Origin: Ranitomeya imitator
Lineage: Eukaryota
Assembly: GCF_032444005.1 (NCBI RefSeq)
Contig: NC_091283.1
Span: forward strand, 664,082,001 to 664,146,000
DNA: 64,000 bases
Direction of reading: 5' to 3'
Position numbers and translations under genes: made by a program. Positions 1-64,000 of this stretch are shown in pieces; the stretch's first letter is position 1, and every line of letters begins with the position of its first letter. Below the pieces are notes generated by a model that did no database searches, was not told where the DNA came from, and saw only the letters and a list, made by a program, of their open reading frames with translations.

Positions 1-239
1 GCAAGGTAGGCTTATTTTCTATCTTCAGGCTAGCTAGTTTCTCAGGCTGTGCCGAGTTGCATAGGGAGCGTTAGGCGCAATCCACGGCTGCCTCTAGTGT
101 GGTTGGGGAGGATTAGGGATTGCGGTCAGCAGAGTTCCCACGTCTCAGAGCTCATTCTATGTTTTTGGGTTATTGTCAGGTCACTGTATGTGCTCTGATC
201 TCTATGTCCATTGTGGTACTGAATTACCTTATCATAACA
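1..239 (+). repeat. 5' LTR (last 239 bp) of the chromovirus
   Basis: Direct repeat of 5012-5250, ending TATCATAACA. Confidence 0.96.
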
Positions 240-241
240 GT

Positions 242-250
242 ACTGGAGGC
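242..250 (+). promoter_or_regulatory. Putative self-priming primer-binding site ACTGGAGGC
   Basis: Lies 2 nt after the 5' LTR end and is the exact reverse complement of LTR sequence GCCTCCAGT at 4619-4627. Confidence 0.7.
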
Positions 251-3200
251 CAAAAGTACTAATGATTCTCAATAGAGGGAAAAAAGAAGTTCTGAGACCA
301 TTTTTTTTTCTCTGCACTGTGTTTTGCCTTTTTTTCGCCCTAGACATTTGGGTGGTTCAGGACACAGGTGTAGCGATGGACATTAAAGGTCTGTCTTCAT
401 GTGTGGATCAGCTCACAGCAAGAGTACAAAATATTCAAGACTTTGTGGTTCAGAATTCTATGTTAGAACCGAGAATTCCTATTCCTGATTTGTTTTTTCG
501 AGATAGAACTAAATTTCTGGGTTTCAAAAATAATTGTAAACTATTTCAGGCTTTGAAACCTCGCTCCTCTGGTGACCCAGTTCAACAAGTTAGGATCATT
601 ATTTCTTTTTTACGTGGCGACCCTCAGGACTGGGCATTTTCTCTTGCGTCAGGAGATCCTGCATTAAGTAATATCGATGCGTTTTTCCTGGCGCTCGGAT
701 TGCTGTACGATGAACCTAATTCAGTGGATCAGGCAGAGAAAAATTTGCTGGCTCTGTGTCAGGGTCAGGATGAGATAGAGGTATATTGTCAGAAATTTAG
801 AAAGTGGTCTGTACTCACTCAATGGAATGAAGGTGCGCTCGCAGCTATTTTCAGAAAGGGTCTCTCTGAAGCCCTTAAGGATGTCATGGTGGGATTTCCT
901 ATGCCTGCTGGTCTGAATGAGTCTATGTCTTTGGCCATTCAGATCGGTCGACGCTTGCGTGAGCGTAAATCTGTGCACCATTTGGCGGTATTACCTGAGC
1001 TTAAACCTGAGCCTATGCAGTGCGATAGGACTTTGACCAGAGTTGAACGGCAAGAACACAGACGTCTGAATGGGCTGTGTTTCTACTGTGGTGATTCCAC
1101 TCATGCTATCTCTGATTGTCCTAAGCGCACTAAGCGGTTCGCTAGGTCTGCCACCATTGGTACGGTACATTCAAAATTTCTTCTGTCCGTTACCTTGATC
1201 TGCTCTTTGTCATCGTATTCTGTCATGGCATTTGAGGATTCAGGCGCTGCCCTGAATTTGATGGACTTGGAGTATGCTAGGCGTTGTGGGTTTTTCTTGG
1301 AGCCCTTGCAGTGTCCTATTCCATTGAGAGGAATTGATGCTACGCCTTTGGCCAAGAATAAGCCTCAGTACTGGACCCAGCTGACCATGTGCATGGCTCC
1401 TGCACATCAGGAGGTTATTCGCTTTCTGGTGTTGCATAATCTGCATGATGTGGTCGTGTTGGGGTTGCCATGGCTACAAGTCCATAATCCAGTATTAGAT
1501 TGGAAATCCATGTCTGTGTCCAGCTGGGGTTGTCAGGGGGTACATGGTGATGTCCCATTTCTGACTATTTCGTCATCCACCCCTTCTGAGGTTCCAGAGT
1601 TCTTGTCTGATTACCGGGATGTATTTGATGAGCCCAAGTCCGATACCCTACCTCCGCATAGGGATTGTGATTGTGCTATCGATTTGATTCCTGGTAGTAA
1701 ATTCCCAAAAGGTCGACTGTTTAATTTATCTGTGCCTGAGCACGCCGCTATGCGGAGTTATGTGAAGGAGTCCTTGGAGAAGGGGCATATTCGCCCGTCA
1801 TCGTCGCCATTAGGAGCAGGGTTCTTTTTTGTAGCCAAGAAGGATGGTTCACTGAGACCTTGTATAGATTACCGCCTTCTAAATAAGATCACGGTTAAAT
1901 TTCAGTACCCCTTGCCGTTGTTATCTGATTTGTTTGCTCGGATTAAGGGGGCTAGTTGGTTCACCAAGATAGATCTTCGTGGTGCGTATAATCTTGTGCG
2001 TATTAAGCGAGGCGATGAATGGAAAACTGCATTTAATACGCCCGAGGGCCATTTTGAGTATCTAGTAATGCCATTCGGACTTGCCAATGCTCCATCAGTG
2101 TTTCAGTCCTTTATGCATGACATCTTCCGAGAGTACCTGGATAAATTCCTGATTGTGTACTTGGATGACATTTTGATCTTCTCGGATGATTGGGAGTCTC
2201 ATGTGAAGCAGGTCAGAACGGTGTTTCAGGTCCTGCGTGCTAATTCTTTGTTTGTGAAGGGATCAAAGTGTCTCTTTGGTGTGCAGAAGGTTTCATTTTT
2301 GGGGTTCATCTTTTCCCCTTCTACTATCGAGATGGACCCTGTTAAGGTCCAAGCCATCCATGATTGGACTCAGCCGACATCTTTGAAAAGTCTGCAAAAG
2401 TTCCTGGGCTTTGCTAATTTTTATCGTCGCTTCATCTGCAATTTTTCTAGTATTGCTAAACCATTGACTGATTTGACCAAGAAGGGTGCTGATGTGGTCA
2501 ATTGGTCTTCTGCTGCTGTGGAAGCTTTTCAAGAGTTGAAGCGTCGTTTTTCTTCTGCCCCTGTGTTGTGTCAACCAGATGTTTCGCTTCCGTTCCAGGT
2601 CGAGGTTGATGCTTCTGAGATTGGAGCTGGGGCTGTTTTGTCGCAGAGAAGTTCTGATTGCTCGGTGATGAAACCATGCGCCTTGTTTTCCAGGAAGTTT
2701 TCGCCTGCTGAGCGAAATTATGATGTGGGCAATCGAGAGTTGCTGGCCATGAAGTGGGCATTCGAGGAGTGGCGTCATTGGCTTGAAGGAGCTAAGCATC
2801 GCGTGGTGGTCTTGACTGATCATAAGAACTTGACTTATCTCGAGTCTGCCAAGCGGTTGAATCCTAGACAGGCTCGTTGGTAGCTGTTTTTTGCCCGTTT
2901 TGACTTTGTGATTTCGTACCTTCCGGGCTCTAAAAATGTGAAGGCGAATGCTCTGTCTAGGAGTTTTGTGCCCGACTCTCCGGGTTTATCTGAGCCAGCG
3001 GGTATCCTCAAAGAGGGAGTAATTGTGTCTGCCATCTCCCCTGATTTGCGGCGGGTGCTGCAAAAATTTCAGGCTAATAAACCTGATCGTTGCCCAGCGG
3101 AGAAACTGTTTGTCCCTGATAGGTGGACGAATAAAGTTATCTCTGAGGTTCATTGTTCGGTGTTGGCTGGTCATCCTGGAATCTTTGGTACCAGAGAGTT

Positions 3201-4423
3201 AGTGGCTAGATCCTTTTGGTGGCCACCTCTGTCGCGGGATGTGCGTACTTTTGTGCAGTCCTGTGGGATTTGTGCTCGGGCTAAGCCCTGCTGTTCTCGT
3301 GCCAGTGGGTTGCTTTTGCCCTTGCCGGTCCCGAAGAGGCCTTGGACACATATCTCTATGGATTTTATTTCAGATCTTCCCGTCTCTCAAAAGATGTCAG
3401 TCATTTGGGTGGTCTGTGATCGCTTCTCTAAGATGGTCCATTTGGTACCCTTGTCTAAATTACCTTCCTCCTCTGATTTGGTGCCATTGTTCTTCCAGCA
3501 TGTGGTTCGTTTACATGGCATTCCAGAGAATATCGTTTCTGACAGAGGTTCCCAGTTTGTTTCGAGGTTTTGGCGAGCCTTTTGTGGTAGGATGGGCATT
3601 GACTTGTCTTTTTCCTCGGCTTTCCATCCTCAGACTAATGGCCAGACCGAACGAACCAATCAGACCTTGGAAACATATCTGAGATGCTTTGTTTCTGCTG
3701 ATCAGGATGACTGGGTGTCCTTTTTGCCTTTGGCTGAGTTCGCCCTTAATAATCGGGCCAGCTCGGCTACCTTGGTTTCGCCATTTTTCTGCAACTCTGG
3801 GTTCCATCCTCGTTTCTCTTCAGGGCAGGTTGAGTCTTCGGACTGTCCTGGTGTGGATACTGTGGTGGACAGGTTGCAGCAGATTTGGACTCATGTAGTG
3901 GACAATTTGACCTTGTCCCAGGAGAAGGCTCAACGTTTCGCTAATCGCAGACGCTGTGTGGGTCCCCGACTTCGTGTTGGGGATTTGGTTTGGTTATCTT
4001 CTTGTCATATTCCTATGAAGGTTTCCTCTCCTAGGTTTAAACCTCGTTTCATTGGTCCGTATAGGATTTCTGAGGTTCTTAATCCTGTGTCTTTTCGTCT
4101 GACCCTTCCAGATTCTTTTTCCATACATAACGTATTCCATAGGTCATTGTTGCGGAGATACGTGGCACCTATGGTTCCATCTGTTGATCCTCCTGCCCCG
4201 GTTTTAGTGGAGGGGGAGTTGGAGTATATTGTGGAGAAGATTTTGGATTCTCGTGTTTCAAGACGGAAACTCCAGTATCTGGTTAAGTGGAAGGGTTATG
4301 CTCAGGAAGATAATTCCTGGGTCTTTGCCTCTGATGTCCATGCTCCCGATCTTGTTCGTGCCTTTCATATGGCTCATCCTGGTCGTCCTGGGGGCTCTGG
4401 TGAGGGTTCGGTGACCCCTCCTC

Positions 4424-4433
4424 AAGGGGGGGG
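4424..4433 (+). promoter_or_regulatory. Polypurine tract
   Basis: AAGGGGGGGG, 3 nt before the TGT start of the 3' LTR. Confidence 0.85.
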
Positions 4434-4436
4434 TAC

Positions 4437-5250
4437 TGTTGTGAATTCTGTGGCAGAGCTCCCTCCTGTGGTCACAAGTGGTACTTCGGCTGATTCTCTC
4501 TGTGAGCTTCCGTTGGTGGAGGAAAGTGGTACTGCGGCTTCTGAGTTTCCTTCCTCAGGTGATGTGGTGAAGTCGTTAGGTGCTGCTCTATTTAACTCCA
4601 CCTAGTGCTTTGATCCTTGCCTCCAGTCTATGTTCTAGTATTGGACCTGTTTCCTCCTGGATCGTTCCTGTGGTCTGCTGCTCTGCATAGCTAAGTTCCG
4701 CTTTGCTATTTTGTTTGCTGTGTTTTTTCTGTCCAGCTTGTCTATTTGTTTTTTCCTGCTTGCTGAAAGCTCTGGGACGCAGAGGGTGTACCTCCGTGTC
4801 GTTAGTTCGGTACGGAGGGTCTTTTTGCCCCCTTTGCGTGGTTTTTGTAGGGTTTTGTGTTGACTGCAAAGTTACCTTTCCTATCCTCGCTCTGTTCAGA
4901 AAGTCGGGCCTCACTTTGCTAAATCTATTTCATCTCTACGTTTGTCTTTTCATCTTAACTCACAGTCATTATATGTGGGGGCTGCCTTTTCCTTTGGGGT
5001 ATTTCTCTGAGGCAAGGTAGGCTTATTTTCTATCTTCAGGCTAGCTAGTTTCTCAGGCTGTGCCGAGTTGCATAGGGAGCGTTAGGCGCAATCCACGGCT
5101 GCCTCTAGTGTGGTTGGGGAGGATTAGGGATTGCGGTCAGCAGAGTTCCCACGTCTCAGAGCTCGTTCTATGTTTTTGGGTTATTGTCAGGTCACTGTAT
5201 GTGCTCTGATCTCTATGTCCATTGTGGTACTGAATTACCTTATCATAACA
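4437..5250 (+). repeat. 3' LTR of the chromovirus (814 bp)
   Basis: TGTTGTGAATTC...TATCATAACA; boundaries confirmed by the related solo LTR at 8314-9116. Confidence 0.95.
4589..4595 (+). promoter_or_regulatory. TATA-like box of the LTR (TATTTAA)
   Basis: 30 nt upstream of the PBS-complementary 9-mer. Confidence 0.55.
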
Positions 5251-6272
5251 TATGACACTCTGCCGCTAAAGGGAGTGATGGTACGTCTGATGGCACTAAA
5301 GGAGTTCTGACCAGGTATCACAAACACACATGACACTTCACACTCCGGCCACAAGGGGGAGTGGTTCTATCTAGTAGGCCACTCTTCACACTCTGGTAAA
5401 ACTGGGGGTTGGACAGGAAGTTAGACAGAAAGAGCCCGGGAGAGTTCGAGAGAGAACCTGTCAGGGGTGGGATTCTGACAGCGGTCTAGAAAGAGAACAG
5501 ATCGTTACAGAGCCGCGCCTGCACTACCTTGCGGCGGTATTCTAAGAAAGGACACGAAGCGAAGTTGATTGTGGAGAAGTGAGAAGCGGGATCACAGTGT
5601 AAAGGAGATAGAGCCAGAAGAAGTCGTGCCGTGAGACTGAGGCAACATCCTTCTGAGGCGCATAGCGGTGGCTGGAGCACCGAGAAAGTAAGAGACTTTA
5701 CGCATTACTTCAACATGGCAGGACAGTTAATTATAGGTTGGCTGTCTCACCTAAATCACCTAAGCAGACAAGGGAGGCAACTGTGGGAGAGGGGCATCTC
5801 TAGGGTCCCAGAATAACTCCAGGCCTACCCGTCATACGGGTGCGTCCTAACCATATCATCTGGGGGACGAAGAGAGAGAGAAAGAACAACGAACACAGAC
5901 ACAACAGTTGTGAGGACTATCCCATGGTGCTCAGCAGGGAAGGACTACAACACACAGGCGCTAGTGGGTAGGCACTGATTTCCACCTGCAAAGGAAACTC
6001 CGGATGTGTCTTCGGACCGGCCGGTCTCAGCCAGCCCTGTTAGCAGTGCTCTGGATTGCGGATCCCAAAGCCTTCAGTAAAGAGGTAAAGAGACTGCAAC
6101 CCTGTGTCCTTGTTATTCATCGCGCCTCGCACCACGCATTATACCATCACCTTTCATTGGGCGCCCCTTAGCAGGGTCACGGACCGGTTCTAGCCACCGT
6201 GATGACCCCAATACAGAGACTGAGGGGCCCGGTATCGAGAACTCGTGGCCCTGTGTCTGGGGGCGCTCCACA
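5251..6272 (+). mobile_element. LTR of a second gypsy-like family, interrupted near its 5' end by the chromovirus
   Basis: Ends GGGGGCGCTCCA(CA). Its first 120 bp resemble the LTR at 38336 (CAGGT(T)ATCAC...CACA...GGCC...AGGGGGAG). Non-coding. Confidence 0.65.
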
Positions 6273-6433
6273 TTGACTTAACAGAGATTCAATTCCAATG
6301 CAGCAATCACATTTACTTTCTGGTAAAGTCATGCAGATATTAGAATGGTGCAGTGATTTTTGAGTCCTAACTTCGCCTTACATGCACAGTCTTTATCACA
6401 CAGCTATCCGAGCTGGGGTTGTGGTTTCTCTTT

Positions 6434-6610
6434 CAAGAGTGGACGCAAATGGCTGCACATCCAGTTGGAAGAATGTCTCAAGTGGGGTACCACAGGGTTC
6501 TGTCGTGGGCCCTGTATTGTTCAACATCTTTATCAATGATTTAGATGAAGGAATTGAGGGTACACTGATTAAATTTGCTGATGACACAAAGCTAGGAGAG
6601 ATAGCTAATA
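6434..6610 (+). mobile_element. CR1 LINE fragment 1 (RT core)
   Basis: Translates [46 protein letters not shown]; cut at TA 6609-6610 by the Tc1 element. Confidence 0.93.
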
Positions 6611-6986
6611 CAACCCCTGGCAAAAATTATGTAATCACCGGCCTTGGAGGATGTTCATTCAGTTTTTTAATTCTGTAGATAAAAAGCAGATCACAGACAT
6701 GGCACAAACCTAAAGTAATTTCAAATGGCAACTTTCTGGCTTTAAGAAACAGTAAAAGAAATCGAGAACAAAAAATGTGGTAAGTAATGGTTACTTTTTG
6801 TAACCAAGCGTAGGGTAAAAATTATGGAGTCACTCAATTATGAGGGAAAAAATTATGGAATCACCCTGTAAATTTTCATTCCCAAAACTAACACATGCAT
6901 CAAATTAGATCTGCTCGTTAGTCTGCATCTAAAAAGGAGTGATCACAACTTGGAGAGCTGTTGCACCAAGTGGACTGTCATGAATC

Positions 6987-8007
6987 ATGGCTGCAACACG
7001 AGAGATGTCAATTGAAACAAAGGAGAGAATATCAAACTCTTAAAAGAAGGTAAATCATCACACATTGTTGCAAAAGATGTTGGTTGTTCACAGTCAGCTG
7101 TGGCTAAAATCTGGACCAAATACGAACAACATGGAAGGTTGTTAAAGGCAAACATACTGGTAGACCAAGGAAGACATCATAGCGTCAAGACTGGAAACTT
7201 AAAGCAAAATGTCTTCAAAACATGAAATGCACAACAAAACAAATGAGGAACGAATGGGAGGAAACTAAAGTCAACGTCTGTGAGAGAACTGTAAGAAACC
7301 GCCTAAAGGAAATAGGATTTTCATACAGAAAAGCTATAAGAAAGCCATCATTAACACCTAAACAGAAAAAAGCAAGGTTACAATGGGCTAAGGAAAAGCA
7401 ATCGTGGACTGTGGATGACTGGATGAAAGTCATATTCAGAGATGAATCACGAATCTGCATTGGGCAAGGTGATGATGCTGGAACTTTTGTTTGGTGCTGT
7501 TGCAATGAGATTTATAAAGATGACTGCCTGAAGAGAACATGCAAATTTCCACAGTCATTGATGATATGAGGCTGCATGTTAGGTAAAGGCATTGGGGAGA
7601 TAGCTGTCATTACATCTTCAATAAATGCACAAGTTTATGTTGATATTTTGGACACTTTTCTTATCCCATCAATTGAAAGGATGTTTATGGATGATGAAAT
7701 CATTTTTCAAGATGATAATGCATTCTGCCATAGAACAAAAACTGTGAAAACATTCCTTGAATAAAGACACATATGGTCAATGTAGTGGCCTGCAAATAGT
7801 CCGGATCTCAATCCAATTGAAAATCTTTGGTGGAAGTTGAAGAAAATGGTCCATGACAAGGCTCCAACCTGCAAAGCTGATCTGGCAACAGCAATCAGAA
7901 AAAGTTGGAGCCAGATTAATGAAGAGTCCTGTTTGACACTCATTAAGTCCATGCCTCAGAGACTGCAAGCTGTTATAAAAGCCAGAGGTGGTGTAACAAA
8001 ATACTAG
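6987..8007 (+). pseudogene. Tc1 DD34E transposase, decayed
   Basis: VIFRDES, FQDDNA and SPDLNPIENLW motifs, with 34 codons between the second D and E. Contains several stops and frameshifts. Confidence 0.92.
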
Positions 8008-8313
8008 TGATGTGTTGGAGTGTTTTGTTTGTTTTTCATGATTCCATAATTTTTTCCCTCATAACTGAGTGCCTCCATAAATTTTGCCCTATGCTTGGTT
8101 ACAAAAAGTAACCATTATTGACTACCACATTTTTTGTTCTTGATTTCTTTTACTGTTTCTTAAAGACAGAAAGTTGCCATTTGAAGTGACTTTAGTTTTG
8201 TGCCATGTCTGTGATCTGTTTTTTTTTTCTACAAAATTAAACAACTGAATGTGAGGGGTCGAGTTCCCGCCTCTGCACAGGGGGAATCTCAGGCCATCTC
8301 CGCTGTGGTCTCC

Positions 8314-9116
8314 TGTTATGATAGGCAATTCAGTATCACAATGGACATGGAGGTCAGAGCACATACAGTGATCTGACAATAACCCAAAATAATAGAACGA
8401 GCTCTGAGACGTGGGAACTCTGCAGACCGCAATCCCTGATCCTCTCCAAACACAACTAGAGGCAGCCGTGGATTGCGCCTAACGCTCCCTATGCAACTCG
8501 GCACAGCCTGAGAAACTAACTAGCCTGAAGATAGAAAAAATAAGCCTACCTTGCCTCAGAGAAATACCCCAAAGGAAAAGGCAGCCCCCCACATATAATG
8601 ACTGTGAGTAAGATGAAAAGACAAACGTAGGGATGAAATAGATTCAGCAAAGTGAGGCCCGATATTCTAGACAGAACGAAGATAGGAAAGATAACTTTGC
8701 GGTCTACACAAAACCCTAAAGAAAACCACGCAAAGGGGCAAAAAGACCCTCCGTACCGAACTAACGGCATGGAGGTACACCCTTTGCGTCCCAGAGCTTC
8801 CAGCAAAACAAATAGACAAGCTGGACAGAAAAAATAGCAACAAATAGCAAAGAAGCACTTAGCTATGCAGAGCAGCAGGCCACAGGAATGATCCAGAGAA
8901 ACACAAGTCCAACACTGGAACATTGACAGGAAGCATGAATCAAAGCATTAGGTGGGGTTAAGTAGAGAAGCACCTAACGACCTCACCAGATCACCTGAGG
9001 GAGGAAACTCAGAAGCAGCAGTACCAGTTTCCTCCACAAACGGAAGCTCCCAGAGAGAATCAGCCGAAGTACCACTTGTGACCACAGGAGGGAGCTCTGC
9101 CACAGAATTCACAACA
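8314..9116 (-). mobile_element. Solo LTR of the chromovirus family (diverged subfamily)
   Basis: Reverse complement is homologous to 4437-5250 end to end; flanked by GTCTCC at 8308-8313 and 9117-9122. Confidence 0.93.
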
Positions 9117-10000
9117 GTCTCCCATTCTTCTCCTGCCGCACTGGAGCCTGCTCAGCAGAGACATCATTCCCAGCGTCTTGCTCAGTCTCACTCTGTGCAT
9201 AGGATTACTGCTGTTTTTCCAGCTTCTGCCATTGAAGCCAGTGTTGGGCAGCGGCGAGCAGACGCTTTTGGGACTAAGTCCTGCTTTTCCCCTTCTGAGC
9301 ATGCCCAGGCTAAGATCTCTCATTGGAGATCGAGGTTCACATGCTTAGATACTGCAGCAAGACCCATTGGTTCTCCAAGAAGGTCCTGAAGTTCCTCAGG
9401 CTCTGTGGCAGTCTATCATTGGTCCTTCTAGGAAGGTCCTGTACGTGGTGCAGCTATATAAGGTTCGCATGGCCACACGGCCATGCGCTAGTATCAAATC
9501 TAAGTTATGTGCTTTGCGCCAGTGTGGTTATGTGAAAACGTATTCAGGGATCCGGCTGAAATAAGCCCCTAGAATACCGGCACCTCCGGTGAGGAGATTG
9601 TATGAGTGTGTTCAGGGACCCAGATGAAATAAGCCCCTAGAATACCGGCTTCTCCGGCGAGGAGATTGCGTGTTGCATAACCACTGACTGCTATCAGCTT
9701 GGCAGTAAGCTTGTGCTCCTGTGAGGCTAACAGGGCACAGTGCTTTCCTTTCACGGCTACTCTGCGAGGTAACAGAGCTAGTCTATACCGCCAAACAGTG
9801 CCACCATTCACTAGCAGCAGGTTTTCCTGCACGGTGGACCCTGAGCTGCGAATGCACCATCTACTATATAATTGTCTAAGGGTCACTTCCGTCTGTCTGT
9901 CCTTCTGTCACGGTTATTCATTCGCTGATTGGTCTCGCCAGCTGCCTGTCATGGCTGCCGAGACCAATCAGCGACGGGCACAGTCCGGAAGAAAATGGCC

Positions 10001-10260
10001 GCTCCTTACTTCCCGCAGTCAGTGTCCCCAGCGCTCCGCTCCATACTCCCCGCAGTGTCCCCGACGCTCCGCTCCATGCTTCCCGCAGTCACTGTCCCCG
10101 GCGCTCCGGTCCATACTCCCTGCAGTGTCCCTGGCGCTCCGCTCCATGCTTCCCGCAGTCACTGTCCCTGGCGCTCCGGTCCATATTCCCCGCAGTGTCC
10201 CCGGCGCTCCGCTCCATGCTTCCCGCAGTCACTGTCCCCGGCGCCCGCTCCATACTCCCC
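10001..10260. repeat. GC-rich minisatellite (about 30-35 bp units) inside the Helitron
   Basis: Repeated GCTCCG(C/G)TCCAT(G/A)CT(T/C)CCCGCAGT...GTCCCCGGC. Confidence 0.9.
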
Positions 10261-10480
10261 TCCGGTCACCGCTAACACAGGGTTAATGCCGGCGGTAACG
10301 GACCGCGTTATGCCGCGGGTAACGCACTCCGTTACCACCACTATTAACCCTGTGTGTCCCCAACCTTTTACTATTGATGCTGCCTATGCGACATCAATAG
10401 TAAAAAAAGTAATGTTAAAAATAGTAAAAAAACAAAAAACCTGCTATACTCACCCTCCGTTGTCCGCTAGCGCCTGCTGC

Positions 10481-12552
10481 TGTATACTACGTCACTGGGC
10501 AATATACTCCGTGACTGGGCAATATACTATGTGACTGGGCAATGTACTACGTGACTGGGCAATATACTACGTGGCTCTGTGCTGTATACTACGTCGCTGT
10601 GCAATATACTATGTGACTGGGCAATATACTACGTGGCTGTGCAATATACTACGTAACTGGGCTGTATACTATGTGGCTGGGCAATATACTACGTGGCTGG
10701 GCAATATACTATGTGGCTCTGTGCTGTATACTACGTAACTAGGCAATATACTACGTGGCTGGGCAATATACTACGTGGCTGGGCAATATACTACGTGACT
10801 GGGCAATATACTACGTAACTGGGCAATATACTACGTAGCTGGGCAATATACTATGTGGCTGGGCAATATACTACGTGGCTCTGTGCTGTATACTACGTCG
10901 CTGTGCAATATACTACGTGGCTCTGTGCTGTATACTACGTAACTAGGCAATATACTACGTGGCTGGGCAATATACTACGTGACTGGGCAATATACTATGT
11001 GGCTGGGCAATTTACTACGTGACTGGGCAATATACTATGTAACTGGGCAATATACTACGTGGCTGAGCAATATACTACGTGGCTGGGCAATATACTACGA
11101 GGCTCTGTGCTGTATAATACGTAACTAGGCAATATACTATGTGGCTGGGCAATATACTATGTGGCTGGGCAATATACTACGTGGCTGGGCTATATACTAT
11201 GTCACTGGGCAATATACTACGTCGCTGGGCTATATACTATGTCGCTGGGCAATATACTATGTCGCTGGGCAATATACTACGTGGCTGGGCAATATACTAC
11301 GTGGCTGGACAATATACTACGTGACTGGGCAATATACTACGTGGCTGGGCAATTTACTACGTAACTGGGCAATATACTACGTAACTGGGCAATATACTAC
11401 GTGGCTGGGCAATATACTACGTGGCTGGGCAATATACTACGTGGCTCTGTGCTGTATACTATGTGACTGGGCAATATACTATGTGGCTGGGCAATTTACT
11501 ACGTAACTGGGCAATATACTACGTAACTGGGCAATATACTACGTGGCTGGGCAATATACTACGTGACTGGGCAATATACTACGTGGCTGGGCAATTTACT
11601 ACGTAACTGGGCAATATACTACGTAACTGGGCAATATACTACGTCGCTGGGCAATATACTACGTGACTGGGTAATATACTACGTGGCTCTGTGCTGTAAA
11701 CTACGTCGCCGTGCAATATACTACGTGGCTCTGTGCTGTATACTACGTCGCTGTGCAATATACTACGTCGCTGTGCAATATACTACGTGGCTCTGTGCTG
11801 TATACTACGTGGGCTGGGCAATATACTACGTGGCTGGACAATATACGTGGATGGGCAATATACTACGTGGCTTGGCTATATACTACGTCACTGGGCAATA
11901 TACTACGTCGCTGGGCAATATACTACATGGCTGGGCAATATACTACGTGGCTGGGCAATATACTACGTGGCTGGGCAATATACTACGTGGCTGGGCAATT
12001 TACTACGTAACTGGGCAATATACTACATAACTGGGCAATATACTACGTAACTGGGCAATATACTACGTGGCTGGGCAATATACTACGTGGCTGGGCAATA
12101 TACTACGTGGCTCTGTGCTGTATACTATGTGACTGGGCAATATACTATGTGGCTGGGCAATATACTACATGCCTGGCCAATATACTACGTCGCTGGGCAA
12201 TATACTACGTGGGCTGGGCAATATACTACGTCGCTGGGCAATATACTACGTGACTGGGCAATATACTATGTCGCTGGGCAATATACTATGTCGCTGGGCT
12301 ATATACTATGTCGCTGGGCAATATACTACGTCGCTGGGCAATATACTACGTGGCTGGGCAATATACTATGTGGCTGGGCAATATATTAAGTGGGCTGGGC
12401 AATATACTACGTCGCTGGGCAGTATATTACGTGACTGGGCAATATACTACGTGACTGGGCAATATACTACGTCGCTGGGCAATATACTACATCGCTGGGC
12501 AATATACTATGTCGCTGGGCAATATACTACGTCGCTGGGCAATATATTACAT
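10481..12552. repeat. 20-bp minisatellite, about 100 units, inside the Helitron
   Basis: Consensus GGGCAATATACTACGTGGCT, with interspersed GTGCTGTATACTACGT variants. Confidence 0.97.
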
Positions 12553-12707
12553 GGACATGCATATTCTAGAATACCCGATGCGTTAGAATCGGGCCACCAT
12601 CTAGTTTATAATAAACATCTCTATTTACTCGGTGCGTTCCGCTAGCCCTAACACTGAATGAACATCCTCCAAGGCCGGTGATTCCATAATTTTTGCCAGG
12701 GGTTGTA

Positions 12708-12972
12708 CTAGAGAAGAGAGCGAGGATTCAAAACGATATAAATAAACTGGAGCAGTGGGCAGCAACTAACAGAATGGTTTTTAACAGGGAAAAATGCAAA
12801 GTACTACATTTGGGCAATAAAAATCTAAAAGCATATACAGAATGGGAGGAATAGGGCTAAGCAACAGCACATGTTAAAAAGACTTGGGAATACTAATAGA
12901 TCATAAACTGAACATGAGTCAACAGTGTGATGCCACAGCAAAAAAAGGCAAATGAAATTCTGGGATGTATTA
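12708..12972 (+). mobile_element. CR1 LINE fragment 2
   Basis: Continues fragment 1: RIQNDINKLEQWAATNRMVFNREKCKVLHLG...KDLGILIDHKLNMSQQC...ANEILGCI (frameshifted). Confidence 0.92.
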
Positions 12973-15003
12973 GGCCGGCGTCACACTAGCGAGTTTTACG
13001 GACGTATGAGCGCATAAAATACGTCCGTAAAACACGCATTACACACAGCCCAATTATTCTCTATGCCCCTGCTCCTATCTGCCGTATTTTACTGATCTGT
13101 ATTATACGGCTTTCTACGGCCGTAGAAAATCGCAGCATGCTGCGTTTGTCACCGTATTGCGCAAAAAAATCGCCAATGAAAGTCTATGGAAGCCAGAAAA
13201 ATACGGATTACACACGGACCAGCAGTGTGACTTGCGAGAAATACGCAGTGGTGTTAGAGAGAAAAGCCGGCAATTCAGTGCGGTGTACAGTAAAATCACA
13301 CTGACAGCTTACAATAGAATAGGTAGAATAAATGTGTACACATAGAATAGGTATATATATATATACTAGATTGTGGCCCGATTCTAACGCATCGGGTATT
13401 CTAGAATATGCATGTCCCCGTAGTATATGGACAATGATGATTCCAGAATTCGCGGCAGACTGTGCCCGTCGCTGATTGGTCGAGGCAACCTTTATGACAT
13501 CATCGTCGCCATAGCAACCATTATGACATCTACGTCGATACTGTGCCCGTAGCTGAATCAGAAACGCGGGATTTCTACGTCCTTTATGACATCATCGTCA
13601 CTGTGCCCGTCGCTGATTGGTCGAGGCCTGGCAGCCTCGACCAATCAGACGCGGGATGTCTACGTCCTTTATGACATCATTGTCACTGTGCCCGTCCCTG
13701 ATTGGTCGAGGCCTGGCGGCCCATTGACCAATCAGAGACGCGGGATTTCCTGGACAGACAGACAGACAGACAGACGGAAAAACCCTTAGACAATTATATA
13801 TATAGATGTCAGTGAGACACATATATGTACTGTATATATATTATTTCATACAGCGCTAGATAGCTTTAAAGCCGGTAATTCAATTGCCGGCTTTTGCTAT
13901 CTCCTTCCTAAACCCGACATGATATGAGACATGGTTTACATACAGTAAACCATCTCATATCCCCATTTTTTTTGCATATTCCACACTACTAATGTTAGTA
14001 GTGCGTATATGCAAAATTTGGCCGTTCTAGCTATTAAATTAAAGGGTTAAATGGCGGAAAAAATTGGCGTGGAGATTGTCCATGGTTATTGCCCCCCCAT
14101 CCCCCCCCAGGCTAAAAACATCTGCCCCCAGCCACCCCAGAAAAGGCACATCTGGAAGATGCGCCTATTCTGGCACTTGGCCACTCTCTTCCCATTCCCG
14201 TGTAGCGGTGGGATATGGGATAATGAAGGGTTAATGCCACCTTGCCATTGTAAGGTGACATTAAGCCAAATTAATAATGGAGAGGCGTCAATTCTGACAC
14301 CTATCCATTATTAATCCAATAGTAGTAAAGGGTTAAAAAACAAACAAACACATTATTAAAAAGTATTTTAATGAAATAAACACAAAGGTTGTTGTAATAT
14401 TTTATTCTAAGCTCAATCCATCTGAAGACCCTCGCTCTATAACAAAGAAAAAATAATAAACCAACAATATACATACCTTCCGAAGATCTGTAACGTCCCA
14501 TGATGTAAATCCATCTGAAGGGGTTAAAATATTTTACAGCCAGGAGCTCTGCTGATGCAGCGGTGCTCGTGGCTGCAAAACCCCAGCGAATGAATGGAAA
14601 CTAGGTCAATGACCTATATTTACCTTCATTCGCAGTGAGGCGCCCTCTGCTGGTTTTTACTACTTTACTACTATTGGATTAATAATGGATAGGTGTCAGA
14701 ATTGACGCCTCTCCATTATTAATTTGGCTTAATGTCACCTTCCAATGGCAAGGTGGCATTAACCCTTCATTACCCCATATCCCACCGCTACACGGGAATG
14801 GGAAGAGAGTGGCCAAGTGCCAGAATAGGCGCATCTTCCAGATGTGCCTTTTCTGGGGTGGCTGGGGGTAGATGTTTTTAGCCTGGGGGGGGCAATAACC
14901 ATGGACCCTCTCCAGGCTATTAATATCTCAGTCACTGGCTTTACTACTCTGGCAGAGAAAATTGCGCGGGAGCCCACGCCAATTTTTTCTGCCATTTAAC
15001 CCT
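12973..15003. mobile_element. Harbinger-type non-autonomous element, right end lost
   Basis: TTA|GGCCGGCGTCACAC left terminus like the MITE at 17350; internal inverted repeat 14042-14331 vs about 14664-15003; no matching right terminus. Confidence 0.7.
13366..13806 (-). mobile_element. Short Helitron-like element, same family as 9860-12604
   Basis: Minus strand A|TCTATATATATAATTGTCTAAGGG ... CCCGATGCGTTAGAATCGGGCCACAATCTAG|T; termini match the larger copy. Confidence 0.85.
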
Positions 15004-15428
15004 GCCAGAATGGTGACAGGTCTGCAAACCATGTCCTATGAGGAACGTTTACAGGATTTAGAAATGTTTAGCTTGCAAAAAAGAAGACTGACAGAAGACT
15101 TAATAGCTGTCTACAAATATCTCAAGGGCTGTCACATTGTAGAAGGATCATCTTTAGTCTCATTTGCACAAAGAAAGACTAGAAGCAATGGGATAAAACT
15201 GAATGGGAGGAGACACAGATTAGATATTAGAATTTTTTGTTCACAGTTAGGGTGATCAATAAGTGGAACAGGCTGCCACGAGAGGTGGTGAGTTCTACTT
15301 CTATGGAAATCTTCAAAAAGGGGCTGGACAGACATCGGTCTGGGATGATTTAGTGAATCCTGCTTTGAGCAGAGGGTTGGACCAGATGACCCAGGAGGTC
15401 CCTTCCAACTCTACCATTCTATGATTCT
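15004..15428 (+). mobile_element. CR1 LINE fragment 3 (3' end)
   Basis: RMVTGLQTMSYEERLQDLEMFSLQKRRL...YKYLKG; CR1-type 3' UTR ending GGTCCCTTCCAACTCTACCATTCTATGATTCT. Confidence 0.92.
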
Positions 15429-15554
15429 GGTTCTGTCTGTTTCCTATATGCTCCACTTTTCCTAGGTGACTACACTGTGTATACACAATGTCTCCTTCCC
15501 TCTCAGTGCTAAAGACCCAGTCATGTGGTCTAACCATGTGACCTTATGGACATA

Positions 15555-15745
15555 CAGTGCCTTATGAAAGTATTCAGCCCCCTGGAACTTTTCAACTTTT
15601 TCCCACATATCATGCTTCAAACATAAAGATACCAAATGTAATTTTTTAATGAAGAATCAACAAGTGGAACACAAGTGTGAAGTTGAACGAAATTTATTGG
15701 TTATTTAAAATTTTTGTGGAAATTCAAAAACTGAAAAGTGGGGCG
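15555..15745 (+). mobile_element. Tc1-like left TIR fragment
   Basis: TA|CAGTGCCTTATGAAAGTATTCAGCCCCC; homologous to 33735-33995. Confidence 0.8.
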
Positions 15746-17349
15746 ATGATTAATTCAAATTTATTCCAGCCTATTGGTTTGGCCTCCACAGCAGTCATGG
15801 TCTCTCATTTGGCCCCTTGGGAAAATGAATCTCTTACCCTGCTATATTATGTATAGTGTTGTTCATAAGGGAAAAATTTTTCGCTATTCTTGTCATTTTC
15901 CATCTACTACTGTGTGTTACTCACATGACCAATCACATGATCTATCAAAGGGGATCATGGAGACATGTCACATGATACATCAGGTACCTGGGGAGGAGTC
16001 ACGCCTTCTAAACTGCCCAGGGCCCTGGCTATCTTAATCCGCACCTGGATATGACCACCAGGAATTGTGGAGCCATTCACGGGGATTAGATTCAGAAACT
16101 TCCACAAACAACAGAAGGAAACTTTCAGCCTTTCTGGATAGTGATGGGTCAATACATTTCTTTGCAGCTCTGGAATCAGTAAAGGCATGTCCCATAAACA
16201 TAGATAGACTCAGTGGAATTAAAAATAATGGACGTCGCACAAGAAGCTTGTCTTTAGTGAAGGATAGGGGCTAAAACATAGTTCTCAATATTGTGTCATT
16301 TATTAAGCGGTGTGCTGTTCTTTACTTACAATGAAGGTTTAATCACTAGGACAATATCATTGCTGGGACTGGCTGCCTACTGCCAAGTCATACAACCACA
16401 CCCCCTCCTGTGATAAGCAGCTCACTGTAAATAGACAATGTACATAGAGAAACTGGTGTGGTTGGGGCAGCTTTTCAGCTCTGTTACATGATACATCTAC
16501 ACATTCTGATTGTGTCACAACTGTTGCACTCAGTAAACTAAGTGATATATTTCTAGAATCAGGATCTCTTTTCCTACATTATGCTGCTGTCAGATTAGGG
16601 TGCAGTTTACAGAGCAAGAGGATCAGAGCGATTGAATTTTATATATTTAATCCGGAAAAGCAGACAGTGTTTATAAAAAAAAATATACAAAGACGATACA
16701 AAATGGGACAAAATAATATGGTATATGCAATTACATAACATAAAAGGGATAACAAAAGAAAATGACTACACCTGATGCCACAGAAATAGCTCAGAGCTTA
16801 GTGGAGTGAGGCACTCCTTAGGAAAATAGACAGAACCCACAGTAAGCTGTGCCATTTAGGACTGACCAATGACAGAAATCAAAACTATGGTTTTCATTAG
16901 GTCAAGGTTCCACCCACATACCTCTCCTTGGTGAGCTCATGTGGGGGCTGGTTGCGGGATGTGCTTTGTCTGTTAGAATTTTTATGAGTTCCCCAACTTG
17001 CAGGGTACCTTTGCTCCTGGTAGTATATATTGTCGTCATTTTTCTTATTGCGATTTTACCAGTTTATAAAGGTGAAACATGGCATAGATAGCGCCATGCA
17101 TTGGACCAATAGTAAGTTAGAGGGGTTCTGCTTGCTTTACGGTGATGTGAGTGAATGCGTTATGTTCGTCCCTTTGCTACAAAGATGAAAAGAAAATGTG
17201 TCTCCCATAAGTATCGTATCAAAGAAAAACCCCAATATTCATCACTGACCACTGGCTCCAAAAAGTCTCAGATCCGTGCTTTGTTCAGAAGAAGCTCTAT
17301 GCCTCGTAAGTGTACATCCCAGCCTCTGCATAAACGTATCCCAGTATTA

Positions 17350-17800
17350 GGCCGGAGTCACACTAGTCTGTAATATGGATGAGTGCTATGCGATAAAAAA
17401 TCGCATAGAACTCGGACCAATGTTAATCTATGGGGCAGCTCCTATTATCCGTTGTTTTCTTGTTTGTATTACGCATGCAAGTGAAATCGCAGAATGCTGC
17501 GATTGTCCGCGTATCTCAGCTGAGAAACGCCAATGCAAGTCTATAACTGCGAGAAAAAATAGCACAGCACAGGGGGTGACTTGCGAGAAATTCTCAGGCA
17601 TTGGGCAGGTGACAGGAAAGGCTCAGCCATTATTTGCTCATTTTGCAAGTGTGTGAGAAAATCTCACCATACGGATGAGAAAAAAATGCATCCTGGCATT
17701 GCACATGGATGAGATACGGATCACCATACGGAGAACATTTGTGCGATTCTCAGCAGACATAATCAGACAGATGTTTTATACATTGTGTGTGACCCCGGCC
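17350..17800. mobile_element. PIF/Harbinger-type MITE
   Basis: TIRs GGCCGGAGTCACAC / GTGTGACCCCGGCC; TTA duplicated on both sides. Confidence 0.85.
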
Positions 17801-18304
17801 TTAGTGTTTGGCTTTCAGAGCAGATTCTGCTGTAATTACCTGGTTACTGCAGGAGGTCCCTACTTGAATGGAGGTTGAGGTGTTAGTTCTTTATCACTAC
17901 CCCAGTTATAATTAGTTTCTCTCTTCCGCAGCTATCATTAATCCCATATGTTCAGTGGGAGGGCAATATGTCCCCTCTGTGGAGATGGCTTATGGGTTTT
18001 ATTTTTTCTCTATGGCAGGTACTCTTTAACAGTGCAGTCCACCAGTTTAAGAAACACTGATCTAAAAGGTTTTGATTTTTATACTGAATGTATCAATATT
18101 CAATATTTTGTAGAGTTAGTAAAAACATTTCCTCTTTAACCACTTAGCTCAAATGTACATGTGTGTTCCTCCACACACGTTAGTTGCCTGCTATGTAACA
18201 TACTGTAGCCAGCATGTGTCTCTTACAGCAGCAGCCAGAGCTGAGCTCCGATCGTTGCTGTTAACTATTTAGATTCTATTCTCAATCTCTAATAGCGGCA
18301 TTAA

Positions 18305-18708
18305 GGCTATGTGCACACGTTCAGGAATTCATGCAGAAAATTCCTGTGAAAAACCGGACATTTTCTGCATGAAATCCGCAAGAAAACCGCATGCGTTTTT
18401 TGCCGCGGTTTTGACGCGTTTTTGCCACGGTTTTGCCGCGTTTTTGCCGCGGTTTTTTCCGGACACTTCCCAATGCATTTTGGAGTGGGAAATCCGCAGA
18501 AAAACCGCAAAAAGATAGAGCATGTCCGGATTTTGTGCCTGATGCGTTTTTTTTGCGGAAAAAAACGCATCATGTGCACAAAACATGCGGAATTCATTCT
18601 AAATGATGGGATGCTTATTGTATGCGGTTTTTTTTGTGGTTTTATAGCGTTTTTATAGGGAAAAACCGCGAAAAAAACGCGAAAAAACCGGAACGTGTGA
18701 ACACAGCC
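18305..18708. mobile_element. PIF/Harbinger-type MITE
   Basis: GGCTATGTGCACACGTTC ... GAACGTGTGAACACAGCC; internally palindromic; left flank TAA. Confidence 0.8.
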
Positions 18709-18712
18709 TCAA

Positions 18713-19194
18713 AGGGAACCTGTCACCCCCAAAATCGATGGTGAGGTAAGCTCACTGTCATCAGGAGCTTATCTAAAGCATTCTGGAATGCTGTAGATAA
18801 GCCCCCGATGTTACCTGAAAGAGGAGAAAAAGAGGTACTGCAAAGTACTGCAGTGCGCAGGTGCCAGGAAAGGTCAGAGAGGCCCGGTGTCTGCACACTG
18901 CAGTACTTTGCTCTGCCCTCAAAAGGGCAGACAAAGTACGCCTGCGCAGGAGCCGCAACAGGAAGCAAAGAAGAGGACATCATGGAATGAAAATGGGAGG
19001 CGCCGGAGCGGACCTGAGACACCCATCGGACGCGGACCGTGGCGAGACCGCCCCTGGGTGAGTATAATCTAACCTCTTTTTCTCCTCTTTCAGGTAACAT
19101 CGGGGCTTATCTACAGCATTACGGAATGCTGTAAATAAGCCCCTGATGATGGTGGGCTTACCTCATCATCAATTTTGGGGGTGACAGATTCCCT
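18713..19194. mobile_element. T2/Kolobok-type MITE
   Basis: AGGGAACCTGTCACCCCC ... GGGGGTGACAGATTCCCT|TTAA; long TIRs; left TSD degenerate (TCAA). Confidence 0.8.
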
Positions 19195-19433
19195 TTAAAT
19201 GTAGCAGCTCCCATCACTGCCATCTTTGCACTCCTTTGAAGTTCATTCACACAAGATTGCAGTCTTCACTACTATACACTGTAAAACTGTGGTATTGCAT
19301 TATGTAGTATAAGCAATCGGACAAGCGCAGGCTCAAGTTCCCTATGGGGCTAAGAAATAAAGTAAAACATTTACAAAAAGGTTTTGAATAAATAAATAAA
19401 CATATATTTATATATATACAATATATATATATA

Positions 19434-21729
19434 CTAGCTAAAGAGCCCGGCGTTGCCTGGACATAGTAAATATCTGTGGTTAGTTATAGCACCTCACTTC
19501 TCTTATTTTCTCATCATGCTTCTCATTTTCTCCCTTACACCTCTCATTTTCTCCCTTACACCTCTCATTTTCCCCCTCCCTCCTCTTATTTTCCCCCTCA
19601 CTCCTCTCATTCCCCCCTAACACTTGTCATTTCGACCTCACATCTGTCATTTTCCGATCACTCCACTATTTTCCCTCACTCCTCTCATTTTGCACTCACA
19701 CCTTTTCATTTTCACCTCACACCCCTCATTTTCACCTCAGTATATACCTGTTTGTCATCTCCCTTATATATAGTATACACCTGTATGTCTTCTCTTGTGT
19801 ATAGTATATACCTGTATGTCATCTCCCCTGTAAATAGTATATACCTGCTGTATGTCATCTTCTCCTGTATATTGTATATACCCATGTGTCATCTCCTCCT
19901 GTATATATTATATACCTGTATGTCATCTCTTCTGTATATACTATATACCTGTATGTCATCTCCTCCTATATATAATATATACCTGTATGTCATCTCCTGT
20001 ATATAGTAAATACCTGTATGTCATCTCCCCTGTATATAGTATATACTTGCTGTATGTCATCTCCTCCTCTATATACCTATGTGTCATCTCCTGTTTTATA
20101 TAGTATATACCTGTATGTCATCTCCTCCTGTATATAGTATATACCTGTGTGTCATCTCCTCCTGTATATAGTATATACCTGTGTGTCATCTCCTCCTGTA
20201 TATAGTATATACCTGTGTGTCATCTCCTCCTGTATATAGTATATACCTGTATGTCATCTGCTCCTGTATATAGTATATGCCTGTGTGTCATCTCCTCCTG
20301 TATATAGTATATACCTGTATGTCATCTCCTCCTGTATATAGTATATATCTGTGTGTCATCTCCTCCTGTATATAGTATATATGTGTGTCATCTCCTGTAT
20401 TAGACTGTGTTCACACGTTATTTGGTCAGTATTTTTACCTCAGTATTTGTAAGCTAAATTGGCAGCCTGATAAATCCCCAGCCAACAGGAAGCCCTCCCC
20501 CCGGGAGTATATATTAGCTCACACATACATATAATAGACAGGTCATGTGACTGACACTTGCCGTATATCCTATATGGTACATTTGTTGCTCTTGTAGTTT
20601 GTCTGCTTATTAATCAGATTTTTATTTTTGAAGGATAATACCAGACTTGTGTGTGTTTTAGGGCGAGTTTCATGTGTCAAGTTGTGTGTGTTGAGTTGCA
20701 TGTGGCGACATGCATGTAGCGACTTTTGTGAGATGAGTTTTGTGTGGTGACATGCGTGTAGCAACTTTTTGTGTGTCGAGTTGCATGCAACAGGTTAGTG
20801 TAGCAAGTTGTGTGCAGCAAGTTTTGCGCATGGCGAGTTTTGCGCGTGGCGAGTTTTATATGTGGTGCGTTTTGAGTATGTGCAAGTTTTGTGTGAGGCA
20901 ACTTTTGCATGTGTTGCAACATTTGTGCATGTGGCAATTTTTCTGCGTGTGCAAGTTTTGCGTGTGGCGAGTTTTCCATGAGGTGAGTTTTGCACGTGTG
21001 GTGAGTTTTGCGTGAGCCTAGTTTTGCATGTGGCGAGTTTTGCGCGTGGTGAGTTTTGAGCGGCGACTTTTGTGTTTCGACTTTTATGTGGCGAGGTTGG
21101 TGTGGTTGGTGTATGTGTGGTGAAATGTGTGCTGAGGGTGGTATATGTGTTCAAGTACGTGGTAGTGTGTGGCGCCTTTTTTGTGTGTGTTCAGATCCCC
21201 GTGTGTGGTGAGTATCCCATGTCGGGGCCCCACCTTAGCAACTGTACGGTATATACTCTTTGGCGCCATCGCTCTCACTCTTTAAGTCCCCCTTGTTCAC
21301 ATCTGGCAGCTGTCAATTTGCCTTCAACACTTTTCCTTTCACTTTTTCCCCATTATGTAGATAGGGGCAAAATTGTTTGGTGAATTGGAAAGCACGGGGT
21401 TAAAATTTCACCTCACAACGTAGCCTATGACGCTCTCAGGGTCCAGACGTGCGACTGTGCAAAATTTTGTGGCTGTAGCTGCGACGCCTCCAACACTTTT
21501 CCTTTCACTTTTTCCCCATTATGTAGATAGGGGCAAAATTGTTTGGTGAATTGGAAAGCACGGGGTTAAAATTTCACCTCACAACATAGCCTATGACGCT
21601 CTCAGGGTCCAGACATGTGACTGTGCAAAATTTTGTGGCTGTAGCTGCGACGGTGCAGATGCCAATCCCGGACATACACACATACATACATACACACACA
21701 CATACACACATTCAGCTTTATATATTAGA
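19434..21729 (-). mobile_element. Helitron-like element of a second family with internal minisatellites
   Basis: Minus strand A|TCTAATATATAAAGC ... CCAGGCAACGCCGGGCTCTTTAGCTAG|T. Contains a roughly 32-34 bp TATACCTGTATGTCATCTCCTCCTG array (about 19740-20400) and GCGAGTTTTGC repeats. Confidence 0.8.
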
Positions 21730-23030
21730 TTCATGGGAATTTGAATCACACCTCTTTTCCCCTGATTAAAACATAAATAAATAAAAAAATGTATTAATTG
21801 GTATCGTAGAACTGGCATCTCAGGACACAAACAGTAAACACAGCTCCATTGACAGAAAAATAAAAAATATTAGTGTTGTCAGAAAGTGTTTCCAGATCAT
21901 TTTCACCATAAAATTAATCCCGGAAAAATAAAACTCAAAATTCAAGGACAGAATTGAAAGTTTGCACAATTTCATTCCACTCGTAATTTTTTGCCTGTTT
22001 GGTAAATGGGAATGCACTGTTTAGAACTACAACTCGATCTTCCAAAAACAAGCCGTCAAATGGCTATGTTTACACAAAATAAAAAAGTTATGGCTCTTGG
22101 AAGAAGAGGGGGTAAAAATAAAAAAAACTAAAATCGAAAATTGGCTTTGGATACGAGGAATTAAATGGTTTAAATAGTAACTATACTTTTGAATAAGCTT
22201 AAAAATGTGGCTCATAAGTGGAGAAGGAAGCAGATTTCTATGATAAATTGTATTAAAAGTTTATTTGTTGAAAGTACAGTTCTTATTTAAAGATGGAAAA
22301 AGTAGCAATTCATGTTAACTGAGAACATGCCTTGTACAACAGAGAACCCTAGATTAACCCCTTAGTGACCAAGCCAAAGTTTTCAAACCTGACACGTGTC
22401 AATTTATGTGGCAATAACACTGAAATGTTTTAACATCTCTCAGTGATTCTGAGATTGTTTTTTCATGACACATTGTACCTTACGATAGTTGTAAATTTAG
22501 GTTGATAAAATTAAAGGGCAAATCATAACACAATTTCCATAACAGCAGGTTAGTTTAGAACAAGTGAATTGAGGGAACCGTAATATACCTATCTGGAGCA
22601 TCCAGCACTGCCCGAGTCCACATGGTACGGTACTTTCCATGTAATGCCGCATTAGGACTGAAGTGGTGCAGAAAACACATGGATAACCAGGGATTCCCAT
22701 GATACCCAGATTATTACTCATGGTATTTAAAGTAAACCTGCAAGGCTTGTGTATGGTTCACCTGTGTCACTGGATAACTGGATAACAGTTGTGGTTACCA
22801 TTTCTGGACATCTATATCTGGTAGTGTCTAAAATGTTATAATATGCAAAACAATAATAATTATACACATTGAAAATGAGAAATTCTAAGGGCCAGAACAC
22901 TAGCTTTGTATGTTCTCCCTAAGACAAATCTACAAAAAAAAGTATTTGTGGCATGCATTAACATGTGGAAACTTGTCAGGCATGAAATGACTCAAGTTAT
23001 GTATAAAAAATTGTATGACGGAATACTTAC

Positions 23031-23107
23031 TGTTAGAGATGTGAAGGTCAAGCAGATACCTCCAAACCCATTTAGAGACAAAGCAAGGAATATGACCGGT
23101 GCCAAAA
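23031..23107 (-). CDS. slc43a1: SLC43 transporter (LAT3-like), coding exon 4, 77 bp
   Basis: ttttctcag|TT TTG GCA CCG...ACA|gtaagt gives (V)LAPVIFLALSLNGFGGICLTFTSLT; phase 1 matches the preceding exon. Confidence 0.92.
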
Positions 23108-23249
23108 CTGAGAAAACATATAGAATCACATCATGTATAAATAAACAGATATTTGCATAGCAAAGGGAAATTAATTACAAATAATGTTCCTTAAGAGATA
23201 GAATATTTGGCAACAAATGCAAAATTAATAGAAGTAAATGAATAATTAA

Positions 23250-23669
23250 AGGGATTATCCAGGTCTTTTGGTTTTTTTTTCCTATGGGGCTAAGAACTTA
23301 CTGACAGTAAGTTTCTAACTACCAGCCTGTGCTAACCAGCAACAATCTATCCTGTCTCAGGTGGTGATTCTCCTGCTTCCTTTGACCTCACGTTGACAAA
23401 GCAGCGTATTCTCTCTTGGGTTCCTCTGTCGATGGAGTGGCACTGCTGAAGTCATGCTAATTGACAGTGATGCTCTGTCAACAGAGCAGAGCAGAAGAGA
23501 GGGCATTGCTCTGTCGACATCACGTCACAAGAAGCAGGAGAACCACCAGCAGGAGCAATAACCACTTTGCCAGCAGAGATCATTGTAGGGCAGAACAGGC
23601 ATGAAGTTATCAACTACCTGCCTCTAAGTTCTTAGCTCTATAGGAAAAGAAAAGTGCCGGATAACCCCT
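23250..23669. mobile_element. T2/Kolobok-type MITE, degenerate
   Basis: TTAA|AGGGATTATCC ... GGATAACCCCT|TTAG. Confidence 0.7.
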
Positions 23670-23835
23670 TTAGAAATTTGTTGTGTAATAGTGATGTGTA
23701 TTTGGCAATATGACAAGTTGTAAGTGAATTTTTGAATGACATTTATGTACAGTTTGTGGATTTTTTAAAGAAGAGTATGCCTTTGGTGGAATAATGCTTA
23801 TCATTGTATATATTGCAGCAACCACAATTTACTAC

Positions 23836-24798
23836 TGTTAGGACTGGCGGAACGCACCAAGAGAGATGATATAGATGCGTTCGCAGTCCGGGGTCCACCG
23901 TGCAGGTGAAACCTGCTGCTAGGAAATGACAGACAATATGGCGGTATTCAAAAGTATACACGCGTGGGTTAAACCTCACCCAGCGTGAAGAAAGCGATCC
24001 TGTTGCGTCACAGGACCGCGGTACCGCACATAGAGCGCGAGCAAGTGGTCAGCGAACTAAACCCCAACAGGGATTGTAGTCCGATTAGACCCTTGCTGGC
24101 ACTACACCGCTACTGGGTGTGAAAGGAATTATATAATAAAGGCACCGAAGTGCGAACTGTGCCGTGCTGGCAGGCACCACTAAGCACCCAGACGTGGGTC
24201 AGGAAGCACACACTGGCGCGTGGCACCGCACTAGCGGTCACAGCAGTAGACGCTGACACGTGTGTGACACGTTGAGTGATAAGTCGGGCGCTAGATAGCA
24301 GCCATACTCCATACGCGAACAATCATACAATAGGGTAGGGGTATTTAAAGAACGACTTGCACTCACAACAAACACACGTATTAAATTGTACACTAGCGCA
24401 TGGCCGTGCGGTCATGCGCAGTTTATATAGTTGCAGGACAGGAAGCGGCCACAGAAACTTTGCCCTTCCAAGACCTGCCAAGAGGACCAATAGAATGCGC
24501 TGCAGAGTCTGAGCACATGACCCTCGATCTCCAACGGGAGATCTTGCCCTGGGCATGCTCAGTGTGCGCAGACAAGGACTTAGTCCCAGAGAAGTCCACT
24601 CGCTGCTGACCAGTATAGGCTTTACAGGCAGAAGCTGGAGAAGCAGCAGTAACTCTTCTCACAGAGTCAGACTGAGTGAGACGCTGGGATCGACGTCCCT
24701 GCTGAGCAGGCTCCACTGCGGCTGGAGGAGCATGGGAGACCGCAGCGGAGACGGATCGAGATTCCCCCTGTGCAGCAGAGGAAACTCGACTCCTAACA
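23836..24798 (-). mobile_element. Solo LTR, family B (963 bp)
   Basis: TGTTAGGA...TCCTAACA; perfect 5-bp TSD ACTAC (23831-23835, 24799-24803). Strand is inferred from TATATAAA at 24429-24422. Confidence 0.92.
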
Positions 24799-25379
24799 AC
24801 TACTATTTAACCCCTTCACCCCGAAGCCTGTTTTCAACTTCCTGACCGGGCCATTTTTTCAATTCTGACCATTGTCTCTTTATGAGACCATAACTCTGAA
24901 ACGCTTCAACGGATCCAGGTGATTCTGAGAATGTTTTCTCGTGACATATTGTACTTTATGATAGTGGTAAAATTTCATCGATTTGACTTGCGTTTATTTG
25001 TGAAAAAAATGGAAATTTGGTGAAAATTTTGAAAATTTTGCAATTTTTAAACTTTAGTTTTTATGCCCTTAAATGAGAGAGTCATATCATACAAAATAGT
25101 TAATAAATAACACTACCCACATGTCTGCTTTACATTAGCAGAATTTGGGAAACATAATTTGTTGTTAGGAAGTCATAAGGGTTAAAAATTGACCAGCGAT
25201 TTCTCATTTTTACAACAAAATTTGCAAAACCATTTTTTTAGTGACCACCTCAAACTTGAAGTGACTTTGAGGGGTCTATATGACAGAAAAAGCCCAAAAG
25301 TTACACCATTCATAAAACTGCACCCCTCAAGGTACTGAAAACCACATTCAAAAAGTTTATTAACCCTTCAGGTGCTTCA

Positions 25380-27240
25380 CAGGAATTTTTGGAATGTTTA
25401 AATAAAATTGAACATTTAACTTTTTTTCACAAAATTTTTACTTCAGATCCAATTTGTTTTATTTTACCAAGGGTAACAGGAGAAATTGGACCACAAAAGT
25501 CGTTGTACAATTTGTCCTGAGTACACCGATACCCCATATGTGGGGGTAAACCACTGTTTGGGCGCATGGCAGAGCTCGAAGGGAAGGAGCGCCATTTGAC
25601 TTTTCAATGTAAAATTTGCTGGAATTGAGATCGGACACCATGTTGCATTTGGAGAGCTTCTGATGTGCCTAAACAGTGGAAACCCCCCAAAAGTGACACC
25701 ATTTTGGAAAGTAGACCCCCTATGGAACTAATCAAGATGTGTGGTGAGCACTTTGAACCTCCAAGTGCATCACAGAAGTTTATAATGTAGAGCCGTAAGA
25801 AAAAAATCATATTTTTTTCACAAAAAATGATGTTTTTGCCCCAAATTTTTTATTTTCCCAAGGGTAACAGGACAAATTGGACCCCAAAAGTTGTTTTGCA
25901 ATTTGTCCTGAGTACGCTGATACCCTGTGTGTGGGGGTAAACAACGGTTTAGGCGCATGGCTGAGCTCGGAAAGGAAGGAGCGCCGGTTGACTTTTCAAT
26001 GCAAAATTAGCTGGAATTGAGATCGGAACCCATGTCTCGTTTGGAGAGCCCCTGATGTGCCTAAACAGTGGAAACCCCCCACAAGTAACCCTATTTTGGA
26101 AAGAAGACCCCCTAAGGAATTTATCTAGATGTGTGGTGAGCACTTTTAAACTTTCACTAAAGTTTAGAATGTAGAGCCGTGAAAATTAAAAAATCATTTT
26201 TTCTTTCCACAAAATGATCTTTTAGGCGGCAAATTTTTTTTCCCCAAGGGTAACAGTTGAAATTGGACCCCAAAGGTTGTTATCCAATTTGTCCTGAGTA
26301 TGCTGATACCCCATATGTGGGGGGACCACCGTTTGGGCGCACGGTAGGGCTCGGAAGGGAAGGAGCGCTGTTTGGAATGCAGACTTAGATGGATTGGTCT
26401 GCAGGTGTCACATTGCATTTGCAGAGCCCCATATGTACCTAAACAGTGGAAACCTCCCACAAGTGACCCCATATTGGAAACTAGACCCCCCAAGGAACTT
26501 ATCTAGATGTGTGGTGAGAACTTTGACCCCCCAAGTGTTTCGCTAAAGTTTATAACGCAGAGCCGTGAAAATAAAAAATATATTTTTTTCCGCGAAAATA
26601 TTTTAGCCCCCAAATTTTTATTTTCCCAAGGGTAACTGGACAAATTGGACTCCAAAAGTTGTTGTCCAATTTGTCCTGAGTATGCTGATACCCCATATGT
26701 TGAGGGGAACCACTGTTTGGGCGCATGGCAGAGCTCGGAAGGGAAGGAGCGCCGTTTGGAATGCAGACTTAGATGGATTGGTCTGCAGGTGTCACATTGC
26801 ATTTGCAGAGCCCCATATGTACCTAAACAGTAGAAACCTCCCACAAGTGACCCCATATTGGAAACTAGACCCCCCAAGGAACTTATCTAGATGTGTTGTG
26901 AGAACTTTGAACACCCAAGTATTTCACTTCAGTTTATAACGCAGAGCCGTGAAAATAAAAAATCTTTTTTTTCCACAAAAATTATTTTTTAGCCCCCGGT
27001 TTTGTATTTTCCCGAGGGAAACAGGAGAAATTGGACTCCAAAATTTGTTGTCCAATTTGTCCTGAGTACGCTGATACTCCATATGTTGGGGTAAACCCCT
27101 GTTTGGGCGCACAGGAGAGCTCGGAAGGGAAGGAGCACTGTTTTAGTTTTTCAACGCAGAATTGGCTGGAATTGAGATCGAACGCCATGTCGTGTTTGGA
27201 GAGCCCCTGATGTGCCTAAAGAGTGGAAACCCCCCAATTT
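25380..27240. repeat. Tandem array of about 385 bp x 5 inside the piggyBac-like element
   Basis: TTTGTCCTGAGT recurs at 25511, 25902, 26288, 26670 and 27056. Confidence 0.9.
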
Positions 27241-27246
27241 TAACTG

Positions 27247-27572
27247 AAACCCTAACCCAAACACACCCCCTAACCCAAATCCCAACCACAATCCTAACCA
27301 CACCTCTAACCCTAATCACAACTTTAATGCCAACCGTAAATGTAATCCAAACCTTAACTTTAGCTACACCCCTAAATCCAACCCAAACCCCAACCCTAAC
27401 CCTAGCCCCAACCCTAACCCCAACCGTAACTCCAACCCTAACCCCAACCCTAACCTCAACCCTAACTTTAGCCCCAACCCTAACCCCAAATCTAACCCCG
27501 ACCCCAACCCTAACTTTACTCCCAACCCTAACCCTAATCCCAACCCTAACTTTAGCCCCAACCCTAACCCTC
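27247..27572. repeat. Degenerate telomere-like (CCCTAA/CCCCAA)n tract
   Basis: About 55 hexamers, many being exact CCCTAA or AACCCT. Confidence 0.9.
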
Positions 27573-28476
27573 ACCGGGAAATGGAAATAAATACATTTTT
27601 TAAAATTTTATTAATTTTCCCTAAGTAAGGGGTGATGAAGGGGGGTTTGATTTGCTTTTATAGCATTTTTTGGCTGATTTTTATGATTGGCAGCCGCCAC
27701 ACACTAAAAAGACGCTTTTTATTGCAACAAATAGTTTTTGCATCACCACATTTTGAGAGCTATAATTTATCCATATTTTGGCCCACAGAGTCATGTGGGT
27801 CTTGTTTTTTGCGGGACGATTTGACGTTTTTATTGGTACCATTTTCGGGCACATGACATTTTTTGATCGCTTTTTATTCCGATTTTTGGGAGGCAGAATG
27901 AACTAAAACCAGCAATTCCTGAATTTCTTTTGGGGGGGGGGTATTTATACCGTTCCACGTGTGGTAAAACTGATAAAGCACCTTTATTCTTCAGGTCAGT
28001 ATGATTACAGCGATACCTCATTTATATTTTTTTTATGTTTTGACGCTTTTACACAATAAAAACTATGTTATATAAAAAATAATTGTTTTTGCATCGCTTT
28101 ATTCTGAGAGCTATAACTGTTTTATTTTTCTGCTGATGATGCTGTATGGCAGCTTTTATTTGCGGGACAAGATGACGTTTTCAGCGGTACCATGTTTATT
28201 TATATCTGTCTTTTTGATCGCGTGTTATTCCACTTTTTGTTCGCCGGTATGATAATAAAGCGTTGTTTTTTGCCTCTTTTTTTTTTTTTTTGCAGTGTTC
28301 ACTGAAGGGGTTAACTAGTGGGATAGTTTTATAGAGCGGGTCGTTACGGATGCGGCGATACCAAATATGTGTACTTTTATTGTTTTTTTTTTATTTACAT
28401 AAATAAATGGATTTATTGGGAAATTATTATTTTTTCTTTATTTGAGTTTTTTTTTATACATTCTATTTTTTTTTAA

Positions 28477-29348
28477 AGGGAACCTGTCACCCCGTTTTTT
28501 CAGATTGAGATATAAATACTGTTAAATAGGGCCTGCGCTGTGCGTTACTATAGTGTATGTAGTGTACCCTGATTCCCCACCTATGCTGAGAAATACATTA
28601 CCAAAGTCGCCGTTTTCGCCTGTCAATCAGGCTGGTCAGGTCAGGTGGGCGTGGTGACATCGCTCTTTTGTTCCCCAGCTTTCCGTTGGTGGCGTAGTGG
28701 TGTGCGCATGTCCAAGTTCCGAATTCCCTGCGCGCACGTGAAGAAACAGCACGCGATCTGCGCTGTTATCCCTTTCATCGGTGGGGGCGGCCATCTTCCT
28801 GGGGCCACGTGTGCGCAGATGGAGTGCTCTGCTGCACGGGGCTTCAGGAAAATGGCCGCGGGATGCCGCGCATGCACAGAAGAGATCGCGGCGGCCATTT
28901 TCAGTTTGCATCTCGGCTTTGGGAAAATGGCCGCCGCGATCTCTTCTGCGCACGCGCGGCATCCCGTGGCCATTTTCCTGAAGCCCCGTGCAGCAGAGCA
29001 CTCCATCTGTGCACGCGCGGCCCCAGGAAGATGGCCGCCCCCACCGATGAAAGGGATAACAGCGCAGATCGCGCGCTGTTTCTTCACGTGCGCGCAGGGA
29101 ATTCGGAACTTGGACATGCGCACACCACTACGCCACCAACGGAAAGCTGGGGAAGAAAAGAGCAATGTCACCACGCCCACCTGACCTGACCAGCCTGATT
29201 GACAGGCGAAAACGGCGACTTTGGTAATGTATTTCTCAGCATAGGTGGGGAATCAGGGTACACTACATACACTATAGTAACGCACAGCGCAGGCCCTATT
29301 TAACAGTATTTATATCTCAATCTGAAAAAACGGGGTGACAGGTTCCCT
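28477..29348. mobile_element. Palindromic T2/Kolobok-type MITE (425-bp arms, 22-nt spacer)
   Basis: TTAA on both sides; AGGGAACCTGTCA termini; arms 28477-28901 and 28924-29348 differ at roughly nine positions by eye. Confidence 0.93.
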
Positions 29349-30574
29349 TTAACTTTCTAACATTGTCCCAGGGTGGGACATCACTATATTAGATAAGATC
29401 ACTGATCTGACACTTTGCATAGCACTGTGTCAGATCAGCGATCTGATAGGCAGTGCAGGAGGCTTTCCGGCGCCTGCTCAGAGCAAGCCACCTCACTTCA
29501 GGACCCGGAAGGAGCCCCGAGGCCATTTTGGATCCGGGGACTCCTTCCAGAACACCGGAACAACGCGATCGCATCGCGTTGCTTCGGTGGGAGAGCGCAG
29601 GGAGCCCCCATCCCTGCGCGATGCCCCTCTATGTCGCTGTCACTACTGACAGCGGCATCAGAGGGGTTAAATGCCCATGATCGGCGCTAGCACCAATCGT
29701 GGGCATTGCTATGGGGTGTCAGCTGTCATATACAGCTGACACCCGCACGCGATCGCCGCGGCGCTCAGCGTGAGGCTGCGCGATCGTGCTGCCGTACTAG
29801 TACTGCGGTTGGCGGGAACTCAGTTCCCGCAGAGCAGTACTAGCATGGCGCATGTCGGGAAGGGGTTAATAGCGCATGAGGAATAGTGTTATATTGCAAT
29901 AAAGCATTGTTAGAAAAAAAAAGAACCAGGAAAATCCTGTTCACTGTGTGTGTAGCTGGAAGACATTTTACTTTCACTTTCAAGCTGAGAGACAAGATGC
30001 TAAGATCCTAAGCTATAAGAAATACCAGTTGTGAGCTGTGTTATCTTTGTTCCTGATTTCCTGAAAATGTATTCATTGTTGAACGGTTGGACAGTACAGA
30101 GATTAATCTGCTGCCTTCAATATTCTATAGTGCAGACCTGGGCAAACTACGGCGCTCGGGCCACATTTGGCCCTTTGGCTATACTTGTCCAGAAGAGGAC
30201 AACAAAAGAGCTGAAAGCAGTAGCTTGCAGGTTACATGCTGCATCCACCCTCCCCACATTCATCCCACATCTCAATTTCACCACTGTCTGCACCCTCAGG
30301 TTGCAGATATCGGTGAATATAATTGTGGAGGAGGGAGCCGTTAGACCCATCCCTATCTTGCACCATTTTGCCTGCATGACTGAGTGTGTTACCACAGCAA
30401 GTGCATTGAAGTCATTAGATCGCGCCTGCTGTGGAGCCTAAGTGTGCAGAGCAAAGACCGGAGCCAAGCAGCGCACCTCGGGAACAGGAGTGAGGTGAGT
30501 ATTTTGTGTTTGGGTTTCTTTTTGGCATTCACTTGAACGGCGGATATGAGTGGCCATTATTATGTGTTTAGGGA

Positions 30575-31520
30575 CTGTGGGGTACATCATAATGTTTTAT
30601 GGCGTTGGGGGATCATAATGTTGGGGCTTGATTCTTGGGGGCTGTGGGGGATCATATTGTGGGGGTCCTCACTCTATGACTAGGGGTTATGGGGATCATA
30701 CTCTGGGGGTCCTCATTCTATTTTATGACTAGGGGTTATGGGGATCATACTCTGGGGGTCCTCATTCTGTGTTGGGTCCTGTGTATGATCATACAGTGGA
30801 TGTTCCCATTCTGTGATTGGGGCTGTGGATGATCATACTGTGAGGGTCCTCATTCAGTGTTGGGGGATTATGGGGATCTTAAGGTGGGGGTCTTCATTCT
30901 GTGGAGGTCTTCTTTTTGTGTTGAAGGCTGTGGGTGTCCTCACTCTGTGTTGGGAGCTAAGGGGGATCATACTGTGGGGGTCCTCATTTTATGTTTCTGG
31001 AGTTATGAGGATTATATGGCAGGGGTCCTCATTTTGTGTTGGAGTGCTGTTGAGATCATACAGTGGGTGTCCTCATTCTGTATTGGAGGCTGTGGAGAAT
31101 CATACTGTGAGGGTCTTTATTCTGTGTTGCGGGCTGTGGGAATTATACAATGTTGAGAGTGCTGTGGAGGCCATCATTCTGTTGGGGAGGTGTGGGAGAT
31201 CATATTGTAGGGGGGTCATCATTCTGTGTTTGAAGGCTGTGGGGAATCTTATTCTTTGGTGAGGGGACGATAGATGCTGTTGGGGCATCATACTGTTTGG
31301 CTAACTGGGGGAGCCAGTATTTTGTGTGCATGGGGGGGTCTTTTAGAAATCATACTGTGGTTGGGAGGTCATACTGTGTGGGGAAACTGTGTGGCATTCA
31401 TTGGTGAGGGCCATCACTGTGTCTGGTATCATGATTTTGAGGAGCTGTATATACTGTATATGAGGGGGCTGAGGTATCATGCATACTGTGTGGGTAGTTT
31501 TGGGGCCATTATTCTGTGCT
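30575..31520. repeat. Degenerate G/T-rich minisatellite (about 30-45 bp units)
   Basis: Recurrent GCTGTGGGGGATCATACTGTGGGGGTCCTCATTCTG motif. Confidence 0.75.
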
Positions 31521-32829
31521 TTGTGTGGTGGCTTTGAGGACATGTTGTTTTGGGAGAAGGTTTTGATAGTAGTACAAGGGCTAAATTACAGCAGTGTAGC
31601 AGTGTAGCTTTTCATAAACTTTGCAAAAATCAGTAAATTGTGGTTTTGATTTGCGCAAAAATAAGCAAAAAAAATAATATTAATATAAGATAATAATATG
31701 TTAATTACAATGTTGAACAGAATTTCAATGTATTGGTTCTGCCATCCACAACAGTCACAGTCTATCATGTTGCTGCTTGGGAAAATGAATTGACCAACCT
31801 TGCTATAATGAATTGTATTTTCAGTTAAAGGGATTGTCCATGTAAAATTACAATTTTACCAGTGGCTTTGTATAATAAAAAATAAAACTTACATGACTCA
31901 AGTCTGTGTTTAGACCAGAAGGAAAACCTCACTGTTCCACCAGTAGCAGAACTACTGTGATTGCTTGCCTTGATCAGGTGACTTCATCAGGTTATGGTCA
32001 TCGCTAACATCACTGATGATGCGCTGTTAAAGTCACCCACAAGGCCGCCAATCACAGGTTGTAGCAGTTCTGCTGCTGCTTGTACAATGATGTTTTCCTT
32101 CTGATTTAACCCCTTAGTGACCACCAATGCGTCTTTTTTACTGACATATGATATAAAAGACTAGCTAGCATCCCCCGGCTTCTTTAACCCCATTAGCACC
32201 CTGAGATCTTGATTGTGTGGTCCTGATGTTTGCAATGGCAATTCATGGCCAAATAATGGCCTTAGAGTCTGCCAGCTATATTGGCTGGTTCAAAAGTTAT
32301 TAAAATTTAGGTGGTAAAAATACTTTTTCATTCTTGTCATGCCACCTTGCATTCCTGAAAAGCACCTGAAGGGTTAATATACTACCTGAAAGCAATTTTG
32401 AATACGTTGAGGGGTGCGGTTTTTAACATGTTATCACTTTTGGGGAGTTTCAACATACAGCACACAAAAAGTCACTTCGAAATTGAACAGGTCCCTAAAA
32501 AAATAAGTTTTCTAAATTTCCATGAAAAAAATCAAAAATTACTACTACAATTTTAAACCTTCTAAAATGAGTTATCACTACATAAAGTGACATGTCAGAT
32601 TTAAAAAAAAATGGCCCGGTCACTTAGGGGCTGAACGCACATCAACCAGTTGTATTTATTTTTTTCAGTGTAGGTTATAAAATGTTATAAATTCTGAACT
32701 TTACTGCGATTGCTGTTACAAAACGCTCAATTTCAATTAGGATATTTCAATATTCCCCATACATAGTGCCATCAAGCCAAATACTGGCGTTTTGTGCATT
32801 GATTAATATTAAATAATATATCTACTCAC

Positions 32830-32885
32830 CTAAAGGATCATACCCAGCAAGAGCCATCAGGGCACAAGAAAGTGCAAAGCAGAAA
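32830..32885 (-). CDS. slc43a1: SLC43 transporter (LAT3-like), coding exon 3, 56 bp
   Basis: catag|T TTC TGC TTT GCA...TTA G|gtgagt gives (S)FCFALSCALMALAGYDPL; phases 2 and 1 fit both neighbours. Not in the ORF track. Confidence 0.9.
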
Positions 32886-33734
32886 CTATGAAAAAAAACA
32901 TGAACAATAATCACATAAAATATAACACTTTATTTATTCTGTTAATTCTATGTTAAGGTGGTTGTCTTGGCAAAAAAAATATAAGATAACAAACAAAAAT
33001 AATAAAAAATAACAAACACTGAGCTCACCTGCTGGCACTTATCAGGATCACTGTTAAAAGCGTCAGCAAGGCTACTGGGAACTGTGATAGGCTGTTGTGG
33101 TCATGTGTTCCCCACAGCGCATCATTGCTCATGTCACTGAAAACTTGCTCCTGAAGACACCTGACTATGGTAGCAATCACAGGTCCCAGTCATCCTGCTG
33201 ACACTTTAAATGGTGAGTAATGGTAGTTGATTATGGTTTTAACTTTACCAAGCCACCAGTGAAAGTTATTAATTTCCAAGCTGCACTTAAATGTAAATTT
33301 TAACAAAGAAACAAACAAAAAGGAGCTATTATAATTATGTTTTCTGCCTAATATTAGTTGAGACAAATTCCTAATTTCATGGAACATTTCTAATACATAG
33401 GAATAGCAAACATCCCATGCACCACTTAAGTCAAAAACAACTTTGCTCCATTTAAAACCTGATGTGACTTCCTACTGGTCACAACAATGGAAATCAAAGG
33501 CACTAATGAATAAAGATAAAAATACGGAACATAATTTATTTTAAAAAAAAAAACGCATCGTAGTGGGCCGTTATAAAACCCGACAGGAGAAAATGATAAG
33601 AAAAAGGCTCATTTGCTTGAGAAACCATGGCTCAAATGTTCCATGTTTGTATGACAGAATTAAATGAATGAAGGTTTTTTACTATTATTCTCTGGTACTT
33701 TGGACCTTGGCTGTTGACACTTCTGATACATATA

Positions 33735-33995
33735 CAGTGCCTTGCGAAAGTATTCGGCTCCCTGGAACTTTTCAACCTTTTCCCACATATCATGCTTCAA
33801 ACATAAAGATACCAGATGTAAATTTTTTGTGAAGAATCAACAACAAGTGGAACACATTTTTGAAGTTGAACGAAATTTAATGGTTATTTTAAATTTTTGT
33901 GGAAATTCAAAAACTGAAAAGTGCGGCGTGCAATATTATTCGGCCCCTTTACTTTCAGTGCAGCAATCTCACTCCAGAAGTTCATTGTGGATCTC
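33735..33995 (+). mobile_element. Tc1-like left TIR fragment
   Basis: TA|CAGTGCCTTGCGAAAGTATTCGGC; truncated. Confidence 0.82.
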
Positions 33996-34030
33996 TTGAA
34001 AAAGACCTTGTATGGTTGAAATGTTGCATC
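33996..34030 (+). ncRNA. Degenerate Penelope-type hammerhead ribozyme motif (U3-A8 variant)
   Basis: TTGAAAA-A-GACC-ttgtat-GGTT-GAAA-TGTT followed by AATAAA at 34037; the 5' strand of stem I is missing. Confidence 0.45.
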
Positions 34031-37000
34031 TGGCAAAATAAAGAATTTTTGATCTTTCACCTGGATATGGATGCTGTCCTTCACTTATTTTTGGGACAAG
34101 ATCTCTAGTCTGTACAGGAACCGGCTGGGTCAACCGCATATTTTAGCTTTTCCTATTTTCCCAAGTGATTTGCTGCACTAGCATAACAATGTATAAGTTT
34201 ATACAAATAATTACTAGAAAGAATCCAATAAGTAGCACTATTAACACCACTTTTATCCCCCCGATAAAACTTTGAACCACATTGTTTGTGTGTATGTTTT
34301 TAATTTGTTTGAAATAAAAATTGTATTTCTAAAGCTTTACTTCACTCCTATTTCTGCTGTATTGTGTATATATAATGGAGTGGCTAAGCTAATATATGTT
34401 TTCCAACATGCTAATCTGGTACTATTTACAGGTTTTCTATGGTGTTCAAATCTAACAACCTTGACATCCATTTCAAAATCTTAAAGGACTTATTCTGAAA
34501 TCGTTAGTACACATTGAGGTACACTTGGGATCAGTGTCATGTTGAAAGGTCTAACGATACCCAACCTTCAACTTCCCCACAGTAAACATTAACAATGTTT
34601 TAATACAATGTAAAACAGTGTGATAAGCCCATTGACGCTGTCCCATTGAAAAGCAATTGTAAGAATCATGAGCCCCCACAGATGTTTGGATAAATTGCTA
34701 TTCATCCTTAATCCCTCTGCCATTCTCAATCCCTCTGCCAGTCTCCATCATGTGAGAGTACAAAGCAAGAATGACTTTTGTACTTAAATAATAGTGGATA
34801 GTGATTTTCCATCAAGTCTGAAATTCCTTCATAATTTTGCATAAGGAATTACAAGTCACAAGCCACAGCAGTAACTGTGGTAAACTTGGATATATGGGAG
34901 TTGAGTTCCAACCCACCAAACATTCCTTATACTTATCATCATCCCTGACTCGGCTGACAGAGCCACCAACACAGCTACATGTTTCATTCATGGCCTTCAT
35001 CTCTTTTGGCCAAATCTCCAACTGCAAAAAATGGGTTTCAGCTCATCCAATACATCAACTACAAGAAACACACGTCGGGGCATTCACACCCGGTTCAGGA
35101 CTCCACAACTCCTGCCTCGGTAAGCAATCCATTCCCCTTGCTATTTATATTTTTTGACACGTCTTAGACAGTGATCATGGGGTGAATAGGTTTGCTGCCT
35201 ATGTGTGATTTTGATACTCCACTTGCACCTTACTTAAATGCATCTTTTTGCACAAAGTGGCCAGGTACAAATAGTGGAGCTCCGTTTCCTTTATGGTGTT
35301 TTTTCCTGCATCTATTTTTGTGACTTATTGTTATTATGTAGTATTACATTTGTGTGGAGTTGCCAATAAATTTTCTATTTTTATTATACCTGATTGCTTT
35401 GGTCTATTGATATATGGGCTAACCGTATAGCCCTATACGTGACATTCATAAGATGTCATTGAGGTTTTTGTGCTTACAAGAAGATGTTGTTGTAAAATAT
35501 CTACCTTTGACACCATAGTGGGACTCAGGGCCAGAACAGAGAGAGGTGTCATTGATGGAATTGAAAGTCCACAATATAAAACATTAATTGATATGTTGGT
35601 AGAGGAGTGACTGTGAAGTCCACTGAATAACACTGACAGTGTCATGGTCAGAGGTAACTTCCTGCTTTTATGAGTGCTATGCCATACACACCATAACAAT
35701 AGCAAGGAAAAAATGGGGTTTCAATTCTACTCCACCACAAATACCAATGGATACTCCAGAGAAAGAATTAGGATCCAGGAATGCGGTTTATTTTCTTGTG
35801 GTTTGTCCTGGAATAACTTTGTTATGGTTTGAAACTCATCAACAATAAACCAGGTTTCTTTATCCTGGATGTTTTTTTTCCCTATTATTGTATTGTGGAC
35901 AGCCATGCGGATCTGAGGCATCAACATCAAGAACATTCTATGTTGTGGTTTCACAACCTGACCAGGTGAGCAATTCCCTGTACCCTAATATTCCATTTGA
36001 CGGGCTAAGACATTGCACCATTGTTTTTTCAGCTTCTCCACAATGTATACCATGACGACTTCACTAATATGTTTGCTTGAGGCAAAGAATGCAATTTATG
36101 ACCTGCAATTGGAAGTTCTACTGTTCGGATGGCTGTGTTTTTTTTTCTTTTACAATACCCCATGCATTGCAATTCTTTATTTTACCATACATTATTACAA
36201 CAGTGCAATTAACTTTTATAATTGTTTTCAACAACAATCATTCCTCCCCTCAGAAAGATGGACTGAATAAGAAATGGTAGGCCACAGACTGCTGTATTGG
36301 TGTTGCATGTGCGGATGTCAAATTTAACTACTAAAAACAGGTGTGCAAAAAATAATTCTTTTTTTTGACACGCACACTGTGTAAGCTAGACAGTGGTAAT
36401 TAAATATATAGATTTTCCTTATTTTTTTCACAATCCTTCCCCTTCCCAAAATGGATTGTAATGCAAAAACTCAGTGCACTAACTTGTGATAGGCTGCAAA
36501 TTTTCTCTGATAGACACTGAGTTTCAATTATTTTTGTTGAAATTCAGCAGTACACTTTGTCACTGATCAATCACAGTTACACTGCTACTGCTCTTCTATT
36601 TATCTCTCTCCTATCAATTGAGTCTTTGTATTAATCATTGACTACTAGACTCATCTTCTTTAGTTTTGAAATTGTACAACACATTATTGTTTGCAATATT
36701 TGTCCAAGGTTTTATGGCTTTCTCTCCCTACTGCTGAGCTGTGAGCTCTAACATTGTCTCTCACTATCCAGAATAATCATAGGATGGCTGCTGCATTCCC
36801 TGCCTCAACTTTTATATAGACTATGATTGTCTCTTTTGATCTGCTGCTATACCCTGTGAGGAGATAGCTGCAAGGCATTATGGGGAAGACTGAGCGGCTA
36901 TACCTGAGGGTTTCAGTGTGTGACTCTGTCTGATGCAATATTCAGCATTGTGTAAAACGGAGGCATAATACTTGGACAATTTGCATTAATTAAATCACAA

Positions 37001-37162
37001 ACTGCTGAAAATGATGAATGAAGCCTTCCTCTTTACACTGGTTTGCTATCTAGAACTTAGTGTTCCTTTTTTCATGGACATACAATATTTATTTTTTCAA
37101 CTATAAAAGCTATATAAATAAAATGCAATGCAAAGTGTAATGCTAAACTTGTGCACACTCAC

Positions 37163-37382
37163 CTTCCCACCAATCTGAGTGGACGGGGCCCATATCGATC
37201 CATCAGAATTCCCAATGGAAGTGTTGCTGCGCTCAACAAAAAGGAGCCAATGGTAAAACCTAAATTGAGCATTTCTTCTTGGGCAGTGCATGTTAGCCAG
37301 GGCTTTGGTAATGTGTTGTTAATATTATCAGGCAAGGATCTATTGCCAGACAAAGCTGATGAATTGGATGATGAGTTTGACT
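37163..37382 (-). CDS. slc43a1: SLC43 transporter (LAT3-like), coding exon 2, 220 bp
   Basis: tttttcag|AG TCA AAC...GGA AG|gtgagt; encodes [52 protein letters not shown] and RPxRLVG favour SLC43A1 over SLC43A2 (human sequences recalled, not searched). Confidence 0.93.
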
Positions 37383-38335
37383 CTGAAAAATTGACAGAAT
37401 AACACATAAAAGTAAAAAGTTCATTATAACATGATAAAGGGATTCTCTGGGCATATAAAACTGATAATCAATCCTTGGGTTTGGACAACAATACCGGATC
37501 AGTGGGGTCCAATACTTGGCACCCTACCAGCTAATAGCTCAGATGGCTACCAAATTTAAACTCTTTAAAAAAAATCTACCATATAGTTCCAAACATATTT
37601 GGCCTTTTTATTTAGTACACCCTATGTGCTAATTGTTATGGTCTTTACCAATATGTCATAGTCCATAGGACATAGGATTGTTTGAGGGGGTGTCATTAAG
37701 CTGCTTTACATAATACCCTGCAAGCAAATATAAAACTTCCAAAATGTGGATGCTAGAAACAGTAAATAAATAGGCCCACATCTCTAGGAACTCTATGGAG
37801 GATGTAACAAACATTTGCAGAATAGTCACAACAAATACTCGGAAAACTAGCCATACTAAGAAAAACTAGCCATTTTTGACCTGGTAATACTTCTTTAAAA
37901 GGTTATCCTCAAAATGATAATGTAATCTAGTAGTAATAAACATATGCAGTGTATTTATTATCATATGCTAATACAACTCATGCTTAAATCTGCCACATTT
38001 TGCAACTATCATCCCCCAAGCAATTCCTCCAGGCTCTTTGTACTCTCTTGCCATTGGATCTGTCATACAGTAGTTTCAAATGTAAAGGTCGCGCATGTGC
38101 AGCTAGCTGATTTCCTCTGTTTCAGCCAAATGCCGCATGCCCACTCAGTTCAGCTGTCAGTTATTTCCCTGCTCTGGGCTCCTCTGTGCTTCTACTATTT
38201 ATATTCATTGTATACTCAAGCTAATCACTAAATAGATTATGTTCTATGTTTATAAACACAAACACACTATGGCACACTACACTATCACTACCTCTTATTA
38301 CTATTTTTTGATCTTCAGCTGAACTCAGACAAAAG

Positions 38336-39319
38336 TGTGGCACCCCAAGAGTTCGGGTACCACAGTAGTGCTGCCTTCCTCTTGGGGAGGGTAGTGCTAT
38401 GCCTGGAGACAAGTGAGATTCCCTTTGGCAGGTTATCACACACACAACACCTTCCAAATCCAGGCCAGGAGGGGGAGCTCAAAACCCTGTTTAGGGCAGC
38501 TTCCCTGGATAAAGATCCTGGTTTGGAGGAGGAGCTAGTTTAGTCTGGAGCAAACAGTGAAGGGAAAGGAGAGATTGAGAGCTCAGGGAGACTACAGTAA
38601 AGCCTCTTAGGAGCCACAGCGTGGAAACCGGGTTCCGGGAGCCCAAGGCTGTGGGGAGCTTTAAGCCCCATAGCAGAACCGGAGAGCATAGGACTGCATG
38701 TAAATTACCCACACAACACCTGAGGCACAGCAGCAATTTAGAGCCTGGAGTCACCGTGTAAGAGACCCCAAGAGTACAGCTCAAGCTGCCTGCCGTGCAG
38801 GTTCTGTCCCAGGACAGGAGAGAGAAAGGAGTACTTGGCCAGCAAACTACAGGTAGCAAGGTACCAGAAATCCAGCGCAAAGTGGAAGGCTCCCAACCTG
38901 ACCTGCCAAGTGGATTTCGCTTGTTTCTGGGCTGCCTGTACTCCTTCTGTACCTGTTGCTGGTACCCTGGGCTGTAGATTACCACCTTTAGTAAACCAGG
39001 TAAAGACTTTACCACACTGTGCCCTCTACTTTTTCAACGGCTTATAATATCTGGCCCATATACCTTGGGAGCCCTGGGGACCCCACTTCACATGTGGGAA
39101 GTGTCATCATCACGGCTGCATCAACATCCCAAAGAGGACCCCTTGAAAGCAGCATCGGTCACCCTGAGTGAAAACTACAGGTGGCGTCACAAATAGACTA
39201 CATCATACCAAAACCCCTTTAATTGAGTCCCAGGGCCACTGACTGGGTTGCAGCCACCGTGACATCCCCTTTAAGAACGGACCCGGTACCGAGTACCCCG
39301 CTGCCCTGGTGGGCGAATG
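38336..39319 (+). mobile_element. Solo LTR of gypsy-like family C, degenerate
   Basis: Starts TGTGGCACCCC and ends GTACCCCGCTGCCCTGGTGGGCG...; possible TSD AAAAG; related to 5251-6272. Confidence 0.7.
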
Positions 39320-39451
39320 AAAAGCATTTGCGGTTTTACCACATTACCTTTCATACTCTGTTATGGAGGGACAGCAGAGAGGAGCCAACTGAGTTGTGCT
39401 TGATGCAAGATAACAGATTATGTATAAAAACCTCAAATTCTGTTTTTTTTT

Positions 39452-39750
39452 CAGATGCATATAGCAAGAGATAAAATCATCTATTTTATCTTCCACTATA
39501 GGCATCTATACAGCAGAATTTGTGGCTTTACTGCATTTATTAGCTTCTGACATCAACCGTAGATTGGTTGTGACGTGCTTAACTCTGCTGTACCTACTCA
39601 AGGAATATTTAAAACTCTCTTGTGAATGCGCAAGTGAGCTGTGATTGATGCCAGCTAGCAAATAAATACAGCAAAACTGCAAATATCACTGTATAGATGC
39701 ATATAGGAGAAGATCAAATAGGTGACGTTATCTTCTGCTATACACATCTA
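39452..39750. mobile_element. Degenerate MITE with about 60-bp inverted ends
   Basis: GATGCATATAGCAAGAGATAA...CATCTATACAG mirrored by CTGTATAGATG...TTATCTTCTGCTATACACATC. Confidence 0.55.
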
Positions 39751-41706
39751 AAGAGTGGCATTTGTGGTTTTCCTGCAAGTTTCTTGCATCAGGCGTAGGT
39801 TGGCTGTTCAACTTTGAACAAAAAATGTGCAACATTTCAAGGTGTTTTATATCACCTTGATGAAGCAGGGCTATAATGTTAACTCTTCATATATATTCAA
39901 TATAACTCTTCATATTTATACATTACTCTGTGCTCAGCACTGCATAAGGTTTTCTGTGTGAAAAGAAAAAAACAGCATTGAGACAAACTCTCCAAAAGAG
40001 CCATTCAGTATAATGAGGCAAGCTTTCGATTTATTATGGCCTCCATTCTAGCGATGATTGTCTTTTTAAGGTGGACACAAAAGTGTAGTAGATAACGGCA
40101 GAATTAGCTGAATATCCATGGGGGGCTTTGCTGGAAGCAGGCTGATAAATCAATGTGTAAAACCAAATCAGCTTCCAGAATAGTTCAACTGTTTTCCACT
40201 AAGTTCTGCTGGGCCGTCACCACAAGCTTTATCATACACAAAATGATCGTTCTTCTGTTTATTGCCTCTTTATAATAATCATATTTAACATAATATAATT
40301 AATGAAAGTATACACTATTCTGGTTCATTTTAAAGACTACATTAGTGCACGCAATAGCAAGCAGCTCTGCTACCTGGCCATGAGTTATATATTGTTAGTG
40401 TGGGAATAACCCTTTAAGAGACACTGAAGAGAGACTTGCTTGCACCTCTCATCAATATTACTACAGAAGAACCAATGTTTTTTCTTGTGGTCAAAATAAA
40501 GTCAAGAGAAATAAAGTTTTTTTTTGTACTTTTCAACATCTTTTTAACAATAAAATACTCATTTAGTCTACCTACTAAAGGACCTACTTTATTATCCATC
40601 TGGACTTTCCCAACCAGTAGTCTCCAAAGTTCAGTATTTATTTTCAAACTTCATGTTATTTGCCTGGATTCCCAGACATCACAAGTGCTCCTTTGTGGCT
40701 GCTATGGCTACTTCTTCGTGCACTGTCACCTATAGCATTCGCTGACCCCGAGTATTGTGCCTGCTCACAGTACAACCTCTTAGGTGGTGGCTCTATGGTG
40801 GCATGGTACTAGCTGGGGATTATGAACCCATCCTGAAATTATCGCGTTAGGAGGGGCTGTGATTCACTTTTTTCTTTCTCAAGCGCATTTTTCTCCTGTG
40901 GTCAACCAGGATGCTATTAACTATGATTTACTTCAGTATAACGTGAAATAAGTAATAGAGAATTTAAAGCTTGTGTTTTTCTGGATAATTTACCATGGAT
41001 TAAAGCGTAACTAAAGAATGAAACATTTTTTAAAACATTGTGGCCCCTGGTAAGTTTTGTTGATCAGTGAAGTCTTGAGTACGGACACCCCCACTAAACG
41101 CTCGAATTATGGGCTCGTGCAGAAGGCCTTAGATTATCTCTCAGAGAATCAAGCCGATTATGCAAATCACACTCTGATCGAACTCTGATCCAAGTTTGAT
41201 CTGAGTGTCACCATAGTATGATCAGATTCTCTCAAATCTAATGTGAGGAGAAGATGGAGAACAAAATTTCTCCATCTTCTCCATTGTGTCAGTGTGTGGA
41301 AATTGATGTCATCTGAGTGCAGTCCGATGATTTCCGCACACTCACTGACTAGCATGGCTGAGTGTGATCCAAATATAGGACCAAACTCCGACTTGTAGTG
41401 ATTTTTTCCTGGAACAGAGTCAGTCCGAGATAAAGATCAGACATGTGCACAGCCCATAGAATAGCATTGGTCTGGGTGCGATCCGATGTTTTGTCAGACA
41501 GCACTTGCATAGGTAATATGGACGTCTGCACCGGCGCTAACTGGAAGAATCACTTCTATGTCTTGGCTTGAGGGGGGAATCAACAGTACATAAGGGGGTT
41601 ATAACACATCAACATTATTTTACAGTTAGTTACTCTTTACATTTGATTTCATTGTTTTTTTTGTTTGTTACAGATTTACTGGAAAGCCAATATCCAACTT
41701 TCACAC

Positions 41707-41860
41707 CTGTGCATAAATGTGAATAAAATCCTTCTTGTTGCAACATAATGAGCAGGGAGCCCCATCCAAAAAGAACAGCTGAGAAAAAGAGGTTTTCCAA
41801 TACAGCAGAGCAAGCAATCCACCATCGGCGGGCATAGGCAGTCTGCAGGGAGGGTGCCAT
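41707..41860 (-). CDS. slc43a1: SLC43 transporter (LAT3-like), coding exon 1, 154 coding bp
   Basis: [51 protein letters not shown], then G|gtgtga. Good Kozak context (gatATGG). An upstream acceptor ttccttttttccag at 41915 implies a non-coding first exon. Confidence 0.94.
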
Positions 41861-42574
41861 ATCTGCAGCGCAGCCGCAAAAGGTAAACTAGAAGAAAGGA
41901 AGCACAGATGGAATCTGGAAAAAAGGAAATAAATGTTAATATTTTACTACATAGTTTTATTGTGTAAAACATTGCAAAAACTCTCCAAATGAGCCATTAT
42001 CCTAAGTAACAAGAATTTGTGCCTCTACAAGAGTAAATTAGAAATTAAAATCACAAAAAATGTTGGACACGGCAGCAACATTGAATCCTTCTAAAATACA
42101 TACACCAAGAAGCCCTACTACACAAGGGAGAAAGCTCAATGGCAGATTCTGGTGTACTCTTCATTCATTTTCCTCCAAGCAGATGTATCTGTACTAAACT
42201 CATGCAGCAATAGGACTTGTCATCCACAGAGCGTATAGTATTCCCCTGCTATAAATCAGGGTACGTTGTCCATTATTTCCTTTATTTCATATACTAACAA
42301 GACAAACTTTAAAAAAGAGCTTGTACCATTAAAAATCAAGTGGCACGGTGATCATCCAGTCCAACCCTGGGGTTCACTAACCTTGGCTCCTTCACGGGCA
42401 TGACTAGCATCCTTATTAAATCAAGTTTATAGCCACACTAATACATAAAACACCTACAAATTCCTTAAAGGGGCTTTCCTGGCACAGTAATCCCCTAACT
42501 TCACCTGCACTTTAGGGCTTTACTCAACCTCCCCCTTCCGATGACAAGTCTCCGCCACATCTCCCAGTGTCTTA

Positions 42575-42923
42575 GGCTACTTTCACACTAGCGTTGGTAC
42601 GGGGCCGTCGCCATGCATCGGCCCGACGTACCGACGCAAACTACGAAAAAAAAGAACGTGGGCAGCGGATGCAGTTTTACAACGCAAATGGCAGACTCGA
42701 CGCACCAAAAAAGTTACATGGAACTTTTTTTGTGCCGACGGTCCGCCAAAACACGACGCATCCGTCGCACGACGGATGAAACGTGTGGCCATACGTCGCA
42801 ATGCGTCGCTAATGAAAGTCTATGGAAAAAAAATGCATCCTGCGGGCAACTTTGCAGGATGCGTTTTTACTGCAAAATGACGCATTGCGACGTACGTCAA
42901 AAAACGCTAGTGTGAAAGTAGCC
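42575..42923. mobile_element. PIF/Harbinger-type MITE
   Basis: TTA|GGCTACTTTCACACTAGCGTT ... AACGCTAGTGTGAAAGTAGCC|TAA. Confidence 0.88.
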
Positions 42924-43439
42924 TAATTGTCTGCAGTGCTGATTTCACGTTGACAGTGCTGCCGCTAATAACTGAGCTCAGCAGTTCAGCCTGATCTGAC
43001 AGGGGCAGAGACTTGGTGCTGGGACAGGGTAGGATGAGTAAAGCACAGCTTTACGGAATTATTAAGTTGTATTTTTTTTTTTCATTTCATTTTATAACAC
43101 CAGAAGTTTTTATCCTATTCTAGTAATAAAAGTTACGTTTTATATTCTTATATTTCTACATATAGACACACGTATTTATCTATATTTATTTATCTTTACT
43201 CAGTTTAACCCATGAAAGCCTTTCACTATTTGAGGTGAGTGCGGCTTTATATTACTCTAATGCAGCTCATTATCCAGAATGAAAATACTACATCCATACA
43301 TCAAAATCCATTGATCAACTCTATTCTGGCTAACTGATGGCTTAGTTGGACACACAGACCAGCCCAGGCTTAATTAATCATCTATTAGGATAGACACCTG
43401 TAGGGCTCAGGGTGCTGGTATATAGATGGACAAATGCGC

Positions 43440-44060
43440 ATAGCTTACAACATATCCCTGACGAAAAGGGGAGAAACCCTTTGAAAGGCATAGGATTGAG
43501 CCTATCGCGCACCCGTCCTGATTCTACGTGACGTCACAGAAGCTTTTTTCCATGCTGCAACCCGTAGCGCTGCTTCCGGCCAGAGCACGCAAGAAGTCGG
43601 CGCGTCCTCAGACCGCACTGTCACTGCTAGCCAGCACCACCATGCTTAGCAGCAGCACCCAGCAAGGAATTAGGCTCTACGAGTAAGTTCACTCTTATTG
43701 CAATTCTATCTCTAGCATTTAACTCTATGAGAGTATTTCTCTAATCACCGCCATCATATATCATTTATTTAGTGCTTGCTATCAGCGTTTCTACTAGTTG
43801 GGCTGTCATCACCTACAATTATTATACGCTGCCTCTGCCCGTACCTTATATCGCAGTAAGGTCTTATGGGCTCATACTAATCTTACACATATAAGCACAG
43901 GTTTTTCAAGCACTCAACTGCACGAGCGATTTCCTCTAATTACCCCTCTCATTTACCTAGTGCTTTCCATCAGTAGCTCACTGGTTGGACTGCCTTAACC
44001 TTCAAGTGTCAATTGCTGCCTCTGCCTATACCGCAGTAAGTCTCAAATAATCAGAGGCTA
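43440..44060 (+). mobile_element. Probable Penelope-like element pseudo-LTR remnant
   Basis: Hammerhead motif, then a GC-rich segment with TGACGTCA and GCTTCCGG, then donor-like GTAAG sites. No ORF; boundaries uncertain. Confidence 0.5.
43454..43496 (+). ncRNA. Minimal type I hammerhead ribozyme motif, stem III decayed
   Basis: ATCC-CTGACGA-AAAGGG-gagaaa-CCCTTT-GAAA-GGCA-TA-GGAT: intact core, 6-bp stem II, 4-bp stem I. Confidence 0.7.
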
Positions 44061-44101
44061 GTATTTAGGTATAGGGAACACATCCATTAATCATACAACA
44101 T

Positions 44102-44538
44102 ATGTCTCTGAGCTTCTTGGCCAGTTCCTTTGACCTCATGATTCTCATTTGGTCTGTCATGCACTGTGAGATGCGAGGTCTTATATAGACAGGTGTGTGC
44201 CTTTCCAAATCAAGTTCTATCAGTTTAATTAAACACAGCTGGAAGCCAAAGAAGGAGTAGAACCATCTCAAGGAGGATCACAAAGAAATGGACAGCACGT
44301 GACTTAAATATGAGTGTCTGAGCAATGGGTCTGAATACTTATGGCCATGTGATAGTTCAGTTTTTCTTTTTTATTACATTTGCAAAAACTTCTACATTTC
44401 TGTTTCTTTTTTAGTCACGATGGGGTGCAGAGTGTACATTAATGTGAAAAAAAAGAACTTTTTTGAATTTACCAAATGGCTGCAATGAAACGAAGAGTGA
44501 AAAATTTAAAAGGCTCTGAATACTTTCCAGACCCACTG
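44102..44538 (-). mobile_element. Tc1-like 5' end with start of transposase
   Basis: Minus strand TA|CAGTGGGTCTGGAAAGTATTCAGA ... ATGAGGTCAAAGGAACTGGCCAAGAAGCTCAGAGAC (MRSKELAKKLRD). Confidence 0.82.
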
Positions 44539-44578
44539 TATATTTGTATTGTACTGCAGTGGTATCCACGCTATGCAG

Positions 44579-45177
44579 TGATGAGGCAGTGACCCAGGAA
44601 AGTTCAAAGCAAAATGTCTCTTTAATGTTCAATTCACAAAACACAGCACACTATATCCTCCGGATCGCAGCCAGGAACCATATCCTCTGGATTGCAGCCA
44701 ATAAACATGCCAGTCCACCTCTGCACCGCTGTGTACGCTGTGGGTGCCAGGCCTTTCAGCTCCCTTGGCTTTTTGGCTCCACTTGCCTGTGTTGCCTCAC
44801 ACAGGTGGAGCTCTGTAGAGACTTCTGCTCTGCACTCCTGCAAACACCCACTGACACTTAACCTGACACACCCAAACCCTTTACTGCAGGGTTTTTAACT
44901 TGAATCTGTGGCCATGTGCCACATGGAAAACCCAGGCCAGGAAAGAAATGGATTGCCCCAGTACCATCCCCATTTAAAAAATAAAAGCCCAGCAGGTTTT
45001 CTTAAATCTGCCCTGGACAAATAGCTTATCCAAGACCTATCCTCACTTTTATTCTGCATTGCAATCACAGCTATGCCTGTGACTGCAATGCACTGCCATG
45101 GCCTCAATACACTTCCGTGCACCTCCTGGGGGGAACACACAGCGACCCTCACATGTGAAACCGGTCACTGCCTCACA
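44579..45177. mobile_element. Solo-LTR-like repeat
   Basis: TGATGAGGCAGTGACC ... GGTCACTGCCTCACA inverted termini; no TSD found. Confidence 0.5.
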
Positions 45178-45986
45178 GTATATATCCTAGTTTAGACTAA
45201 AAAAAAAAGCATATAGGACTTGACAGCGAAAAAAAAAAAAACAGACAATATTAATCAGAGTACCACTCAGCTCTGCTGCATTCTTCTCTATTCTGGTAGA
45301 ATAAACCAAATAATGCTGTTATAGTCAAAGATCCTTCTCATGTCATTTGCATATGTTATATAATGGAAATTTCATCTAAATCAACTTGGTTTCTCTGTTA
45401 CTTGAATGAAACACAAGAAAACAGGATTCAAAAATGCTGGTGTGAATAGAGCCTTACTTGTGTTTAGTGGGATTCGGTTGCTGTCTCTTTTTAACTCCTG
45501 CCCGACATTGGATGTTCCTATTTGGTACAGCAGGAGCAAAAATGGATGTAACAGTACGACATGATGATCATAAGGGCATAGGAACTATTCCCAATGTGAT
45601 CACCGTTTCAGCTCAGCTTAACTGACAACCAGGCTCCTGCAGCAACAGACAGGGTCAGTGCCAGCATTGACCTTGGCTGTTTAACCCTCTAGATGCTATG
45701 GTTAATAGTGATCTCTGCATCTAGATGATTGTGAGAGGGACCCCATGATTGTTGTGTGCTGAGCTTTTATTGTCACCTAGTGGTCAACCATTGATCTCTG
45801 TATGGTAATCTGTTAGGCCCTGCTGTAAGCAGGGTCCAACATTCCTCCAGTCAGTGTAAAACACGTCTATTAGACCAGGAAACAGATTATTCAGTGTTCA
45901 AATCACATACTGGGACTAAGTAAAGAGGTTAAATAAAAAAATTGAAAAAAAAAAACCAGAAAAAAATTAACAAGGGCCTAAATCGA

Positions 45987-46284
45987 GGATATACGAAAAG
46001 AGAAACAAGAACCTATAAAAATTAAATTTGTAATTAAGGTAATTAAAAAACCAACATACAATATACTATTATGGCGAGTAGGGTAATTCAGGTCAGATGT
46101 TTATACTAATTCAATAATCAGGAAAAATCTAAGGGAGACAGACACTTTTCCTGATTATTGAATTAGTATAAATATCTGACCCAGATTACCCTACTCGCCA
46201 TAATAGGATATTGAATGTTAGTTTTTTACTGACCATGATTAAAAGTAAAATTTTATGAGTTCTTGTTTCTCTTTTGGTATATCC
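45987..46284. repeat. AT-rich inverted repeat, about 140-bp arms and 19-nt spacer
   Basis: Core TTATGGCGAGTAGGGTAAT...TCAGGAAAA mirrored by TTTTCCTGA...ATTACCCTACTCGCCATAA. Confidence 0.85.
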
Positions 46285-47989
46285 CTAAATAAACAAGTTC
46301 CAAAATAGTTGTGAAGAAAGAAGAAGAAAGAGATAATAAAAAAAAGTTTTGTCATTTAAAACATATTTTTAATATAAAAGTCAGCAAAAAAGCACATTTG
46401 GTATAGCTGTGTTCACATCATCCAAAATTATAAAAAGATTGTGAACTTATCACACTCATAAAGAATGATAAGGGAAAGTCATGATTAAAAATATGTATCA
46501 TCTTTAAATATCGTATTTAAAAACCCTTACATAGGTTGTCCACTACATTGTACTACTCCATTACACTCATTAGTGCAATACAACAATAGGCAATCAGTAA
46601 TACACACTGGACCAATGCTTGTGGTGAGAGGTTGTAGAGTTTTCACAAAAACCCACTTAAATGTAATCTCATTAGTGCCAAACAGATGACTGAATACTTC
46701 ATCACAATTGCATGGTGTGTGGATGATGTGGATGATAATGATATGACCTTGATGTGGCTTGTTCAATTTGCGTGGTGAGAACTAGAGTTGAGCGACCTTG
46801 ACCTTTTTAGAGTCGAGCCGGGTTTCGCGAAACCCGACTATCTCCAAAGTCGGGTCGAGTGAAATCGGCCGATTATGACGTAAAGTCGGGATCGACCGAA
46901 ACACGAAACCCAATGCAAGTCAATGGGGCAGCATAGTCGGCAGTGAGTGGGGGCCAGGAAAACACCTAGAGTGCCCATTTTAATGTCAAAACCATCCATT
47001 CTTCTTAATGAAGCTTGTCAAGCGTAATTTACCTTATAATAATTGGAAGGCATTTGAAATTGGGGGTCATTTGGCTAAAGTTGTGTGGGGTAGGGCTGGT
47101 TCAAGTAATTAGTGGGCCCAGGAAATCTGGACCACGTCACGGCAGTGGAGCAGGGAGAGGTAAGTATTTCAACTTTGCAAGTGCTGTGATCCTGAGCAAG
47201 CAGGGGGGGCCCACTTGTTGGCATTGGCACTGGCACAGGGCCCCTCAAAGTACAGCGGTGTGTTTGCACGGCGGGGGCGCCTCCCACCGGCAGCAACACT
47301 TTTGCGTACTATGAGAGGCCCTGTGCCAGTGACGTCGCCAACTAGTATTCCTCCCCCCACCTGATGAAGGAACCTGCACTTTCATCTGCACCTTCCTCTT
47401 TGTCCCCGTGTAAGGTGGTATGGTATGCGGGAAGAGCAACCTGACTTTCAGCAGGGTCACAATGTTGTTGTGTAGCATGCACGGGGAATGTTGCGTTATG
47501 GGTCAATGTACCAGCAGACTCATCTATCACTGGCTGGGCAATGGGCACGATGAAGTGGAAACACAGATATAGGCCCAAAGAATAAAGTGGGCTAAATGCA
47601 GTTCAAAATTGGTAACACAGGAATAACCAGGGGGTATTGCAGTGGAGGACAACTGGAATGAGAGGCTGACACAGAGAGTAGGGCCAAATCAGTAAGTAGT
47701 CGAAATGCAGTTCAAAATTGGCAACCGTAGTAAACAGGCGGCACAGCTTTGTTCAGTGGAGGAGAACAGCAAGGAGTGGCAGACACCGATAGTAGGCCCC
47801 AACCCAACTAGTAGGCCAAATGCAGTCTAACATTAACAACTACTTAACGAGAGCCTGAAAATGGAATTTCAGGACAGGAAACCAGGAGAACAGCAAGGAG
47901 TGGCAGACACCGATAGTAGGCCCCAAACCAACTAGTACGCCAAATGCAGTTGTTCCATTTAACCACAATTTAATGAGAGCCTGAAGATA

Positions 47990-48946
47990 GAAGCTCAGGA
48001 AAGGCAACCTGGGGAACACCTTGGAGTGTAACACACCATCTCTCTCCACCCCATACCCATTTTGTAGGCCTAATGCAGTGTACTTTTCTACAACTACTAA
48101 ACGAGAGTCGGAAGACCGAAGCAATGGCAAGGAAACCTGGGGAACACCTTGGAGTGTAACACACCATCTCTCTCCACCCCATACCCAATTTGTAGGCCTA
48201 ATGCAGTGTAGTTTCCAAGAACTACTAAACGAGAGCCGGAAGATCGAAGCTCAGGAAAGGCAACCTGGGGAACACCTTGGAGTGTAACACACCCTCTCTC
48301 TACACCCCATACCCAATTTGAAGGCCTAATGCAGTGTAGTTTCCAAGAACTACTAAACGAGAGCCGGAAGATCGAAGCTCAGGAAAGGCAACCTGGGGAA
48401 CACCTTGGAGTGTAACACACCCTCTCACTACACCCCATACCCAATTTGAAGGCCTAATACAGCGTAGTTTCCAACAACTACTAAACGAGAGCCGGAAGAT
48501 CGAAGCTCAGGAAAGGCAACCTGGGGAACACCTTGGAGTGTAACACACCCTCTCTCTACACCCCATACCCAATTTGAAGGCCTAATGCAGCGTAGTTTCC
48601 GACAACTACTAAACGAGAGCATGAAGATCGAAGCTCAGGAAAGGCAACCTGGGGAACACCTTGGAGTGTAACACACCCTCTCTCTACACCCCATACCCAA
48701 TTTGAAGGCCTAATGCAGTGTAGTTTCCAAGAACTACTAAACGAGAGCCGGAAGATCGAAGCTCAGGAAAGGCAACCTGGGGAACACCTTGGAGTGGAAC
48801 ACACCATCTCTCTACACCCCATACCCAATTTGAAGGCCTAATGCAGCGTAGTTTCCAACAACTACTAAACGAGAGCCGGAAGATCGAAGCTCAGGAAAGG
48901 CAACCTGGGGAACACCTTGGAGTGTAACACAACGTCTCTCTACACC
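47990..48946. repeat. 128-bp satellite x 7.5 inside the hAT
   Basis: GAAGCTCAGG recurs at 47990, 48246, 48374, 48502, 48630, 48758 and 48886 (variant unit at 48118); decayed copies extend back to about 47640. Confidence 0.95.
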
Positions 48947-49398
48947 ACGGAAGGGCTGATTCTTAGGAAGGAAGGCTGTTGGAAATAAGCATTGCGCGTC
49001 CGAGGGTGATTATATTCTTATTAGGTATATACTCACCCTCGGACGCGCCCTGCTTCTTTATTTGGAATGAATGTTTATTTGCAATGTGGTGTTGACTTTC
49101 TCTATTATTTTGGTAATTAATGATTTTATTATTTTCATTGTTTTGCATCTTCTCGGCAATAATATAAAGAAGACGCGACAGGACAACACTCGGTGGATGC
49201 CATATGTGTGTTTTCAATTTAAAAAACCTTTCAGTTAACTACTTGCAGGAGAAAGTAATTGTAGCTGGTGGCCATTTTTAGTACTGTACCAGATTTTAGT
49301 TGTGTGTTTGTTTTTAATGTTAAAATGTCTGCATTTGATATCTCACCAGTATTTTCTTTTTTATAAGCAAAATACTTTTTTTTTTATTTTATGATGTT

Positions 49399-51165
49399 GG
49401 TTCAAGGGGTACACGGGCAGCAGTAGACAGGTCAGTGGAGGCCTAGTGGAAGGAGGGACCGCAGACAGGCTTCGAAGCCCTAACATAATAAATTGGGCTG
49501 CCTGTAGGCAATTTAAAATTGGTTCCAGGGGTACACGGGCAGCAGTGACCTGGTCAGTGTAGTAGTAGTTGAAAGAATGGACCGCAGACAGGCATCGAAG
49601 GCCTAAAATAAAAAAATTGGGCTGGCTGTAGGCAATTTTAAATTGGTTCCAGGGGTACACGGGCAGCAGTGGTGTGGTCAGTGGAGGCCTAGTGGAAGGA
49701 GTGACCGCAGACAGGCATCGAAGGCCTAAAATAATAACACATGGCTGTAGGCAATTTTAAATTGGTTCCAGGGGTACACGGGCAGCAGTGCCCTGGTCAG
49801 TGTAGTAGTAGTTGAAAGAATGGACCGCAGACAGGCATCGAAGGCCTAAAATAATAACACATGGCTGTAGGCAATTTTAAATTGGTTCCAGGGGTACACG
49901 GACAGCAGTGGTGTGGTCAGTGGAGGCCTAGTGGAAGGAGTGACGGCAGACAGGCATCGAAGGCCTAAAATAATAACACATGGCTGTAGGCAATTTTAAA
50001 TTGGTTCCAGGGGTACACGGGCAGCAGTGCCCTGGTCAGTGTAGTAGTAGTTGAAAGAATGGACCGCAGACAGGCATCGAAGGCCTAAAATAATAACACA
50101 TGGCTGTAGGCAATTTTAAATTGGTTCCAGGGGTACACGGACAGCAGTGGTGTGGTCAGTGGAGGCCTAGTGGAAGGAGTGACCGCAGACAGGCATCGAA
50201 GGCCTAAAATAATAACACATGGCTGTAGGCAATTTTAAATTGGTTACAGGGGTACACGGGCAGCAGTGGTGTGGTCAGTGGAGGCCTAGTGGAAGGAGTG
50301 ACCGCAGACAGGCATTGAAGGCCTAAAATAATAACACATGGCTGTAGGCAATTTTAAATTGGTTCCAGGGGTACACGGGCAGCAGTGCCCTGGTCAGTGT
50401 AGTAGTAGTTGAAAGAATGGACCGCAGACAGGCATCGAAGGCCTAAAATAATAACACATGGCTATAGACAATTTTAAATTGGTTCCAGGGGTACACGGAC
50501 AGCAGTGGTGTGGTCAGTGGAGGCCTAGTGGAAGGAGTGACGGCAGACAGGCATCGAAGGCCTAAAATAATAACACATGGCTGTAGGCAATTTTAAATTG
50601 GTTCCAGGGGTACACGGACAGCAGTGGTGTGGTCAGTGGAGGCCTAGTGGAAGGAGTGACCGCAGACAGGCATCGAAGGCCTAAAATAATAACACATGGC
50701 TGTAGGCAATTTTAAATTGGTTACAGGGGTACACGGGCAGCAGTGGTGTGGTCAGTGGAGGCCTAGTGGAAGGAGTGACCGCAGACAGGCATCGAAGGCC
50801 TAAAATAATAACACATGGCTGTAGGCAATTTTAAATTGGTTCCAGGGGTACACGGGCAGCAGTGGTGTGGTCAGTGGAGGCCTAGTGGAAGGAGTCACCG
50901 CAGACAGGCATCGAAGGCCTAAAATAATAACACATGGCTGTAGGCAATTTTAAATTGGTTCCAGGGGTACACGGGCAGCAGTGGTGTGGTCAGTGGAGGC
51001 CTAGTGGAAGGAGTGACCGCAGACAGGCATCGAAGGCCTAAAATAATAACACATGGCTGTAGGCAATTTTAAATTGGTTACAGGGGTACACGGGCAGCAG
51101 TGGTGTGGTCAGTGGAGGCCTAGTGGAAGGAGTGACCACAGACAGGCATCGAAGGCCTAACATAA
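49399..51165. repeat. 119/120-bp satellite x 15 inside the hAT
   Basis: GGTT(C/A)CAGGGGTACACGG recurs every 119-120 bp (first two spacings 122 and 124); two unit types. Confidence 0.96.
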
Positions 51166-51386
51166 CAAAAATGTCAATACAATGGTATTGTCAGTGGCAG
51201 GCATTGAAGGATGTCAGCGCATAGACTAAACATTGGTGGAGCTGTGAGATAATTTTGCAAGTGGTAGAGCACTGTTTGAGCTGGGGTGGGGGGAAACTGT
51301 CTTGTGGCCGGTGGTACAGGCCCAGGGCCCCTCATATTACAACGGTGTGTCTGACGTTGGGTGCGCACCACCACCGCCAGAGACAC

Positions 51387-51392
51387 TTTATT
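51387..51392 (-). terminator. Candidate polyadenylation signal of the hAT transposase
   Basis: AATAAA on the minus strand, 239 nt after the stop codon. Confidence 0.5.
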
Positions 51393-51630
51393 GTACTAGG
51401 AGGGACCCAGTGGCAGTGCCGTCGACCAAAAGCGGGCTCACCCACCTCTTCAGACAAACTGCACTCTCACGGGTGCTGTCGCCAAGTGTCGATACCACGG
51501 CCCCGTGTGGGGAGTTTGGCCATTTAGTGAGGTGTAAACATGTCGTATGCTGGACAATCAGGTGCAGAAAATTACGAGATTGGAAAAGGCATTCAGAATA
51601 GTCCACAGGCAAGACCTTTTCATAGGAAAG

Positions 51631-54600
51631 CTAGGTGTCAGCCGGGCAAGGTGGGGCAAAAGATTTCGAAATCCAGTTGTGGTTCATTTTAATGAAGGTT
51701 AGATCATCTACATTTTGGGTAGCCAGACGAGTCCTTTTTTCTGTTAGTATTGAACCTGCAGCACTGAATACTCTTTCTGATAGGACACTAGCTGCCGGGC
51801 AAGCAAGCTCCTGCAATGCATATTCTGCCAATTCTGGCCAGGTGTCTAATTTTGATGCCCAGTAATCAAATGGGAATGACGGTTGAGGGAGAACATCGAT
51901 AAGGGATGAAAAATAGTTTGTAACCATACTGGACAAATGTTGTCTCCTGTCACTTTGAATTGATGCTGCAGTACCTGTCCTGTCTGCGGTCATAGCAAAA
52001 TCACTCCACAACCTGGTCAGAAAACCCCTCTGGCCAACGCCACTTCTGATTTCTGCCCCTCTAACTCCTCTGGTCTGCTGGCCCCTGCAGCTCGTGTGAG
52101 AACGATCACGGGCGCTGTGTGCAGGGAATGCCAGAAGCAAACGGTCAACAAGAGTTGATTGTTTGGTTGCTAATATTAGTTCCAAGTTCTCATGTGGCAT
52201 TATATTTTGCAATTTGCCTTTATAGCGAGGATCAAGGAGGCAGGCCAACCAGTAATCGTCATCATTCATCATTTTAGTTATGCGTGTGTCCCTTTTGAGG
52301 ATACGTAAGGCATAATCCGCCATGTGGGCCAAAGTTCCAGTTCTCAAATCTGCGGTTGTGCTTGGTTGAGGGGCAGTTTCAGGCAAATCCACGTCACTTG
52401 TGTCCCTCAAAAAACCAGAACCCGGCCTTGCCGCGCCACCAATTTCCAGTGGCCCCGGAAAAGCTTCCTCATTAAAAATATAATCATCCCCATCATCCTC
52501 CTCGTCCTCCTCCTCCTCTTCGCCCGCTACCTCGTCCTGTACACTGCCCTGGCCAGACAATGGCTGACTGTCATCAAGGCTTTCCTCTTCCTCAGCTGCA
52601 GACGCCTGATCCTTTATGTGCGTCAAACTTTGCATCAGCAGACGCATTAGGGGGATGCTCATGCTTATTATGGCGTTGTCTGCACTAACCAGCCGTGTGC
52701 ATTCCTCAAAACACTGAAGGACTTGACACATGTCTTGAATCTTCGACCACTGCACACCTGACAACTCCATGTCCGCCATCCTACTGCCTGCCCGTGTATG
52801 TGTATCCTCCCACAAAAACATAACAGCCCGCCTCTGTTCACACAGTCTCTGAAGCATGTGCAGTGTTGAGTTCCACCTTGTTGCAACGTCTATGATTAGG
52901 CGATGCTGGGGAAGGTTCAAAGAACGCTGATAGGTCTGCATACGGCTGGAGTGTACGGGCGAACGGCGGATATGTGAGCAAAGTCCACGCACTTTGAGGA
53001 GCAGGTCGGATAACCCCGGATAACTTTTCAGGAAGCACTGCACCACCAGGTTTAAGGTGTGAGCCAGGCAAGGAATGTGTTTCAGTTGGGAAAGGGAGAT
53101 GGCAGCCATGAAATTCCTTCCGTTATCACTCACTACCTTGCCTGCCTCAAGATCTACAGTGCCCAGCCACGACTGCGTTTCTTTCTGCAAGAACTCGGAC
53201 AGAACTTCCGCGGTGTGTCTGTTGTCGCCCAAACACTTCATAGCCAATACAGCCTGCTGACGTTTGCCAGTAGCTGCCCCATAATGGGAGACCTGGTGTG
53301 CAACAGTGGCAGCTGCGGATGGAGTGGTTGTGCGACTGCGGTCTGTGGACGAGCTCTCGCTTCTGCAGGAGGACGAAGAGGAGGAGGAGGGGGTGCGAAC
53401 GGCTACAGCCAATTGTTTCCTAGACCGTGGGCTAGGCAGAACTGTCCCAAACTTGCTGTCCCCTGTGGACCCTGCATCCACCACATTTAACCAGTGTGCC
53501 GTGATGGACACGTAACGTCCCTGGCCATGCCTACTGGTCCATGCATCTGTTGTCAGGTGCACCTTTGTGCTCACAGATTGCCTGAGTGCATGGACGATGC
53601 GCTCTTTAACATGCTGGTGGAGGGCTGGGATGGCTTTTCTGGAAAAAAAGTGTCGACTGGGTAGCTCGTAGCGTGGTACAGCGTAGTCCATCAGGGCTTT
53701 GAAAGCTTCGCTTTCAACTAACCGGTAGGGCATCATCTCTAACGAGATTAGTCTAGCTATGTGTGCGTTCAAACCCTGTGTACGCGGATGCGAGGCTAAG
53801 TACTTCCTTTTTCTAACCATAGTCTCATGTAGGGTGAGCTGGACTGGAGAGCTGGAGATCGTGGAACTAGCGGGGGTGCCGGTGGACATGGCAGACTGAG
53901 AGACGGTGGGAGATGGTATTGTTGCCACCGGTGCCCTAGATGCAGTGTTTCCTACTACGAAACTGGTGATTCCCTGACCCTGACGGCTTTGGCCTGGCAA
54001 AGAAACCTGCACAGATACTGCAGGTGGTGCGGAAAATGGTGGCCCTACACTGCCGGAAGGGATGTTGCGTTGCTGACTAGCTTCATTGGCCGAGGGTGCT
54101 ACAACCTTAAGGGACGTTTGGTAGTTAGTCCAGGCTTGCAAATGCATGGTGGTTAAATGTCTATGCATGCAACTTGTATTGAGACTTTTCAGATTCTGTC
54201 CTCTGCTTAAGGTAGTTGAACATTTTTGACAGATGACTTTGCGCTGATCAATTGGATGTTGTTTAAAAAAATGCCAGACTGCACTCTTTCTAGCATCGGA
54301 TACCTTTTCAGGCATTGCAGACTGAGCTTTAACCGGATGGCCACGCTGTCCTCCAACAGGTTTTAGCTTTGCCACGCGTTTTGGGCAAGATACGGGCCCG
54401 GCAGATGGAACCTGTTGCGATGTTGATGCCTGCTGCGGCCCCTCCTCCTCCGCTTCAGAACTGCTGCCGCCTGCACCCTGTTCCCCCAATGGCTGCCAAT
54501 CGGGGTCAAGAACTGGGTCATCTATTACCTCTTCTTGTAGCTCGTGTGCAACTTCGTCTGTGTCACCGTGGCGGTCGGTGGTATAGCGTTCGTGATGGGG

Positions 54601-55200
54601 CAACATAGTCTCATCAGGGTCTGATTCTTGATCAGCACCCTGCGATGGCAATGTTGTGGTCTGAGTCAAAGGACCAGGATAGTAGTCTGGCTGTGGCTGT
54701 GCATCAGTGCACTCCATGTCAGATTCAACTTGTAATGGGCATGGACTGTTAACTGCTTCACTTTCTAAGCCAGGGACGGTATGTGTAAAGAGCTCCATGG
54801 AGTAACCCGTTGTGTCGCCTGCTGCATTCTTCTCTGTTGTTGTTTTTGCTGAAGAGGACAAGGAAGCGACTTGTCCCTGACCGTGAACATCCACTAACGA
54901 CGCGCTGCTTTGACATTTACCAGTTTCACGAGAGGAGGCAAAAGAGCTAGAGGCTGAGTCAGCAAGATAAGCCAAAACTTGCTCTTGCTGCTCCGGCTTT
55001 AAAAGCGGTTTTCCTACTCCCAGAAAAGGGAGCGTTCGAGGCCTTGTGTAGCCAGACGACGAACCTGGCTCCACAGCTCCAGACTTAGGTGCAATATTTT
55101 TTTTCCCACGACCAGCTGATGCTCCACCACTACCACTACCCTCATTACCAGCTGACAATGAACGCCCCCGGCCACGACCTCTTCCACCAGACTTCCTCAT
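51631..55200 (-). CDS. hAT (Ac/ZBED-like) transposase with BED zinc finger, 1189 aa, uninterrupted
   Basis: First ATG at 55200 (the track starts at a GTG). Motifs: BED finger SAVWHFF...C..C...H....H, TTDAW, VSDNG, CLAH, TRWNST, and the hATC dimerisation domain with SERVFS. Confidence 0.96.
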   Translation of the reverse strand: MRKSGGRGRGRGRSLSAGNEGSGSGGASAGRGKKNIAPKSGAVEPGSSSGYTRPRTLPFLGVGKPLLKPEQQEQVLAYLADSASSSFASSRETGKCQSSASLVDVHGQGQVASLSSSAKTTTEKNAAGDTTGYSMELFTHTVPGLESEAVNSPCPLQVESDMECTDAQPQPDYYPGPLTQTTTLPSQGADQESDPDETMLPHHERYTTDRHGDTDEVAHELQEEVIDDPVLDPDWQPLGEQGAGGSSSEAEEEGPQQASTSQQVPSAGPVSCPKRVAKLKPVGGQRGHPVKAQSAMPEKVSDARKSAVWHFFKQHPIDQRKVICQKCSTTLSRGQNLKSLNTSCMHRHLTTMHLQAWTNYQTSLKVVAPSANEASQQRNIPSGSVGPPFSAPPAVSVQVSLPGQSRQGQGITSFVVGNTASRAPVATIPSPTVSQSAMSTGTPASSTISSSPVQLTLHETMVRKRKYLASHPRTQGLNAHIARLISLEMMPYRLVESEAFKALMDYAVPRYELPSRHFFSRKAIPALHQHVKERIVHALRQSVSTKVHLTTDAWTSRHGQGRYVSITAHWLNVVDAGSTGDSKFGTVLPSPRSRKQLAVAVRTPSSSSSSSCRSESSSTDRSRTTTPSAAATVAHQVSHYGAATGKRQQAVLAMKCLGDNRHTAEVLSEFLQKETQSWLGTVDLEAGKVVSDNGRNFMAAISLSQLKHIPCLAHTLNLVVQCFLKSYPGLSDLLLKVRGLCSHIRRSPVHSSRMQTYQRSLNLPQHRLIIDVATRWNSTLHMLQRLCEQRRAVMFLWEDTHTRAGSRMADMELSGVQWSKIQDMCQVLQCFEECTRLVSADNAIISMSIPLMRLLMQSLTHIKDQASAAEEEESLDDSQPLSGQGSVQDEVAGEEEEEDEEDDGDDYIFNEEAFPGPLEIGGAARPGSGFLRDTSDVDLPETAPQPSTTADLRTGTLAHMADYALRILKRDTRITKMMNDDDYWLACLLDPRYKGKLQNIMPHENLELILATKQSTLVDRLLLAFPAHSARDRSHTSCRGQQTRGVRGAEIRSGVGQRGFLTRLWSDFAMTADRTGTAASIQSDRRQHLSSMVTNYFSSLIDVLPQPSFPFDYWASKLDTWPELAEYALQELACPAASVLSERVFSAAGSILTEKRTRLATQNVDDLTFIKMNHNWISKSFAPPCPADT

Positions 55201-55399
55201 TGTTTTAAAAACGTTAACAAACGAACGGTATTTGTTGCTGTCACACAACTTACACGGTGAGCTATAACTTCAGTATGATTTAGCTACCCCTTTACAGGTG
55301 GGTGAGCCCACAACGAAAATCAGCCACAATGTTACACACTCTGTTGGTGTTGGCAACAAATGAGATGCCACACACGCAGGACTGTCACTGAAGCGCAAA

Positions 55400-58300
55400 T
55401 GTAAATATTTATCTCCCACTGATTTGTGTTTGTTTTTTTTAAAAGGGAGACTTCAGAAAAAAAAAAATTAAAAAAAAATTATTTTTTACAGAAGAATTTA
55501 TAAAACAAATAAAATGAAATGATTGTTTCAGGGAGAATTTAGGGAAAAAAAAAAAAAAAAAGGCTTTGTAGGGCCCACTGAGTGAGAGAGGACGCACACA
55601 GGAGTCAGGAGTGGCACACAAGCCCAGAGGCCAATATTAATCTCCCACTGATTGATTTAGTGATTTTTTTGGTAGATTTTGGAACCCAAATCAAGCAAAA
55701 AAATTAATAGGCTTTCTATGGCCAACAATTGGGGAGAGAGAGAGAGATGGCACACCCAGGAGTCAAGACTGGCACACAAGCAGAAGGGGCAATATGAATC
55801 TCCCACAGATTTTTTTTTTTTTTTTTTTTTTCAGGGAGACTTGAGAGAAAAAAAAAAAACAAAAAAAATGATTTTTTTCAGGAATAATTTAGAAACCAAA
55901 GAAAATAAAATGATTGTTTCAGGGAGAATTTAGAAAACAAATAAAACAAAAAATAGGCTTTCTAGGGCCCACTGAGTGACAGATGACGCACACAGGAGTC
56001 AGGAGTGGCACACAAGCCCAGAGGCCAATATTAATCTCCCACTGATTGATTTAGTGATTTTTTTCAGGTAGATATTGGAACCCAAATCAAGCAAAAAAAT
56101 TAATAGGCTTTCTATGGCCAACAATTGGGGAGAGAGAGAGAGATGGCACACCCAGGAGTCAAGACTGGCACACAAGCAGAAGGGGCAATATGAATCTCCC
56201 ACAGATTTTTTTTTTTTTTTTTTTCAGGGAGACTTGAGAGAAAAAAAAAATACCAAAAAAATGATTTTTTTCAGGAATAATTTAGAAACCAAAGAAAATA
56301 AAATGATTGTTTCAGGGAGAATTTAGAAAACAAATAAAACAAAAAATAGGCTTTCTAGGGCCCACTGAGTGACAGATGACGCACACAGGAGTCAGGAGTG
56401 GCACACAAGCCCAAAGGCCAATATTAATCTCCCACTGATTGATTTAGTGATTTTTTTTGGTAGATTTTGGAACCCAAATCAAGCAAAAAAATTAATAGGC
56501 TTTCTATGGCCCACAATTGGGGAGAGAGAGAGAGATGGCACACCCAGGAGTCAAGACTGGCACACAAGCAGAAGGGGCAATATGAATCTCCCACAGATTT
56601 TTTTTTTTTTTTTTTTTTCAGGGAGACTTGAGAGAAAAAAAAATACCAAAAAAATGATTTTTTTCAGGAATAATTTAGAAACCAAAGAAAATAAAATGAT
56701 TGTTTCAGGGAGAATTTAGAAAACAAATAAAACAAAAAATAGGCTTTCTAGGGCCCACTGAGTGACAGATGACGCACACAGGAGTCAGGAGTGGCACACA
56801 AGCCCAGAGGCCAATATTAATCTCCCACTGATTGATTTAGTGATTTTTTTTGGTAGATTTTGGAACCCAAATCAAGCAAAAAAATTAATAGGCTTTCTAT
56901 GGCCCACAATTGGGGAGAGAGAGAGAGATGGCACACCCAGGAGTCAAGACTGGCACACAAGCAGAAGGGGCAATATGAATCTCCCACAGATTTTTTTTTT
57001 TTTTTTTTTCAGGGATACTTGAGAGAAAAAAAAATACAAAAAAAATGATTTTTTTCAGGAATAATTTAGAAACCAAAGAAAATAAAATGATTGTTTCAGG
57101 GAGAATTTAGAAAACAAATAAAACAAAAAATAGGCTTTCTAGGGCCCACTGAGTGACAGATGACGCACACAGGAGTCAGGAGTGGCACACAAGCCCAGAG
57201 GCCAATATTAATCTCCCACTGATTGATTTAGTGATTTTTTTCAGGTAGATTTTGGAACCCAAATCAAGCAAAAAAATTAATAGGCTTTCTATGGCCAACA
57301 ATTGGGGAGAGAGAGAGAGATGGCACACCCAGGAGTCAAGACTGGCACACAAGCAGAAGGGGCAATATGAATCTCCCACAGATTTTTTTTTTTTTTTTTT
57401 TTTCAGGGAGACTTGAGAGAAAAAAAAATACCAAAAAAATGATTTTTTTCAGGAATAATTTAGAAACCAAAGAAAATAAAATGATTGTTTCAGGGAGAAT
57501 TTAGAAAACAAATAAAACAAAAAATAGGCTTTCTAGGGCCCACTGAGTGACAGATGACGCACACAGGAGTCAGGAGTGGCACACAAGCCCAGAGGCCAAT
57601 ATTAATCTCCCACTGATTGATTTAGTGATTTTTTTTGGTAGATTTTGGAACCCAAATCAAGCAAAAAAATTAATAGGCTTTCTATGGCCCACAATTGGGG
57701 AGAGAGAGAGAGATGGCACACCCAGGAGTCAAGACTGGCACACAAGCAGAAGGGGCAATATGAATCTCCCACAGATTTTTTTTTTTTTTTTCAGGGATAC
57801 TTGAGAGAAAAAAAAATACAAAAAAAATGATTTTTTTCAGGAATAATTTAGAAACCAAAGAAAATAAAATGATTGTTTCAGGGAGAATTTAGAAAACAAA
57901 TAAAACAAAAAATAGGCTTTCTAGGGCCCACTGAGTGACAGATGACGCACACAGGAGTCAGGAGTGGCACACAAGCCCAGAGGCCAATATTAATCTCCCA
58001 CTGATTGATTTAGTGATTTTTTTCAGGTAGATTTTGGAACCCAAATCAAGCAAAAAAATTAATAGGCTTTCTATGGCCCACTATTTGTGAGAGAGATGGC
58101 ACGCTCAGGACTGGCACACAAGCCCAGAGGCCAATATTAATCTCCCATTTTTTTTTTTCCAGGGAAAATTTATAAACCCAATAAAAAAAATAATAATAAA
58201 TAGGCTTTCTATGGCCCACTATCTGAGAGAGAGAGATGGCACGCTTAGGACTGGCACACAAGCCCAAAGCCCAATATTAATCTCCCACTGATTGATTTAA

Positions 58301-59310
58301 TGATTTTTTCAGGTAGAATTTAGAACCCAAATCAAGCAAAAAAATTAATAGGCTTTCTATGGCCCACTGAGTGAGAGATGGCACACACAGGAGTAAGGAG
58401 TGGCACACAAGCCCTGAGGCCAATATTTTTGTCCCACTGATTGATTGATTGATTTTTTCAGGTAGAATTAGGAACCCAAATCAACCCAAAAAATAAATAG
58501 GCTTTCTATGGCCCACTATTTGTGAGAGAGATGGCACGCTCAGGACTGGCACACAAGCCCAGAGGCCAATATTAATCTCCCACTTTTTTTTTTTTTCCAG
58601 GGAAAATTTATAAACCCAATAGAAAAAATAATAATAAATAGGCTTTCTATGGCCCACTATCTGAGAGAGAGAGATGGCACGCTTAGGACTGGCACACAAG
58701 CCCAAAGGCCAATATTAATCTCCCACTGATTGATTGATTGATTTTTTCAGGTAGAATTATGAACCCAAATCAACCAAAAAAATAAATAGGCTTTCTATGG
58801 CCCACTATTTGTGAGAGAGATGGCACGCTCAGGACTGGCACACAAGCCCAGAGGCCAATATTAATCTCCCACTTTTTTTTTTTTTCCAGGGAAAATTTAT
58901 AAACCCAATAAAATAATAAAAAAATAGGCTTTCTATGGCCCACTATCTGAGAGAGAGAGAGATGGCACGCTTAGGACTGGCACACAAGCCCAAAGGCCAA
59001 TATTAATCTCCCACTGATTGATTTATTGATTTTTTCAGGTAGAATTTAGAACCCAAATCAAGCAAAAAAATTAATAGGCTTTCTATGGCCCACTGAGTGA
59101 GAGATGGCACACACAGGAGTAAGGAGTGGCACACAAGCCCTGAGGCCAATATTTTTCTCCCACTGATTGATGTTGTGATTTTTTCTGGTAGATTTTGGAA
59201 CCCAAAACAAGCAAAAAAATAAATAGGCTTTCTATGGCCCACTGAGTGAGAGATGACACAGACAGAGATGGCACTCTAGCAGAAATGTCAATCTTAATCT
59301 CCCACAAAAA
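55400..59310. repeat. Higher-order satellite inside the hAT (about 393 bp x 6, then 140-150 bp monomers)
   Basis: GGGCCCACTGAG recurs at 55571, 55965, 56358, 56751, 57142, 57536 and 57924; length differences lie in poly-T/poly-A runs. Confidence 0.95.
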
Positions 59311-59770
59311 AAAAAAAAAAAAAAAAAGGAACTGTCCTTCAATTACTATCTCCCTGCAGTAATCTCAGCCAGGTATGGCAGGCAGCAATAAGGAGTGGAC
59401 TGATGCACAAATTAAATAAAAAGTGTGGACAAACACACAAGATAGCTGTGCAGAAAGGAAGGAACAAGAGGATTTGTGCTTTGAAAAAAGCAGTTGGTTT
59501 GCACAGCGGCGTACACACAGCAATGCAGCTATCAGGGAGCCTTCTAGGGCAGCCCAATGAGCTACAGCGCTGAGGAAAAAAAAAAAAAAAGGAGCTTCCA
59601 CTGTCCCTGCACACCGAAGGTGGTGTTGGGCAGTGGAAATCGCTACAGCACAAGCGGTTTTGTGGTTAATGGACCCTGCCTAACGCTATCCCTGCTTCTG
59701 ACGAAGCGGCAGCAACCTCTCCCTAAGCTCAGATCAGCAGCAGTAACATGGCGGTCGGCGGGAACTCCCC

Positions 59771-59890
59771 TTTATAGCCCCTGTGACGCCGCAGACAGCA
59801 AGCCAATCACTGCAATGCCCTTCTCTAAGATGGTGGGGACCAGGACCTATGTCATCACGCTGCCCACACTCTGCGTTTACCTTCATTGGC
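59771..59890 (-). promoter_or_regulatory. Candidate inward-facing Pol II promoter at the hAT right end
   Basis: Minus-strand TATAAA at 59776-59771, with CCAAT motifs (about 59803 and 59886) and TGACG half-sites upstream, in a CpG-rich segment. Confidence 0.5.
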
Positions 59891-60753
59891 TGAGAAATGG
59901 CGCTTTTCGCGTCATTGAAACGCGACTTTGGCGCGAAAGTCGCGTACCGCATGGCCAACCACGCACAGGGGTCGGATCGGGTTTCATGAAACTCGACTTC
60001 GCCAAAAGTCGGCGACTTTTGAAAATGTTCGACCCGTTTCGCTCAACCCTAGTGAGAACTGCAAACATTTCTAGGAGAATTAGGTTCTACTCATATTTGC
60101 TCCTCTCTAATGCTTAAGGCCCAATATAAACAGCAATGAGATGTATTGTCTACAGTATACTGCAGCTTTGGTCAGCATCCACTTTTATTAGTGGCTAGGA
60201 AACAGTTCAGTATACTGTGTATCCGGCCATCTAACTTGCTTTTTGCATGCTTGGCAAGGGAGGACATGTCATGGTTGGAACCAGGATCGGACTGGGCATC
60301 TGGCAATTCTGGCAAAAGAAAGGTTTTAATGTTTAAAAGAAGCGAATTAAAAAACTAATATTAATCAAAAAGTATGATTCAGGCGAAACCCCTACTGAAT
60401 CCATTCTCTATAAAGAGGCCGTCACTTTGGACTATGTCTGGCCTCTGTTCTTGCAGTGTCCCATCTATATAGGCATGTTGAAAAGTGCAGTCGATCATAC
60501 TTTTGTGCAAATCCAAAAAGTTGAATGCCACTGGACCAACACCAGAGACGTCATTCTGAAAACCCAATGTAAGTACCAATCAAAAGGTTGGACATGCTTG
60601 TTAATGGCTAGTGGATTTCCTTGTTCTTATTGGAATGTGCAATTTGTAGAATCAGACTGAAGGCAGCAAACCCAAGAAGGGTATGGAAACAAAGAGTAGA
60701 GAAACACATGTGAAACAAGGCAGAATATGTATTAAACCTTAGATTCCTCAAAG

Positions 60754-61943
60754 TAATAATAATAATAATAATAATAATAATTTTATTTATATAGCGCCAA
60801 CATATTCCGCAGCGCTTTACAAATTATAGAGGGGACTTGTACAGACAATAGACATTACAGCATAACAGAAATACAGTTCAAAACAGATACCAGGAGGAGT
60901 GAGGGCCCTGCTCGCAAGCTTACAAACTATGGGGAAAAGGGGAGACACGAGAGGTGGATGGTAACAGTTGCTTTAGTTATTCGGACCAGCTATAGTGTAA
61001 GGCTCAGGTGTTCATGTAAAGCTGCATGAACCAGTTACCTGCCTAAGTATGTAGCAGTACAGACACAGAGGGCTAATACTGCATAAAGTGTATGAGAACA
61101 TGATGCGAGGAACCTTTTTTTTTTTTTTTTTTTTTTATTATAAATAGGCCACACAGGGATCGTTAGGTTAATGCATTGAGGCGGTAGGCCAGTCTGAACA
61201 AATGAGTTTTTAGGGCACGCTTAAAACTGTGGGGATTGGGGATTAATCGTATTAACCTAGGTAGTGCATTCCAAAGAATCGGCGCAGCACGTGTAAAGTC
61301 TTGGAGACGGGAGTGGGAGGTTCTGATTATTGAGGATGCTAACCTGAGGTCATTAGCGGAGCGGAGGGCACGGGTAGGGTGGTAGACTGATACCAGGGAG
61401 GAGATGTAGGGTGGTGCTGAGCCATGGAGTGCTTTGTGGATGAGGGTAGTAGTTTTGTACTGGATTCTGGAGTGGATGGGTAGCCAGTGTAATGACTGGC
61501 ACAGGGTAGAGGCATCGGTGTAACGGTTGGTGAGGAATATGATCCTGGCTGCAGCATTCAGGACAGATTGGAGCGGGGAGAGTTTTGCAAGAGGGAGACC
61601 GATTAGTAGAGAGTTACAATAGTCCAGACGAGAATGAATAAGTGAAACAGTCAGAGTTTTTGCAGAGTCGAAATTAAGAAAAGGGCGAATTCTAGAAATG
61701 TTTTTGAGATGCAGGTAAGAAGAGCGAGCCAGTGATCGGATGTAGGGGGTGAATGAAAGGTCAGAATCAAGGATGACCCCAAGGCAGCGGGCATGTTGCT
61801 TTGGAGTAATGGTGGAACCGCACACGGAGATGGCAATGTCAGGCAAAGGTAGGTTAGTAGAGGGAGAGAACACGAGGAGTTCAGTTTTTGACAGGTTTAG
61901 TTTCAGATAGAGGGAGGACATGATGTTAGAGACAGCGGTAAGA
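60754..61943 (-). mobile_element. L2-clade LINE, 5'-truncated, with (ATT)9 tail
   Basis: Open ORF2 C-terminus 61163-61943 (LKLNLSKTELL...RCLGVILDSDLSF...SRLDYCNSLL...LHWLPI...WNALP...FKRALKTHLF); 3' end GCGCTATATAAATAAAAATT(ATT)n. Confidence 0.94.
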
Positions 61944-61956
61944 ACCATTCTTTTAA

Positions 61957-61997
61957 CCTGAAAAAGGGCTTTTTATAGGCCGAAACATATTCTAGAT
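61957..61997 (+). ncRNA. Degenerate hammerhead-like motif
   Basis: CTGAAAA-AG-GGCTT...AGGCC-GAAA-CATAT; G8 is replaced by A; AATAAA at 62058. Confidence 0.35.
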
Positions 61998-63345
61998 GTC
62001 CACTGGTTTGATTTAACTGCATGTAACTGTGCTTTGTTACATTTTTAACTATTTCTCAATAAAATGTAAGTTTTAAGCAAATAAGACCTCTGAAGGTGCA
62101 GCGGATTCTTCATCGCCGGGTCATACATTTTTTTTCTGGATTCTTTTAACCTGATGACAGCTTTTGGAATTTTCTGAGGCAGCATCATCAGGTAGTCACG
62201 TAGAATGGCTTTTCTACTGAGGTGCTGAGCACTTGTTGGCTGCTTTGTCTTCACTCTGGTGTACTTGGACAAACCCTTCTCATTCCCCATGTTGGTCCCG
62301 TTAAAATAAAAAAACTTATGCTTACCTTCTGTTCCAGCTATGTCGGCACTCGTGTGCCCGAGGCTAACATGAGGTTGTCATGTCACAAGAGCCCTGTGCC
62401 CAACCAGCGCTGGCGTCAATGTTTCTGCCTTCAGACAAATCGAACATCAAGAGGAAGCTAGAGAGAAGCTGCAGTCCTGACTTCGTGTTAATGTTCAATA
62501 CGTTAGGCGGGGGTAGTGAAGCCAGCGCTGATTGGGGCAGGGCATGTGTAGCATAACAACCTCACGTGAGCCACGGCAATGGCCCCGCTGGAAAGACACC
62601 AGCACCAAAGGTGAGTATAGTTGTTTTTATTTTAACAGGGCTAAACATGAGGATTTGAATGGGTTGTCCTTCTTGGTCAGGGATGGAGTGCTGTGTCAGA
62701 TCACATGGCTGCAATACCATCATTTGTTTTGGAAAAGGACAATGACCCAAAACATACCTCACATAACCTTGAGCTTTGTTGTGATTCATTGTCATGTTGA
62801 AACACAAATGATAGTCCGCTGCTTGCAAACCAGATGTGCTGACATGTTGTTGCAGAATTCAGATTATCACAGGTTCAAGTCCCCAATGAAGACTACAAAT
62901 TTCAATAAAAAATAAGAAAAGGGTTTTAAAATAATACAACTTGAAATCGCTTCCCTTTTAACCAAATAAAAAAAATTAAAAATATGTGTATGCGGTATCT
63001 CCTTGTCCATAAATGTCGTTCTATTAAAACAAAATTCATTAACCCGATTGTTTTTTCATTACAGCATTTACCAATATAAATGCCAGTACTGCAGGCTTTT
63101 GGCAGCCACAGAGCCACAAAAAATGCAATGAGGCGATCAATGCGTCCATAAACCCCAAAATGGTATGAATAAAAATGTCAGCTCAAGGCACAAATACAAG
63201 CCCTCACACAGTTCCATCAACTAAAATTTTAAAGTGTTACGGGACTTAGAACATGACAACGAAAGCACATTGTTTCCACCATTTAAATAAAAAACGGCTA
63301 TGCATGTTTGGTATTACAGTAATCGTACTGACCTGGAGAATCATA

Positions 63346-63843
63346 CGTTAGGACTGGCGGAACGCACCGAGTAAATAATAAGGTGCGTTCGCAGTCCGGG
63401 GTCCACCGTGCAGGAGAGAACCCGCTGCTGGGAAATGGCGGCACTATATGACGGTGGAAACGAACTCTGTTACGTCACAGAGCCGCAGTACCGCACCAAG
63501 AGCACAAGTAAGAAGTCACAGAACCCAATTCCAAGACACGAGATTGGGTTTGTCTAGACCACTTGCGCTCGACACCACAACTGGGTGTCAGAATAAACTT
63601 AAGTAATTAGTAGCACAAGAGTGCGAGCAGTGCCGCACTGGCGGACGCCACTAACCACCCAGGCTTGGATTGGAAAGCGCTTTAATAACGCATGGCGCCG
63701 CTCTGGCGGTCACAGCAATAGACGCTGTAACGTGTGTTTAGTGCTGAGACGTTGTAAGTTATGCTTAATGCTAATAGCTCAGCCGGGCGCTAGATAGCAT
63801 ACATCCACCTTTTGCGAACAGTCATACACAAGGGAGGGGATGT
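63346..63843 (-). mobile_element. Family B LTR, interrupted
   Basis: CGTTAGGACTGGCGGAACGCACC is homologous to the start of 23836; homology stops at TTAA 63844-63847. Confidence 0.85.
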
Positions 63844-63847
63844 TTAA

Positions 63848-64000
63848 CCCCTTCAAGACCCAGCCTATTTTGACCTTAAAGACCTTGCCGTTTTTTGCAA
63901 TTCTGACCAGTGTCCCTTTATGAGGTAATAACTCAGGAACGCTTCAACGGATCCTAGCGGTTCTGAGATTGTTTTTTCGTGACATATTGGGCTTCATGTT
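63848..64000. mobile_element. Left end of a piggyBac-like element inserted in the LTR; runs off the window
   Basis: TTAA|CCCCTTCAAGACC...; resembles 24811-24960. Confidence 0.78.

Follow-up and report, generated by a model that had tools for sequence, protein, structure and literature searches.

Organization of the locus

Sequence analysis of the window, by which we mean the whole 64-kb stretch of DNA, showed that positions 1-5250 are a recently inserted Ty3/gypsy retrotransposon, a vertebrate-clade chromovirus. A solo LTR lies further along on the other strand. The features referred to below are:

1..239, + strand: 5' LTR remnant, the last 239 nt (U5 side), ending in ATAACA; 238/239 nt identical to 3' LTR positions 576-814
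90..98, + strand: second, imperfect complement of the primer-binding site, in U5, at LTR position 665 (3' LTR copy at 5101-5109)
142..152, + strand: 5' arm of a candidate helix flanking the primer-binding site, pairing with 288-298, in free and PBS-open folds alike
238..2880, + strand: open frame with ATGs at 262 and 376, encoding gag with a CCHC motif, the protease region, RT and RNase H
240..241, + strand: 2-nt spacer GT, mirrored by AC (4435-4436) between the polypurine tract and the 3' LTR
242..250, + strand: primer-binding site (PBS) ACTGGAGGC; family-copy variants 244 T>A and 248 G>A
288..298, + strand: 3' arm of the candidate flanking helix
2881..2883, + strand: in-frame stop separating RNase H from integrase
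2884..4605, + strand: integrase (H2C2, rve), SH3 Tf2-1-like domain and chromodomain
4424..4433, + strand: polypurine tract (PPT)
4437..5250, + strand: 3' LTR, 814 nt, TG...CA
4589..4595, + strand: TATA-like box TATTTAA
4619..4627, + strand: predicted self-primer GCCTCCAGT, LTR position 183-191, predicted first 9 nt of the transcript
8314..9116, - strand: solo LTR of a sister subfamily, 91% identical; its primer position, 8926-8934, reads GCTTCCTGT

The gag-pol region is laid out in one frame without a frameshift, and the stop at 2881-2883 breaks pol in the window copy. The integrase-chromodomain frame enters the 3' LTR by 169 nt. No AATAAA was found in the LTR. The rest of the 5' LTR lies beyond the window edge.

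The closest proteins to those of the element were from Ranitomeya, and the best PDB match was Ty3 Gag-Pol. Pfam matches were obtained for RVT_1, RT_RNaseH, Integrase_H2C2, rve, SH3_Tf2-1 and Chromo; the protease region gave no Pfam match at E 0.001. The order PR-RT-RH-IN, the C-terminal chromodomain and the two flanking LTRs identify a Ty3/gypsy chromovirus. In an RT-RH tree (quick IQ-TREE, midpoint root, 52 rows, sushi-ichi, Amn-san and Tf1 not among them) the element was located on its own long branch (0.58) within a vertebrate clade of 28 rows with SH-aLRT 98, which contains Xenopus, Ascaphus, Rhinophrynus, Oryzias, Cyprinus and fish-like loci; plant-type rows fell outside. This placement, together with the single difference in 239 nt between the LTRs, confirms the young vertebrate chromovirus recognized in the preliminary description. 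A scan of IMG/VR yielded 0 loci.

The primer-binding site is complementary to the predicted start of the transcript

The PBS ACTGGAGGC starts 3 nt past the 5' LTR, and GCCTCCAGT lies at 4619-4627, 30 nt after TATTTAA; the two are exact reverse complements. This match, proposed beforehand from the letters of the stretch, holds at 9/9 nt, with the LTR side read from the 3' LTR copy; as had been stated, the primer copy of the 5' LTR falls beyond the window. The match cannot be extended on either flank and is the longest between PBS and LTR, the runner-up being 6 nt, and each of the two 9-mers occurs a single time in the window. The duplex was estimated at -16.3 kcal/mol; ten related 10-mers span -13.1 to -16.8.

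Could such a match be due to chance, or be the remnant of a self-priming ancestor, now out of use? In dinucleotide shuffles, counting PBS-side sites that start 0-5 nt past the LTR, a complement of at least 9 nt occurred anywhere in the LTR in 125 of 5000 cases (2.5%), and the window copy has a stop in pol, both of which leave some room for this explanation. When the complement was placed 24-36 nt past the TATA position, however, only 1/5000 shuffles did as well. The LTRs are nearly identical, which indicates that the layout has been in recent use, and this explanation also fails to account for the two predicted variants and for the related loci described below; we consider it extremely improbable. 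Neither site was covered by any of the 120 homologous proteins searched for a translated PBS or primer.

The absence of a TGG within 1-3 nt of the LTR, also claimed previously, is correct, but a TGG is present at 244-246, 4 nt beyond the LTR end, a distance within the 0-5 nt allowed in PMC6317226. Priming at the PBS by the 3' end or a half of a host tRNA, through this TGG or through an internal stretch of the tRNA, would make the LTR complement incidental. The 2-nt spacer argues otherwise: since it mirrors the PPT side, the priming start is expected at 242, not at 244. No tRNA gene was found in the 64-kb window, and Rfam (positions 1-9600) and ARAGORN gave no matches.

A solo LTR predicts a second type of primer-binding site

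The solo LTR (803 nt) is flanked by a 6-nt target duplication (8308-8313 and 9117-9122) and is identical to the 3' LTR in 729/799 columns. As previously reported, it reads GCTTCCTGT at the primer position. This primer was estimated to pair at -15.5 kcal/mol with the implied sister PBS and at -10.6 kcal/mol with the window PBS.

The sister subfamily had been predicted to carry a correspondingly altered PBS, and the two changes expected from the solo LTR, 244 T>A and 248 G>A, are exactly those detected in 4/4 runs, the two letters being unphased with each other and with the LTR primer; the data consist of contigs. No other substitution between 233 and 251 appeared among the 40 variants listed, a further 24 falling outside the listing. 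The first was carried by 69, 13, 3 and 7 contigs in runs X1, X4, X8 and X18, and the second by 65, 11, 3 and 4, respectively; X18 is composed of contigs, and its origin from RNA is a guess. The depth share of both variant letters varies between runs. The widespread 244 T>A abolishes the only nearby TGG, which speaks against priming by a tRNA.

Three further matches to ACAGGAAGC, the PBS type expected with the GCTTCCTGT primer, in the window (18958, 20485 and 24438) were considered as PBS. By BLAST they lie outside any LTR or internal copy of the family, and that at 24438 is within an unrelated solo LTR, hence none was accepted.

Related loci carry cognate complements

An LTR complement of 10-11 nt to the locus's own PBS was found at 17/20 testable related loci, with 10 distinct PBS sequences among them; in 13 of these 17 the complement follows a TATA-like box by 29-34 nt, mostly by 29-32 nt. 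Among non-cognate pairs of PBS and LTR, 2/176 matched. Locus L001 misses the cognate complement, with 8 nt; L025 has no complement and its two ends mismatch each other; L076 shows one mismatch in both LTRs. Two plant-type chromoviruses, L056 and L061, carry TGG sites; a complement was missing from both, the best reaching 7 and 0 nt. Across families, primer and PBS change together, as judged by 17 of the 20 testable loci. PBS sequences that vary between related families, each tracking its own LTR, are hard to reconcile with a tRNA primer, and we regard that alternative as highly improbable.

The 9-bp duplex of the window element is shorter than all 17 cognate matches in its relatives. It is also one short of the 10-bp self-primer rule of PMC6317226.

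RNA folding and the second complement in U5

The PBS has a second potential partner, the near-complement in U5 at LTR position 665, which might act instead of or besides the 5' end, either by supplying another primer once cleaved or by folding so as to prevent priming. By using G-U pairs it reaches -16.4 kcal/mol, near the -17.6 kcal/mol of position 183, and no more than about 150 nt separate it from the PBS. The U5 site is nevertheless identical in the solo LTR and so fails to track the sister PBS: its pairing with the PBS expected in the solo-LTR subfamily is only -3.9 kcal/mol, whereas position 183 changes in step. A role for U5 as the partner is thus quite improbable.

The helix formed by 142-152 and 288-298, the downstream duplex, was supported, 2/200 shuffles being equally good. 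The LTR-end duplex of a Tf1-type pretzel was unsupported in the same kind of comparison (144/200 shuffles equally good). Equally unsupported in the LTR-end test was a U5 stretch, 155-181, chosen by eye as an uninterrupted partner for the two PBS flanks. Local folding of the region surrounding the PBS does not stand out (z -1.39), and the free form covers part of the PBS. Folding programs cannot draw the crossed pretzel structure; two-strand cofolding, a method that cannot represent this geometry, gave no primer duplex. An additive estimate (-37.4 plus -17.3 against -42.7 kcal/mol) takes no account of loop penalties and serves as a hint only.

A model for priming

That the PBS matches the predicted start of the element's own RNA, and not an obvious tRNA end, makes self-priming likely. 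We propose that this is a Tf1/sushi-type chromovirus whose transcript, predicted to begin at LTR position 183, very probably folds its 5' end onto the 9-nt PBS and primes without a tRNA. Transcription would start 30 nt past the TATA-like box, and the RNA 5' end would fold back to form the 9-nt duplex, with the U5/leader helix (142-152 with 288-298) probably aiding in holding the PBS open. By analogy with Tf1, cleavage by the element's RNase H behind the ninth base of the RNA would then free a 3'-OH, and RT would start minus-strand DNA from it, with the GT spacer and U5 as its first template. In Tf1 the 11-nt primer and the RNase H cleavage have been shown experimentally; for the window element a primer and its cleavage are predicted. 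Self-priming through a 9-nt duplex, as put forward in the preliminary description, gains support from the vertebrate clade, from the sister-PBS letters in four runs and from the cognate complements in relatives.

It is conceivable, if improbable, that this frog lineage has its own version of self-priming, in which a 9-bp primer is still changing in step with the PBS among young subfamilies and the U5 site competes for the PBS, switching the RNA between translation and reverse transcription.

Comparison with known self-priming elements

The mechanism is not new: bioRxiv 2022.12.06.519325, PMC6317226 and PMC4600332 already present self-priming as a feature shared by Tf1/sushi elements, those of vertebrates included; the window element adds a new case. 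According to these papers, self-priming of vertebrate Tf1/sushi elements was deduced from sequence, and the experiments were done on yeast Tf1. A literature search, with most subscription papers, Repbase and GyDB entries and supplements outside its scope, returned no paper on priming in this frog family, and PMC6278860 had no passage on "priming" or "primer binding". PMC4131045 describes Amn-san elements as the most abundant LTR elements of frogs.

The window element resembles the vertebrate Tf1/sushi elements, as these are described, in its CCHC Gag, the order PR-RT-RH-IN-chromodomain, the TG...CA LTRs and a PBS complementary to sequence near the predicted transcript start; it differs in its longer leader and in having no AATAAA in the LTR. 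Gag and pol share one frame, while 15/19 related loci show a -1 phase shift, and the duplex is 9 bp, that of the relatives examined 10-11 bp. With its numerous young copies and two or more PBS types, this family offers a natural vertebrate test of primer/PBS co-change.

In Tf1 and Tf2 of Schizosaccharomyces pombe and Tj1 of S. japonicus, a self-primer at the RNA 5' end pairs with a PBS just past the 5' LTR, as described in bioRxiv 2022.12.06.519325 and PMC4600332. The single ORF is a feature that the window element shares with Tf1 and Tf2. The three-duplex pretzel is required in Tf1, whereas in the window element one flanking helix has support; its Gag has a CCHC motif, unlike fission-yeast Gag. 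For the plant Tcn1-clade chromoviruses of moss and club-moss hosts, PMC6317226 reports no tRNA PBS and predicts self-priming from an LTR complement, with at least 10 bp needed for a self-primer call and a PBS window of 0-5 nt past the LTR. The window element is one base under that minimum, and a 10-bp detection rule overlooks likely self-primers.

The element and neighbouring repeats

Positions 1-5250 of the window are occupied by an LTR retrotransposon, a chromovirus whose left end lies outside the window. The remnant of the 5' LTR (its last 239 nt) and the end of the 814-nt 3' LTR (4437-5250) are identical at 238 of 239 positions, which suggests a recent insertion. The coding region is organized as follows:

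238-2880, + strand: open frame with gag, RT and RNase H (Pfam)
2881-2883, + strand: in-frame stop
to 4605, + strand: integrase, SH3 and chromodomain, in the same frame resumed after the stop

The pol frame crosses the polypurine tract and 169 nt of the 3' LTR (4437-4605), ending between the TATA-like box (TATTTAA, 4589) and the predicted primer; a comparable LTR-encoded stretch is found in Ranitomeya protein P0006. The closest protein matches are gene models of Ranitomeya imitator (73-98% identity), which makes a poison frog the probable host. A quick RT-RH tree (52 rows, midpoint root; sushi-ichi, Amn-san and Tf1 not among them) placed the element on its own long branch inside a 28-row clade of elements from amphibians and fish (SH-aLRT 98), with the fungal-like and plant-like loci outside. 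Amn-san chromoviruses are described in a section of PMC4131045 as the commonest LTR elements of frogs, and a section of PMC6278860 gives about 1 Gb of Gypsy elements for the Oophaga pumilio genome.

The element is apparently nested in another LTR-like repeat (5251-6211, minus strand), followed by a decayed Tc1-like transposon with inverted ends (6605-8230). A related solo LTR (8314-9116, minus strand) is flanked by a 6-nt target duplication (8308-8313 and 9117-9122), confirmed by comparison with a further copy of the host repeat, in which the site is empty (24720-24760). The solo LTR splits a copy of a second LTR family (8250-9520), of which an intact solo copy with a 5-nt duplication lies at about 23836-24798. 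Farther along are an inverted repeat whose nearly perfect 430-bp arms lie 20 nt apart (28473-29352) and an intact-looking 1212-aa ORF (51631-55269, minus strand), hAT/BED-finger transposase-like by eye, with tandem arrays on either side (49.4-51.2 kb and 55.4-59.3 kb).

The PBS and its complement in the LTR

The end of the 5' LTR is followed by GT, mirrored at the other end by the AC that separates the polypurine tract from the 3' LTR, and then by the primer-binding site (PBS) ACTGGAGGC at 242-250. This 9-mer is perfectly complementary to 4619-4627 (LTR position 183), 30 nt past TATTTAA. The preliminary description had read the pair as a self-primer and its target; its coordinates were all reproduced. 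Complements of at least 9 nt anywhere in the LTR were obtained in 125 of 5000 shuffles, and complements placed 24-36 nt after the TATA position in 1 of 5000.

Two features overlooked in that description count slightly against self-priming. A TGG is present at 244-246, inside the range for tRNA sites (0-5 nt after the LTR) stated in a passage of PMC6317226. A U5 site at LTR position 665 (window 90-98 and 5101-5109) is a second near-complement of the PBS, via G-U pairs, with a pairing energy of -16.4 kcal/mol versus -17.6 kcal/mol for position 183.

PBS variants among copies of the family

At position 183 the solo LTR, which represents a sister subfamily, reads GCTTCCTGT, and the sister PBS is therefore predicted to carry 244 T>A and 248 G>A. 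Contigs from four of 24 listed sequencing runs (X1, X4, X8 and X18, four studies in all; the window itself may come from the X1 sample) were aligned to window 130-400 at 80% likeness. Among the 40 substitutions listed (24 weaker ones besides), these two were the only changes between 233 and 251. Both letters of the sister PBS foreseen in the preliminary description occurred in all four runs, unphased, the complete 9-mer ACAGGAAGC never being seen as one unit: 244 T>A in 69, 13, 3 and 7 contigs, and 248 G>A in 65, 11, 3 and 4, of X1, X4, X8 and X18, respectively. The chance of picking both from the 27 possible changes in a 9-mer is about 1 in 351, mutation bias ignored.

Within a run, 244 and 248 have unequal depth shares (27 versus 39% in X1, 75 versus 27% in X18), which suggests that PBS types with a single change exist as well. 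One divergent X18 contig has small indels inside the PBS. In X4, X8 and X18, one contig each carries an LTR end that is more distant: its spacer and the outer letters of its PBS are the same, the core differs, and the primer is not visible.

In the solo LTR, U5 site 665 is unchanged and pairs with the implied sister PBS at only -3.9, versus -15.5 for the solo position 183; the co-changing partner of the PBS is therefore position 183.

Covariation across related families

The best 80 of 462 matches in a metagenome scan corresponded to 79 loci, and 36 loci with a gag match were examined. The LTR end and 2-nt spacer were located by pattern in 23 loci and by eye in three (L018, L019, L034), and from LTR repeats in two fungal-like and two plant-like loci; L050, with an unclear end, was dropped. 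The junction rule made no use of complementarity. Eight of the 28 non-plant loci, which contain less than 330 nt of LTR, were set aside, a cut-off chosen after the primer distances had been seen.

Covariation of LTR primer and PBS, a check that the preliminary description proposed for full-length members of the family, was found across families: 17 of the 20 remaining loci carry a perfect 10-11-nt complement of the PBS in their own LTR. These 17, near-duplicate copies included, represent 10 distinct PBS sequences, and in 13 a TATA-like box precedes the complement by 29-34 nt. A perfect complement was missing from L001 (8 nt), L025 (none; its U5 disagrees with its own downstream LTR) and L076 (one mismatch, both LTRs). 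The L076 mismatch (fungal-like, 2250-2760) is absent from its close relative L074.

PBSs matched non-cognate LTRs over at least 9 nt in 2 of 176 pairs, in a panel of 14 families taken mostly from matching loci. Across ten families with a 10-mer, which had been selected as matches, nine of ten primer positions vary and every pair is Watson-Crick. TGG sites are present in plant-type L056 and L061, and neither locus has an LTR complement.

Folding around the PBS

Tf1 requires two duplexes besides the primer duplex, according to part of bioRxiv 2022.12.06.519325. In the frog element, a helix between 142-152 and 288-298 was predicted in the free fold and again with the PBS kept open, and the U5-leader pairing outscored 198 of 200 shuffles. 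The LTR-end duplex did not exceed chance (144 of 200 shuffles as good), and the whole 135-305 fold gave a z of -1.39. Among 14 related rows, at most 6 of 200 shuffles were as good for the downstream duplex in six rows; for the LTR-end duplex no row reached this level.

Seven fish-like loci (L002, L011, L015, L024, L026, L040, L047) have a U5 motif that forms about 12 bp, interrupted by a 3-nt bulge, with the region of the gag start codon; changes in it look compensatory (no formal count). In the fish-like family of L003 (1-160) and L004 (150-230), the U5 end contains a stretch that looks tRNA- or SINE-like by eye; ARAGORN called no tRNA in these stretches.

Proposed mechanism and comparison with known systems

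The two covariation tests support self-priming, as first proposed. The transcript would begin at LTR position 183 and its first 9 nt would pair with the PBS; RNase H would cut after them, and RT would then begin minus-strand synthesis. We consider this course of events, taken as a whole, highly probable. The complement and its covariation are direct observations; the start, the cut and the priming would follow the example of Tf1, in which RNase H cleavage frees a primer of 11 nt. Three papers, each citing Butler et al. 2001, treat self-priming as a shared trait of the Tf1/sushi group, its vertebrate members included.

The duplex is only 9 bp in the frog element, yet its stability (-16.3) equals that of the 10-mers of related loci (-13.1 to -16.8). 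Gag and pol share one frame in the frog element, and of nine Ranitomeya proteins eight align gap-free over the gag-pol junction; a -1 phase shift, by contrast, is seen in 15 of 19 related loci (single frame in three, +1 shift in one). The polyadenylation signal AATAAA and nine variants are absent from the sense strand of both frog LTRs (4437-5250 and 8314-9116), whereas the Sushi LTR model, in a portion of PMC3601003, has AATAAA. These differences, and the solo-LTR target duplication, leave the mechanism unaffected, and the element is a further member of a kind of self-priming retrotransposon already described.
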